64,000 bases of DNA, taken from assembly GCF_963921235.1 (NCBI RefSeq), contig NC_086097.1, forward strand, positions 122,080,001 to 122,144,000. Direction: 5' to 3'. The translations under genes were made by a program, and so were the position numbers. Shown here piece after piece: positions 1 to 64,000 of the stretch; position 1 is the stretch's first letter, and each line of letters opens with the position of its first letter. The stretch comes from Mobula hypostoma. Taxonomy: Eukaryota. The notes beneath the pieces are model-generated. The model ran no database searches and was not told the DNA's origin. It saw only the letters and a list, made by a program, of their open reading frames with translations.

Positions 1-286
1 GTCGCAGGGTGAAGAAGGGTCCTGGGCTCCAACTGTTTGTACACGAAGAGATTGATCTTTGATAAGTGTGGTGCCTTTGATTTTCCTTTTTTAATTATAT
101 AGTTTCATTAATATCTATAAACTGTAAATCATTTAATCGTATCTAGTGTATTGTCTGTTATTTGGACGGGGTGGGGTACATCACGCAGCATCCACACAAA
201 CTAATTACCCAGTTTGGCGGGGCCAAGGGCTGTTCCCCTAGACGACAGTGAGCCGAGCGACCCTGAGGTCGGCCAGGGGGGCTACA
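1..286 (+). repeat. 5' LTR (3' part)
   Basis: Aligns to 3383-3683; ends ...GGGGCTACA. Confidence 0.9.
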
Positions 287-289
287 TTG

Positions 290-307
290 TGGGGGCTCAT
301 CCGGGAT
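290..307 (+). promoter_or_regulatory. Primer binding site, tRNA-Pro type
   Basis: TGGGGGCTCATCCGGGAT, one mismatch from canonical PBS-Pro TGGGGGCTCGTCCGGGAT, 3 nt after the LTR. Confidence 0.9.
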
Positions 308-519
308 TGGGTCTACTGGTATGCTGTGTGGGTGCCCTGGTTAAATTTGTAATGTGTGTCTCTGTGGGTTATTTGCTGGTTATTGCTGTATGCGTGGTGG
401 GTGCAGTTTTTGTTCAAGTTCAGGCTGGCATTGACGAGTTGGAGCTGGCACTTGGGGCTGCCTATGCTGTTGGGAGAGAGAGGAAAGAGTGGTCTGATTT
501 GGAGGTAGTGTGTGCAAAT

Positions 520-1775
520 AAATGTTCTAGCTCTGGCAGGCTCCGCCTGGTGCTTGGGATAGTGTCCACCCCAAGAGGGGCGGAAGCATGCGAGACGTGG
601 GTGGCGCGGATCTCTCAGTTGTTAGATGAGTGGCAGTGCTAGGTTGAGGGAGAGTGACAGGGATTGGTTGAAAGTTTAAGTAGTTGGGCTGGTGACGGTG
701 TTAGAGCTGTCAGGTTCACTTACACCGTACTGACAGCTGTCAGTTATTTGAAAGAGGGGGAAAGTTTTCAGTGTGCCTTCTCTGGCTAGGAGGGCGGCTA
801 AATTGCTTGCAGTGCCAGGGGGATCATTTCAGGGGATCAGCCCCTCCTTCAGTTGTTCAGATGATCAGAGAGGTGTTGAGAAACTTAGTGGAGGCCCAGT
901 GGGGGAACGGCTTGGGGTCTCTGGGGAAGCACGTTCCCAGCAATGTACCAATGAACTTCCTCAAGGAAAAGACCCTATTCCTGAAGGCTTAGAGGGACCA
1001 CGCCCCAGGGTGTCGTTATGGATAGAGGGAAGCGATGTTAAAGCCATCCTCGACCCCGGGGCGCAGGTCAAGTTGTTGTACAGTTCGTTTTACAACCGGT
1101 GTCTGAAGCATTTACCCCTGACTACCGCAAGGGCACCGGAGATTTTGGGTACCAGTGCCAGTAGTTATCCAGAAGATGATGATTGGTAAATGACCCTGGA
1201 GTTTATGGGGGCATTGTCTGGGCACCCAGCGTGTCGAGTTGCTTCTGAGGTCGTGTGTAGCAGCCTTGAGCCGGTACCGAATTTAAGCGAGACCCAGCGG
1301 TGGAACGGCTTGGGGAAAATAGCTGAGGGTGAGACCCTCTTAGTAGATGCTCCGAACTACCACTCGGGAGGGGAGTTGACCGCTGAAGAAACCTCAGTGA
1401 GAGAGAGGTCGCGGCAACTGGACCCTGGCGCCATGGAAAATGGAGGCAGTGTGTGTGTGGATTGTGTGACGTGGTTTAATGTGCTGGATCTGAGGAGTGG
1501 ATGTTGCTAGATCCCAAGGAGGGCGGCTGTTGAGCCGAAAATGGCTGTTATTAGTTCCCTAAGATTATTCTGATCCAAAAAGATGCCCAAGGGCATATCC
1601 GGAGCCCCTGCATCCTTCCCGCGCGGCATGAGGAAGACCATGGGGGAAGTGAAGGTGTGTGGAGTTTTGGCATATATGGATGACTGCCTAGAGCTTGGAT
1701 TCGCCTGGGGTGACTATGAGGCGAGGCGAGTGGCTGAGCCTGGGTGACAGAAGCAAAGTGTCACATGTGGAGGAG
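520..1775 (+). pseudogene. Decayed PNMA-like gag, aspartic protease and RT remnants
   Basis: ETWVARISQLLDEWQC (PNMA-type gag); AILDPGAQV (protease DTG-like); [22 protein letters not shown] and YMDD (RT), with stops and deletions. Confidence 0.85.
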
Positions 1776-1789
1776 TTTCTGGCCGGAGG

Positions 1790-2494
1790 ATTTTGGTGCA
1801 ATGTGAGAAAAATGACCCGACATACCAGTTGAACTTCCTGGTGTTGGAGCAGACGGTGGTGGACCTGGGGATGGAAACCCAGGTCGTCAATCTGAATGAG
1901 ACACAGGGAAGAGAGGGGATTTGCACCGCACTGCGGTCATGTACTGATGAATTAATCCAGCGAGAAGAAACAATGACCCACCTTCGAAGGGATCAGCAGA
2001 AACTCAAGACGTCGATTCAGAAAAGATTGGAAGACTTACAAGTCGGGGAAGATCAAGGAAGTGTTCTGTCTAAGGCCAACAGAAAACCGACAGACCAGGG
2101 AGGGGAGTGTGACTACACTCCCGAGGAGGTGAAGCAATGGAGGACAGATCTCGGAACAGGGAGGCGGACGCTTGAAAGGAACCTGAAGATGACTATCGTG
2201 AGTTTAAATGAAGTAGAAAAACTGAAAGTTGACCTGGAAGACGCCCTCAGGAAGAAACAACCGGAGGCTGAACATTCTTTAACTGCTGCTTTTCAGATCA
2301 GGGTGGAAGAAGCTGGTGGGGTAACTGCGTCCCAGATGGAGATGGCCAAGAACCCTGAGTCAGAACTGCTGAGACTGTGACGAGAGTTGAAGGAGTCCCC
2401 GAAGAAGCTGATGTCTCGACTGCAGGAGGCTGAAGGGGTAGCCCCGGCTAAATGTTTCAGTGTGGAGAAACTTAACCAGCGGCTACCGATCGAG
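1790..2494 (+). pseudogene. Captured, decayed sarcomeric myosin heavy chain rod fragments (MYH16-like)
   Basis: EKND...QKRLEDLQVGEDQGSVLSK...LKMTIVSLNEVEKLKVDLED...RVEEAGGVTASQMEM...ELLRL*RELKE...[24 protein letters not shown] follow myosin rod motifs in the correct order. Confidence 0.82.
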
Positions 2495-2995
2495 GGAATG
2501 AGGAAGAATACGGATTCGAAGGATGATGTGCTGGACACGTGTTACATGCTGCCTTTCACTAACTTCCCCGTGATTGAGGAAGTGACCTTTGGCTCTTCTC
2601 CCACTGAGTCAGGTGTAGTGGGGAGGGCTAGCTGTGGGCAGTCTGAGTTGCGGCAGGATCAGGAAGGAGGAGAGGCGGGGCCCCGGACATGGGACAGGGG
2701 GCTCCGATCTGTAATGGTGGCCTGAGTGAGAGAGGAGTTGGCAAGCAGGCCCGAGGTATCCCTAGTAGTGTCTGAGCCTTTTGGGTTTAGGTGAGGGGGT
2801 ACGGAGGTCTTGGAGGGTTTACAAGCTCCCAGATAGGTTGGCCTATGTAGCGCCCGTGGGACGGGTGTAAGGTCCACTGTTTGGGGAGCACCGTCACTGT
2901 GAGTATCTGTGTATGTGTGTGTTGTGTGTCTGCAGGACTGGTTGGTGAGTTATTTAGAAGTTATGAGGGCATGACTTTATTTGGTGGGGGGAGAG

Positions 2996-3683
2996 TGTAA
3001 GGGGGTTTCATCTTTACGTTACTGTGTAGGCTAATTAAAATGGCTTCTTTGTTATGTTATATTTGGGAATGCTTCTTTGTTATGTTAAACGCTGAGAAAG
3101 TTTTGCACTAGCAGCTTGTTTTCGGTTAGGCGGTGATTTGGAGATGTTATGAACCAATTGGGATAGTTGTTATGATTTCGGTGTATCTGGAAGATCTGTA
3201 TGCGTGGGGTTTTGGGGGCAGAATGCGGGAGAGAGAGACAGTGGATGCAGGTGCTGTGATGTCCGCTAATGGGGTTGGACCCCAAGGAGGGCGTTTGGTG
3301 AGGAGATGGAGATGGACTCGTGTGGAGCGTCTGGTTGACCAACGTTGTTGGTCCCAGGTGGCAGGTTGAGGTGGTTCGAGGGGTCGCAGGGTGAAGAAGT
3401 GTCCTGATCTCCAACTGTTCATGCACGAAGAGATTGAACTTTGATAAGTGTGGCGCCATTGATTTTCCTTTTATATTTTATTCTCTATTAATTATATAGT
3501 TCCAGTAATATCTATAAACGGTAAATCATTTAATTGTATCTGGTGTATTGTCTGTTATTTGGGCGGGGTGGGGTACTTCACACAGCGTCCACACGAACTA
3601 ATTACCCAGTTTGGCGGGGCCGAGGGCTAGTTCCCTAAACGACAGCAAGCCAAGCGACCCTGAGGTCGGCCAAAGGGGCTACA
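2996..3683 (+). repeat. 3' LTR (688 bp) preceded by PPT
   Basis: TG...CA ends; PPT GGTGGGGGGAGAG at 2983-2995. Confidence 0.9.
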
Positions 3684-4367
3684 CTTCTTAGCCATGCTTT
3701 TCTAAGAGAAAAGACCACAGTGGAGTGGATTTGACATCACTTAGTAATTCCTAAGGGTTAATCATTATGGGTGGGGTGATATTTATAGCATAGTTTTAAA
3801 ACAAAGAACAGTACGCAATCCTGACAATTAAACCAAACTGTCATGCATTCTCAAACTATGCTAAAGATATGCAGTGTCAATTAAGTGTTACAGTTCTAAG
3901 AGAACAATGGTGGCTTAAGCAGTTGGTTCTATTGACCAACATTGAAGATGCAGAACCTCTTACTCTGAGAACTGATTTTTGATTACAATGTGAATATTTT
4001 AAATCGGCTTTTCTGATGCAGAATGTAGATCAAACTGCAGGGATTGTGCTTCAGAACATTGCTGTATATTGAATTCCCAATTAATTTTTCATGGATTGAA
4101 AATTGTGTGAAGTTTTTCTAAGATATACTGCTTAGGTCTCCAAGCAAGATGAGGCCACAACAGAGGTGTGGAATTGAGAAAATGTTAATACTGTAATAAT
4201 GAAGACTGCCCTTGTACAATCAATTATGAGAACTGTGAAAATAGAAAGGAGCACAAGATGCAATTTAGCTTGTCAAAGAATAAATGTTGTCCTGTGAAGA
4301 TTTACCAATGATAATTTAATCTTAATTATAGATTAAATTAGGACATGCCTGAGAGAAGATTGTAGTT

Positions 4368-4563
4368 GTTTGTATGTTCTCCAGGTGGACTGACTTCTTC
4401 CCACAGTCAGAAGATGTACCGGTTAGTATGTTAATTGGTAATTGTAAATTGCCCCATTGTTAGGTTAGGGTTAATTTGGGTGTTGTCAGGGGTTGCTGGG
4501 CAGAGCAGCTCGAAGGGCTGGAAGGGCCTATTCCATGCTGTATCTTTAAATAAATGAATAAAT
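4368..4563 (+). mobile_element. V-SINE/HE1-like SINE, 5'-truncated
   Basis: cccacagtcagaagatgtaccggttagt core, CR1-like 3' end gggcctattccatgctgtatc, (TAAA)n tail. Confidence 0.65.
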
Positions 4564-4854
4564 TTGATTGTCTATGCCTTCAAATTCTCTGTATTTCCTA
4601 ACTGGTTGAAGAAGTGCAATCTACATCTACACTCCTGGCCCTTCCTGGCATCTCCAAGCCGGAATGCTTGAAACCGCAATGAGCAAAACAGTTTTGAATT
4701 GTCTCACTGCTTAATTCTCACCAACTATCACTGCTTTTTGAACACAAACACACACAACTGAAGCTATTTAAAAACTGATTGCTCTAAGCACAGTGTAGTC
4801 TCTAATGGCCACACAAATGCATGTGACTGACCCCAGTTTCAAATGGTTTGAAAA

Positions 4855-7692
4855 CCATTATATATGCTAACTGGCCTATAATTTCTTAAACTTCCGCTTT
4901 GCTCCCTTCTTAAAGTGTGTAGTGACATTTGCAATTTTCCAGTCCTCTGGAACCATTCCGGAATCTATTGATTCTTGAAAGATCTTAACTAATACCCCCA
5001 CAGTCTCTTCAGCTACCCCTTTCAGATCCCTAGGATGCAGTCCATCTTGTCCAGGTGACTTAGATATCTACTTTGGGACCTTTCATCTTTCTACGCGCCT
5101 TCTTCTTATTAATAGCAACTACACTCACTTCTGCAGTCATATATTCTCAAATTTCTGGTATACTGCTAGTGTCTTCCATTTCTTTGTTCCCCATTACTAC
5201 CACTCCAGTGGTCCAATATCCACTGTTGCCTCTCTTTTACTCTTTATATATCTGAAAAAAACTTTTGGTATCCTCTTTGATATTATTGGCTATCTTAGCT
5301 TCATATTTCATCTTTTCTCTCCCTATTTTTTTTAAGTTGCCTTCTGTTGGTTTTTAAATGCTTTCCAAACCTCTAACTTTCCAATATGCAAAATGCATGC
5401 CTTCTCTTTTGATTTTATGCTGTTGTTCGCTTTCCTTTGTCAGCCATAGCTGTCTCATCTTCTTTTTAGATTACTTCATCATTTTTGGGATGTATATAAC
5501 CTGAGGCTTCCAAATTGCTCCCAGAAACTGTTGCTGTTTCGATGTAATTCCTGCTAATGTCCATTTCCAGTCAAATTGGGCCAGCTTTTCTCTCAGGTCT
5601 CTGTAATTCCCTCTACTCCACTGTAATACTGATACATCTGACTGTAGCTTCTCACTCTCAGACTGCAGGGTGAACTCTATCAAATTATGATCACTCCCTT
5701 CTAAGGGTTCCTTTACCTTAAACTGCCTAATCAAATCTCGTTTATTACACAACACCCAAACCAGAACCGTCTTTCCCTAAGTGCCCCAAGTTCCCCGGTT
5801 AGGTTTAACATCACTGCCATATGTCATGAAATTTGTTGTTCTGCAGCAGCAGAACATTGCAATACAAAATAATAAAACTATAAATTACAAAAAAGACGTT
5901 GAGCTCATCTGGGAGTGAAGCATCACCCCCATTCATGTTGTTAGGTTTTGCTTTGTAGGAAGTATAGTAATGGCCTGCAAACCCTGCCAAAGCTGGTGTG
6001 CATCTGATTCTATCTCCAGCCTCAACTGGGCTTGTTTTTTCACTCTGAAGACATCCTTCCATAGGTCATAGCCGGACATTCTGTAGCATTCTAGATCACT
6101 GGTCTTGAACGCCACAGATCTAGCCCTCAGCAGTCTGTGAATCTCCTCATTCATCCGCGGCTTTTAATTTGGGTATGACCAGTATGTTCTGGAAGGCACC
6201 ACACTCATCCGCACAGGTTTTGATGTAACAGTAACAATTATGGCATATTCATTCAAACTCAAAGATGAATCCCTGAATATTGTCCAATCCACCAACTCAA
6301 ATCAGTCTTCTAAGCACTCCTCTGCCTCCCTTGACCTTACCTTCTTGGTCCTCACCACTAGTGCTGCAGTCCTTAATCTCTGCCAATATGCTGGGACTAG
6401 AAGTACAGCCAGGTGATTGGACTTTCCAAAGTGTGGGCAAAGGATGGCATGGTAAGTGTTCTTGATGGAGGTATAACAATTTATCAAGTGCGTTGGTTTC
6501 CCTGGTTTCACAGGTTATTTGTTGGTGGTAGCTGCTCAGAGACTTCTTCAAGCTGGCCTGGTTGAAATCCTCCGCAATGATAGAGAAGACATCAGAATAC
6601 ACGGTTTCATGCCTGCTGATCATGGTGCTCAGCTCCTCTATTGCCTGCCTGACGCTGGTCTGGGGTGGAACGTATGCCGCTACCAAGATGATGGTGAAAA
6701 ACTCTCTCGGCGGGTGAAAAGGACGACATTTGACCACTTGACGTTCCAGGTCGAATGAGCAGGACTGAGACAGAACCACTATGTCTGTGCGCCACAAAGA
6801 GTTAATCATAGAATATACTCCACCTTCTCTACATTTAAAAGACTGAGCTGTCCTGTCTTTACAGTGAATGGTGAAGCCAACAAGCTGCAGTGCTGCATCC
6901 AGGATAGCAGGGGATAGCCACGTTTCCATGAATCAAAGTACATAGCAGTTCCTGATGTCTCTCTGGTACTGCGATTTTATTGTGCAGACTGTACATTCGC
7001 CATTAGGATAGTTGGGCATTGGGGTCCAAAGCCTTTGCTCCTCAATCTTGCTTACAGCCCAGCAAACTTTCTGTGCTTCCACTTTCTTAAAGGGAAACTA
7101 CACTCGTGACCTAAATCTGCAGTCCAAGATCTGTCAATTTGAGTGGATAGATTTTTTTAAGCATCTTAAAATGATGTCTCTTGCTGAAGTACCCACGGCT
7201 GTAACTATGGACTTCAGCTGTAGTAGAAATGAACTGGAGTATTTGATGATTCTGATCAGATGCAAAGAGTCGTCCCTTACTGGCACCAATTTAATGTCCC
7301 AACCACAAGCTGCTCTAAAAAGCCGTCCCTTAGGCATTCTCTGAATTCCATCTCTTGGGATCTAGGACCAGTCTGATTTTCCCAATCTATCTGTATATTG
7401 AAATCCCCTATGACTATTATAACATTGTTCTTTTACATGCCTTTTGTATCCCTTGTTGCAATTTGTACCCCAGATCCTGGCTACTTTTTGGAGGCTTATA
7501 TACAACTCCCATCAAGACCTTTTTCACCCTTGCGGTTTCCTAATTTTACCCTCAAGGATTCTGCCCCTTCCGATCCTATATCACCTCTTTGTATGGATAT
7601 GGTTTCATTTTTTACTAACAGATCCACCCACCCCCTCTGCCTATCTGTCTGTCATTTTGCTAGAATGTATATCCTTGGATGTTAAGCTCCCA
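4855..7692 (-). mobile_element. CR1 LINE ORF2 fragment, interrupted about 5785-7300
   Basis: VKEPLEGSDHNLIEF endonuclease motif; sequence resumes at about 7304; parallels CR1 at 53100-54690. Confidence 0.8.
5800..7230 (-). mobile_element. Rex1/Babar-type LINE, internally deleted (endonuclease joined to 3' tail)
   Basis: ETWL...DRT...GGV...YVPP...DFNQASL; SLPDELN; 3' UTR tail at about 5800-5895. Confidence 0.75.
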
Positions 7693-7696
7693 AATG

Positions 7697-7801
7697 GGAG
7701 GACATACAGATTCCTTACAGAGGACACCGGTTTAAACTCGGAACTCCTGGTGCTCTGAGCTACAATATCGCTGCACTAACCGCTATGCTACCGTGGCACC
7801 C
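7697..7801 (-). mobile_element. tRNA-derived SINE head
   Basis: Reverse strand GGTAGCATAGCGG (A box) and GAGTTTAAAC (B box-like). Confidence 0.7.
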
Positions 7802-8331
7802 AGCTTGAATGCTACAATTAAAATGAAGATATTGAGAATGTAATCTTCTAAAGCTTCGCAAGAAGGCAGTCCATTATCTGCACTTGATATCTGCGCTGAT
7901 TTTGTTTGTTTTCAGTCAATCATAAGCACACGGCAGATTAATTTCTCTGTTGATAACCATTCAGAGCTAATATACAGTTTTACAGTATTGTAGATGTGTT
8001 GATAGAATCCTCATTTCTTCTGCATTTAATTTAAATATGTAAGTTGTTATTATGTTATACGGTAGTTTGTCTTTTTCTATACCTTTTAATTATTTCCACA
8101 ATGCTTTGGCTAATTAGGACAGCTAATTAATTGGGCCAAAATCAAAATGTACTAGTCCTGATGTGTCCAGATCAACTGGAATCCTGGAATCAACTGGAAT
8201 CCTGGAATGCTCTGTGTGTGTAGGTATATATATATATACTTACATTGAATATTACACAAACATATATATGAATAATGATTTCTTTCCAAATGTCAATGCT
8301 TTACTTTCACCTTCATTTACTCAATAAAATA

Positions 8332-8500
8332 AACTCAGTGGCCACTTCATTTGTTACCTCCTGTACCTCATGAAGTGGCCTCTAAGCATTACATTCATGG
8401 TCTTCTGCTGCTGTAGCCCATCCACTTCAAGGTTCGACATGCTGTGCGTTCAGAGATGCTCTTCTGCACACCACTGTCGTAAGGTGTAGTTATCTGAGTT
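8332..8500. mobile_element. Tc1/mariner-like MITE fragment (CACTCAGTGGCCAC TIR family)
   Basis: Same TIR and body as the copies at 11332, 24299, 32256 and 49123. Confidence 0.7.
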
Positions 8501-8886
8501 GGGGCAGGTATATAAGGAGATATGTATGATAGAGTTCATTCAAAATGCAATCCTCTTATGCAGCAGCAGGTCAGAATTTCCATTTCTTTCCTCTTATTCT
8601 TCCTCTTGCTGTATATCAGTTATTTCTTCATAAATATCGCCAAGAGATAAAGTAATAAAAGCAACTGAATAATGTCCAAAATGTGGCTATAAAAATTGAA
8701 ACAGATAGCAAGAAAGGACAGGCTGAAGTAACAGCCAATGTCTAATATTTGTAGTGAAAATTTATTTATTAAAATATGAGGTTCGTCAATTGAATTATCC
8801 AGTAAGGAAGGTAATTTCTCTCTGTAACACACATAAAAGTTGCTGGTGAACGCAGCAGGCCAGGCAGCATCTCTAGGAAGAGGTGC

Positions 8887-8922
8887 AGTCGACGTTTCAG
8901 GCCGAGACCCTTCGTCAGGACT
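8887..8922 (-). ncRNA. Minimal type I hammerhead ribozyme motif
   Basis: Exact reverse complement of 8954-8989. Confidence 0.8.
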
Positions 8923-8953
8923 AACTGAAGGAAGAGTGAGTAAGGGATCAGTT

Positions 8954-8989
8954 AGTCCTGACGAAGGGTCTCGGCCTGAAACGTCGACT
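8954..8989 (+). ncRNA. Minimal type I hammerhead ribozyme motif
   Basis: AGTC-CTGACGA-AGG(GTCTCGG)CCT-GAAAC-GTC^-GACT: intact core, stems I and II, palindromic ACGT stem III. Confidence 0.8.
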
Positions 8990-9734
8990 GCACCTCTTCC
9001 TAGAGATGCTGCCTGGCCTACTGCGTTCACCAGCAACTTTTATGTGTGTTGCTTGAATTTCCAGCATCTGCAGAATTCCTGTTGTTTGCGTTTAATTTCT
9101 CTCTGTTCCTGCTCTCTGGACAAGCTAACAAATTAACCTAATTTCCTTGCTCTTTGCTCATGGCCTTCAATCTTTTCCTTTCAAACACTTATACAGCCTC
9201 ACTTTGAAGGTTATTATTGAATTCCTCTACCATCAGTTCAGTCTGGCTGTTGGGCAAAAATAAAATTCTCCTAATCTCACCCCTGGTTCTTTTGCAAATT
9301 ATTGCAAATCTATATCCTCTTGTTGTTAGTTCTTATGACCATGGGAAACAACTTTTTCCTGGTTCCTCAATAAAAATTCTTCAAATTTTTTAAGAACTCG
9401 ACCAAATCCTTTTTTTAAAAACATTTCCTTTGCTCTAAGAAATCTGGATGATGGACGATGGAGTTGAAGAATAAACTAGTAATGTTTGAATATGTAGGCA
9501 CATCATTTTACAGCAAAAGTGATCCTATTCATATTGGTCTCTTGCAGATTAGGTACTCTTTTGCTATTTGATAGTTAGAATTCAGTGTGAAATTCTGTAA
9601 TAAAGGATGAGGAGGCCAGTCACTTGGTACACCTAAAGCAGAGGTTGATAGGTTCTTGATTAGTAAGGGCATCAAAGGTTATGGGGAGAAGGAGGGAGAG
9701 TGAGTTTGAGAGGAATAATAAATCACTTCTGCAA

Positions 9735-10065
9735 GACATGCCTGCAAGAAAAAGACCCCCCACCACCGAAGACTGCCCTTTTCTCATTACACCCATTCCA
9801 GAGGAGCCTGCACATTTTTGGAACAGCTTCTTCCCCTCCACCATCACATTCCTGAACAATTCATGACCCCATGAACACTACCTCACTTTTTTTTTGCTGT
9901 TTGGCAATACTCATTTATCTTATATAGTGTATTTTTTCGATATATTTTGACATATATATTTATTTTTATGATTTGTAGTATATTTTATGTATTGCACTGT
10001 AATGTTATTGCAGAACAACAAATTACATGACATATGTTATTAATAATATATCTGATTCTGATTCA
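9735..10065 (+). mobile_element. Rex/Babar LINE 3' end
   Basis: FWNSFFPSTI C-terminal motif and (TCTGAT)n tail. Confidence 0.65.
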
Positions 10066-10799
10066 GAGAAAATGAATCTCAGGGTAGTAAATCTCGACAT
10101 ATATGTACTATGATAATAAATTTATTTTAACTTTTACTTTGAAATCAGCCTTGATCAAATGGTGGAGTAGAAACGATGAGCTGAATGGACTAATTCTGTG
10201 TGGTTGTCTTTTGGTGTACAATATTAGTAGCAAGTTTAGTAGTACTGAGTATGTGAAGAGAATAGATGACTAATATTCACCAGTCCAATATCATATTTCA
10301 TTCATCCCTGCAATCCCATTGTGAAGGCGATGTCCTAACAAAGAAAACAGCTTGAAATGATGTGGCCCACAAACTGCAGAGCATAACAGGCTGTAATGTT
10401 TGTGTGTGCTACCATTGCCATTATTAGTGTTTTACAATTTCCTGCCTGAGTTATCAGCAAGAAAATGCTATTTCCCTCTGCAAATCCTCATTAACAACCA
10501 AGTCTGAAACACCTCACAATTGAAACAAAGGACCTCCGCTATGTTCTCCCTTGAGATTCTATGATCTTATTCTCAATCACATTTTCAGCACCATACTTGC
10601 AATCACACCATCTCAGCTATATTCCTGCTCTGTCATGTGCAGGATGAGGTGTTATGTCTTAATCATTTCTCTGGGAGCATCTGGACAGCAGTTAAAAATA
10701 CCTTTGTTTGATTTCTGCGCTTACAAAAATCTTTCCTGTCTTTTCTAATCAGTGACACCAATTTGCAAACATCGTTGCTCTTTCTATCTTCTCCAAGGA

Positions 10800-11085
10800 T
10801 CTCACTTTGTCGTGGTGGAGAGGCTTGTGTGTTCGGGAGATCCAGAGAATTAGGCCATCTTCAGTTTAGCCATCTGGCACTTAGCTCCTGGTAGGGTTAC
10901 CCTTGGCAGTGAGGTCACAGGGGAGGTCCCAGTCAAAGAGCGATCCAACCAAGGGCTCATTGGTGAAACTGGTGTAAGATGATGACACATCACAACGGCA
11001 GTGAGGGGTCAATTGTCCCTGTGTACTCCATGCCAATGGACGCTGACCCTGATCTGTCAAGGACGTTAAACAAAGTCACACACAG
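10800..11085 (+). mobile_element. RTE (Expander-like) 5' UTR fragment
   Basis: ctttgtcgtggtggagaggcttgtgtg...ctcctggtagggttacccttggc; similar to 39918-40275. Confidence 0.5.
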
Positions 11086-11331
11086 TCCTGTTCACTCTCT
11101 TCTTTCTAGTCCTATGGTCATGGGCTAATTTAAAGAAATTATACCCCTTTCAAATTGATCCTTTTAAATATTTTATTTTGTTGATCAATATCAAATGGAT
11201 GGTCTCATCAGTCATTTTCTTAATAGTGATAGATCAAATGACTTCCTTTGAAGTTAAATTAGGGAGAGAGGTGCAGAGGAGTGGGGATTCAATGTCACCC
11301 ATTTTAAAGTATTGCACAAAAGCAACACTTA

Positions 11332-11958
11332 CACTAAGTGGCCATCTTATTAGGTACCTCCTGAACCAAATAAAGTGGCCTCTATGTTCATGGTGTTCTG
11401 CTGTTGTAGCCCATCCACCTCAAGGTTCGATGTGTTGTGCATTCAGGAATGCTCTTCTGCACAAAACTATTATAATGGGTGGTTATTTGAGTTAATGTCA
11501 CCTTCCTGTCAGCTTGAAGCAGTCTGGACATTCTCCTCTGACCTCTCTCATTAACAAGGCATTTTTGCTACAGAACTGCCGCTCGCTGGATTCTTTTTTA
11601 ACACCATTCTCTGTAAATTCCAGAGACTGTTATGCATGAAAGTCTCAGGAGATTATCAGTTTTTAAGGTACTCAAACCACACCATCTGGCACCAACAATC
11701 ATTCCGTGGTCAAGGTCACTTCAATCATATTTCTTCCCCATTCTGAACAACAACTTAACCTCTAGAACAGGGGTTCCCAACCTGGGATCCATGGACCCCT
11801 TGCTTAATGGTGTTGGTCCATGGTATGTAAAAGTTAATAACCCTGCTCTAAACCAAGTCTGCATGTTTTTATGTATTAAGTTGCTGCCACATGATTGACT
11901 GATTAGATATTTGCATTAATGAATAGACGTACAAGTGTAATAAAGTAGCCACTGAGAG
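11332..11958. mobile_element. Tc1/mariner-like MITE, full length
   Basis: TA-flanked TIRs CACTAAGTGGCCA.../...TAGCCACTGAGAG. Confidence 0.8.
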
Positions 11959-12584
11959 TATATTTCTTTGTTAGTCAGTAATATAGCGGATGGTCTTGTC
12001 ATTTCTAATTGACTTTCTTAGAAAGTGATAAAGTGACTTACAATAAAATAAAACTGGGGAGGGATATGCCAAGGACTGAGGACTCAATACCACTCATTTT
12101 GCATTACTGCTTAAAAGCAAGATTTAACCCACTATGAGCAGTTTGTATCATGTTTTGTTGCTGGGTTGTCAATTAGGTAATAAAAAGCTCACTTTCCCAG
12201 AAATGAGTGACGGGGACAAAGGTTACCAAACACATCATCTGAAAGCTGCAAGATATTGGGATGGATTGTGCAAAGGGCATCCCGATGCACAGTCACATCC
12301 TCTATGAAAGCGACTACATAGTGATTGATTGCATCCCTGCAAAAGATAGGGAGCTGGGAAGATAAACGTTCTACATAGAGTCCTTCGAATCAAACCAGAT
12401 AAATCTTTGCTTCGAGATCATCTCTTTCCAGGAGAGAAGAACAACACAATATATTGGCTTCATGTTAACATATAAAAATATTCCATAACAGAGAATAGCA
12501 GAACTATAGTGGGTTATTCAGCCTAAATAGTTCATGCTGACTTTTATCTGGAACCTCTATTAATTTATATCCTGATGTATGATT

Positions 12585-13475
12585 GATTGGTTGGTTGTCC
12601 TGTCGTATCCAACGATGACAGATTTGAAACCTGTGTGGGAGTTTTCATTCCCACAGTCTTTTCACTTCCAATGCCATTAGCATTGTTGCCTCTAAAGTTT
12701 ATTGACATCATTTTGCCAATTTCAACTTAATTCCTTTTAGTTTACTTTGAACCTTGTCAGACTTTTGAAACATCTTGTTTCGAAGTCACCAACATCTCCT
12801 ATCACTGCCCATATCATGTAATATTACTCCGTTATTAACCTCAGGGAACCTGCATTTGTCTGGCGTCAATTTTACCTGTCCAATTTTAATATGAGTATCT
12901 CTGATCATGGATTTGAGATTGGTTGTCCTTTGTATCCGACGATAGCAGCTGGATTGGTGCAGTTCTTTTAGCTGATGCAGACTGCACAAAGAATCCTGTG
13001 CGGGAGAGTCTGAAAGTAGAAAAATTGTTACACTGCAGCAGGTCCGCTCTCTTGACCTCAGATGTCTGGGTCCAATGGTATGAGTAGTTGCCACCACTGG
13101 GGTCTTCCGTGGCTGCAGTGGATAACCATTAATTCTTCTGTACCTTGTCATGCCAATGCTCTCCGTGAAGCATTGTAGGAACCAGCTTCCTGGCCATTAG
13201 ATCTCATTGTTGATCTCATTTGTCCATTCCATTGGAGCTGGCTTTGCCTCATAGTACGGGCATATCCCTTTCTCACCGGGGTATGAAGCCGCCAGCTACC
13301 CTAACCCGGTTTAGCCCACCAGCTGAAGAGGTGTACCAGGGTGTGGCCGCTGTCAAATGCAAACAGCTACTTGGGGCTGCAGCTAAGAGCTGAACATCCG
13401 ATGGGGACCAAAGTCCAGTGAGCTGCCCCAGAATGGACACAACATGCCCCTTTAACCAGAGGCTGTACCACTCCA
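12585..13475 (-). mobile_element. Unclassified non-autonomous retroposon, possibly RTE-related
   Basis: Duplicated terminus gattggttgtcc..gtatcc.acgat at about 12586 and 12917; structured non-coding body. Confidence 0.35.
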
Positions 13476-13544
13476 TGGACTGAATTATACAATATTTTCA
13501 ACTCATACAAGCAACCCATTCTAACGGCAGGCATGTTCCTGTGG

Positions 13545-14456
13545 ATGTCCTCAGTGCAGAATTCCCTAAAGGTTAACCTGCAAGTTGAGTCAGTGGTGAG
13601 GAAGGCAAATGCTATGCTACTCATTGGTCCTCTACTCGTTGGAGTTCAGAGAAGGAGGGGGAATCTACTTGAAACCTGTTGAATATTGAAAGGCACAGAT
13701 CGAGTGAATATAGACAGGATTTTTCCTGTAGTGGGGGAGTCTAATACCAGAAGTCACAGCCTCAGAATAGAAGGACTTCCTTTAGAACAGAAATGAGGAA
13801 CAATTTGTTTTAGCCAGACTGCGGGGAATCTGTGGAATTCATTGCCAGAGACGGTTGTGAGTGTGAATTCACTGGGTATATTTAAAGCAGAGGTTGAGAG
13901 GTTCCTGATTAGTTAGGGTGTCAATGGTAATGGGGAAAAGGCAGGAGAATGAGGTTGAGTGGGATAATAAATCAGGTATAATGGAATGGAGGAGAAGACT
14001 CACTGGGACAAATTACCTAATTCTGCTCCTATGTTTTACAGTCTTAATTAAACCTCCATCTCTTGCAACACCTTGGAAACTTATAGTCCAGTGCAGTCTC
14101 ATCCTTCCTGAAGCATGCTGACTAAAACTACACACAGCACTGTGGCTCAGCTGGAGAACGTCAGCATGACATCAGTGTTTCCTATAGTGGGGGAGTCTCG
14201 GACCAGAGGGCACTGCTTCAGAAGGAAGGACGTCTCTTTAGAACAAAGACAACGAGGAATTTCTGCAGCTGGAGGATGGTAATTCTGTGAAATTCATTGC
14301 CACAGATAGCTGTGGAGGCCAAATCACTGGAGCAGTTGATAGCTTCTTGACTAATAAGGAACTCAAATATTATAGGGCGGGCAGGAAACTGGGGTTGAGT
14401 GGGATGAGCCGAATGCCCTGATAGTGCCCCTATATCTTATGTTCTTATGGTCTTAT
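13545..14456 (+). mobile_element. Two CR1 3'-end fragments (about 13545-14045 and 14176-14456)
   Basis: accagagggcac..cagaa..gaaggac; gtggaattcattgcca; cttatggtcttat tails. Confidence 0.75.
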
Positions 14457-14509
14457 AGATGCCAGTTCTGCGCTTTGTACAACTTGACTTCTTTGGGTAT
14501 GGGAGGGTC

Positions 14510-14790
14510 ACTTATTTAACAATATAGTGTAAAGTAGGTCCTTCCAGCTCTTCAAGCCACATCACCCCAGCAAACCCCGACAAACCTGATTAACCCTAAC
14601 CTAATCACAAGACAATTTGCACAGATCAGTTAACCTACTCGGTATGCCTTTGGACTGTGGGCGAAGACCAGAGTACCTGGGGAAAACCGATGCATTCCAT
14701 GGGGAGGACGTACAGATGATGCTGAACTGAACTTCAAAACGCCCTGAGCTGTAAATAGTGTTGTGCTAACTGGAAAACTACATTGTAGCC
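14510..14790 (-). mobile_element. V-SINE/HE1-like SINE
   Basis: Reverse complement of the V-domain (tttggactgtgggcgaagaccagagtacctggggaaaacc) plus tRNA-like head. Confidence 0.7.
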
Positions 14791-15024
14791 CATCATCTCG
14801 TGGAACAACTGCTGATTTGGGTACAGCCTTTTGTGGTGCACATCTAGCAAATCCTGAAACAGCACATAACGGCTGGAAACACTGTTGAAAACACATCCCC
14901 TCAAAAGGCACTTCCAGTCGAGAAACAGCATGGAAAATCACTTTTCTGCCCTTAATCAAGGATGCACTTCCTGTTCATTCAAACTGAAAAACAATGAGCA
15001 AGATGTCTGACTTAGAATCAGTTA

Positions 15025-15213
15025 TTTAGTTCCTCTCCACGCCTTGTGGTGCATCGGGCCGCAAACGTGCCAGTTCTTTAGCCTTTTGCCTGCTTTTCCT
15101 CATGAGGCTGAGATGCTAGCTAAACGCTCAACCCAGCACAGATGGAAAGCGTGCAAGGAGCCGGCCAGGTTCAAATCTGGAAGACCAGTGCTGGTGCCAC
15201 TGCACCACCGGCC
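15025..15213 (-). mobile_element. tRNA-derived SINE, second family
   Basis: Reverse strand GGCCGGTGGTGCAGTGG (A box) and GATTTGAACC (B box-like). Confidence 0.55.
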
Positions 15214-15214
15214 A

Positions 15215-15625
15215 GTGAAATTTGTTTTGTGGCAACAGTACAGTGCAATACATAAAATATGTCATAAATTAGAGTAAGAAGTATATATAAAAAGATAAGT
15301 AAGTAGAGCCAAAAGAGAGCAAATAATAGTGTAGTGTACATGGGTTCATTGTATATTCAGAAATTTGACGGCAGAGGGGAAAACACTGTTTGGAAATCAT
15401 TGAGTTTGTGTCTTCAGGCACCGGTACCTCCCCCCACCCCGCCCGATGGTGGTAATGAGAAGAGGACATGTCCTGGGTGGTGGGGGTCCTTGATGATGGA
15501 TGCTGCCTATCTGAGCTATTGCTTTTTGAGGATGTCCTTGATGCTCGGGGGCTGGTTCCCATGATGGAGCTGGCAGAGTTTGCAGCCCTCTGCGGATTTT
15601 TCTGATCCTGTACAGTCTGACCCAT
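15215..15625 (-). mobile_element. Rex/Babar LINE 3' end
   Basis: Reverse complement of the ggcagcatccatcatcaaggacccccaccacccagg motif. Confidence 0.7.
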
Positions 15626-15904
15626 CAATCCATCTGCTGTGCTCAGCAGAACTCAGTGCAGTGACTGATGAGCAACCAAACAGATTTAAACTTATACAAA
15701 GGGCTATATTCGGTTGAAACTACTGGGAAAATTTGAAATCATTTTCTAGACCGCCAAGTCGACAGGATCTCCAGAGGTGCTGAAACAAATAGCCATAAAA
15801 ATTTTGGGCCAACATATTTCTGATGAAACCTTTTATTTTAAGTCTCTAAAATTTAATTTTCATACATCCAAGATTAATTTTTAAGAGATTCTGGCCCAAC
15901 AATC

Positions 15905-16147
15905 TGCACAGCCCGCCATCCCATCTATTTAACCCTAGTGTCATCACAGGACAATTTACAATGACAAATTAATGTACTAACAGGTACGTCTTTGGAATGT
16001 GGGAGGAAACTGAAGCACCCAGAGGAAACCCATGTACTCACGGAAGTGAAGTGCAAACTTCTTACAGATGCCGTTGGAATTGAACCCCGAACTTGAACGC
16101 CCTGAGCTGTAATAGCATTGTGGTAACCGTTACACAACTGTGGCATC
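15905..16147 (-). mobile_element. V-SINE/HE1-like SINE
   Basis: B box GGTTCAATTCC and V-domain on the minus strand. Confidence 0.75.
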
Positions 16148-16175
16148 CATTCATCTAACCTAGTTAATTATGCTT

Positions 16176-16670
16176 AAACACAAGAGGTTCTGCAGATTCT
16201 GGAAATCCACAGCAACACACACAAAATGCTGGAGGAACTTGGCAGGTCAGGCAGCGTCTATAAAGGGGAAGAAACAGTTGATGTTTCAGGCTGAGATCCT
16301 TCACCAGGGCTAGAAAGGAAGGTGGCAGAAACCAGAATAACAATGTAGGGGGAGGGAAAGAAGTAACAACTGGCAGGTAATAGGTGAAACTAGGTGTGGG
16401 AGGGGGGAATGAAAGGATAAACTGGTAGCTGATAGGTGGAAAAGGTAAAGGACTGAAGAAAAAGGAATCTGATAGGAGAGGAGGGTGGATCATGGGAAAA
16501 GGGGAAGGAGGAGTGACATCAGAGGGAAGCAATGGGAAGGCGTGGAGAAGAAAAGGGTTAGGAAGGAAGCCAGAATGAGGAATGGAAGAAGAGAGGTGAG
16601 AGAGGGGGAGAAACTACTGGAAGTTAGAGAGATTGATGTTCATGTCAACAGGTTGGAAGGTTATGCTTAA
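16176..16670 (-). mobile_element. Penelope-like element 3' end
   Basis: LPTC*HEH/LQP.DMNINFSNF-type C-terminus, pyrimidine-rich UTR, degenerate hammerhead at about 16275-16311. Confidence 0.75.
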
Positions 16671-16724
16671 TCCTTTACTTAATTGTAAGAGAGAAAAGAA
16701 TGGAATCATGGGAACTAAGTTATA

Positions 16725-19700
16725 CCATAGGTGCAATGGGAGGTGAGGACCTCAATACAATATCTATCACAAAAGAGATAGTGCTTAGCAAACTTGTGAG
16801 CCGAAAGATAGACAAGTCCCCTGGTCCTGAAAGAATGCATCCCAGGGTACTAAAAAGAAATGGCAGAGGTTATAGTAGACGCTTCGGTGATAATTTGCCA
16901 AAATTCTCTGGACTCTGGGCAGGTCCTGTTGGATTGGAAGACGGCGAATGTCACACCATTGTTCAAAAAAGGATGTAGATAAAAGGCAGGTAACTATAGG
17001 CCAGTTAGTTTAACATCTGTAGTTGGAAAACTGCTTGAAGCTATCATTAAAGAAAAAATAGCGATGCATCTGGAAAGAAATGAATCCATCAGGTAGACAC
17101 AGCACGGATTCAGAAAAGGCAGGTCCTGTTTGACAAACTTATTGGGGTTCTTTGAGGATTTTGGAAAGGTGCAAAAATAACAGGGTTGTTATCATGGGTG
17201 ACTTTAACTTCCCTAATATTGATTGGCACCTGATTAGTTCCAATGGTTTAGATGGGGCAGAGTTTGTTAAGTGTGTTCAGGACCGATTCCTGTCACAGTA
17301 TGTTGACAGGCCAACTAGGTAGAATGCCATACTAGATTGTAGTATTAGGTAACGAACTAGGTCAGGTCACAGATCTCTCAGTGGGTGAGTATCTGGGGGA
17401 CAGTGACCATCGCTCCCTGGCCTTTAGCATTATCATGGAAGAGGATTATCATCAGAGGATACAGGAAAATTTTTAATTGGGGAAGGGCAAATTATGAGGC
17501 TATAAGGCTAGAACTTGTGGGTGTGAATTGGGATGATGTTTTTGCAAAGAAATGTACTATGGACATGTGGTCAATGTTTCGAGATCCCTTGAAGGATGTT
17601 AGGGATAAATTTGTCCCAGTGAGGAAGATAAAGAATGGTAAGGTGAAGGAACCATGGGTGACAAGTGAGGTGGAAAATCTAGTCAGGTGGAAGAAGGCAG
17701 CATACATGAGGTTTAGGAAGCAAGGATCAGATAGGTCTATTGAGGAATATAGGGTAGCAAGAAAGGAACTTAAGAAGGGGCTGAGGAGAGCAAGAAGGTG
17801 GCATGAGAAGGCCTTGGCCAGTAGGGTAAAGGAAAACCCCAAGGCATTCTTCAATTATGTGAGAACAAAATGATGACAGGAGTGAAGTTCGGACCGATTA
17901 GAAATAAAGGTGGGAAGATGTGCCTGGAGGCTGTGAAAGTTACCGAGGTCCTCAATGAATACTTCTCTTCAGTATTCACCAATGAGAGGGAATTTGATGA
18001 CAGTGAGGACGATATCAGTGAGGTTGATGTTCTGGAGCATGTTGATATTAAGGGAGAGGAGGTGTTGGAGTTGTTAAAATATTTTAGGACGGATAAGTCC
18101 CTGAGGCCTGACGGAATATTCCCCAGGCTGCTCCACAAGGCATGGGAAGAGATTGCTGAGCCTCTGGCTAGGATCTTTATGTCTTTGTTGTCCATGGGAA
18201 TGGTACCGGAGGATTTGAGGGAGGCGAATATTGTCCCCTTGTTCAAAAAAAGTAGTTGGGATAGTCCAGGTAATTATAGACCAGTGAGCCTTACATCTGT
18301 GGTGGGAATGCTGTTGGAAAAGATTCTTAGGGATAGGATCTATGGGCATTCAGAGAATCATGGTCTGATCAGGTACAGTCAGCATGGCTTTGTGAAGGGC
18401 AGATTGTGTCTAACAAGCCTGATAGAGTTCTTTGAGGAGGTGACCAGGCATATAGATGTGGGTAGTGCAGAGGATGTGATCTACATGGATTTTAGTAAGG
18501 CATTTGACAAGGTTCCACATGGTAGGCTTATTCAGAAAGTCGGAAGGAATGGGATCTGGGGAAGTTTGGCCCGGTGGATTCAGAATTGGCTTGCCTGCAG
18601 AAAGCAGAGGGTTGTGGTGGAGTGAGTACATTTGGATTGGAAGGTTGTGACTAGTGGTGTCCCACAAGGATCGGTTCTGGGACCTCTACTTTTTGTGATT
18701 TTTATTAATGACCTGGATGTGGGGTAGAAGACCTGGATGTTTGCAGATGACACAAAGAGGTTGGTGGTGTTGTTCATAGTGTAGAGGATTGTTGAAGATT
18801 GCAGAGAGACATTGATAGGATGCAGAAGTAGGCTGAGAAGTGGCAGTTGGAGTTTAACCCAGAGAAGTGTGAGGTGGTACACTTTGGAAGGACAAACTCC
18901 AAGGCAGAGTACAAAGTAAATGGCAGGATACTTGGTAGTGTGGCGGAGCAGAGGGATCTAGGGGTACATGTCCACAGATCCCTGAAAGTTACCTTACAGG
19001 TTGATAGGGTAGTTAAGAAAGCTTATGGGGTGTTAGCTTTCATAAGTCGAGGGATAGAGTTCAAGAGTCATGAGGTAATGAGGCAGCTCTATAAAACTCT
19101 GGTTAGGCCACACTTGGAGTACTGTGTCCAGTTCCAGTCGGAAGGATGTGGAAGCATTGGGAAGGGTACAGAGGAGATTTACCAGAATGCTGCCTGGATT
19201 AGAAAGTATGCACTATGATCAGAGATTAAGGGAGCTAGGGTTTTACTCTTTGGAGAGAAAGAGGATGAGAGGAGACATGATAGAGGTATACAAGATATTA
19301 AGAGGAATTGATAGAGTGGACAGCCAGCACCTCCTCCCCAGGGCACCACTGCTCAATACAAGAGGACGTGGCTTTAAGGTAAGGGCTGGGAAGTTCAAGG
19401 GGAATAGTAGAGGAAATTTTTTTACTCAGAGAATGGTTGGTGCGAGGAATGCACTGCCTGAGTCAATGGTGAAGTCAGATACACTAGTGAAATTTAAGAG
19501 GCTACTAGACAGGTAATATGGAGGAATTTAGGGTGGGGGGTTATATGGGAGGCAGGGTTTAAGGGGCAGCACAACATTGTGGGCCAAAGGGCCTGTACTG
19601 TGCTGTATTATTCTATGTTCTATGTTCCATATTACGAGCGCAGTGGATAGAGCAGAACATATGGACATAATTTACTTGGATTTCCAGAAGACGTTCGATA

Positions 19701-20838
19701 AGGTGCCGCATAGAAGACTTATCCATCAGATAAGGATGTATAGAATTGGGGGTCCTGTATTAGCATGGATAGAGGATTGGCTAACTAATAGAAAGCAGAG
19801 AGCTGGGATACATGAGTGTTACTCTGGTTGGCAATCAGTGGTGAACGGTGTGCCACAGAGGTCGGTGCTGGGCCCGTATCTGTTCACCATATACATTAAC
19901 AATCTGGAAGAGGGGACCGAGAGCAGTGTATCTAAGTTTGCTGATGACACTAAATTGAGTGGAAAAGCAAATTGTGTAGAAGATATGGAGCATCTGCAGA
20001 GAGATATAGATAGGTTAAGTGAGTGGGCAAGGGTCTGGCAGATGGTAAATGTGAGGTCATCCACTTTGGAACAGAAATGGAAGAGCAGCTTATTATTTAA
20101 ATGGTAAAAAATTACAGCATGCTGCTGTGCAGAGGGACTTGGGACTGCTTGTGCATGAATCACAAAAGGTTGGTTGCAGGTTCAGCAGGCTATCAAGAAG
20201 GCAAATGGGATGTTGGCCTTCATTGCTAGAGGGATTGCATTTAAGAGCAGAGAGGTTATCCTGCAATTGTACAGGATACTGGTAAGGCCACACCAAGAGT
20301 ACTACGTGCAGTTCTGGTCTCTTTACTTGAGGAAGGATATACTGGCTTTGGAGGCGGTACAGAGGAGGTTCACCAGGCTGATTCCAGTGATGAAGGGGTT
20401 GGGCTATGAGGAGAGACTGAGTCACCTGAGACTGCACTCGCTGGAATTCAGAAGAATGAGAGGAGATCTTGTAGAAACAAATAAATTTATGAAAGGGATA
20501 GATTAGATAGAGGCAGGAAAGTTGTTTCCACAGATAGGTGAGACGACAACCAGGGGACATAGCTTCAAGATTCAGGGGAGTAAATTTAGGATGGAGATGA
20601 GGAGGAACTGTTTTTCCCAGAGGGGCTGTGGAATTCTCTGCCCAATGAAGCAATGGAGGCTTCCTCAGTAAATATATTTAATACACGGTTGGATAGATTT
20701 TTGCATAGTAGGAGAGTTAAGGGTTATGGGGAAAAGGCAGGTAGGTGGAGATGAGTCCATAGCATGATCATCCATGAATGGCGGAGTAGGCTCGACGGGC
20801 CAGATGACCCACTCCAGCTCCTATCTCTTATGTTCTTA
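16725..20838 (+). mobile_element. CR1 LINE (16725-17158 and 19629-20838) interrupted by a second CR1
   Basis: RT reads FFED|ITSAVDR across the insertion; YLDFQKTFDKVPH and FADD motifs. Confidence 0.85.
17160..19628 (+). mobile_element. CR1 LINE, 5'-truncated EN-RT, frameshifted
   Basis: MGDFNFP, NYRPVSLTSVVG, YMDFSKAFDKVPH; (TTCTATG)n tail. Confidence 0.9.
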
Positions 20839-20933
20839 TTAGAGTGGATTGTAACCCATCGGGACAATTTTTGTGAAAGTTCAAGAGAATCCTGGTGGAC
20901 AAATCAAATCTCAGACACTTAGGAAACTACATG

Positions 20934-22567
<1,634 letters not shown>

Positions 22568-22744
22568 TATATTGATGTGTTTTTTTCGAGCGCTGCATCA
22601 TTATAGAAGGACCAGGTGAGGATACTATTGACATGGATGTCATTAGGTACTCAGGATTTATTTATTTTCTGCTTCATTAACTCGGTATTCTAATAATATT
22701 TTACTTAAGATATCTTCTTATGGGTGCTATGGTATAGACACATA

Positions 22745-23312
22745 AAAGTTGGTGCAGCTGAATTTGGAGCATTGTGTTCAATTCTGGTTACCCACCTACT
22801 GGAAATCTTATATCAATAAGATTGAAAGAGTACTGAGAAAATTTACAAGGATGTTGCTGGGACTTGAGGACCTGAGTTATATAGAAAGGTTGAGTAGATA
22901 AAGAGTTTTTTTCCTGAAGCATAGGAGAAAAAAGGGAGATTTCACAGAGCTCTAGAAAACTATGAGGGGTAAAGACAGGGTAAATGCAAGCAGGCTTTTT
23001 CTATTGAGTTTGGGTGAGACTGGACTAGAGGTCATAGGTTAAGGGTGAAAGTTGACATTTTAAGAGGAGCCGGGGGGGGGGGGGAGGAGGGTTTCTTTAC
23101 TCAGAGGGTAGTGTGAATGCGTACTGAGCTGCCAGTGGAAGTGGTGGATGCAAGTTTGATTGCACCATTGAGAAGTTTTCATAAGTATATGAATGGGAGG
23201 GGTATGAAGGGCTATGTTCCACGTGTTGGTTGATGGAACTCGGCAGAATGATAGTTCAGCACAGGCTAAAAGGGCCTGTTTCTGTGCTGTGGTGGTCTGT
23301 GACTATGATTCT
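22745..23312 (+). mobile_element. CR1 3' fragment
   Basis: ttggagcattgtgttcaattctgg (LEYCVQFW-like) through gggcctgtttctgtgctgt. Confidence 0.75.
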
Positions 23313-23439
23313 GTCTTCACTTACTCTATGCACAGAGCCCTTTGCAATTTCTAGAAGGTCATCTGCACTTCTGACACTACAGGCACAAATGCCTTCTTAA
23401 CTGCTCAGCCATAATCTCTTGCCTCCATGGCATTTCTCC

Positions 23440-24290
23440 TACCTCAGTCTGTAAAGGAACTCCATTAAATTTAGTTAATCTTTCCTTTTCTCATTTCCTT
23501 GAAATCTCTTATATTCTGTTTTAATATTTCTTTTCAACCTGGCTTTGTATTTTATTTCCCCTTATCAATGCCTCTACTCTCCTTTGCAGAGTTTGAAATT
23601 GTTATTCAATCCCTGGTTTGCTGGGTTTCTTTTTTGGCAAATTATAAGCCTTTTCCTTTGATCTAATACTAACTTTAACTTCCCTTGACAACCACAGCTG
23701 GAGCACTTTTCGAAGTAGAATTCATGCCTTTTCATGATAGCTATTTCATGTTAACTAGTTCTCAAACTTTTTAAAAGTTCATCTTTGCTTGTTTATTGTC
23801 ACCCCATTTTTAATGCAATCTTCCAATCTACCTGAGCCAGTTTGTGCCCTCATGCCTTCGCAGTTTTAAGACATCAATTTTAGATGGAATCTAATCACTT
23901 GCAATCTTTATATAAGTCAGTCAAATAACCTATTTCCAAAAAGCCCCTTTCCTATTAAGTCATTAGTTAACTCATTCTCATTACACAATGCTAGATATAA
24001 AATAGCCTGTTCCTTGCTGGTTCTCAACAATTTATATGCTAAACTATTACTACTAATTTGATTTGTTAAATGTATGTGTAAAGTTCCCCATGATTATTTT
24101 ATTACGAGTATTACATACACCACTAATATTCTGATTTAAAATATGCATTTCATTACAATTGCTGTTTAGAGGTCGATACAAAACTCCCAATCAATATTTT
24201 TTGCTGCTTTGATGTTTCTTGGCTTCAGCCAAACTAACTCTATTCCTTAATTTTCTGATAAAAACCTTTTCTCTCTGATGCCTTTCTCCT
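23440..24290 (-). mobile_element. Old CR1 endonuclease-region fragment
   Basis: Degenerate similarity to 62850-63800. Confidence 0.5.
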
Positions 24291-24298
24291 TAACATTA

Positions 24299-24730
24299 CA
24301 CTCAGTGGCCACAGTACTGTATTAGGTACACTGTACACCTGCTCATTAATGCAAATATCTAATCAGCCAGTCATGTGGCAACAACACAATGCATAAAAGC
24401 ACACAGACTTGGTCAAGAGGTTCAGCTGTTGCTCAGACCAAACACCAGAATGGGGAAGAAATGTGATCTAAACGAGCAGCAGTTCTGTGGGCAAAAATGC
24501 TTTGTTAATGAAAGAGGCTGGAGAATGTGCAGACTGATTCAAGCTGACAGGAAGGTAACAGTAATTCAAATTATCATGCATTACAACAGTAATGTACAGA
24601 AGAGCATCTCTGAATGCACAACAGTTCAGACATTGAAGTGGATAAGCTAAAGCAGTAGAAAGCCATCAACATACAGTCAATGGTCACTTTTTTTAGGTAG
24701 AGGAGGGACCTAATTAAATGTCACTGAGTG
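24299..24730. mobile_element. Tc1/mariner-like MITE, opposite orientation to 11332
   Basis: CACTCAGTGGCCAC.../...GTCACTGAGTG. Confidence 0.75.
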
Positions 24731-24979
24731 TGTAATAAGCTTTTTGTCTTTTACTTATTTCTTCTAAAAGTTAAGTATCTTGGAATATTTAATTGCTAAT
24801 GTAGATCCCTTAGCAATCACCTCTTGATAATAGGTATTAGATCACGCCCACTGATTTGCATTTTTGCCAAGAATTAATCTACCTTATAACGCCAAGTACA
24901 TTCAGATAAATAGCCATGAAATGTTGGCTATGTTCCATTCTTGCCTGATGTGTCACTAACTGAAGGCATACTCTTATGT

Positions 24980-25520
24980 CAAAGTCAAAGTAAAATTATT
25001 ATCTAAGTATGTATCTGTCACTTTATATTATCTTGAGATTAATTTTCTTGCAAGCATTGATGAAAGAAATATAAATATAATTTATTTTTAAAAACTACAC
25101 AGAAACAAAGACTGACAGACAGCCAATGTGCAAAATAAGGGAAATTGTGTAAATAAAAATAAAAATAAGACTGTGAAAAAAAACAAGGTGCAAAAGAAGA
25201 CAAAATGTATAGATTCCCTGTAAGTGAGTCTGCAGGTTGTGAAATCAGCTCATTGTTGAGGCGAGTGAAGTTTTCCACACTGGTTCAGGAACCTGAAGGT
25301 TCAAGGGTAATAACGGTGCCTGAACTTGGTGGTGTGGGACCCAAAAGGCTCCTGTATCTCCTGCTCCATGGTAATAGTGAGAAGAGAGCATGGCCTGGAT
25401 GGTGGGGATCCTTGATGCTGGATGCTGCTTTTTTGTGGCAGTGCTCCATGGAAATGTGCTTGGTGGTGAAGACGGTTTTGTCTGTGATAGACTTGACAGT
25501 ACCCACTACTTTCTGTATGC
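24980..25520 (-). mobile_element. Rex/Babar LINE 3' end
   Basis: KKAASSIKDPHHPGHALFSLLP. Confidence 0.75.
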
Positions 25521-25830
25521 ACTCTAGTACCTGTTTATCTTTACCCATCTTTGCCAACCTGCACTATTGCTCTGTCCTTTCTTTTTAACTTTCTAAACTT
25601 TCTAAACAACTATCATAGGAAACAAATTGCATGTTTCCTTTCGTTGGAAAGCTATAGTCACTATTCCATGTTGCATCAAAGTCACTTCTTGCATATAGTA
25701 TGCTTCAGGTGGTCCCTAAGACTCAGCTTACCACTTATCATTGGGATCTCATTGAATAAGCACATTGGTATTGTCCTGAGATTCAACAAACTAGGTTCAA
25801 CAAAGCAAAGCCAGGGTAAAACAAAAGGAC

Positions 25831-27963
25831 TGTCATGGTCTGGTCCGTGAAGTCCACATTCTGGTTCACGGTCCGGTCCATTAACCCTTGCTCCATGTTT
25901 TCCTGTCTACCCTGTTTCTGTTCTTGTTGAGCTCTAATTGAGGCAGCTGATGCTCGTTGGGGCTGGCTGTGTAAATACCTCCAGAGATCAGGGCATGGCT
26001 GCTGGATTGTTCTTGTCCACACTCCTCGTATCCTTTTCCCTGCCTTCTGTTTCCTTGCCTGAAGCCTTGCCTTGTCTTGCCGGTAACTCTCGCATCGTCT
26101 CGCCTGAAGTCTTGTCTTGGAGCCACCCTGTACCTAGCTCCCTTCCTGCCCCTTGCCTCCATTGGGTATGCCAGGCCAGATTGCTGTTACCCTGCGGTGG
26201 GTCCTGTCCCTTGCCCTCCATCGGGTAAGTCAGGCCAGATTGCCGTTACCCTGCGGTAGGTTCTGTCCCCTCCTGTCCCTTGCCTCCGTCGGGTGGAGAT
26301 CCGCACCCTGCCCAGGTGACCCGCGCCCTGCCCAGGAGTACCACGCCCTGCCCAGGAGGAGCTTCAAGTCCCCAAGCGTCTAGCCAAGCCTCGCCTCAAG
26401 TCTCTAGCCTCGCCTTGCCCCAAGCTAAGCTTCAAGACCCCAAGCCTCAAGCCTCCGGTCTCAAACCTCGCCTCAAGTCTCAAGTCCAGCCTTGCCTGAA
26501 GCCTGAAGATTCCAGCTTCATCCTGCCTGCCAGCCAAGTCATGTCCTTGTCTAGTTCTGGGGTCTGAGCCAGAGGCAAGACCCAGGTTCTGGGTCCTTGT
26601 CCAGTCTCTGGCTCAGAGTCCAAGCCCTGGCTTTGAACTCTCTTTTCCAGTCCTGTTCTGGGTTCCTGGTTGTCGTGTCCATGTCCTAGCCCTCACCCTG
26701 TATCGTAGTCCTGTCCCTAGTACTTCAGTGTCTGTGACTTGCACTTGGGTTCATTTCCAGCCACCACCTTATGACAGAACAATCCAGCCAACCATGGACC
26801 CAGCGACACAGACACTGTCATTTTCCTCTTGCCACCCAGGGTTCCCTTCTGTTAAATATTCTCCCACCCACCCGGGTCGTCCATAGTCTGGATAGCCTGT
26901 TTGGTCGCCAGGAGGCTCCCGTGGGGTGGGGGGGGGGAGGAGTACTGTCATGGTCTGGTCCGTGAAGCCCATATTCCGGTTCACGGTCTGGTCCATCGAC
27001 CCTTGCTCCAGGTTTTCCTGTCTACTCTGTTTCTGTTCCTCTTGAGCACTAATTGAGGCAGCTGATTCTCGTTGGGGCTGGCCACATAAATACCTTCAGA
27101 GACCAGGGCATGGCTGCTGGATTGCTCTTGTCCTTACTCCTCGTATCCTTTCCCCTGCCCTTTGTTTCTCGCCTGAAGCCTTGCCTTGTCTTTCTGGTAA
27201 CTCTCGCCTCGCCTTGAAGTTCTTGCCTCGCCTTGCATTACCTGAAGCCTTGCCTTGTCTTGCCGGTAACTCTCGCCTTGCCTTAAGTTCTTGTCTTGCC
27301 TTGCATTGCCTGAAGCCTTACCTTGTCTTGCCAGTAACTCTCGCCTCGTCTCACCCGAAGTCTTGTCTTGGAACCACCCTGTACCTAGCTCCCTTCCTGT
27401 CCCTTGCCTCCATCGGGTAAGCCAGGCCAGATTGCAGTTACCCTGCGGTGGGTCCTGTCCCTTCCTGTCCCTTGCCCTCCATCGGGTAAGTCAGACCAGA
27501 TTGCTGTTACCCTGCAGTGGGTTCTGTCCCTTCCTGTCCCTTGCCTCCATTAGGTGGAGATCCATGCCCTGCCCAGGAGTACCATGCCCTGCCCAGGAGG
27601 AGCTTCAAGCCCCCAAGCCAAGCTTCAAGACCCCAAGCCTCAAGCCTCACCTCAAGTCTCAAGTCTCAACTCTCCAGCCTTGCCTCAAGCCTGAAGACTC
27701 TGGCCTCGTCCTGCCTGCCAGCCAAGTCACATCCTTGCCTCGTTCTGGGTTCCGAGCCAGAGGCAAGACCCAGGTTGTGAGTCCTTGACCAGTCTCTGGC
27801 TCGGAGTCCAAGCCTGGCTTCTAGGTCTCTTGTCCAGTCCTGTTCCAGGTTACCGGTTTTCGTGTCCATGTCCTAGCCCTCACCCTGTATCCTAGTCCTG
27901 TCCCTAGTATTTCAGTGTCTGTGTCTTGCACTTGGGTCCGTTCCCAGCCACCACCTGATGACA
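25831..27963 (+). mobile_element. Miniature non-autonomous LTR element (Tf1/sushi-type Gypsy derivative)
   Basis: LTRs 25831-26776 and 26946-27963 (TGTCAT...ATGACA), 169-bp interior with MDPA gag start and G-rich PPT, 5-bp TSD AGGAC. Confidence 0.92.
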
Positions 27964-28134
27964 AGGACATATTAGAAGGATCGAGAAATGTGAAGATGCC
28001 AGTAAGTGAAGTAAAATACGAGTGTAAAATCAGAGCCTGGTAGAATCAATGAAGGGGAAACTTGCTGGATCAAATTGAAAGTGATGAAAATAGTGGATGT
28101 AAAATTCGGAAGGAAAAAGTCTCGAAAATGATAG

Positions 28135-31100
28135 AGTCACAGAGTCATAGAAAAATACAGCACACAAACAGGTGCTTTGGCCCATCTCATCTGTGCTGAA
28201 TTATTTAAACTGCTTACTCCAATCGACATGCACCCAGACCATAGCCCTCCATACCCCTATCATCCATGTGCTTATCCAAACTTCTCTTAAATGTTGTAAT
28301 TCAGCTTGCATGCCCCACTTATGCTGGCAATTCATTCCACATTCTCATGACCCTCAGAGTGAAGGAGTTTGCCCTCATCTTTCCCTTAAACTTTTCATTT
28401 ACACCCTCAACCCATGACATCCAAGCAACCTCAGAGGAAAATGCCTGCTGCATTTACCCTATCTAAACCCCTTATAATTTTGTATACCTCTATCTAATCT
28501 CGCCACAATCTGCTACTTTCCAAGGAATAAAGACCTAACTTATTCAGTCTTTTCTTATAACTCAGGTCCTCCAGTCCTGGGAACACGCTTGTATATTTTT
28601 CAGTACTCTTTCAAACTTACTTGCGTCATTCTTGTAGGTAGGTGACCAAAACGGCGCAAAATACTCCGAGTTAGGTCTCACCAACGTCTTATATAACTTC
28701 AACATAAAATCCCATTTCTAGGACTCAATACTTTGATTGATGAAGGCCAAAGTGGCAAAAGCTTTTTTAACAACCCTGTCTAACTGTGCCACCACTTTCA
28801 ATGAATTATTGACCTGAATCTTCAGATCCCTTTGTTCTACTGCACTCCTCTGTCCCCTACCATTTACTGTGCATTAAATTTCATCTACCGTTTTCCAGCT
28901 CATTTTTCCATCTGGTCTGATCCTGCTGCAAGCTCCGATAGTCTTCCTCGCTGTCCACTACACCCCTGACCTTTGTGTCATCTACATTATCATCAAGATT
29001 ATTGACATAAGATGACAAACATCAATGAACCCAGCATCGATCCCTGTGGCATTCCAGTAATCACAGGCCTCCTGTCAGAGAGGATGGATTTTTTTACTCA
29101 GGAGATTGACACAGAGTCTATAGAGTGAGACAAAGCAACGGTGAGGTCATGAAGCCAATACAAATTACAGAGAAGGAGGTGTCTGCTGTCTTGAGGCAAA
29201 TTAGTGTGGATAAATCCCCAGGACCGGATAAGGTGTTCTGCCAGACCCAGTGGAAGGCAAGTGCAGAAATTACAGGGGCCCTACCAGAGATATTTAAATC
29301 ATACTTAGCTATAGGTAAGGTGCCCGAGGATTAGGGGATAGCTAAAGCTTTTCTACTGTTTAAGAAAAGCTCAAAACATATACCAGGAAATTATAGGCTG
29401 GTGAGCCTGACATCAGTAGTGGGAAAGTTATTTGAAGGCATTCTAAGGAACTGGATATATGAATGTTTGGTGAGACATAGAATGATTAAGAATAGTCAGG
29501 TTTGTGCACGGTACGTCATGTTTGACCAATCTTATAGCATTTTTCAAGGAAGCTACCAGGAAATTTGATGAAGGCAAATCATTGGATGTTGACTACCTGG
29601 ACTTTAGCAAGGCACTTGACAAGATCACGAATGGGAGGATAGTCAATAAGGTTCAGTCGCTTGTCATTCAAGCTGAGGAAGTAAATTGGATTAAACAATG
29701 GTTTTGTGGGCGAAGCCCTTTTGGCTCCATGTATAGATGACTATTCTGATTTTCCAGAGGACCAGTTTTGTCAATTGCGATCCTTTTGCTCTTAGATATC
29801 TGTAGAAGCCTTTAGGATTCTCCTTCACCTTGTCTGCTAGGCCAGCCTCATGCCTTCTTTTAGCCGGAATGATTTCTTTCCTAAGTGTTCTCTTGCATTT
29901 CAGGGCATGACTTTAGGATTGAAGGACATCCATTTAGAACAGAGATGCGGAGAAATTACTTTAGTCAGAGGGTGTTGCCAGAAACAGCTGTGGAGGCCAA
30001 GTTATTGGGTATACCTAAGGCAGAGATAGATAGATTCATGGTTAGCCAGGGCATCAAAGGGTATGGGTATGGGGTGAAGGGAGGGAAGTGGGGATGACTG
30101 GAAAAATTGGATCAGCCCATGATTGAATGGCAGAGCAGAGTCGATAGGCCAAATGGCCTACTTCTGCTCCAATATCTTATGGTCTTATTCCTTGTACTCC
30201 ATAAGTATCTCATTTGTTCCTGCTATACCTGCTGTACACTTTTATATCTTAACCAGGGCCTCAATATCTCTTGAAAACCAAGATTCCCTTCACCTGTTAT
30301 CGTTATCTTTTATATTGACAGGCGCTCTCAAAATTTTACTTTTGAATGCCTCCCACTTATCATGTCCACCTTTGCCAGAAAACAGCCTATACCAATCTAC
30401 ACTTGCCTGATCCTTCCTGATACCATCAAAATTGGCCTTTCTCCAATCTAGAATCTCAACCCACAGACAAGGCCTATCTTTTCCCATAATTACTTTGAAA
30501 CTAATTGAATTATGATCACTAGATGTTCAGTGTTCCCTTAAACAAACTTCTTTCATCTCATTCCCTAATAGCAGATCAAGTATCACACTCTCTTGTTGGA
30601 ACTTCTATGTACTGCTTAAGGAAACAACTTTGACGAACTCTATCCCACCTTGTCCTTTCACCATATTGGACTTCCAGTCAATGTGCGGAAAGTTAAAATC
30701 ACCTACTATAACAACCTCATGTGTCTTACATCAGTCTGTGATCACTCTATAAATTTGTTTCTCTAAACCTTGTGGACTATTGGATGATCTATAACATAGT
30801 CTCATTAATGAGGTCATTCCTTTTTTATTCCTCAGTTCCACTCGCTAAGACTCACTAGACGAGTTCTCCTGTCTGTCTTGACTGAACACTGGCATGACAT
30901 TTTCCCTCACTGATAGCGTCACCCCTCCCCCTTTAATCCCTCTCACTCTGTCACGTATAAACTAGCAGAAACCCAGAATACTGAGCTGCCAGTGCTGCCA
31001 GTCCTGTCCCTCCTGCAACCATGTCTCACTAATGGCTAAAGTATGTGTTGATCCATGCCCTGAGCTCATCTGCCTTTCCTACAATACTTCTTGCATTGAA

Positions 31101-31565
31101 ATATATGCAACTCAGGACATTAGTCACACCATGCTCAACCTCTCTGCTATCTGTTCTGGCACTCTATTCCTACCCCTTGCATCTCTCATTTAAACCCACC
31201 CCCCACCCCATTCAGCACTAGCAAACCTTCCCACTAAGATATTGCTCCCTCTCCAGTTCAGGTGCCAACTGTCTCTTTTGTACAGGTCCCACCTTCCCTG
31301 GAAGAAAGCCCTAAGATCCAAAAATCTAACACTTTTCCTCCAACACCAACTCTTTTAGTCAAGTGTTGAACTATAAGATCTTGAAGTTTTTGGCCTCACT
31401 AACATGTGTCATGGGTAGCAATCACGAGATCACAACCTTGGAAGTCCTGCCCTTTAACTTTGCATCTAACTCCCTGAACTCACTTTGTAGAACCCCGTCA
31501 ATCTCCCCACCTGTGTCATTGGTACCTACATGGAGAATGACCTCTGGCTGCTCACTCTCCCACTT
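28135..31565 (-). mobile_element. CR1 LINE with internal inversion (about 29087-29716) and a nested CR1 tail (about 29902-30188)
   Basis: Minus-strand RT 3' part and EN/ORF1 flank a plus-strand DKSPGPD...YLDFSKA segment. Confidence 0.8.
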
Positions 31566-31754
31566 GATGTACAAATTTAAACCATGAAAAAACTAAAAAG
31601 AAGAAAAAAACTGTCTCGTTACAGTTAGAGTCATTTTGGAGATGATACACAATTCAATATTGCACCACAGCTCACAGAGTAGCGTCTGTGATCTTTACAT
31701 TGGTATTAAATATTAGATTTAAAAAATGATTCAAAATTATTAATACAAGGATTC

Positions 31755-31912
31755 TACACCCTTCCTCTACCATCTTTTTCTGACTTCTTCTCGCTTCCTT
31801 TCCAGTCCTGATGAAGCTCCTTGCCCGAAACGTTGACTGTTTATTCCTCTCCATCTCCATAGATGCTGCCTGACCTGCTGAGTTCCTCCAGCATTTTGTG
31901 CGTGTTGCTCAA
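31755..31912 (+). mobile_element. Penelope terminus with hammerhead-like motif (31803-31839)
   Basis: CAGTC-CTGATGA...GAAACGTT-GACTG; stem II decayed. Confidence 0.7.
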
Positions 31913-32255
31913 AATCATTAAGGTAGGCTTGACATGGTAGATGTAGGGATGATTTCCATTGTCCTTGGTATGAGAGGATCTACTTTTGAACCAGTGTGAG
32001 ATGCATTAGATTTGGAAAAGATAGAGAAGATTGATGAGGAGAAGGAGGAATATTTTAGGGAAGGAAGGGGATCAGAATATGGAAATCAAGAGATTCATGA
32101 AGTAAGGGTAATGCTCAACAGAACGGTATGACTGAGCTGGGTCGGGAATAGGAGAAATCCAAAATCTGAGGAATGGGATGGTATTTCCCAAAAGTATCTG
32201 GGACAAAAACCTATGTAAAGGATATGGGACTGGACACTGGCAATGGCTGAACATA

Positions 32256-32528
32256 CACTCAGTGGCCACTTATTAGATAGCTCAAAAAGGCAGCATCCAC
32301 CATTAAGGACCCCTATTAAATACCCTTATCTCATTCCTACCATCAAGGAGGAGGTACGGGAGCCTGAAGACACACACTCAACAGTTCAGGAACAGCTTCT
32401 TCCCTTCCGCCATCAGATTTCTGAATGGACATTGAGCCCATGAACATTACCTCAGTGTGTTTCTTCTCTCTTCTTGCATGAATTATTTAATGCATTTTTA
32501 TATATACTTCTTATTTTAATTTATATAG

Positions 32529-32559
<31 letters not shown>

Positions 32560-33174
32560 GTATTGCAATTTACTGCTGCCACAAAACATCAAATTTCATG
32601 GCATATACCAATGATTTTAAACCTGATTCTGGATTCTGAACAGCTCCCATACCTAATAAAGTGGCCACTGAGTGTATGCTCAATGTCTTTTGCTGCTGTA
32701 GTTCAATGTCCTGTGAATTCAGAGATGCTCTTCTGCACACCACTTTTGTAGCACGTGGTTATCTGAGTAACTGTCACTTTCTTGTCAGCTTGAACCAGTC
32801 TGGCCATTCTCCTCTGACCTCTCACAATAAGGTGTTTTCACCCACAGAACTGCCACTCACAGGATGTTTATTTTTGTTTTTGTACCATTCTCTGTAAACC
32901 CTTGAGACTGTTGTGTGTGAAAATTCAAGGAGATCAGAACTTTCTGAAATACTCAAACCACTCCATCTGGCACCAACAATCATTTCACAGCAAAATTACT
33001 CAGATCACACTTCTTCCATATTTTGATGTTTGGTCTGAACAACAACTGAACCTCTTGATAATGTTTGCATGCTTTTATGCACTGAATTGATGCCACATGA
33101 TTAATTGGCCGACTAGATATTTGCATTAACAAGCAGGTGTACAGGTGTACTCAAGAAAGTGGTTACTGTGAGTG
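32256..33174. mobile_element. Tc1/mariner-like MITE with Rex 3' fragment (about 32284-32640) inserted
   Basis: TIRs at 32256, about 32650-32674 and about 33150-33174; (TTA)n within the Rex tail. Confidence 0.75.
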
Positions 33175-33597
33175 CACTTTGGGCAAGACACTAACTAGTG
33201 CAAGATGGCTCATATTCAGACAACAAGATAGAATAATGAAAGAGCATGGATAGACCATTCACCCATTAAGTTATACCACTCTCTAAACTATCTGTACATC
33301 AATGCTCCACTGAATCAAAACAAATATTGTTCTGGGGGAAAGAACACTCTTGATTTATAGCATGGAAAATACTTCTCCTTTTATTCTTCAGTATTTTACT
33401 TCTAAATTAAAGCTTTTACTCCCTTGTCTTTGATATTGACCCATCAGAACAAGTCATTTGGTTATATCAATCTTAACACATCCTTTAACCTCATTAAATA
33501 CTTTCTAACCTCTGAACACGGCCATATTTATACCATTTCCCCTCATGATTCCTGATATCATTCTGGTTAAACTGTGGTATAATCTTAAAAAATTAAG

Positions 33598-34268
33598 AAT
33601 GTATGGTGATATCCAAAAATAAGGAGAATCCTATCTGCAGGCTGAGAATAAACGGGGAAGACATAAAACAAGTACAGAACTTCTACTACTTAGGAAGCTG
33701 GGTGACATCAGATGGCAGGTGCGACTTGGACATCAAAAGAAGAATAGGGATGGCAAATGATACCTTTACGAGAATGAAGGGTATACTGACCAATACTAAA
33801 CTGGGCATGACAACTCGCCTCAGAGTACTGAAATGTTACATTTATCCAGTTATGTTATATGGTTCAGAATGTTGGACAATATCTAGTAACACGAGGAAAC
33901 GAATTGTAGCAGCAGAGATGTGGTTTTTGAGGAGGATGCAAATATCATGGATGAAATGAATATCTAACACGGATGTCATGAACAGAGCAAACACGAAAGA
34001 GAAATAATGTATGAGATCATGAAAAGGCAACGTGACTTCATTGGACATGTGATTAGGAAAGAGGAGTTAGAATGCACGGTAATTATGGGAAAGATTGAAG
34101 GGAAGAAAGCAAGAGGAAGACAAAGACAAATGATGATGGAGACAGCAGCCAGAGAACTGGAAATGAATACCAATGAACTGATCCACTTGACCCAAAACAG
34201 GAGTGTGTGGGCCATGGCAGTCAAAGCTCAAACTGGGCATGGCACCTGATGATGATGGTGATGATAAT
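33598..34268 (+). mobile_element. RTE-clade LINE 3' fragment
   Basis: FYYLGSWVTSDGRC...YPVMLYGSECWT...GKIEGKKARGRQR; (GAT)n tail. Confidence 0.88.
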
Positions 34269-35093
34269 CCTTCCATGAATCGGATTTGAGATTCAATGCC
34301 TATGAAGAATATAAGTGCCCATATGACTCGTAAACAAGGAGCTATCCAACAGAACTGCAACTTCTTCCCCTTTGTTTTCTGATCCATTTGCGATTAAGGA
34401 CAAAACCCTTTTTATAGTTAATCTGTTGTTTTACCACTTCTGTGTGGCATTTTTCTTCCTCACATTACTTCCCATTAAGACAATTCCAGGCCTGACAATC
34501 ACCAAGCCAGTCACAGACCAGACAAGACAATAAGAGTGTGAAACTATTCTCCTTCAAATAGTGAATATTCAGGAGAGATTGCCTAAAGAAAGTGAAAATC
34601 GCCAGGGTGGAAAAAAATATGATGTGACTGGCGAATCCAAGGGTGACAGATTTTGGATAACTAGCAAAAAAGACAGGAGAGATGCATCTTGATGGTGTGT
34701 ATTCTTCTGATTTGGGACACATCACTGGAAGGATGGAAAATCAGATTCATTAAAAATGACCTTAAAGGAACATGGATTCACTTGGAAAATACACACCTTG
34801 TAATGGGGAACAGAAGCAGAGGGATTTCACTGGAAAGTTGATTCACAGATATGGTGGAATGAAATGCTTTGTGTATGATAAGACTGTGATTCTGAGGGGA
34901 TCTGATAGGTAAACCTTTCCCCCACAAGGACACTTGTTGTCTGACTCTATATCCACATTGAAGGATTTGGATGAATAATAACAGTAGAGGATCTCGAAAA
35001 GAAGGTTAAGATATATATATCTATTCCTGCTGCTGTCTGTAAGGAGTTTGTTCATTCTCTCTGTGACCGTGTACAAAAATAATCACAAGAGAA

Positions 35094-36015
35094 TGCCATA
35101 GTAGTGTTGCAGTTAGCACAACGCTACCACAGCTCAGTTAGGAGCTCAATAATAGCGCTGCTTGTAAAGAGCTTGTATGTTTACCCTGTGACCATGTGGG
35201 TTTCCTCTAGGTGCTCTGTTTTTCTCCTACATTCCAAAGATGTACCAGTTAGTAGGTTAATTACCGGTTAGTAGGAGAAGATGGCGATACGACGCAGCGC
35301 GCACAGCCACTCCAGTGAATGATATCTGTTATGTGTCAAGTTGGATACCGTGCACAATTCTGATTCGATGGAGACAGACGGGAGAGTACAGAAGAACATC
35401 TGGAGAAACTTCTGAAATGCCCCCTTCGCTGCCGCTGCTACTGTGTGGTCCAGAATCTCCGGAGGAGAAGGCCCCGAATCCTCGGCTTTGCTTGTTTCAG
35501 CGGCCGGGGCGAGGTCGAAGGCACTCGGCAAAGGATGGCGTTTGGGAGGCTGTATCAGAGGGGCTGGTCGGAGGCTCAAAGTTTTCGGACGGATGGACTC
35601 AGTGTCGGTTGTGGTTGGGTGCTTCCAATGCATCGGCAGTTGTCGGTGCCTGGAGGTTTATGGCAGGGAATTTCTCCCTTTTGCCGCCTGCTATTGGGGA
35701 CTATCGGGACTTTGAGACTTTTTTTTACCGTGCCCATGGTCATTCTTTATCAAATCATGGTATTGATTGCACTGCTGTAACTATATGTTATAATTATGTG
35801 GTTCTGTCAGTGTTAGTCTTTGGTTTGTCCTGTTTTGCGTGATATCACTCTGGAGGAACATTGTATCATTTCTTAATGCTTGCATGCATTTCTAAATGAC
35901 AATAAACGAGGACTGAATGTCCTCATAATCTAATTTAATTGGTCAAGTTGAGGTAAAAGGGCAGTTCAGGCTTGTTGGACCACAAGGAGTGTTACTGTGC
36001 TGTATCTATGAATGA
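35094..36015 (+). mobile_element. V-SINE/HE1-like SINE interrupted about 35263-35940
   Basis: gtgggtttcctctaggtgctc V-domain; SINE resumes ggtca at 35941. Confidence 0.65.
35272..35940 (+). mobile_element. Non-coding, non-autonomous retroposon with YY1-like head and 3' stem-loop
   Basis: AAGATGGCG at 35278; AATAAA, GAGGAC-TGAAT-GTCCTC hairpin, (AATCT)-like tail; second copy at 50739-51095. Confidence 0.7.
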
Positions 36016-36039
36016 ATCGATGATTCAATGAATCAATGC

Positions 36040-36128
36040 ATAAATAGATAAATACATGAATGGATAGATAGGTGGATAGAAGAATGGATAGATGGTTAGA
36101 TAGATAGATACCTGTAGATAGACAGATA
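36040..36128. repeat. Imperfect (TAGA)/(TGGA) microsatellite
   Basis: Direct inspection. Confidence 0.8.
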
Positions 36129-36194
36129 ATCTATGCTACCACTAGTGGGTTATAATGGAAGAATGAAGCTCACAGACACATCATTACGAGTTTA

Positions 36195-36650
36195 AGGAGA
36201 ATGGGTATACCAGCAAAGATTTTACATATTTCTATAGATGTATGGTGGAGAGCATTCTGACTAGTTGCATCACAGCCTGGTATGAACCCTCTAAATACAG
36301 GAATGCAGAGGATGTAGACAGTTATTAGACTCAGCCAGCTCCCTCATGAGCACAACCCTCCCCTCCAATGACTACATCTTCGAGAAGTGGTGCCTCAAGA
36401 GGGTGGCATCCATCACTAAGGAACCACACCATCGAGGACACACCCTCTTCTCTTTACTACCATCAGGGAGAAGCTACAGGAACCTAAAGACACACACTCA
36501 GTAATTCAGGAACAGATTCTTTCCCTCCACTATCAGATTTCTGAATGGCCCATGAACACTACCTCGATAATCCTCTTTTTTGCACTACATATTTAATTTT
36601 GTATTTTACCATAATTTTTTGTCTTTGTTCTGATGCCACAAAACAACAAA
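36195..36650 (+). mobile_element. Rex/Babar LINE 3' end
   Basis: gagagcattctgactagttgcatcacagcctggtatg (ESILT.CITAWY). Confidence 0.75.
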
Positions 36651-36954
36651 GTCCTGCACCTAATAGAATAGCCATCAAGTATATATTTGTAGTCTTTTGC
36701 TGCTGTAGCCCAGCCACTTCAAGGTTCAATGTGTTCTTTGTTAATTCAGCATCACTTTTGGAGCTGAAGGACCTGTTCCTGTACTATACTGCTTGACTTC
36801 TGGGAAACGTCCTGTTCCAAGCACTGCTTGCATACTGCAGATTGACAGCTGAAGTTGGTGTGACTTCATAGGTCCACAATGTCCACTTTCTACACTTCAC
36901 ATCTCAGGTAAACCTCTCAGTGAAGGCAATTAATGAGAAGGTTTATCATCACAT

Positions 36955-37915
36955 TCAGAATCAGGTTTATTATCACTGGCAAATGTCGTGAAATTTGTTA
37001 ACTTAGCAGCAGCAATTCAATGCAATATATAATAATATAGAAAGAAAATAATAGGAAATCAATTACAGGAAGTATATATATGTATATTAAATAGATTTAA
37101 GATAGTGCAAAAATAGAAATAATATATACTTTTCAAAAAGTGAGGTAGTGTTCATGGATTCAATGTCATTTTAGGGTTCGGATGTCAGAGGGGAAGAAGC
37201 TGTTCTTGAATCGCTGAGTGTGTGTCTTTGGGCTCCTGTACCTCTTACCTGATGCTAACAATGAGAAGAGGGCATGCCCTGGGTGGTGGGGGTCCTTAAT
37301 AATGGACACTGCTTTTCTGAGGCATTGCCCCTTGAAGATGTCTTAGATACTACAGAGGTTAGTACCCAGGATGGAGCTGACTAATTTTACAATTTTTTGT
37401 AGCTTTTTTTGGTCCTGTGCAGTAGCCCCACCTATACCAGACAGTGATGCAGCCTGTCAGAATGCTCTCCGTGGTACATCTATAGAAGTTTTCGAGTGTT
37501 TTAGTTGACAAACAAAATCTCTTCAAACTCCTAATGAAATACAGCCGCTGTCTTTCCTTCTTTATAGCTGCATCGATATGTTGGGACCAGGTTAGATCCT
37601 CAGAGATCTTGACACCCAGGAACTTGAAATTGGACACCCAGGAACTTGAAATTGCTCACCCTCTCCACTTCTGATCCCTCTATGAGGATTAGTTTGTGTT
37701 TTCTTGTTTTACTTTTCCTAAAGGCCATAGTCAGCTCTTTCATCTTACTGACATTAAGTGTAAGGTCCTGACGAAGGGTCTCAGCCTGAAACGTCGACCG
37801 TACCTCTTCCTAGAAATGCTGCCTGGCCTGCTGCGTTCACCAGCAACTTTGATGTGTGTTGCTTGAGTGTAAGGTTGTTGCTTCAACACCACGTAACTAG
37901 CTGGTATATCTCACT
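36955..37915 (-). mobile_element. Rex/Babar LINE 3' fragment
   Basis: FKFLGVKISEDLTWSQH...ESILTGCITVWY; 22-bp tandem duplication at about 37611-37654. Confidence 0.85.
37767..37865 (+). mobile_element. Short Penelope terminus with intact hammerhead core, inserted in Rex
   Basis: CCTGACGAAGGGTCTCAGCCTGAAACGTC; flanked by AGTGTAAGGT direct repeats. Confidence 0.8.
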
Positions 37916-38021
37916 TCAGTCAGCTTGCACAACATTTCACCAACAGCTGAAAGAAGTATTTGAGGATCAGGAATACAAAGTCGGCACAAAACTCACAGCT
38001 TACCAGAATAGTAATGATCCT

Positions 38022-39068
38022 AAATACATGAGATTCTGCAGATGCTGGAAATCCAAATCAATACACACTTATGCTGGTGGCTGGTAAAAAGACCCTTACC
38101 AGGAAATAGTTATCACAGGAGAGCCCAACTCTAAATGTATGGATGGAAATTATAATGGACATTTACAAATTGGAGAAGATAACAGCATCTGTTAATCATA
38201 AATTGGAACAATTTTATTCATACTGCAAAAATAGCTTAACTACATAACACCTCATAGGCCTGATTTTATTCTCACAAGTCAATGAATATGCTGTAAAAAA
38301 AAGATCACTCCCTACTTTGTACATAGTTTTCTTCGTTCGATTGTTCTTTCTTTCCTCTCCTTTCTGTAAGTGTATACCTCAGATAAATATTATGTGGAGA
38401 TTTGTGACAAATATGATTATATGATATATATGTACAGTATCTGAAATACATCTTATGGAAATGTTTGTTTGATGATAAAATTCAATAAAAAATAAATTAC
38501 AAAAGAAAATGCTGGAGAAACTCATCAGGTCAGACAGCATCTATGGAGGGGAATAAACAGTCTACATTTCGAGCCGAGACTGTTCATCAGGACTGGAATG
38601 GAAGGAGGCCGGAGCCAAAAAAAAAGGTGGTGGTGGGGAGGGGAAGGAGTACATGTTAGAAGATGAAAGGTGAAGCCAGGAGAAGGGGACAAGTGGGTGT
38701 GTGGGGGAGGGGAAATGAAGTGAGAAGCTGGGTGGTGATAGGTGAAAGAAGTAAAGGGCTGAAGAAGGAGGAATCTGATAGGAGAGGAGAGTAGACCATG
38801 GGAGAAAGGGAACAAGGAGCGGCACTACAAGGAGGTGATGGACAGGTGAAGAGAATGGAAAGGAAAGAAAATGAGGTGTTGCTGCTCCAAACTGAGACTA
38901 GCCTCATCGATCACCTAGTTTGTACTCCTTCCACTCCCCCACCTTCTTACTCTGAATTCTTCCCCTGCCTTTTCAGTCCTGGTAAAGGGTGTCAGTGTGA
39001 AATGTCAACTGTTTATTCTTTACCATAAGTGCTGCCTGTGCTAAGCTCCCCCAGCATTTTGTGTGTGT
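38022..39068 (-). mobile_element. Penelope fragment with inverted terminal copy (about 38935-39068); hammerhead-like motif 38558-38595 (-)
   Basis: Minus strand CAGTC-CTGATGA...CGAAATGTA-GACTG. Confidence 0.7.
38069..38508 (+). mobile_element. L1-clade LINE 3' end nested in Penelope
   Basis: AGKKTLTRK*LSQESPTLNVWMEIIMDIYKLEK; AATAAA and A-rich tail. Confidence 0.75.
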
Positions 39069-39669
39069 AGACTGACCCTGTATGAATCAGGCTTATCTAA
39101 CAATGAGCACCTCAAAGCATTGGGGAGACAGCATCAGTGCTGTCTCCACAACATTAGCCACATCCATTAGCCGGGCAGATGAATAGCTATCAGCCTTCAT
39201 TACCAGGTCAGCTTTGTCAACAGTGAGGCCCTTATTAAGCTTCGTCATCTCCAGTCAGCAAGCCAAATTGCTTCTACCCCTGGCATCAGACACACAAAAA
39301 TAGATGGTCTATTTCAAGCTCCATTACACCACAAAATGACTGAGTGAACAGAGGAAACTAAAATTAAAAATGCTTTCAAAGCCTCCTCCAAAAAGTGCTG
39401 CAAGCCCATATGGAGAATAAATATTCAGAAAAGCAATGCCAAGCACGAGTCCATGTATTTAGAGCATACCGAGACCCGATGTAAACAGTGGATGGAGACT
39501 GAACTTCCTGCTGGCCCATCCTGTGAAGAATCAACTACCCCCACTCTGGCAGCGTCTGAAAGCCCCACCATGGTACAACCTCAGAATTATAGTAGAAGAA
39601 AGTCATTTCTTTTACATCAAACTAAAGTTGATTCACATTGAATAAAAGCCATTAACAAGGATAAGCTGT

Positions 39670-39796
39670 GCAAACAACAGGAATTCTGCAGATGCTGGAA
39701 ATTCAAGCAACACACATCAAAGTTGCTGGTGAACGCAGCAGGCCAGGCAGCATCTCTAGGAAGAGATACAGTCGACGTTTCAGGCTGAGACCCTTC
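39670..39796 (-). mobile_element. Penelope terminus, truncated within the hammerhead
   Basis: Near-identical to the reverse complement of about 8963-9090. Confidence 0.8.
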
Positions 39797-39917
39797 TGCT
39801 TTTTCATTCTCAAATTCAATGTCAATGCATTAAGTAGTTTTCTTTTATTATATAGCTTAAAATCAACAGGACTGTTGTTTTTATGTGGAATTATGTAGCC
39901 CCATCCTCCAAGAGAAC

Positions 39918-40275
39918 TACAAGCTTGCCATGGTTTGGAGGCTTGCATGCCTCAGTGACTTGGAGAGTTATGTTGGTTGGAGTCAGGGCTTTCTGCTTTG
40001 GCTCTTGGTAGGATCATCCATTGCAAACTGGTCAGAGGGTAGAGGACAGACTAAGAGTAGTCCACCAATCCTCTAGGTTTGGCGGTTCAGCTCAGGCCTA
40101 ACAACCCAGACTGGTCAAACAAAACTGTTACGGAAACAGCAATGCAGAATTCTTCAATATCTGTGTTCCTGAGTCTCCACCTGACAGTAAACCGAATGAA
40201 AGCTACTGACACAATAAAGGAAGCAGAGAATGCTGCCAAAGATGAAGGGCCTTCATTGCTCCCTAAATGCCAGCA
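39918..40275 (+). mobile_element. RTE-like 5' UTR fragment
   Basis: cttgccatggtttggaggcttgcatgcctcagtgacttggagagttatg...; related to 10800. Confidence 0.5.
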
Positions 40276-40329
40276 GTGTAGCAGGCAAAACAAGAGTGTT
40301 CCCCCTGCCCCATCCCCCGGTGTCGTACG

Positions 40330-41239
40330 CCACTACAATAGTTGAAAGGCTTCCTCACTCAACCCTTCCGCGCCAGTAACAGAAGGACCCTATATTGTGG
40401 TCCTCCCCCATCGAGCCCTTGCAGTGGTTGCAAAAGTTTCAGTGTGTCCCTCAGGATGTATTGCTGCAGTCTGGAATGTGCCTGTCAGCAGCGTTCCTCT
40501 ACGGACATCTCAATGTGCTGGCAGATCACCAAACTGATGATCTTCCAGCAAAGCTTGATGTCCGTCTCTGTCTGTCCTCTAAGAACAACCAATAAATCAG
40601 AGAGTCCACTGTCAAGCAGATGCTGGGGATGAAGCGGGACACAGACCCCTGCAATCTTCTCCATACCCACAGTCCAGAAAGAGGATTCCAATTCTTCCCA
40701 CTCCCCCTTCTGCTTGTAGATGAGGGTAATGATGCCCTTCGTTATGGTGTCTGACATGCTGCCAGCTAGAAGCATAGTGTTGCACACTTCCAGCAAGTCT
40801 GGGCCCATCCAGTCCCACAGAGCCGAATGTAACTCAGCGGGTAAGCTGTCGCTTCTGGGAGCTTTATTCAATTCAAAGGAACAGGTAGAGTCAGTAAGCT
40901 CCTCCAGGGTCACTGGGTGGACCAGACACTCCCACTTGCTGGCATCTAACATCTCTATGATACAGAGCAGAAAATTCTGGAAGGCTGTGCTGTCTTGGCC
41001 TTCCTGTTCTAAATATTGCATAGAAGGATCTGCAGATCCTCAGCCTTGAGGAAGAAAGTCTTCTTAAGCCTGAGGGTTGTCTGGAAAAGAGAATGGTGAG
41101 TATGAATGACTGTTTGTAACCATCTCCTGGATCCTCTCTCCCTTTTAATCAAAACTCTCTGATTTATGGATTGTTCCCAGGGACACACAATATGGACGGA
41201 TATCAAATGCTATCGTCAGTGAAAGATGCTCTTCGGTTT
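40330..41239. mobile_element. Tx1-type LINE fragments (minus about 40330-41080; plus about 41140-41239, continuing at 43984)
   Basis: NKAPRSDSLPAEL...KGIITLIYKQKG; VKDALRFAQNFLVSQH across the Gypsy insertion. Confidence 0.7.
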
Positions 41240-43978
41240 TGTTACGTTTTGTAACTAACTTCAAGACATTAAACTAATTCATTACATTGTAGCATCATGA
41301 CTTATGAGATTCATATTTATATATACATGTAACCCATAGTCAATTATTTAAACATACAAGAGTGCTTAATGAATCAATATATATATATACAAGCTTACTT
41401 AAATATTCCTGAAATTTTAAACACACAACACTCCTCCTTTCTTAGCTATAAACTCCAACTCAATAGTAAATACATTTCAACTATATATGTACATGGTATA
41501 TTATATAATACAACTACTACACACAATTCCATTCCATAGTATGCTAAATTTAATATTGTCCTATTCAGACCTAAAGATTTAATCACTGTGGAGGATTTCT
41601 TACTCTTGTAGGATAATGTCTTTCTTGACAGGGGAGTTCCCTCTTCTTGGCAGATGAGACTTGTGGAGGAGGTTCTGGGGCCTCCCACGTGGTGGTTGTA
41701 GGAGTTGATTCTGAGACTGCAAGAAGTGGTCCTGACAACTCTAGACACCTTTCTTCTCCTTCCTTTTTCTTCTTCTGGTTTGTGTATCTGGAACTTGGAA
41801 AGGTGCATTTAGTTCACTGGAGTATTCTCTTATTAATCCTTCTATTGTTCCATTTACAATCTGATCTCTCCTCTTGGTTTCCTTATCCACAACATCACCT
41901 GTCTAATCCTCTGTTGTCATAACTCATTAATTCCTTTCTGTTTGGCTTTCCATTTATCCAGCTGGGTGTTGGTCTTTGCATTTACTTTTACAAGCAACTT
42001 TTTGTCTATCACTTGAAGGTCACACAGCAATGGTGCATACAGTGTAGATTCTGGTTCTTCATCTTCACAAAAGCTGAAAGCTTGCAACTTTCCTGAAGCT
42101 GCTTGAACTTATCATGAAGTTTAAAACTAAGCCACTATTTGCAAGTAACTGTCTGTTCAACCTATCAGAAGCTTTCTCGACATGCTGACCACTGCTTTTG
42201 ACACTTTCATGATTCCCTTGAGCAGTATGGCCCTTCCTTGGTTCAATATGCTTTCCAACCGGGGCAGAGGTTGGCACAAACACCTATTAGTTCTCTGTTG
42301 GAAAATGGTTCATGGTGTTCAGTGTGGAGACAGTTGTGGCATCATCCAGTATCTTTCTTATTTTACTATCAGTTGACTCTGTTGCAGAGGATGTGGCATG
42401 TAAATGGTGGATGGATCTCCAATCAAGTTTTAGTTGTCTCAGCTAATCATGCCCCTGCAATGCAGCCCTCCTGTTTTGTACCACATACAAGCTCAATGTG
42501 GCTTGTTGGTTGCTATATTTCACTGTCATGAATTTAATGTCATTCCCTCAGGAGTTATCTTTTAACCAGTGAAAGATCTTAGCTAGATATCTGCAGGCTT
42601 CAGTTTGTATCTTTGAAATACCTCTCAAACTCATTTTGTAGAATGACTGAAACAGTTGAACCGGTGTCTAATTCCATTTTAATTAATTTGCCATTCACTT
42701 CTGGTATAAGTAATATTGCTTGTCTAATGCTAGTTCTTCACATTGTAAATCTCAAGGCTACTCAGTCCTGTGTAAATCTCATCATTAACAGATTTTTCAA
42801 CAACAGCATGCAGATTAGTGCTCTTCTTGAAACTGCACTTCACTTTTTAGCTTCTTCTCTTCTCTGTGCAGACAATTTATTTTTGTCTTCCCAACATATT
42901 CTTTGTAGGCGTCCTGCTTTGCTGCATTTTCTGCAAGTTTCACCTTTAAATCTGCATCAGTCTGGTGTACCTGAGCCGCTGTTGCATTGGTAACACAATT
43001 TGTTTGGCCAGGCCAGCTTCTGCTTAAGTGCAGCAATCTTGTTTATGCTCATTTTCATTCCTGACTGCAACTCAATTGCATCTCTGTCTGCTATTTCCGT
43101 TGATACAGCAATTTCAACTGCTCACTTCAATGTGAGCTGTGCTTCAATTAGGAGCCATTTTTGAATGCTTTCTTGTAAGATTCCACAAACTAAATGATCT
43201 CTCAGAGCATAATTAAGACCATTACTGAACTCACAATGCTCAGATAACTTCTTCAATTCAGCCATGTGTGCTGAAATGGACTCCCATTCCTTTTGATTCC
43301 ACTCATGAACTCTAAAGCATTCTGTAAACAACAATGACTTTGGTTCGAAATGAGCAAAGCAGTCAAACTTTGAAGTATTCTGTAAGCCTTTAAACCCAAT
43401 GCATTCAGCAAAATTAGGACTTGTTTTCACTGTCTATTTCATTTGCTTCAAAATACTGTTGAATTTGTTCAGTAAATAAAATCCGGTTATCTGTTGTGTA
43501 ATCAAACATGTCTATCTTTCCAATGTAACCAGCCATTTCTACTGTTTTTTTATGATTACTATCACCCGGTACTTACTGTTTATGAACCTGTAAATTCTTC
43601 TGTTTACTGCCTTTCTTCAACTCAACAGTCTCTGCACATGCTGAGCTGCATTTTTCACTTGCTATTCCTCACTGAGTTTCTTTTACTTTGAACATCTTGC
43701 TGTGTTTCAACAGGTTGATAGCTATCCTGGGTCTGTTTTAAAAATACCTCATTGCCAATGTTATGTTTTGTAACGTTAAAACATTAAACTAATTCAAAGC
43801 AGACATGGGAGTCCAAAATTTGAGTCTAACTTTGAGTTTATCTTAAGTGCATGCATATATCATGGTAGCATCATGACGTATGCACTCAAAATGAATTATT
43901 TAAATAAACAAGAATGGTTAATCAACCAATATATATACAAAATTACTCAAATATTACTGAAATATTAAATACACGAAC
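41240..43978 (-). mobile_element. Degenerate Gypsy (Mag-like) LTR retrotransposon, internally deleted
   Basis: LTRs 41240-41430 and 43759-43978; TSD GGTTT; PBS TGGCAATGAGG (tRNA-Ser-like) 43747-43757; PPT from 41431; gag AELKKLSEHCEF..LRDHLVCGI; protease MELDTGS. Confidence 0.85.
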
Positions 43979-44317
43979 GGTTTGCTCAAAATTTCCTCGT
44001 CTCCCAGCACAGCAAGCTGTCTATAAGGGGATGATGCTGACTGTTAGGAACTGTTAGGATGAGAAACAGCTTCCTCCCTCAGGCCTACTGAACCCCTTGC
44101 CACCACCCAGATCTCATCATGTATGAAGCACTAGTAGTGTAATACTGCTTTAATGATTCCACTTGTGTTGTAAATGCTTCTTATGGTTTGTTAATTTATT
44201 TATGGTAATATTACTTTATGTGTTGTGTGCACATTGGTCCAGAGGAACTTGATTTCATTAGGTGGTATATAGGAGTATGGCTGAATGAAAATAAACTGAA
44301 CTTGAACTTGATCTAAT

Positions 44318-44880
44318 AGAACATAGAACACAGAAATCTGCAGCACATTACAGGCCCTTCGGCCCACAATGTTGTGGCGACCATGAAATCTACCATACAA
44401 TCTGCCGAGAATTTCCCTACTGCATAGCCCTCTATTTTCCTATTCTCCATGTACCTAACTGAGTTTCTTAAAAGACCCTGTTGTACCCACCTCCACTACC
44501 ATGGCCGGCGCTCTGTGTGAAAAACTTACTTCTGACAACCCCCTTGTACCTAGACCGCTACAGCACAGCACAGTCCATTCGACCCATGATGTTGTGATGA
44601 TCTTTTAACCTCCTAAAGATCATTCTAGCCCTCCATTTTGTCTATCGTCCATGTGCCTATTTAAGAGTTCATAAATGGCCCTAATGTATCACTCTCGAAC
44701 ATGACACAGGGCAGGGCTTTCCATGCACTCATTACTCTCTGTGTAAGAAACCTACCTCTGACATCCCCTGATACTTTCCTCCAATCACCTTAACATTTTA
44801 TGCTCTTCTTTTACCCATTTTCATCCTGTAGAAAAGTATCTGGCTGTCCACTCTACCCATGCCGCTATCATGTTGCAAAT
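44318..44880 (-). mobile_element. Two CR1/HE1-type 3' tails
   Basis: agaacatagaac...acaggcccttcggcccacaatgttgtg. Confidence 0.65.
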
Positions 44881-44973
44881 CACCTATAATGTTGGATTGG
44901 ACTGTAGGATTATTATTTTTCTTGCAGTTTAACTTTCCTATGCTTGCTTGCATTTTATATAATCACCTACGTA

Positions 44974-46595
44974 CAGTGCCTATAAAAAGTATTCAACCCT
45001 CCCCCCCAAGAAGTCTCCATGTTTTATAGTCTTACAGCATTGAATGACAGTGGATTTAATTTGACTTTTTTGACACTAATCAACAGAAATAGATTCATCT
45101 GTGTCAAAGTGAAAACAATCTCTACAAAGTGATCTTAATTAATTACAAATATAAAACACAAAATAATTGATTCCATAAGTATTCACCTGCTTCAAGTCAG
45201 TATTTAGTAGATGCACCTTTGGCAGCAATTACAGTCTTGAGACTGTGTAGATTGGTTTCTGTCAGCTTTGCACATCTGCACAATGCACATTGCAAAAATT
45301 TGCACAATGCAATTTTTCCCCATTCTTCTTTACAAGACTGCTCAAGCTCTGTCAGATTGTGCGGGCATTGTGAGTGAACGACCCTTTTCAAGTTTAGCCA
45401 AAAATTCTCAATTGGATTCTGACTTGGCCACTCCAGGACACTAACTTTGTTTTTAAGCCATTCCTTTGTAGCCTTGGCTTTAGGCTTGGGGTCATTGTCT
45501 TGCTGGAAGACAAATCTTCTCCCATATTGCAGTTCTCTTGCAGACTGCACCAGGCTTTCCTCCAGGATATCCCTGTATTTTGCAGTATTCACTTTACCCT
45601 CTACTTTCTCAAGCCTTCAAGGGCCTACTGCAGTGAAGCATCCCCACAGCATGATGTAGCCACCACTGTGCTTCACGGCAGGGACGGCGTGTTTTTGATG
45701 TGTTTTGTGCAAAGTGCTTAGTCTGATGGCCAAAAAGCTCAAATTTGGTTTCATCAGACCATAGAACCTTCTTCTTGCTGACTTGAGAGTTTCCCACCTG
45801 CTTCTGTCAAACTTTAGCCAAGATTTCATGTGAGTTTTTTCAACAGTAGCATTCTTTTTGCCACTGTCCCATAAAGCTGTGACTGGTGAAATACCTGGAC
45901 AACAGTTGTTGGATCTACAGTCTCTCCTATCTCAGCCACTGAAGCTTGTAGCTCCTCCAGAGTTGTCATAGGTCTCTGGGTGACCTCCCTCGCTAGACCC
46001 CTTCTTGCACAGCCACTCAGTTTTTGAGGATGTCCTGCTCTAAGCAGATATACAGTTGTGTCATATTCTTTCCATTTCTTGATAATTGACGTAACTATTC
46101 TCCAAGGGATATTAAATGACTTGGAAATTTTCTTGTATCCATATCTTGACTTGTGCTTTTCAATAACCTTTTTGCAGAGTTGCTTGGAGTGTTCTATAGT
46201 CTTCATGGTGTGGTTTTTGCCAGGATACTGACTCACCAGCGGTTAGACCGTCCAGATACAGGAGTATTTTTACTACAATCAGTTGAAACACCTTGACTGC
46301 ACACAGCTCTCCAAAAACAGATCACCACTTAACTAATTATGTGACTTGTAAAACCAGTTTTGATTTTGTGTGTCATATTAAAGGGCCGTGAATACTTATG
46401 CAATCAACTATTCTGTGTTTTATATTTGTGTTTAATTTAGATTACTTTATAGAGATCTGTTTTCACTTTGACACAAAAGACTCTTTTTCTATTGATCAGT
46501 GTCAAAAAAGCCAAATTAAATCCACTGTGATTCAATGGTGTAAAACAATAAAACATGAAAACTTCCGGGGGGGTGAATACTTTTTATAGGCACTG
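44974..46595 (-). mobile_element. Full-length Passport-like Tc1 transposon with frameshifted transposase (about 45197-46209)
   Basis: TA-flanked TIRs CAGTGCCTATAAAAAGTATTCA; MKTIEHSKQL...WSDETK...QQDNDPK...AAKGASTKY. Confidence 0.92.
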
Positions 46596-46607
46596 TACAT
46601 ATGACTC

Positions 46608-46706
46608 TGTCCTGATGAAGTATCTTGGCTCGAAACAATGACTGTTTACTCTTTTCCATAGATACTGCCTAGCCTGCTGAGTTCCTCCAGCATTTTGTGT
46701 ATATTG
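46608..46706 (+). mobile_element. Penelope terminus with decayed hammerhead
   Basis: GTCCTGATGAAG...CGAAACAATGAC. Confidence 0.65.
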
Positions 46707-46934
46707 CATACATATGATTGTTCAGTAAATTTTCCAGTAATTATAGTTCTGTTGCTTCTGTATTTCTCTAGAAGCTTCACCGCTTGAATATGACTATTTA
46801 ATAGGTTAAATGTTATCATTGGAATTGTTGTGCTATCTCTAGGTTGTGTTGGGATGAGCACAGCCTCTTTTTCCTTTGTCGTTTCTTTGTTCTCTCAGCT
46901 CATTTCTCTCAGTAATTTTTAGTATGCCAACAAA

Positions 46935-47365
46935 GGCTCCAGCAAGTTTCTGCAGATGTACCATGGAGAGCATTCCAGCTGGTTGCTTCACCGCCTGGTA
47001 TGGAGGGGCTACCACACAGGATTAGAAAAAGCTGCAGAAAGTTGTAAACTCATCCAGCTCCATCATGGACACTAGCCTCCCCAGCATCAAGGATATCTTC
47101 AAAAGGCGATGTCTCAAAAAGGTGGTACCCAAAACCCAGGACATGACCTGCTCTCATTTCTACCATCATGGAGGACATACAGGAGCCTGAATACACACAC
47201 ACAATGTTCTAGGATCAGCTTCTTTCCCTCCACTATTAAAACATCAGATTTCTTAATGGACAATGAACCCATGCACAATAGCTCACAACAGATTTTTTAC
47301 ATTGTATATTGTACTGCTGCAAAATAACAAAATTTCACAACAAATGCCAGTGATATTAAACCAGA
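46935..47365 (+). mobile_element. Rex/Babar LINE 3' end
   Basis: ESIPAGCFTAWYG; ISFFPSTI. Confidence 0.7.
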
Positions 47366-49122
47366 TGTTGATCTTTTTTGTTTGTTTTCTGCTCTTGCAA
47401 CATTTAATAAAATGGCCCTAAGCAACATTTTATGATTCTTTCTTGATTTCTGAAGAAGCTCTGAATCGCAAAAAGCATCTGGACCCAACACTAATGTGGG
47501 ATTCTGCCAAATGGAAAGCCCGACTGTCCGAATCATTCAGCTAGATTACTATCCTAGAATTCTCATTAGCATCCTCGGTATAATTCCTTGACGCACTATA
47601 AATTGGCACTTCATTTTGCGTGGGTCTTTTTGTCGCTTGTTGATGCATAGCTCATGCTGCCTGGAGAATTCGCCTAAGTGGTAATTTTATGGGCACATTC
47701 AAATTAAACCTACTGATTTCTGAGTCTCCTAATCAGATCAACCAGCATAAAAAAGTAGACCAGCATTTATATTGAACACTTTAAGTCCCTTTTAAGAAAG
47801 TCCCAAAGCACTTAATAGCACGTCACAAGAGGCTATTCTGATAAAGGAAACATTGCAGTCAAATTTATTCATCACCAGCTCCCATAATCAGGAAATTGGG
47901 AACAGAGTTAATCTGTTGACTGAGGGATAAATATTCAGGGATACAGTAGTAAAATCCCTTGTTGATAAATACGAACAGCTAATGAAAAAAGAGCTTGGAT
48001 TCAGATTCTGATTTATCAGTTGTAAAGTGAAATGCATCATTTGCATTAATACCCAAGGGTGTGCTGGGGACATCTCTCAAGTGTTGCCACACATTCCAGT
48101 CCCAAACATACCCACAATGCTCAGCAGAACAACAGAGAACACAACAAGCAATGAAACAACAAAAGCAAAGTAAGTCCTTTTCCTCCCTCTGGCCGACTCA
48201 TACACGTGGGCAGTACTCCAAATCCTGTCTCCAGTCTCCAGGATTTGGTCATCGGGCTTCAACTTCTGGACTTCCAATCAATATTTGGGGTTCAATCTTC
48301 ATCACTGACCCCTGAACTTCATGTGCACAAACTGACCAGCCCTTGATCTTCTTGGACCTTCATCTCCTGTCCACTTTGCTGGCTTTCGGGTGCAGAACAG
48401 AACAGTTGACTGTGGATGTCACTATCACTGAACCACATCACTGCTGTCTCCTTTTTCACTGGTCCACATCACTAGACTTCAGATGTGGAACACAGAGTGC
48501 AGAGTGGAGGTCTGGTCTCTAACTCCTCTACATCCTGGTCCCTAAACACTAATCTGACCTCGAGTTCTCCCACAACACTGTCACTAAACCCGAACCTGGA
48601 TCCTAACCCCATCTCTGTCCCCAAAACCATTTGTAAAACCTTAAAAAAATAACTGAGTCTGAGCCACAAACTCAACAAGACCAGCGCCATCTTGAGAAGA
48701 AAACAAGTGTTCCCTAACCTGCTCATAATCTTCAATCCCCACTCAATCCAATGCAGTTACAGATCTTGTACCCTGTTTAGCAAATCTCTGCTGTTGGATT
48801 CCATGGAAAATCTAAAATAAGGAAAATGTTTTGAAAGATCATGATGACAATGCAAAAAGTGAACTGCAAAATCACACCTGGGCCTTGGATTGTACTCCAT
48901 CTTGACAATGAAGAAAGATAAGATGCGATTGAGGGTGCAGTCAGCATGGAGGTGCAGATTTACTGCTAGCTGATTTCATGGAATGATCTTTTGTTAATGT
49001 ACAAAAGCTTATGTGATCTTTGTGATAACACAGACCAAGCCTGATAGTTTACTTCTGAGTGGCCTGCTTGGAGTTGCATAGAATCCCCATTTCATTAGCG
49101 TGAATCCTAAACTCAGGAAATG

Positions 49123-49304
49123 TACTCAGTGGCCACTTTATTAGGTACACCTGCTCATTAATGCAAGTATCTAATTAGCCAATCATGTAGCAGCAACACA
49201 ATGCAGAAAAGCATGCTGTCATGGTCAAGAGGTTCAGTTGTTGTTCAGCCCAAACATCAGAATGGGAAGAAATATGAGATACCTAATAAAATGGCCACTG
49301 AGTG
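49123..49304. mobile_element. Internally deleted copy of the Tc1-like MITE
   Basis: ACTCAGTGGCCACTTTATTAGGTA / TACCTAATAAAATGGCCACTGAGT. Confidence 0.8.
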
Positions 49305-49825
49305 TATTTGGCTTTAATCTCAATTTGGGTAGTTTCATAACACTAAATACCTTTTTAATTCCAACACGTATGGTGGAAAATATAAAGCCAGGTTCAAAGC
49401 AGAACAATAATTGTATAAATATTTGAGACATGGATGACAACATTAAGATTAAAAGTGATTAAACACAGTTTTATCATTATTCAGCTATTTTTGTTCTTTT
49501 TCCAGTCAAGTCAAACATTAAACAGTTGAGGACAAGTGCCTCCTGATTTCTTTCCTGAAATGGAGTCTTTTTCATGGTAACTTAATTGTCGTTTTGAAAT
49601 TGAAGGCAAAGGAATCACAAAGATGGAGCAGTTGGTTGCCATGTCAGAGAGAATATGGTCTAGGAGTACAGGGGTATAAAATAACTGGGACTGATAGGAT
49701 GGCTCAGCTGGGGGTTAGCATGGACTAATTCGGACGAATGGCCTTTGTGCCATAATAACTATCTCATTTAAATGTGTTTAAGTAGTTCTTAAGTGTCACA
49801 AACTTAATATACAAGCAAATTTTAG

Positions 49826-50125
49826 ACCATAAGACAGAGGAACAGAATTAGGCCATTCAGCCCATTGAGTCTGCTCTATCATTCCATCATGGCTGATTTA
49901 TTATCCCATTTGACTCCATTATCTTGCCTTTCCCTGTAACCTTTGATGTCCTTCCAAATCAAAAACCTATCAATCTCTTCTTTAAAATACCCAGTACTTG
50001 GCCTCCACAGACATCTGTGGCAGTGAATTCCATAGATTCACCTCCCACTGGCTCAAGAAATTCCTCCTGTTCGCTATTCTAAAGGGATGTCCTTGTATTC
50101 TGAGGCTGTGCCCTCTGGTCCTACA
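49826..50125 (-). mobile_element. CR1 3' end
   Basis: gaccataagac...attctgaggctgtgccctctggtccta. Confidence 0.75.
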
Positions 50126-50446
50126 ATAGTTAAATACAAAACTGTCAGGTATTTCAATATCCTTGAGGTTTATATCTAATTACTTTGCTTTTAACAGTCA
50201 TTATGACCAATATCCTGAGGACAAAAAAAAAAATCCTGTATTGAAATGCACTCGAAGCGAAAAGCTGTGTATTACAGTCAGTTCTGGTGTTAACATATCA
50301 CATCAGTAGCAAACTACCTACCTAACTACATCATCATGTTAATCTACTCCGGAAGCATAAAGAGAATAGCTGTAATAATCTAATTTCACACTAACTAATT
50401 ATGCTGGTTCAGATCAAAGAGTCAGGCTACACTAAAGCAAAATTAG

Positions 50447-50685
50447 GTGACATGGTAGCATAATGGTTGGCTTAATGTTATTGCAGCAATAGCAACCCAT
50501 GTTAATTTCTGCCACTGTCTGTAAGGAGTTTGTATGTTCTCCCCGTGACCATGTGGGTTTCATCCCACATCCCAAAGATGAATGTGTTAGTAGGTTAACT
50601 GGTCATATGGGTGTAATTGGGAGGTATGGGCTTATTGGGCCAGGAGAGTCTATTACCATGGTGTATCTCTAAATAAATAAATATA
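50447..50685 (+). mobile_element. V-SINE/HE1-like SINE
   Basis: GGTAGCATAATGG A box; V-domain; (TAAA)n tail. Confidence 0.7.
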
Positions 50686-50738
50686 ATAATACTACACCCA
50701 GCACAATCCTCACTGATTTGATGCAAATGTCGTATGTT

Positions 50739-51095
50739 TAGATTATAGATTATGAGGACACTCAGTCCTCGTTTATTGTCATTTAGAAATGCATGCATTA
50801 AAAATGATACAACATTCCTCCAGAATGATATCACAAGAAAACACAGGACAAACCAAGACTAAAACTGACAAAACCACATAATTATAACATGTAGTTACAA
50901 CAGTGCAAAGCAATACCATAATTTGATAAAGAGCAGACCATGGGCACGGTAAAAAAGAAGTCTCAAAGTCCCGATAGACTCATCATCTCATGCGGGCGGT
51001 GGAAGGGAAGAACTCTCCCTGCCATGAACCTCCAAGTGCCGCCAACTTGCAGATGCAGCACCATTGGAAGCACCCGACCGCAGCGAACTCTGAGT
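50739..51095 (-). mobile_element. 5'-truncated copy of the 35272-35940 retroposon
   Basis: Reverse complement match including the 3' hairpin (50754-50770). Confidence 0.8.
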
Positions 51096-51949
51096 TGTTC
51101 ACGATGTTTCAATGTTTTGATGTACATGTGATTAAACTCATCATTCTGAATCAAGCAAACAAAGTTTTAAGTCCCACACTAAGAACTAATACACAGAAGT
51201 ATTAATAACACACTTAAGGTGACTTTGACACGAAAAGATAAAGTGACACGAGGAACTCTTCTGGGTAGCCGCAGTGCTATGAAAACACAGTAGGACAGTG
51301 ACTATGTTAGCGAGGGTATGAGGTGTGTAGTGTAATTGTAAATGTAAAGTGGCAGTGAATTGTGCGTTCAGCAGTCAAGCAATCACCGAGTTGTTTGCAG
51401 CACACAAGATTACGGGCTCACTTCTTTAAGAGGTTACAGATGGACATTGTGTTGAGAGGTGGTTGGTTTCTCCCCTGTCACTCCATTCTCACCAGCCTTG
51501 TAGGCTATTCACTAATCGGAGAAATGTGAATGCTTAAGGCTTCCAAATGATTCATGTTGCTTTTTGCAGCAGCTATCTCCAGCAAAGGAGCCAAACTGGA
51601 CAGCCAGTGTATTCTTGAGATGTGTCCAGGCCGGTAGTACGTTAAGTCTCCAAATCCAGTAAAACTGCTCCCATATAATGGATGGAGATAATTAATCGTG
51701 TGGAACCGTACAGCAGGTATTCCGGCACCATATCACAATGCTCATGGGACCATGTTACCACACTGAGCACACTTAATTGCTCACGGTAATGACACAGTAG
51801 AAGCCTTTGCCCTGAAGCACTGCTGGCCCATTGCACTGGGAGGCACTTAATCATCGCCACTGTACCTGGTTCTCGGAAGAGTGCCCGTCATGCTACCATG
51901 GGTTTCCCCAACACACTTCTATGCTGTACCAGCATTTACTCTGTGAAAG

Positions 51950-54690
51950 TGTTGTATTCTGAAGCTGTCCCTTCTGGTCCTAGACTGTTTCACTACAGGA
52001 AACATCCTGTGGGTGTCCACTCTATCTAGGCCTATCAGTAAGCAATAGATTTCAATGAGATTCCCTCTCATTCTTCTAAACTCCAACAGGTACAGGCCAC
52101 CGCCATCAAATCCTCCTCATAATTTAACCATGTAATTCCTGGAATCATTCATGTGAAACCCCTCTGGACCCTCTCCAACACTAGCACTTCTTTTCTTAGA
52201 TCAGAGGCCCAAAACAATACTCCAAGTGTGGTCTGACCAATGTCTTACAAAGCCTCAGCATCACATCCTTGCCCTTTAATTTTAGTCTTCTTCTCAAAAT
52301 GAATGCCAACATTGATTTGCTTTCCTTACCACCGACACAACCTGTAAGTAAACCTTTCGGGAATCCTGCACGAGAACTCCCAAGTCCCTTAGCAACTCTG
52401 AATTTCCTCCATTTAGAAAATAGTCTACATCTCTATGCCTTCTACCAAAGTGCATGACTATGCGATTCCCTACATAATATACCATTTGCCACTTCTTTGC
52501 CCATTCTTCCAATATGTCCAAATCCTTCCGCAGACTGCCTGCTTCCTCAACAATATCTGCTCCCTCAACACTACCTGCTCTCCCACCTATCGTATTGTCT
52601 GTAAACTTGGCCACAAAGCCATCAATTCCATCATCCAAATCATTGTCATATAATGTGAAAAGAAATGGTCTCACTACTGACTTTTGGGGAACACCACAGC
52701 CAACCAGAATAGGCCCCCTTTATTCCTCATCTTTGTCTCCTGCCAATCAGCTAATCTTACATTTATGCTAGTATCTTCAAAGTTTAAAGTAAAATTTATT
52801 ATCCAAGTACATAATGTCACCAGGTACAACCCTGAGATACTTCTTCTGCAAGCATACTTAGCAAATCTATAGAACAGTAACTGGAAACAGGATCTGTAAA
52901 CAGTAAACTATAAACAAACTATGCAAATGCAGATAATAAATAAATAAAAATAAATAATGAGCATGAAATACCAAGATAAAAGAGTCCTTAAATGAGTGTA
53001 GTTATCCCCTTTTGTTCAGGAGCCTGATGGTTGAGGGGTAGTAACCATTCTTGAACCTGGTGGTGCATGAAATACTACGGGCTCTTATCTTTTTAAGCAG
53101 CCTTATGTGCGGCACCTTGTCAAAAGCCTTCTGAAATTCCAGTAAATATCATCCACTAACACTCTTTTGTCTATCCTGCCTGTTATTTCCTCAAAGAATT
53201 CCAATTGAATAGTCTGGCAAGATTTCCCCTTAAGGAAACCATGCTGATTTTGGCCTATTTTATCATGCACATCAAAGTACACCAAAACCTCATTCTTAAT
53301 ATTGGACTCTAACATCTTCCCAACAACTGAAGTCAGGCTAATTGGTCTCTAATTTTCTTTCTTCTGCCTCCTTCCTTCCTTAAAGAGTGGAGTGACATTT
53401 GCCATTTCACAGTCCTGAAGAATCTGGTGATTCTTGAAAGATCATTAATAATGCCTCCACAATCTCTTCAGCTACCTCTTTCAGAACTTTAAGGTGTAGC
53501 CCATCTGGTCCAGCTGACATCTACCTTCAGGTTTTTCAGCTTCCCTATCCCCTTCTCCTTAGTTATAGCAACTACACTCACTTCTGCCAACTGATACTTT
53601 TGAATTTCTGGCTCACTGCTAGGGTTGTTCACAGTGAAGACTGATGCAAAATACTTATTAGGTTCTCCAGCATTTTTTTTTGCCCCCATTACTGTTTTTC
53701 CAATATCATTTTCCAGCGTTCCCATATCCACTCTCTTTTGTTCTTTTTATATATCTGAAAAACCTTTTGATATCCACTTTGATATTTTGGGATAGCTTAC
53801 CTTCATATTTCATATTTTCTCTCCTAATGGATTTTTATTTGCCTTCTGTTGGATTTTAAAAACTTCCTCAGTCCTCTAAATTTTCACAAATTTTTGCACT
53901 ATTATATGCCCTCTCTCTTGCTATTATCTTCTCTTTGACTCTCCTTGTTACGCAAGGTTGCCTCATCCTCCCTTTAAAATTCTACTTCACCCTTGGGATG
54001 TATGTATCAAACATCTTCCAAATTGCCTCCAGTAACTCCAGCCATAGCTGTTCTGCCATCATCCTTGCTGGTGTCCCCTTTCAATCAACTTTGGCCAGCT
54101 TCTCTCTTATGCCTCTGTAACTCCCTTTACTCCACTGTAATATTGATGTATCTGACTATATCTTCTCCCTTTTAAAGTGCAGGGTGAATTCTATCATATT
54201 ATGATCACTGTCTCCTAAGGGTTCCTTTCCTTTAAGCTCCCTTATCAAATCTGGTTTATTACATAACGCCCAATCCAGGATTGCCTTTCCCCTAGTGGAC
54301 TCAACCACAAGCTGCTCTAAAAAGAAATCTACAAATTCCCTCTCTTGGGGTCCGGCTCCAACCTAATTTTTCCAATCTACCTGCATATGGAACTCCCCCG
54401 TGACTATTGTAACATTGCCCTCATTACTTGCCTTTTCTATTTCACATTGCAAATTATATTCTACATCCTGGCTACTGTTTGGAGGCCTGCATATAGTTCC
54501 CACCAGGATCTCTTTATCCTTGCAGTTTCTTAACTCTACCCCAAGGATTCTACGTCTTCCAACTCTATGTCACCTCTTTCCAAGGATTTGATTTCATTTG
54601 TTACTGACAGAGTCACCCCACCCTCTCTGCCTATCTGCCTATTCTTTCAGTTCAATGTGTATCCTTGGATGTTAGGCTCCCAACTATGAC
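51950..54690 (-). mobile_element. CR1 LINE with Rex tail inserted about 52780-53070
   Basis: QHGFLKGKSC; FVAKFTDNT; endonuclease region. Confidence 0.8.
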
Positions 54691-54944
54691 CCTATTTCAT
54701 CCCAATTGCAGAACATCCTTATTGAATCTGAAGAATGAAGCCTTGTAAAATTTTACAATTTATAAAGAAGTATTTGGGATTATTGTCAATGCTTTTATTA
54801 TCGCCTTAAGACAACTGCTGGAGATACTGTTGACAGTCTAAAACTATGAATTCCACAAGGGACAGAGAATTAGTTGTGGAGATCATTGAAGGTACTTATT
54901 ATTAAAGGACATGAATCTGAAAATAGAGGAATGTACATGTTGGT

Positions 54945-55600
54945 TCAATAGTTAGGGTACATAGGAACATATTGATAATAGAGTTGTTAAGCAAGTATAT
55001 ATGTGTTGGCCATCATTTGTCGGGGATTGAGTTCAAGAGCCACAAAGTAATGTTGCAGCTCTATAAAACTCTGGTTAGACCATGCTTAGGATATTGTGTT
55101 CCATTCTGTCAACTCGTTATAGAAAGGATGTGGAAGCTTTAGAGAGGGGGCAAAAGAGCTTTACCAGGATGCTGCCTGGATGAGAAGGCATGATGTATGA
55201 GAGAGCTAGGGCTTTTCTCTTTGGAGTGAAGCAAGGTGAGAGGTGACTTGACACAGGTGTACTAGATGTTAAGAGGTGTAGACTGAGTGGATAGCCAGAG
55301 ACATTTTTCGGGAGGGAAATAGCTAATATGAGGGGACATATTTTTAGAAAATTGGAGGAAAGTATAGGAGAATGTCAAAGACAAGTTTTTTTTTACATGG
55401 AGAGTGGTAGATGCATTAAACACCCTACCAGAGATGGTGGTAGAAGCAGATACACTGGGAAATTTAAGAAACTCTTAAATAGGCACATGGATGATAGAAA
55501 CATGGAGTGCTATGTAGGAAGGAAGGATTAGTTTGATCTTAGAGTAGGTTAAAAGGTTTGCACAACTTTGTGAGCTGAAGGGCCTGTACTGTGCTATAAC
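54945..55600 (+). mobile_element. CR1 3' fragment
   Basis: gggattgagttcaagagc...gggcctgtactgtgct. Confidence 0.75.
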
Positions 55601-56912
55601 ATATAATGCTGTAATGCATATTTTATTCCATAACCATACTTTAACCTCTAACTTTAATTTTTGATTTAAGCTTTATACTTTATAATTGTCGAATGTTGTC
55701 TTTCTTTGCATGTTGCATCCTAACCAACGCACCACAGCAAATTCCGAATACATGTAAACGCCAGAGTGACTGCAGTGCCACATGTGAATGAGCATGGGTA
55801 GGTTGGTAGGTTGAAGGGAGGAACAGGGTTTATTTAGCTGTTGTTGCATTGCTTCCTGTTGTGTTCTGTTGCATTCTGTGTGGTTCTGCCAACCATTGCA
55901 GGGATACAATGTTGGCACCGCAACGTGCGGGCTGCCCTCAACACATCCTTGGGTGTGTTGGTTGTTTATGCAAATGACACATTTCACTGTATGTTTCAAT
56001 GCACATGTGATAAATAAATCTACATCTGATTCTGAACCTCGATCTGTTTTATGTTCTATGTTCTCAATAGATTTCAATGCCTATCTAAACTACCTTGCTT
56101 ATAGATTGTGCTAAATTAACTTACAACAAGTACTCAAGCACATTTATCAACTCCAGACATTCAATGTTTGTGCAAACACATGCATGCAATCATTACAGTT
56201 TCACAGATTGATGCAATATATGTTCTAAGATAAAGAATCTATGATTAATGCGATTGCTGGTAATCGTTCTGTGCTCTCCGCCAGTTTTACTGGAAAGACC
56301 TTTGCACATGTCCCTCCATATTAATGAAATACTGGCTCCTAAGGTGCAGACAATTTCTCATTGCCTTGGGGGTGCACCAAGCTTCAACATTTTATTATAT
56401 GCTTAGATTCTGCTTAAACATCATAGCAATTGGGATTGAAGCGAGTTGATTTGGCCAAGGGAATTCTTTCCACAATAGATTCTCATTTTTTAATCATTGG
56501 AGTTACAATGCAATTTACACAACTCATCTCTGGTGGAGGTAACATGCTGGTCTGAAGGGCATTGTGCTTAATCATGATCGCAGGTCAGCTCTCCCATCAG
56601 ACAAACAGGGAAGCTAATGAGTTACCACCAGAACCTTCCAAAAGTCTAGTTAACATTTCAAAGGTGCTGTAGATATGAAAGAAAAGTAGGAGTACTGGAG
56701 ATACAGGCAGTTCTTAAGTTAAGAGTATGTGTGGGCTTACCTTCTGAGAGAATGGTTTGTATTGTGATTTTCCTTAATGTATAAAGCATGTGTCAAGAAA
56801 TGCAGATTGCAAAAGAAATTATGTTGATTTATTTTTTTCACACAGATTCCACGAGAGCAACTTTTCTTCTGTACTTAGGACTTCTGGATAATGGTTTGTG
56901 AATTCTGTAAGG

Positions 56913-57697
56913 CAGGGGTCCCCAACCTTATTTGCACCACGGACCGGTCTAATATTGACAATATTCTTGCAGACCGGCCGACGGTGGGGGGGTGGTGTTC
57001 AAATAGGGTTGTCAAATTTCTCACTCCCAAATAAGGGACAAAAGTAGCAGTCAAATATGGGACACTTGTGTTTACCCCGAGAAAGACTACCATGACCATG
57101 AAGCCTTGCGGGGGCACCTGTGTGTGCACGCTTGACGTGCGCATACGTGGCGTGTGCATGTGTGTACGTGCCGATTTTTTCTACAAATCGGTTTTGGCTT
57201 AATCTTCCTGATTCTGTTAAGTGAAACTACACTGTACATATATTATTTCTACTTTATATAGGCTGTGTGTTTATCATATCATTCCTGCTTTTACTATATG
57301 TTAGTGTTATTTTAGTTTTTATTTTTTATTTGGTATAATTTGGTAGGTTATTTTTTGGGTCTGGGAATGCTCAAAAATTTTTCACATATAAATTAATGGT
57401 AATAGCTTCTTCACTTTATGCCATTTCAGCTTACGAATGGTTTCATAGGAACGCTCTACCTTAGCGGGGGAAATACGGGACAAGGGTGGTCCCGTATGGG
57501 ACAAACCAATTTAGCCCAATATATGGGATGTCCCGGCTAATACGGGACAGTTGGCAACCCTATGTTCAAGTTCAACAGTGCGTGACAGGGAATGAGGAAA
57601 GGTGCAGCTGACTCATATCATTTCATATCGCCAAATCATATTGTTTCCTCGCGGCCCGGTAGCACATGCTTTGCAGCCCGGTGGTTGGAGACCACTT
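56913..57697. mobile_element. hAT (Charlie-like) MITE
   Basis: CAGGGGTCCCCAACC / GGTTGGAGACCACTT ends; perfect 8-bp TSD CTGTAAGG. Confidence 0.88.
57004..57562. mobile_element. Nested hAT MITE with TAGGGTTGCCA-type TIRs
   Basis: TAGGGTTGTCAA / TTGGCAACCCTA; 8-bp TSD TGTTCAAA/TGTTCAAG. Confidence 0.85.
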
Positions 57698-57739
57698 CTG
57701 TAAGGATAAATTTTCAGAATGAAAACAGGCCTAATGCTG

Positions 57740-58130
57740 GAGTTTAATAGAATGACAGGAGATCTCACTGAAACCAAATCAAACATTGAAAGGCCTAGAT
57801 AGAGTGAACGCAGAGAGGATGTTTCCTCAGTGGAGAGTCTAGGACCAGAGAGCACAGCCTCAGAATACAAGGACTTCCCCTTAGAACAGCAATGAAGAGG
57901 AATTTCTTTAGCCAGAAGATGGTGAATCTGTGGAATTCATTGCCACCGATGCTGTGGAGACCAAGTTATTAGGTATATTTAAAGCAGAGGTTGCTAAGTT
58001 CTTGATTAATAAGGGTGTATGGGAAGAAGGGATGAGAATGGGATTGAGAAAGATAGTACATCAGCTAGAAGGAATATTGGAGCATAGTCAATGGGCTGAA
58101 TGACCTAATTGTACTCCTATGTCTTATAGT
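57740..58130 (+). mobile_element. CR1 3' end
   Basis: Matches 13640-14045. Confidence 0.75.
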
Positions 58131-58304
58131 CTCATGCATTGGTTGGCTGTACTCAGACGGTTAGGGAGCATCAATGAAGGGAGAAACAGAGCTAACAAGT
58201 CATTTGCTTTAAATGGTAACTTGATTCCACTCTTCACACATGCTGCCTGGCCTGCTGGGTATCTCCATTCATTGCTAATATTTCTCTGGATCAATGGTTG
58301 CACA

Positions 58305-58625
58305 TTAACGCGGCAGTTAGCACATCACTCTACAGAGCCAGTGAACCAATCGTGGTTCAATTCCCATTGTTGTCTGGAAGGAGTTTGTACACGTTCTCTA
58401 TGGCCACATGGGCTTCCTCTGGGTGCCTCATTTCCTCCCATATTCCATGTTAGGATTAGTAAATCGTGGGCGTGCTATGTTGGTACCAGAGGCATGACAA
58501 CACTTGCGGTCTGCCCAGCAAAATCCTCATTAATTTAATTTAATGCAAACGATTCATTTCATTGTATGTTTCAATGTTTCAATGTTTTGATGTTGATGTG
58601 ATAATTAAAGCTAATCTTTAATCTT
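58305..58625 (+). mobile_element. tRNA-derived SINE
   Basis: GGTTCAATTCC B box; V-domain-like core. Confidence 0.6.
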
Positions 58626-58910
58626 TATTTTCTGTAGATCACTTAAACCTGTACATCGAGACCTAACAATCAAAGATTGGTATTTGCCTTGCACATCTAA
58701 TTTCATAAAACATCTCATAGTGCTTCACAGCCAAAAATACCCTCAGTGTTCACTTTATGGAGGAATACCTAGATCTGTAGGACTGAAGGAGGTTGTAGAA
58801 GGAGGAAAACTGATTAGCTCCAGCTGACATGTTACATCCTGTACCAAATAAGGTGGCCACTGAGTGTATGTTCCTGATCTTTTACTGCTGTAACCCATTC
58901 ACTTCAAGCA

Positions 58911-59050
58911 TTATCCCTTCAGGTATCATTCCTGAAGAAGATGACAGAGTTTGTCATCGAGACGTCAGTTACCATCGATACCTGTACCCGACTAGAAACT
59001 CAAGAAGAGTTTATTCCTCATATACGTTGGGAAAGCACTAGATCCTTTTT
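58911..59050 (+). mobile_element. Second Penelope-like family terminus with hammerhead-like fold
   Basis: CTGAAGA-A-GATGACA(GAGTT)TGTCATC-GAGACGTC; AGGTATC/GATACCT pairing. Confidence 0.6.
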
Positions 59051-59407
59051 CAGAATTATGTATTTGCACTCTCGCTGTCCCTATCTACAAACTGGTTTTA
59101 CCACCAAATAAATATTTTCCCTCTTAACATTTTCCTCCAGACTTATGCAGCCTGATGTTTGATAATTGAATCTTCTGACATTTACATTGGCTCAGTGGCT
59201 TGTTAACATCTCAGGAAATACTGAAGGATGATGACTGCTGGTATCACATTATAAGCTACTAGGCTTTTTATTATTTCAATGAAATTGTAACTCACACAAA
59301 TTCCATACCCAAAAGGCACCCCTTTCCAGTAACTTTACTACCTATATTTAGCATAATTAAAAGAAAAGCTTGCAACCATTTTAGCAAAAAGAGGAACTGA
59401 ATTAAAT

Positions 59408-59600
59408 TAAAAGCTATTTTTATTGAGGATAATTGATAGGCATTAAAAATATATTTATTTATTTAAAAGCTTTTTATTTGAGGACAATTGATAGGCATTA
59501 AAAGAATATTTATTTATTTAAAGGCTCTTTATTGAGAATAATTGATTGGAATTAAAAGACTATTTATTTAAAGGCCTTTTATTGAGGATAATTGAATGGA
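59408..59600. repeat. AT-rich minisatellite, about 3.5 copies of a 50-56 bp unit
   Basis: Recurrent TTTATTGAGGATAATTGATAGGCATTAAAA. Confidence 0.85.
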
Positions 59601-60344
59601 AGAATGAATCAGAAGAAAAAGAAGTGAAATACAGCTTTCAGCAGAAGTCGTCTTGGAAGCAGTTAAAAAATAATGTTAAATTGGGTTGAAATTTTATTAA
59701 CTATCTTGAGCGCATTAGAGACTGTTAGCAGAAATCCTGACTGATATCATTTGTTGTTTGAGCAAGAAGAAAATTGTTCCATAGGGTTATTAAGTATCTC
59801 TGAAAATTCAGAACAATTCATTTAGGATATCTGCAGAGTGAAATAACCTAATCAACAAGTACTGGTGGACACAATTATTCTTTTCAACTTTTTCTTTGCA
59901 AAGTAAGGACAATATAATTCAATCCCATCAGTCTATGAACGATCATCATATTTTTAACCAATTCCCTGCATTCTACGATACGCCAGTTGTGAGATATCTG
60001 GTGCCATGGGCAATGTTACACAAAAGACACAGAACACATCGCAAACTGCATTATAAAGTGCATTAATAGTATCTCAGGGATATAATTTAAACCGCATTAG
60101 AGGATGAGAAAACATCTCTTTTACTTAGAGCAATACTTATCTTTGCTTAATGTTAAAAAAAGTTGTACTTCTATAAAAATTCAAAGGTTCCAGTTCATTG
60201 TCAACATAGTATCTGCATCAAATTATCTCAAAGATAAAATATTCTGTCTTTCTATCTTTTCTTTGCATGTTAGTCTGGATGGGTTTACATTTCCAAAATG
60301 GGCCTGAGCTTCCTCAAGCTATAGATGCACAAGTAATTGCTTAC

Positions 60345-60459
60345 CTGACTCACAGGCAAATGTCTTTGATGTTTCATCATGAAAGATAATTGCCACAGCA
60401 TGTTTCTTTGTCTCCCGGGGCAACCTGCTTATGTTCCTGATGCTGTGCAGCTCAGTTAC
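60345..60459 (-). CDS. DOK6: Docking protein 6 internal coding exon (PH domain; equivalent of exon 3)
   Basis: Minus strand ctcttgcttccag|GTAACT...GAGTCAG|gtaagc, 115 nt, phase 0 to phase 1. Translates [38 protein letters not shown], matching recalled vertebrate DOK6 ([38 protein letters not shown]). Confidence 0.93.
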
Positions 60460-60679
60460 CTGGAAGCAAGAGTCAGATTAATTATAAAAATGGCACATTC
60501 TTTCATTTGATGTCCCACAAGGGAGAAGAGTATTGTTTTTTTATGATTTTTGTGTATATGTGTGTATTCATCACAGTGAGAGTACTAGCTGTGGGCAATG
60601 GATTTTTTTTTAAAGTTAGGTGCATGCAATATTATTAAGCATTCAGGATTAGCTGCTACACAACTAGTATGAAGCAGAC

Positions 60680-60980
60680 AGGCATGCTAACAAGTTGCAT
60701 CACTGCATGGTATGGAAACTGTACTGTGGTTGGCAGGAAGACTCTGTAACAGGTAGACAAAATTGCCCAATGCATCACTGGCACCAGCCTACCCACCATC
60801 AAGGACATATGTACAGAAAGGTACCAGGAAAAGGTCAGTAACATCATGAAGGGTCCTACCCACCCTGCTCGTGGATTCTTTGTTCCATTCCCACCCAGGA
60901 GGAGGCTACGTAGTATTCATGCCAGGACCACCAGATTCAAAAACAGCTATTTTCCCCAAGCAGTAAGGCTGATCAATAAT
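60680..60980 (+). mobile_element. Rex/Babar LINE 3' end
   Basis: RTTRFKNSYFPQAVRLIN. Confidence 0.75.
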
Positions 60981-61080
60981 TGCACACCACCCACAACCAC
61001 TACTTTAGCATTTCCTGATAGATTAACCTTATATACAGTCACTTATGCCTGGCATCACCTTATGGATATACAATCAAACT

Positions 61081-64000
61081 ACATAGAAACATAGAAAATA
61101 GGTGCAGGAGTAGGCCATTCGGCCCTTTGAGCCTGCACCGCCATTTATTATGATCATGGCTGATTATCCAACTCAGAACCCCGCCCCAGCCTTCCCTCCA
61201 TACCCCCTGATCCCCGTAGCCACAAGGGCCATATCTAACTCCCTCTTAAATATAGCCAATGAACTGGCATCAACTGTTTCCTGTGGCAGAGAATTCCACA
61301 GATTCACCACTCTCTGTGTGAAGAAGTTTTTCCTAATCTAGGTCCTAAAAGGCTTCCCCTTTATCCTCAAACCGTGACCTCTTGTTCTGGACTTCCCCAA
61401 CATCGGGAACAATCTTCCTGCATCTAGCCTGTCCAATCCCTTTAGGATTTTATACGTTTCAATCAGATCCCCCCTCAATCTTCTAAATTCCAACAAGTAC
61501 AAGCCCAGTTCATCCACTCTTTCTTCATATGAAAGTCCTGCCATCCCAGGAATCAATCTGGTAAACCTTCTTTGTACTCCTTCTATGGCAAGGATGTCTT
61601 TCCTCAGATTAAGTGACCAAAACTGCACACAATACTCCAGGTGTGGTCTCACCAAGGCCTTGTACAACTGCAGTAGTACCTCCCTGCTCCTGTACTCGAA
61701 TCCTCTCGCTATAAATGCCAGCATACCATTCGCCTTTTTCACCGCCTGCTGTACCTGCATGCCCACTTTCAATGACTGGTGTATAATGACACCCAGGTCT
61801 CGTTGCACCTCCCCTTTTCCTAATCGGCCACCATTCAGATGATAATCTGTTTTCCTATTTTTGCCACCAAAGTGGGTAACTTCACATTTATCCACATTAA
61901 ATTGCATCTGCCATGAATTTGCCCACTCACCCAACCTATCCAAGTCACTCTGCATCCTCTTAGCATCCTCCTCACAGCTAACACTGCCACCCAGCTTCGT
62001 GTCATCCGCAAACTTGGAGATGCTGCATTTAATTCCCTCATCCAAGTCATTAATATATATTGTAAACAACTGGGGTCCCAGCACTGAGTCTTGCGGTACC
62101 CCACTAGTCACCGCCTGCCATTCTGAAAAGGTCCTGTTTATTCCCACTCTTTGCTTCCTGTCTGCTAACCAATTCTCCATCCACATCAATACCTTACCCC
62201 CAATACCGTGTGCTTTAAGTTTGAACACTAATCTCCTGTGTGGGACCTTGTCAAAAGCCTTTTGAAAATCCAAATATACCACATCCACTGGTTCTCCCCT
62301 ATCCACTCTACTAGTTACACCCTCAAAAAATTCTGTGAGATTCGTCAGACATGATTTTCCTTTCACAAATCTATGCTGACTTTGTCCGATGATTTCACCG
62401 CTTTCCAAATGTGCTGTTATCACATCTTTGATAACTGACTCCAGCAGTTTCCCCACCACCGACGTTAGGCTAACCGGTCTATAATTCCCCGGTTTCTCTC
62501 TCCCTCCTTTTTTAAAAAGTGGGGTTACATTAGCCACCCTCCAATCCTCAGGAACTAGTCCAGAATCTAACGAGTTTTGAAAAGTTATCGCTAATGCATC
62601 CACTATTTCTTGGGCTACTTCCTTAAGCACTCTAGGATGCAGACCATCTGGCCCTGGGGATTTATCTGCCTTCAATCCCTTCAATTTACCTAACACCACT
62701 TCCCTACTAACATGTATTTCGCTCAGTTCCTCCATCTCACTGGACCCTCTGTCCCCTACTATTTCTGGAAAATTATTTATGTCCTCTTTAGTGAAGACAG
62801 AACCAAAGTAATTATTTAATTGGTCTGCCATGTCCTTTCTCCCCATAATCAATTCACCTGTTTCTGTCTGCAGGGACCTACATTTGTCTTTACCAGTCTT
62901 TTCCTTTTTACATATCTATAAAAGCTTTTACAGTCAGTTTTTATGTTCCCTGCCAGTTTTCTCTCATAATCTTTTTTCCCCTTCCTAATTAAGCCCTTTG
63001 TCCCCCTCTGCTGAACTCTAAATTTCTCCCAGTCCTCAGGTGAGCCACTTTCCCTGGCTAATTTGTATGCTTCTTCTTTGGAATTGATACTATCCCTAAT
63101 TTCTCTTGTCAGCCACGGGTGCACTACCTTCCTTGAATTATTCTTTTGCCAAACTGGGATGAACAATTGTTGTAGTTCATCCATGCAACCTTTAAATGCT
63201 TGCCATTGCATATCCACCGTCAATCCTTTAAGTGTCATTTGCCAGTCTATCTTAGCTAATTCACGTCTCATACCTTCAAAGTTACCCCTCTTTAAGTTCA
63301 GAACCTTTGTTTCTGAATTAACTATGTCACTCTCCATCTTAATGAAGAATTCCACCATATTATGGTCACTCTTACCCAAGGGGCCTCTCACGACAAGATA
63401 GCTAATTAACCCTTCCTCATTGCTCAAAACCCAGTCCAGAATAGCCTGCTCTCTAGTTGATTTCTCGACATGTTGGTTCAAAAAACCATCCCGCATACAT
63501 TCCAAGAAATCCTCTTCCTCAGTACCTTTACCAATTTGGTTCACCCAATCTACATGTAGATTGAAGTCACCCATTATAACTGCTGTTCCCTTATTGCACA
63601 CATTTCTAATTTCCTGTTTAATACCACCTCCGACCTCACTACTACTATTAGGTGGCCTGTACACAACTCCCACCAGCGTCTTCTGCCCCTTAGTGTTACG
63701 CAGCTCTACCCATATCGATTCCACATCTTCCCAGCTTATGTCCTTCCTTTCTATTGCATTAATCTCTTCTTTAACCAGCAACGCCACCCCACCTCCCCTT
63801 CCTTCATGTCTATCCCTCCTGAATATTGAATATCCCTGAACGTTGAGCTCCCATCCTTGGTCACCCTGGAGCCATGTCTCTGTGATCCCAACTATATCAT
63901 AATCATTAATAACAATCTGCACTTTCAATTCATCCACCTTATTACAAATGCTCCTTGCATTGACACACAAAGCCTTCAGGCGCTCTTTTACAACTCTCTT
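61081..64000 (-). mobile_element. Young CR1 (HER1-like) LINE, ORF2 EN+RT nearly intact
   Basis: 373-aa EN ORF (ETWL, GDFN, SDH) and 504-aa RT ORF (FADD) separated by one frameshift near 62872; premature stop at 61338-61340; (TTTCTATG)n tail. Confidence 0.95.

Follow-up and report, generated by a model that had tools for sequence, protein, structure and literature searches.

LTR-mediated retrocopies of animals arise by a double template switch (Tan et al. 2016, PMC5131818), in which part of a spliced mRNA replaces part of an internal ORF, with microsimilarity at both switch points, retention of both LTRs and secondary retroposition. In the accessible text of that paper, the examples are young, multiple insertion sites are given for two Drosophila cases, and the species named include no cartilaginous fish. 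The same text describes maize Bs1, in which host exons from three donors lie within an LTR element that has common switch points and was re-amplified, reaching 1–5 copies (PMC5131818). According to the accessible text of PMC7411935, mouse IAP 1-delta-1 is a non-autonomous endogenous retrovirus without host cargo, in which a deletion has left a fusion frame that is translated and is important for transposition, the fusion protein being said to act in cis.

The element described here extends from upstream into the 64-kb stretch of Mobula hypostoma DNA that was analyzed (the window), of which it covers positions 1–3687. It is one copy, now decayed, of a Gypsy family that is non-autonomous and carries a spliced piece of myosin rod. 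It has the marks of an LTR-mediated retrocopy, in that the donor introns are absent, parent sequence is replaced, both ends show microsimilarity, and both LTRs and secondary retroposition are found. Unlike the cases of Tan et al., however, the ray family has at least 705 sites and at least six deletion subfamilies, occurs in several ray genera, and retains an open frame at 18% divergence; compared with Bs1, it has a single donor, hundreds of copies and a vertebrate host. For the open frame, which in the ray element is read from sequence, the IAP 1-delta-1 fusion is the nearest precedent (PMC7411935, as far as its accessible text goes), but no amino-acid constraint is seen in the ray element, where a dN/dS of ~1 argues against a sequence-specific role. 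The capture mechanism is thus already known; what is new is the scale, the true donor, the order of events and the frame signal. We put a probability of roughly 0.65 on the combined reading that an MYH16 paralog, apparently headless, likely contributed a piece by template switching to the non-autonomous Gypsy family of which the window element is a decayed copy, and that the replicating lineages of this family were likely selected for an open frame. In the open-access literature searched, with matches judged largely by title, we found no description of the element family or of its donor.

Table 1. Parts of the element, in window positions
Feature	Position	Strand	Basis and remarks
5′ LTR, 3′ portion	1–286	+	sequence comparison with 3′ LTR
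PBS-like site	290–307	+	sequence
gag remnant with deletions	289–989	+	alignment; family frame without family-wide stop until 990, broken in window copy
Protease remnant (AILDPG)	830–1203	+	Pfam RVP E 0.14 (weak); long copies align
RT remnant with deletions (YMDD near 1675)	1335–1745	+	Pfam RVT_1 E 0.0074, below cut-off; long-copy alignment
RNase H remnant, including "EKND"	1772–1857	+	alignment of window 1772–1863 with RNase H in L031 and L033 (long copies)
Myosin insert (five blocks)	~1858–2495	+	alignment of spliced donor CDS
Myosin block 1	1858–1929	+	donor CDS 51–122 (MYH16 numbering ~904–928), 78% identity; then 120-nt deletion
Myosin block 2	1930–2257	+	donor CDS 243–570, 83% identity; exon junctions crossed at 2020/2021, 2107/2108
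Myosin block 3	2258–2296	+	flanked by 27-nt and 126-nt deletions
Myosin block 4 (RVEEAGGVTASQ)	2303–2389	+	87% identity; junction 2335/2336; private stop 2378
Myosin block 5 (KKLMSRLQ...AKCFS)	2390–2495	+	follows 624-nt deletion common to most of family; junction 2400/2401
Native pol tail, in frame with myosin	2496–2725	+	family-wide stop 2723–2725 at its end
Family-level 672-codon open frame (PR-RT-RNase H remnants, myosin, tail)	705–2722	+	31 copies; private stops break it in window copy
Polypurine tract	2983–2995	+	sequence
3′ LTR (TG...CA)	2996–3683	+	repeat comparison
4-bp TSD CTTC	3684–3687	+	second CTTC precedes 5′ LTR

The PBS, the polypurine tract and both LTRs are kept (Table 1), as the first-pass annotation had read them. 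We take the PBS to be of the tRNA-Pro type; the window contains no tRNA genes. The 5′ LTR starts upstream of the window (G000:C1:122077520), and a 2,077-nt insertion divides it into two pieces, which diverge from the 3′ LTR by 7.9% and 11.6%. The TSD was verified in the window copy specifically. The insertion (L035:3725-5801, just upstream of the window) starts with AGAAACAT repeats and is presumably LINE-like. LTRs, PBS, polypurine tract, gag-pol remnants and pol tail are shared with a Ty3/Gypsy (Metaviridae) parent family, represented by locus L144, which has RT, RNase H, H2C2 and rve, whereas the window copy has no integrase and lacks most of RT and RNase H, and hence is not autonomous. At 1272–1440, comparison with the parents reveals paired frameshifting deletions (25 + 35 nt) that seem compensatory, so that part of the open frame is apparently read outside its native frame. 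Elsewhere, the window contains a GC-rich region of nested direct repeats (25826–27963; spacing 1.1–1.26 kb, identity 88–89%), an inverted repeat of ~440 nt (20931–22570; identity 92–94%, spacer 761 nt), and a MITE-like hairpin with near-perfect 103-nt arms (8826–9089; 99%), of which copies lie at 37765 and 39670.

In a phmmer search of the PDB, the translation of 1748–2377 matched residues 974–1092 of Myosin-7 (E 1.3e-6), 11 of the 12 PDB sequences listed for this peptide were myosin II, and a longer sibling copy matched myosin with an E of 8e-29. The proposed rod homology is thereby confirmed. Pfam found no myosin family in the window peptide and placed the match of long copy L033 to Myosin_tail_1 below cut-off. 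The best full-length database matches of the window peptide are fish myosin-16-like proteins. The blocks are collinear with the myosin rod and separated by deletions, as had been proposed, except that the "EKND" stretch (1790–1857) counted among them aligns to the RNase H of L031 and L033; the myosin sequence starts at ~1858 and extends to 2495. Spliced donor CDS aligns to the window with 82% identity over 638 nt, and to the long copies with 92–93%. Four donor exon junctions are bridged within the window insert, each flanked by 11 nt or more in both directions; in L033 the number of junctions is eight. At 2107/2108 the donor is aligned for 178 and 150 nt on the two sides, which bears out the claim that LSKANRK...WRTDL runs collinearly across an intron position. 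Four further intron-less matches (L031–L034) are 77–80% identical to the window; in translation, L031–L033 have a longer stretch of myosin, which follows retained gag, protease, RT and RNase H.

The path to the donor led from a whole-library search to a Narcine gene model (P0136), and from there to an exon on contig C68. As judged from sequence, the donor is an MYH16 paralog on C68 (G000:C68:14480496-14737312, or 14.48–14.74 Mb; loci L080–L113), distinct from the canonical MYH16 on C36. It has an intact 21-exon rod ORF free of internal stops, with GT-AG introns of up to ~44 kb, one additional rod exon upstream, and a fast myosin cluster 0.6 Mb away. Its exons are 80–97% identical to the long copies, most of them at least 89%. 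The donor matches MYH16, the masticatory myosin (accessible text of PMC11050549), in the sizes of its rod exons (228, 105, 87, 146, 91, 57, 87, 246, 118, 128, 197, 133 and 217), but it is only 58–61% identical to fish MYH16s. In an IQ-TREE phylogeny of 29 rows, in which the element rows cover 25–35% of the columns, a single clade (support 100/98) unites the elements, the donor and Narcine P0136; it lies outside gnathostome MYH16 (100/100), yet on the MYH16 side of the tree (99/100). Canonical MYH16, the donor favored by the first-pass annotation, is intact and was ruled out because it is only 63–67% identical to the inserts, compared with 82–93% for the C68 paralog, and the tree agrees; the LKMTI-x-x-LNE motif that had been taken as diagnostic of MYH16 is also carried by the paralog. 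The remaining host MYH loci match the inserts in short pieces only. Horizontal transfer from a teleost, suggested by the top fish matches, was dropped once the C68 donor was found.

The donor also differs from MYH16 in apparently lacking a motor. Two genome searches (the Pfam search being a floor) and inspection of the 60 kb preceding the first rod exon revealed no motor exon for it, whereas conserved head exons were recovered at the other loci for class II myosins. A candidate for a novel first exon, in frame and with a GT donor, lies near C68:14,521,800. It is 43% identical (E 9e-11) to the N-terminal part of P0139, a headless model from killifish for which an atlas search returned only generic paramyosin and coiled-coil leads (0.89–0.90). 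Reads from 4 of 12 runs, none of them recorded as RNA, gave repeat-type contigs without an exon joint over the donor's two exons, a result that carries no weight for or against expression.

The order of events can be read from relatives of the element. Among the 30 RNase H loci fetched, 5 carry myosin, 6 have neither integrase nor myosin, and 19 are of the parent type, with the integrase or its junction visible in 11 of the latter. Pfam finds RVT_1, RT_RNaseH, Integrase_H2C2 and rve in Gypsy order in L144, and a protease motif lies upstream in the long copies. L144 itself (G000:C5:205695001-205705000) has lost most of gag-protease-RT, its RT-RNase H-integrase order being intact, and adjoins a 92-bp tandem array. 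The integrase deletion (1,489–1,500 nt, at a GAGAGG microhomology) has the same breakpoint in myosin-bearing and myosin-free copies, and the integrase was therefore lost before the capture. In the RNase H tree (FastTree), the myosin copies form a clade (100) nested among integrase-less copies, although the key nesting node is weak (61). The earlier proposal that myosin took the place of RNase H and integrase thus fails on both counts: the integrase had already gone, and RNase H is still present in the long myosin copies, so that it shrank only after the capture. What the myosin replaced, rather than interrupted, is ~55–75 nt of parent sequence (55 nt between the microhomologies, 74 nt from the RNase H end to the tail). 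Of the 11 microhomology positions at the 5′ junction, 10 agree (9 in L123), as do 10 of 12 at the 3′ junction. Random points reach these levels at rates of 1.4e-4 and 8e-4, respectively, and both joins are in frame with pol. Together with the missing introns and the replaced sequence, these junctions leave us confident that a spliced host mRNA was captured by template switching, as had been suggested. Splicing from the element to a donor acceptor, an idea raised by the insert starting at an exon's first base, was rejected because the parent has no donor site that would give the observed join, and because the microhomology covers the join. DNA-level duplication was also rejected: LTR distances between copies are 7.7% for 3′-3′, 5′-5′ and 5′-3′ comparisons alike, without 5′/3′ asymmetry. 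No matching pol remnant lies in the donor region, where the pieces found are LTR-like or of the insertion type.

When the host genome (G000, 3.48 Gb) was searched at the DNA level, 850 candidates were returned; 40 were scored, and each of these was full length at no less than 94%. A myosin 25-mer occurs at 705 sites (control 1), the junction typical of the window subfamily at 166 (control 0), the parent integrase junction at 367, and the myosin-free integrase-less junction at 6, by a pattern that misses L125; each count used a different pattern and is a lower bound. The supposition of an amplified non-autonomous element is thereby confirmed, with amplification in trans as its inferential part, and so is that of trimming by internal deletions, since at least six deletion subfamilies were found among 144 distinct loci. 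Most copies have a shortened myosin and only a few a near-full-length one, with different subfamilies retaining different parts of the myosin. Among 40 zero-mismatch matches on C1, taken regardless of frame, 12 have the window signature, 9 have the same signature without the 120-nt deletion, and 5 are of the 429/624 type. Copies of the window subfamily have a mean divergence of 5.4%. Database proteins of the same family come from Mobula, Hypanus and Hemitrygon, and the Hypanus protein P0138 has joins identical to those of the 126 and 624 deletions, which therefore likely predate the split of stingrays and devil rays, if inheritance was vertical. The Mobula birostris protein P0128, annotated as "glutathione S-transferase theta-2 isoform X1", is wholly element-derived, and represents either a mis-annotation or an element-host chimeric transcript.

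The open frame of the family is not a sign of myosin function. The longest open stretch across the RNase H remnant and the myosin in the window copy is 210 codons (1748–2377), rather than the 195 first reported, but trunk dN/dS relative to the donor is 1.12 (39 copies, 206 codons), 1.11, 0.68, 1.11, 0.89 and 1.09 in six subfamilies, and 0.7–3.0 (mostly 1.0–1.5) in the gag and pol remnants, so that the myosin protein is unconstrained. Even so, family-wide stops are absent over all 672 codons of frame 705–2722 in 31 copies, compared with dozens in the other two frames. In the myosin part there are 0 stop columns against 4.0–4.8 expected (P 0.008–0.02), whereas private stops are near neutral (18 observed, 22.8 expected). 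An alternative-frame control is modest, with 0 stop gains against 2, 2, 0, 7 and 4. The myosin-free precursor has an open run of 563 codons, and subfamilies C, B, D and E have runs of 569, 545, 456 and 470 codons, respectively. Protein queries, which favor open frames, were used to retrieve B, C and D, and the stop deficits of these three are individually non-significant (P 0.15–0.22). Subfamily A2, which has most of its trunk in common with A, has one family-wide stop column that divides the frame into 372 and 342 codons. Deletions tell a similar story: the 12 recurrent ones of at least 6 nt (9, 21, 24, 27, 60, 72, 105/126, 120, 429, 624, 837 and 876) are all in frame, compared with 13 of 26 private ones, which were counted by hand and include some alignment artefacts (Fisher p 0.003). 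Here, the 127-nt (5 copies) and 625-nt (3 copies) classes are treated as an in-frame event plus a 1-nt slip; counted separately, 12 of 14 are in frame. Two 1-nt indels are recurrent as well, in 4 and 3 copies. Because dN/dS is ~1 and yet stops and frameshifts are scarce on the trunks, we consider it probable that replicating lineages were selected for an open frame, not for the myosin protein.

The strongest competitor, which we nonetheless regard as unlikely, holds that the myosin is neutral cargo, the open frame resulting incidentally from in-frame deletion biased by microhomology, together with a purine-rich sequence and a stop-poor mutation spectrum, and amplification tracking shortening and LTR strength. 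The dN/dS values agree with it, as does the scarcity of near-full-length copies next to the prevalent shortened ones. A microhomology null alone places 49–73% of deletions in frame, which weakens the deletion signal to p 0.001–0.02, and the myosin trunk spectrum of the window subfamily is odd, with A>C (21) about as common as A>G (22) and only one each of G>T and A>T. However, this observed spectrum still predicts 4.0 stops in the myosin part where none is seen, a half-divergence assumption adds ~7 expected stops for gag and pol, and private events in the same sequence do disrupt the frame.

A protein-level variant appears rather less probable still, namely that a gag or pol-myosin fusion protein aids its own RNA in cis, for example through a coiled coil easing entry into helper particles. 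The gag and pol frames are both open, the IAP 1-delta-1 Gag-Pol fusion provides a precedent (PMC7411935, accessible text), and myosin-bearing copies outnumber the myosin-free precursor ~100-fold, although this ratio compares counts from different patterns. Against such a role, purifying selection is absent in gag, protease, RT and myosin, the subfamilies keep differing myosin parts, and helix-breaking changes are fixed in the rod part of the family. As for the insert being a later processed pseudogene, or derived from canonical MYH16 or another species, the fish myosin-16-like proteins among the first database matches were its main attraction; we give it almost no credence, as it is refuted by the donor exons, the splice alignment and the tree. 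The junctions are identical across copies, parent sequence was replaced, and a 92%-identical intron-containing donor is present in the same genome. The findings that had been named as contrary to mRNA capture by the element (introns in the segment, a single copy, and a poly-A or TSD at the myosin insert itself) were looked for, and none was seen.

Selection for openness remains the preferred reading, and a frame that is open without amino-acid constraint and predates the capture favors an explanation at the RNA level. In the mechanism that we propose, two reverse-transcriptase template switches likely moved a piece of donor mRNA, which would have been co-packaged in the germline, into an already integrase-less Gypsy element, and enzymes would be supplied in trans, most likely by the integrase-bearing parent family. 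Ribosomes entering the pol frame might then shield the genomic RNA from nonsense-mediated decay (NMD), or favor its packaging. Any sense, in-frame, stop-free sequence would be tolerable under this mechanism, and the myosin piece would have happened to be one. Low-level readthrough can inhibit NMD in reporters (PMC5360307, accessible text); in the open-access literature searched, we found nothing linking NMD with non-autonomous retrotransposons. A bolder version, which we offer tentatively and with less than even confidence, is that of a Gypsy parasite of a parasite selected purely for translatability, in which the stop-free coiled coil would serve as a ribosome-cleared in-frame spacer protecting the RNA. 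The myosin lineage would thereby have outgrown both its precursor and its integrase-bearing helper, and the donor would be an undescribed, paramyosin-like, headless MYH16 paralog, germline-expressed and present from rays to teleosts.

Host-gene captures known from LTR elements are accidents with few copies, whereas the ray family has hundreds. The family also explains gene models of rays that bear the names "myosin-16-like" or "myosin heavy chain-like" but are in fact element copies. The dated series from parent to integrase-less element, capture and nested deletions allows a test of protein-independent open-frame selection in non-autonomous LTR elements, a question usually addressed only with reporters, and the apparently motor-less MYH16 paralog bears on the evolution of sarcomeric myosins.
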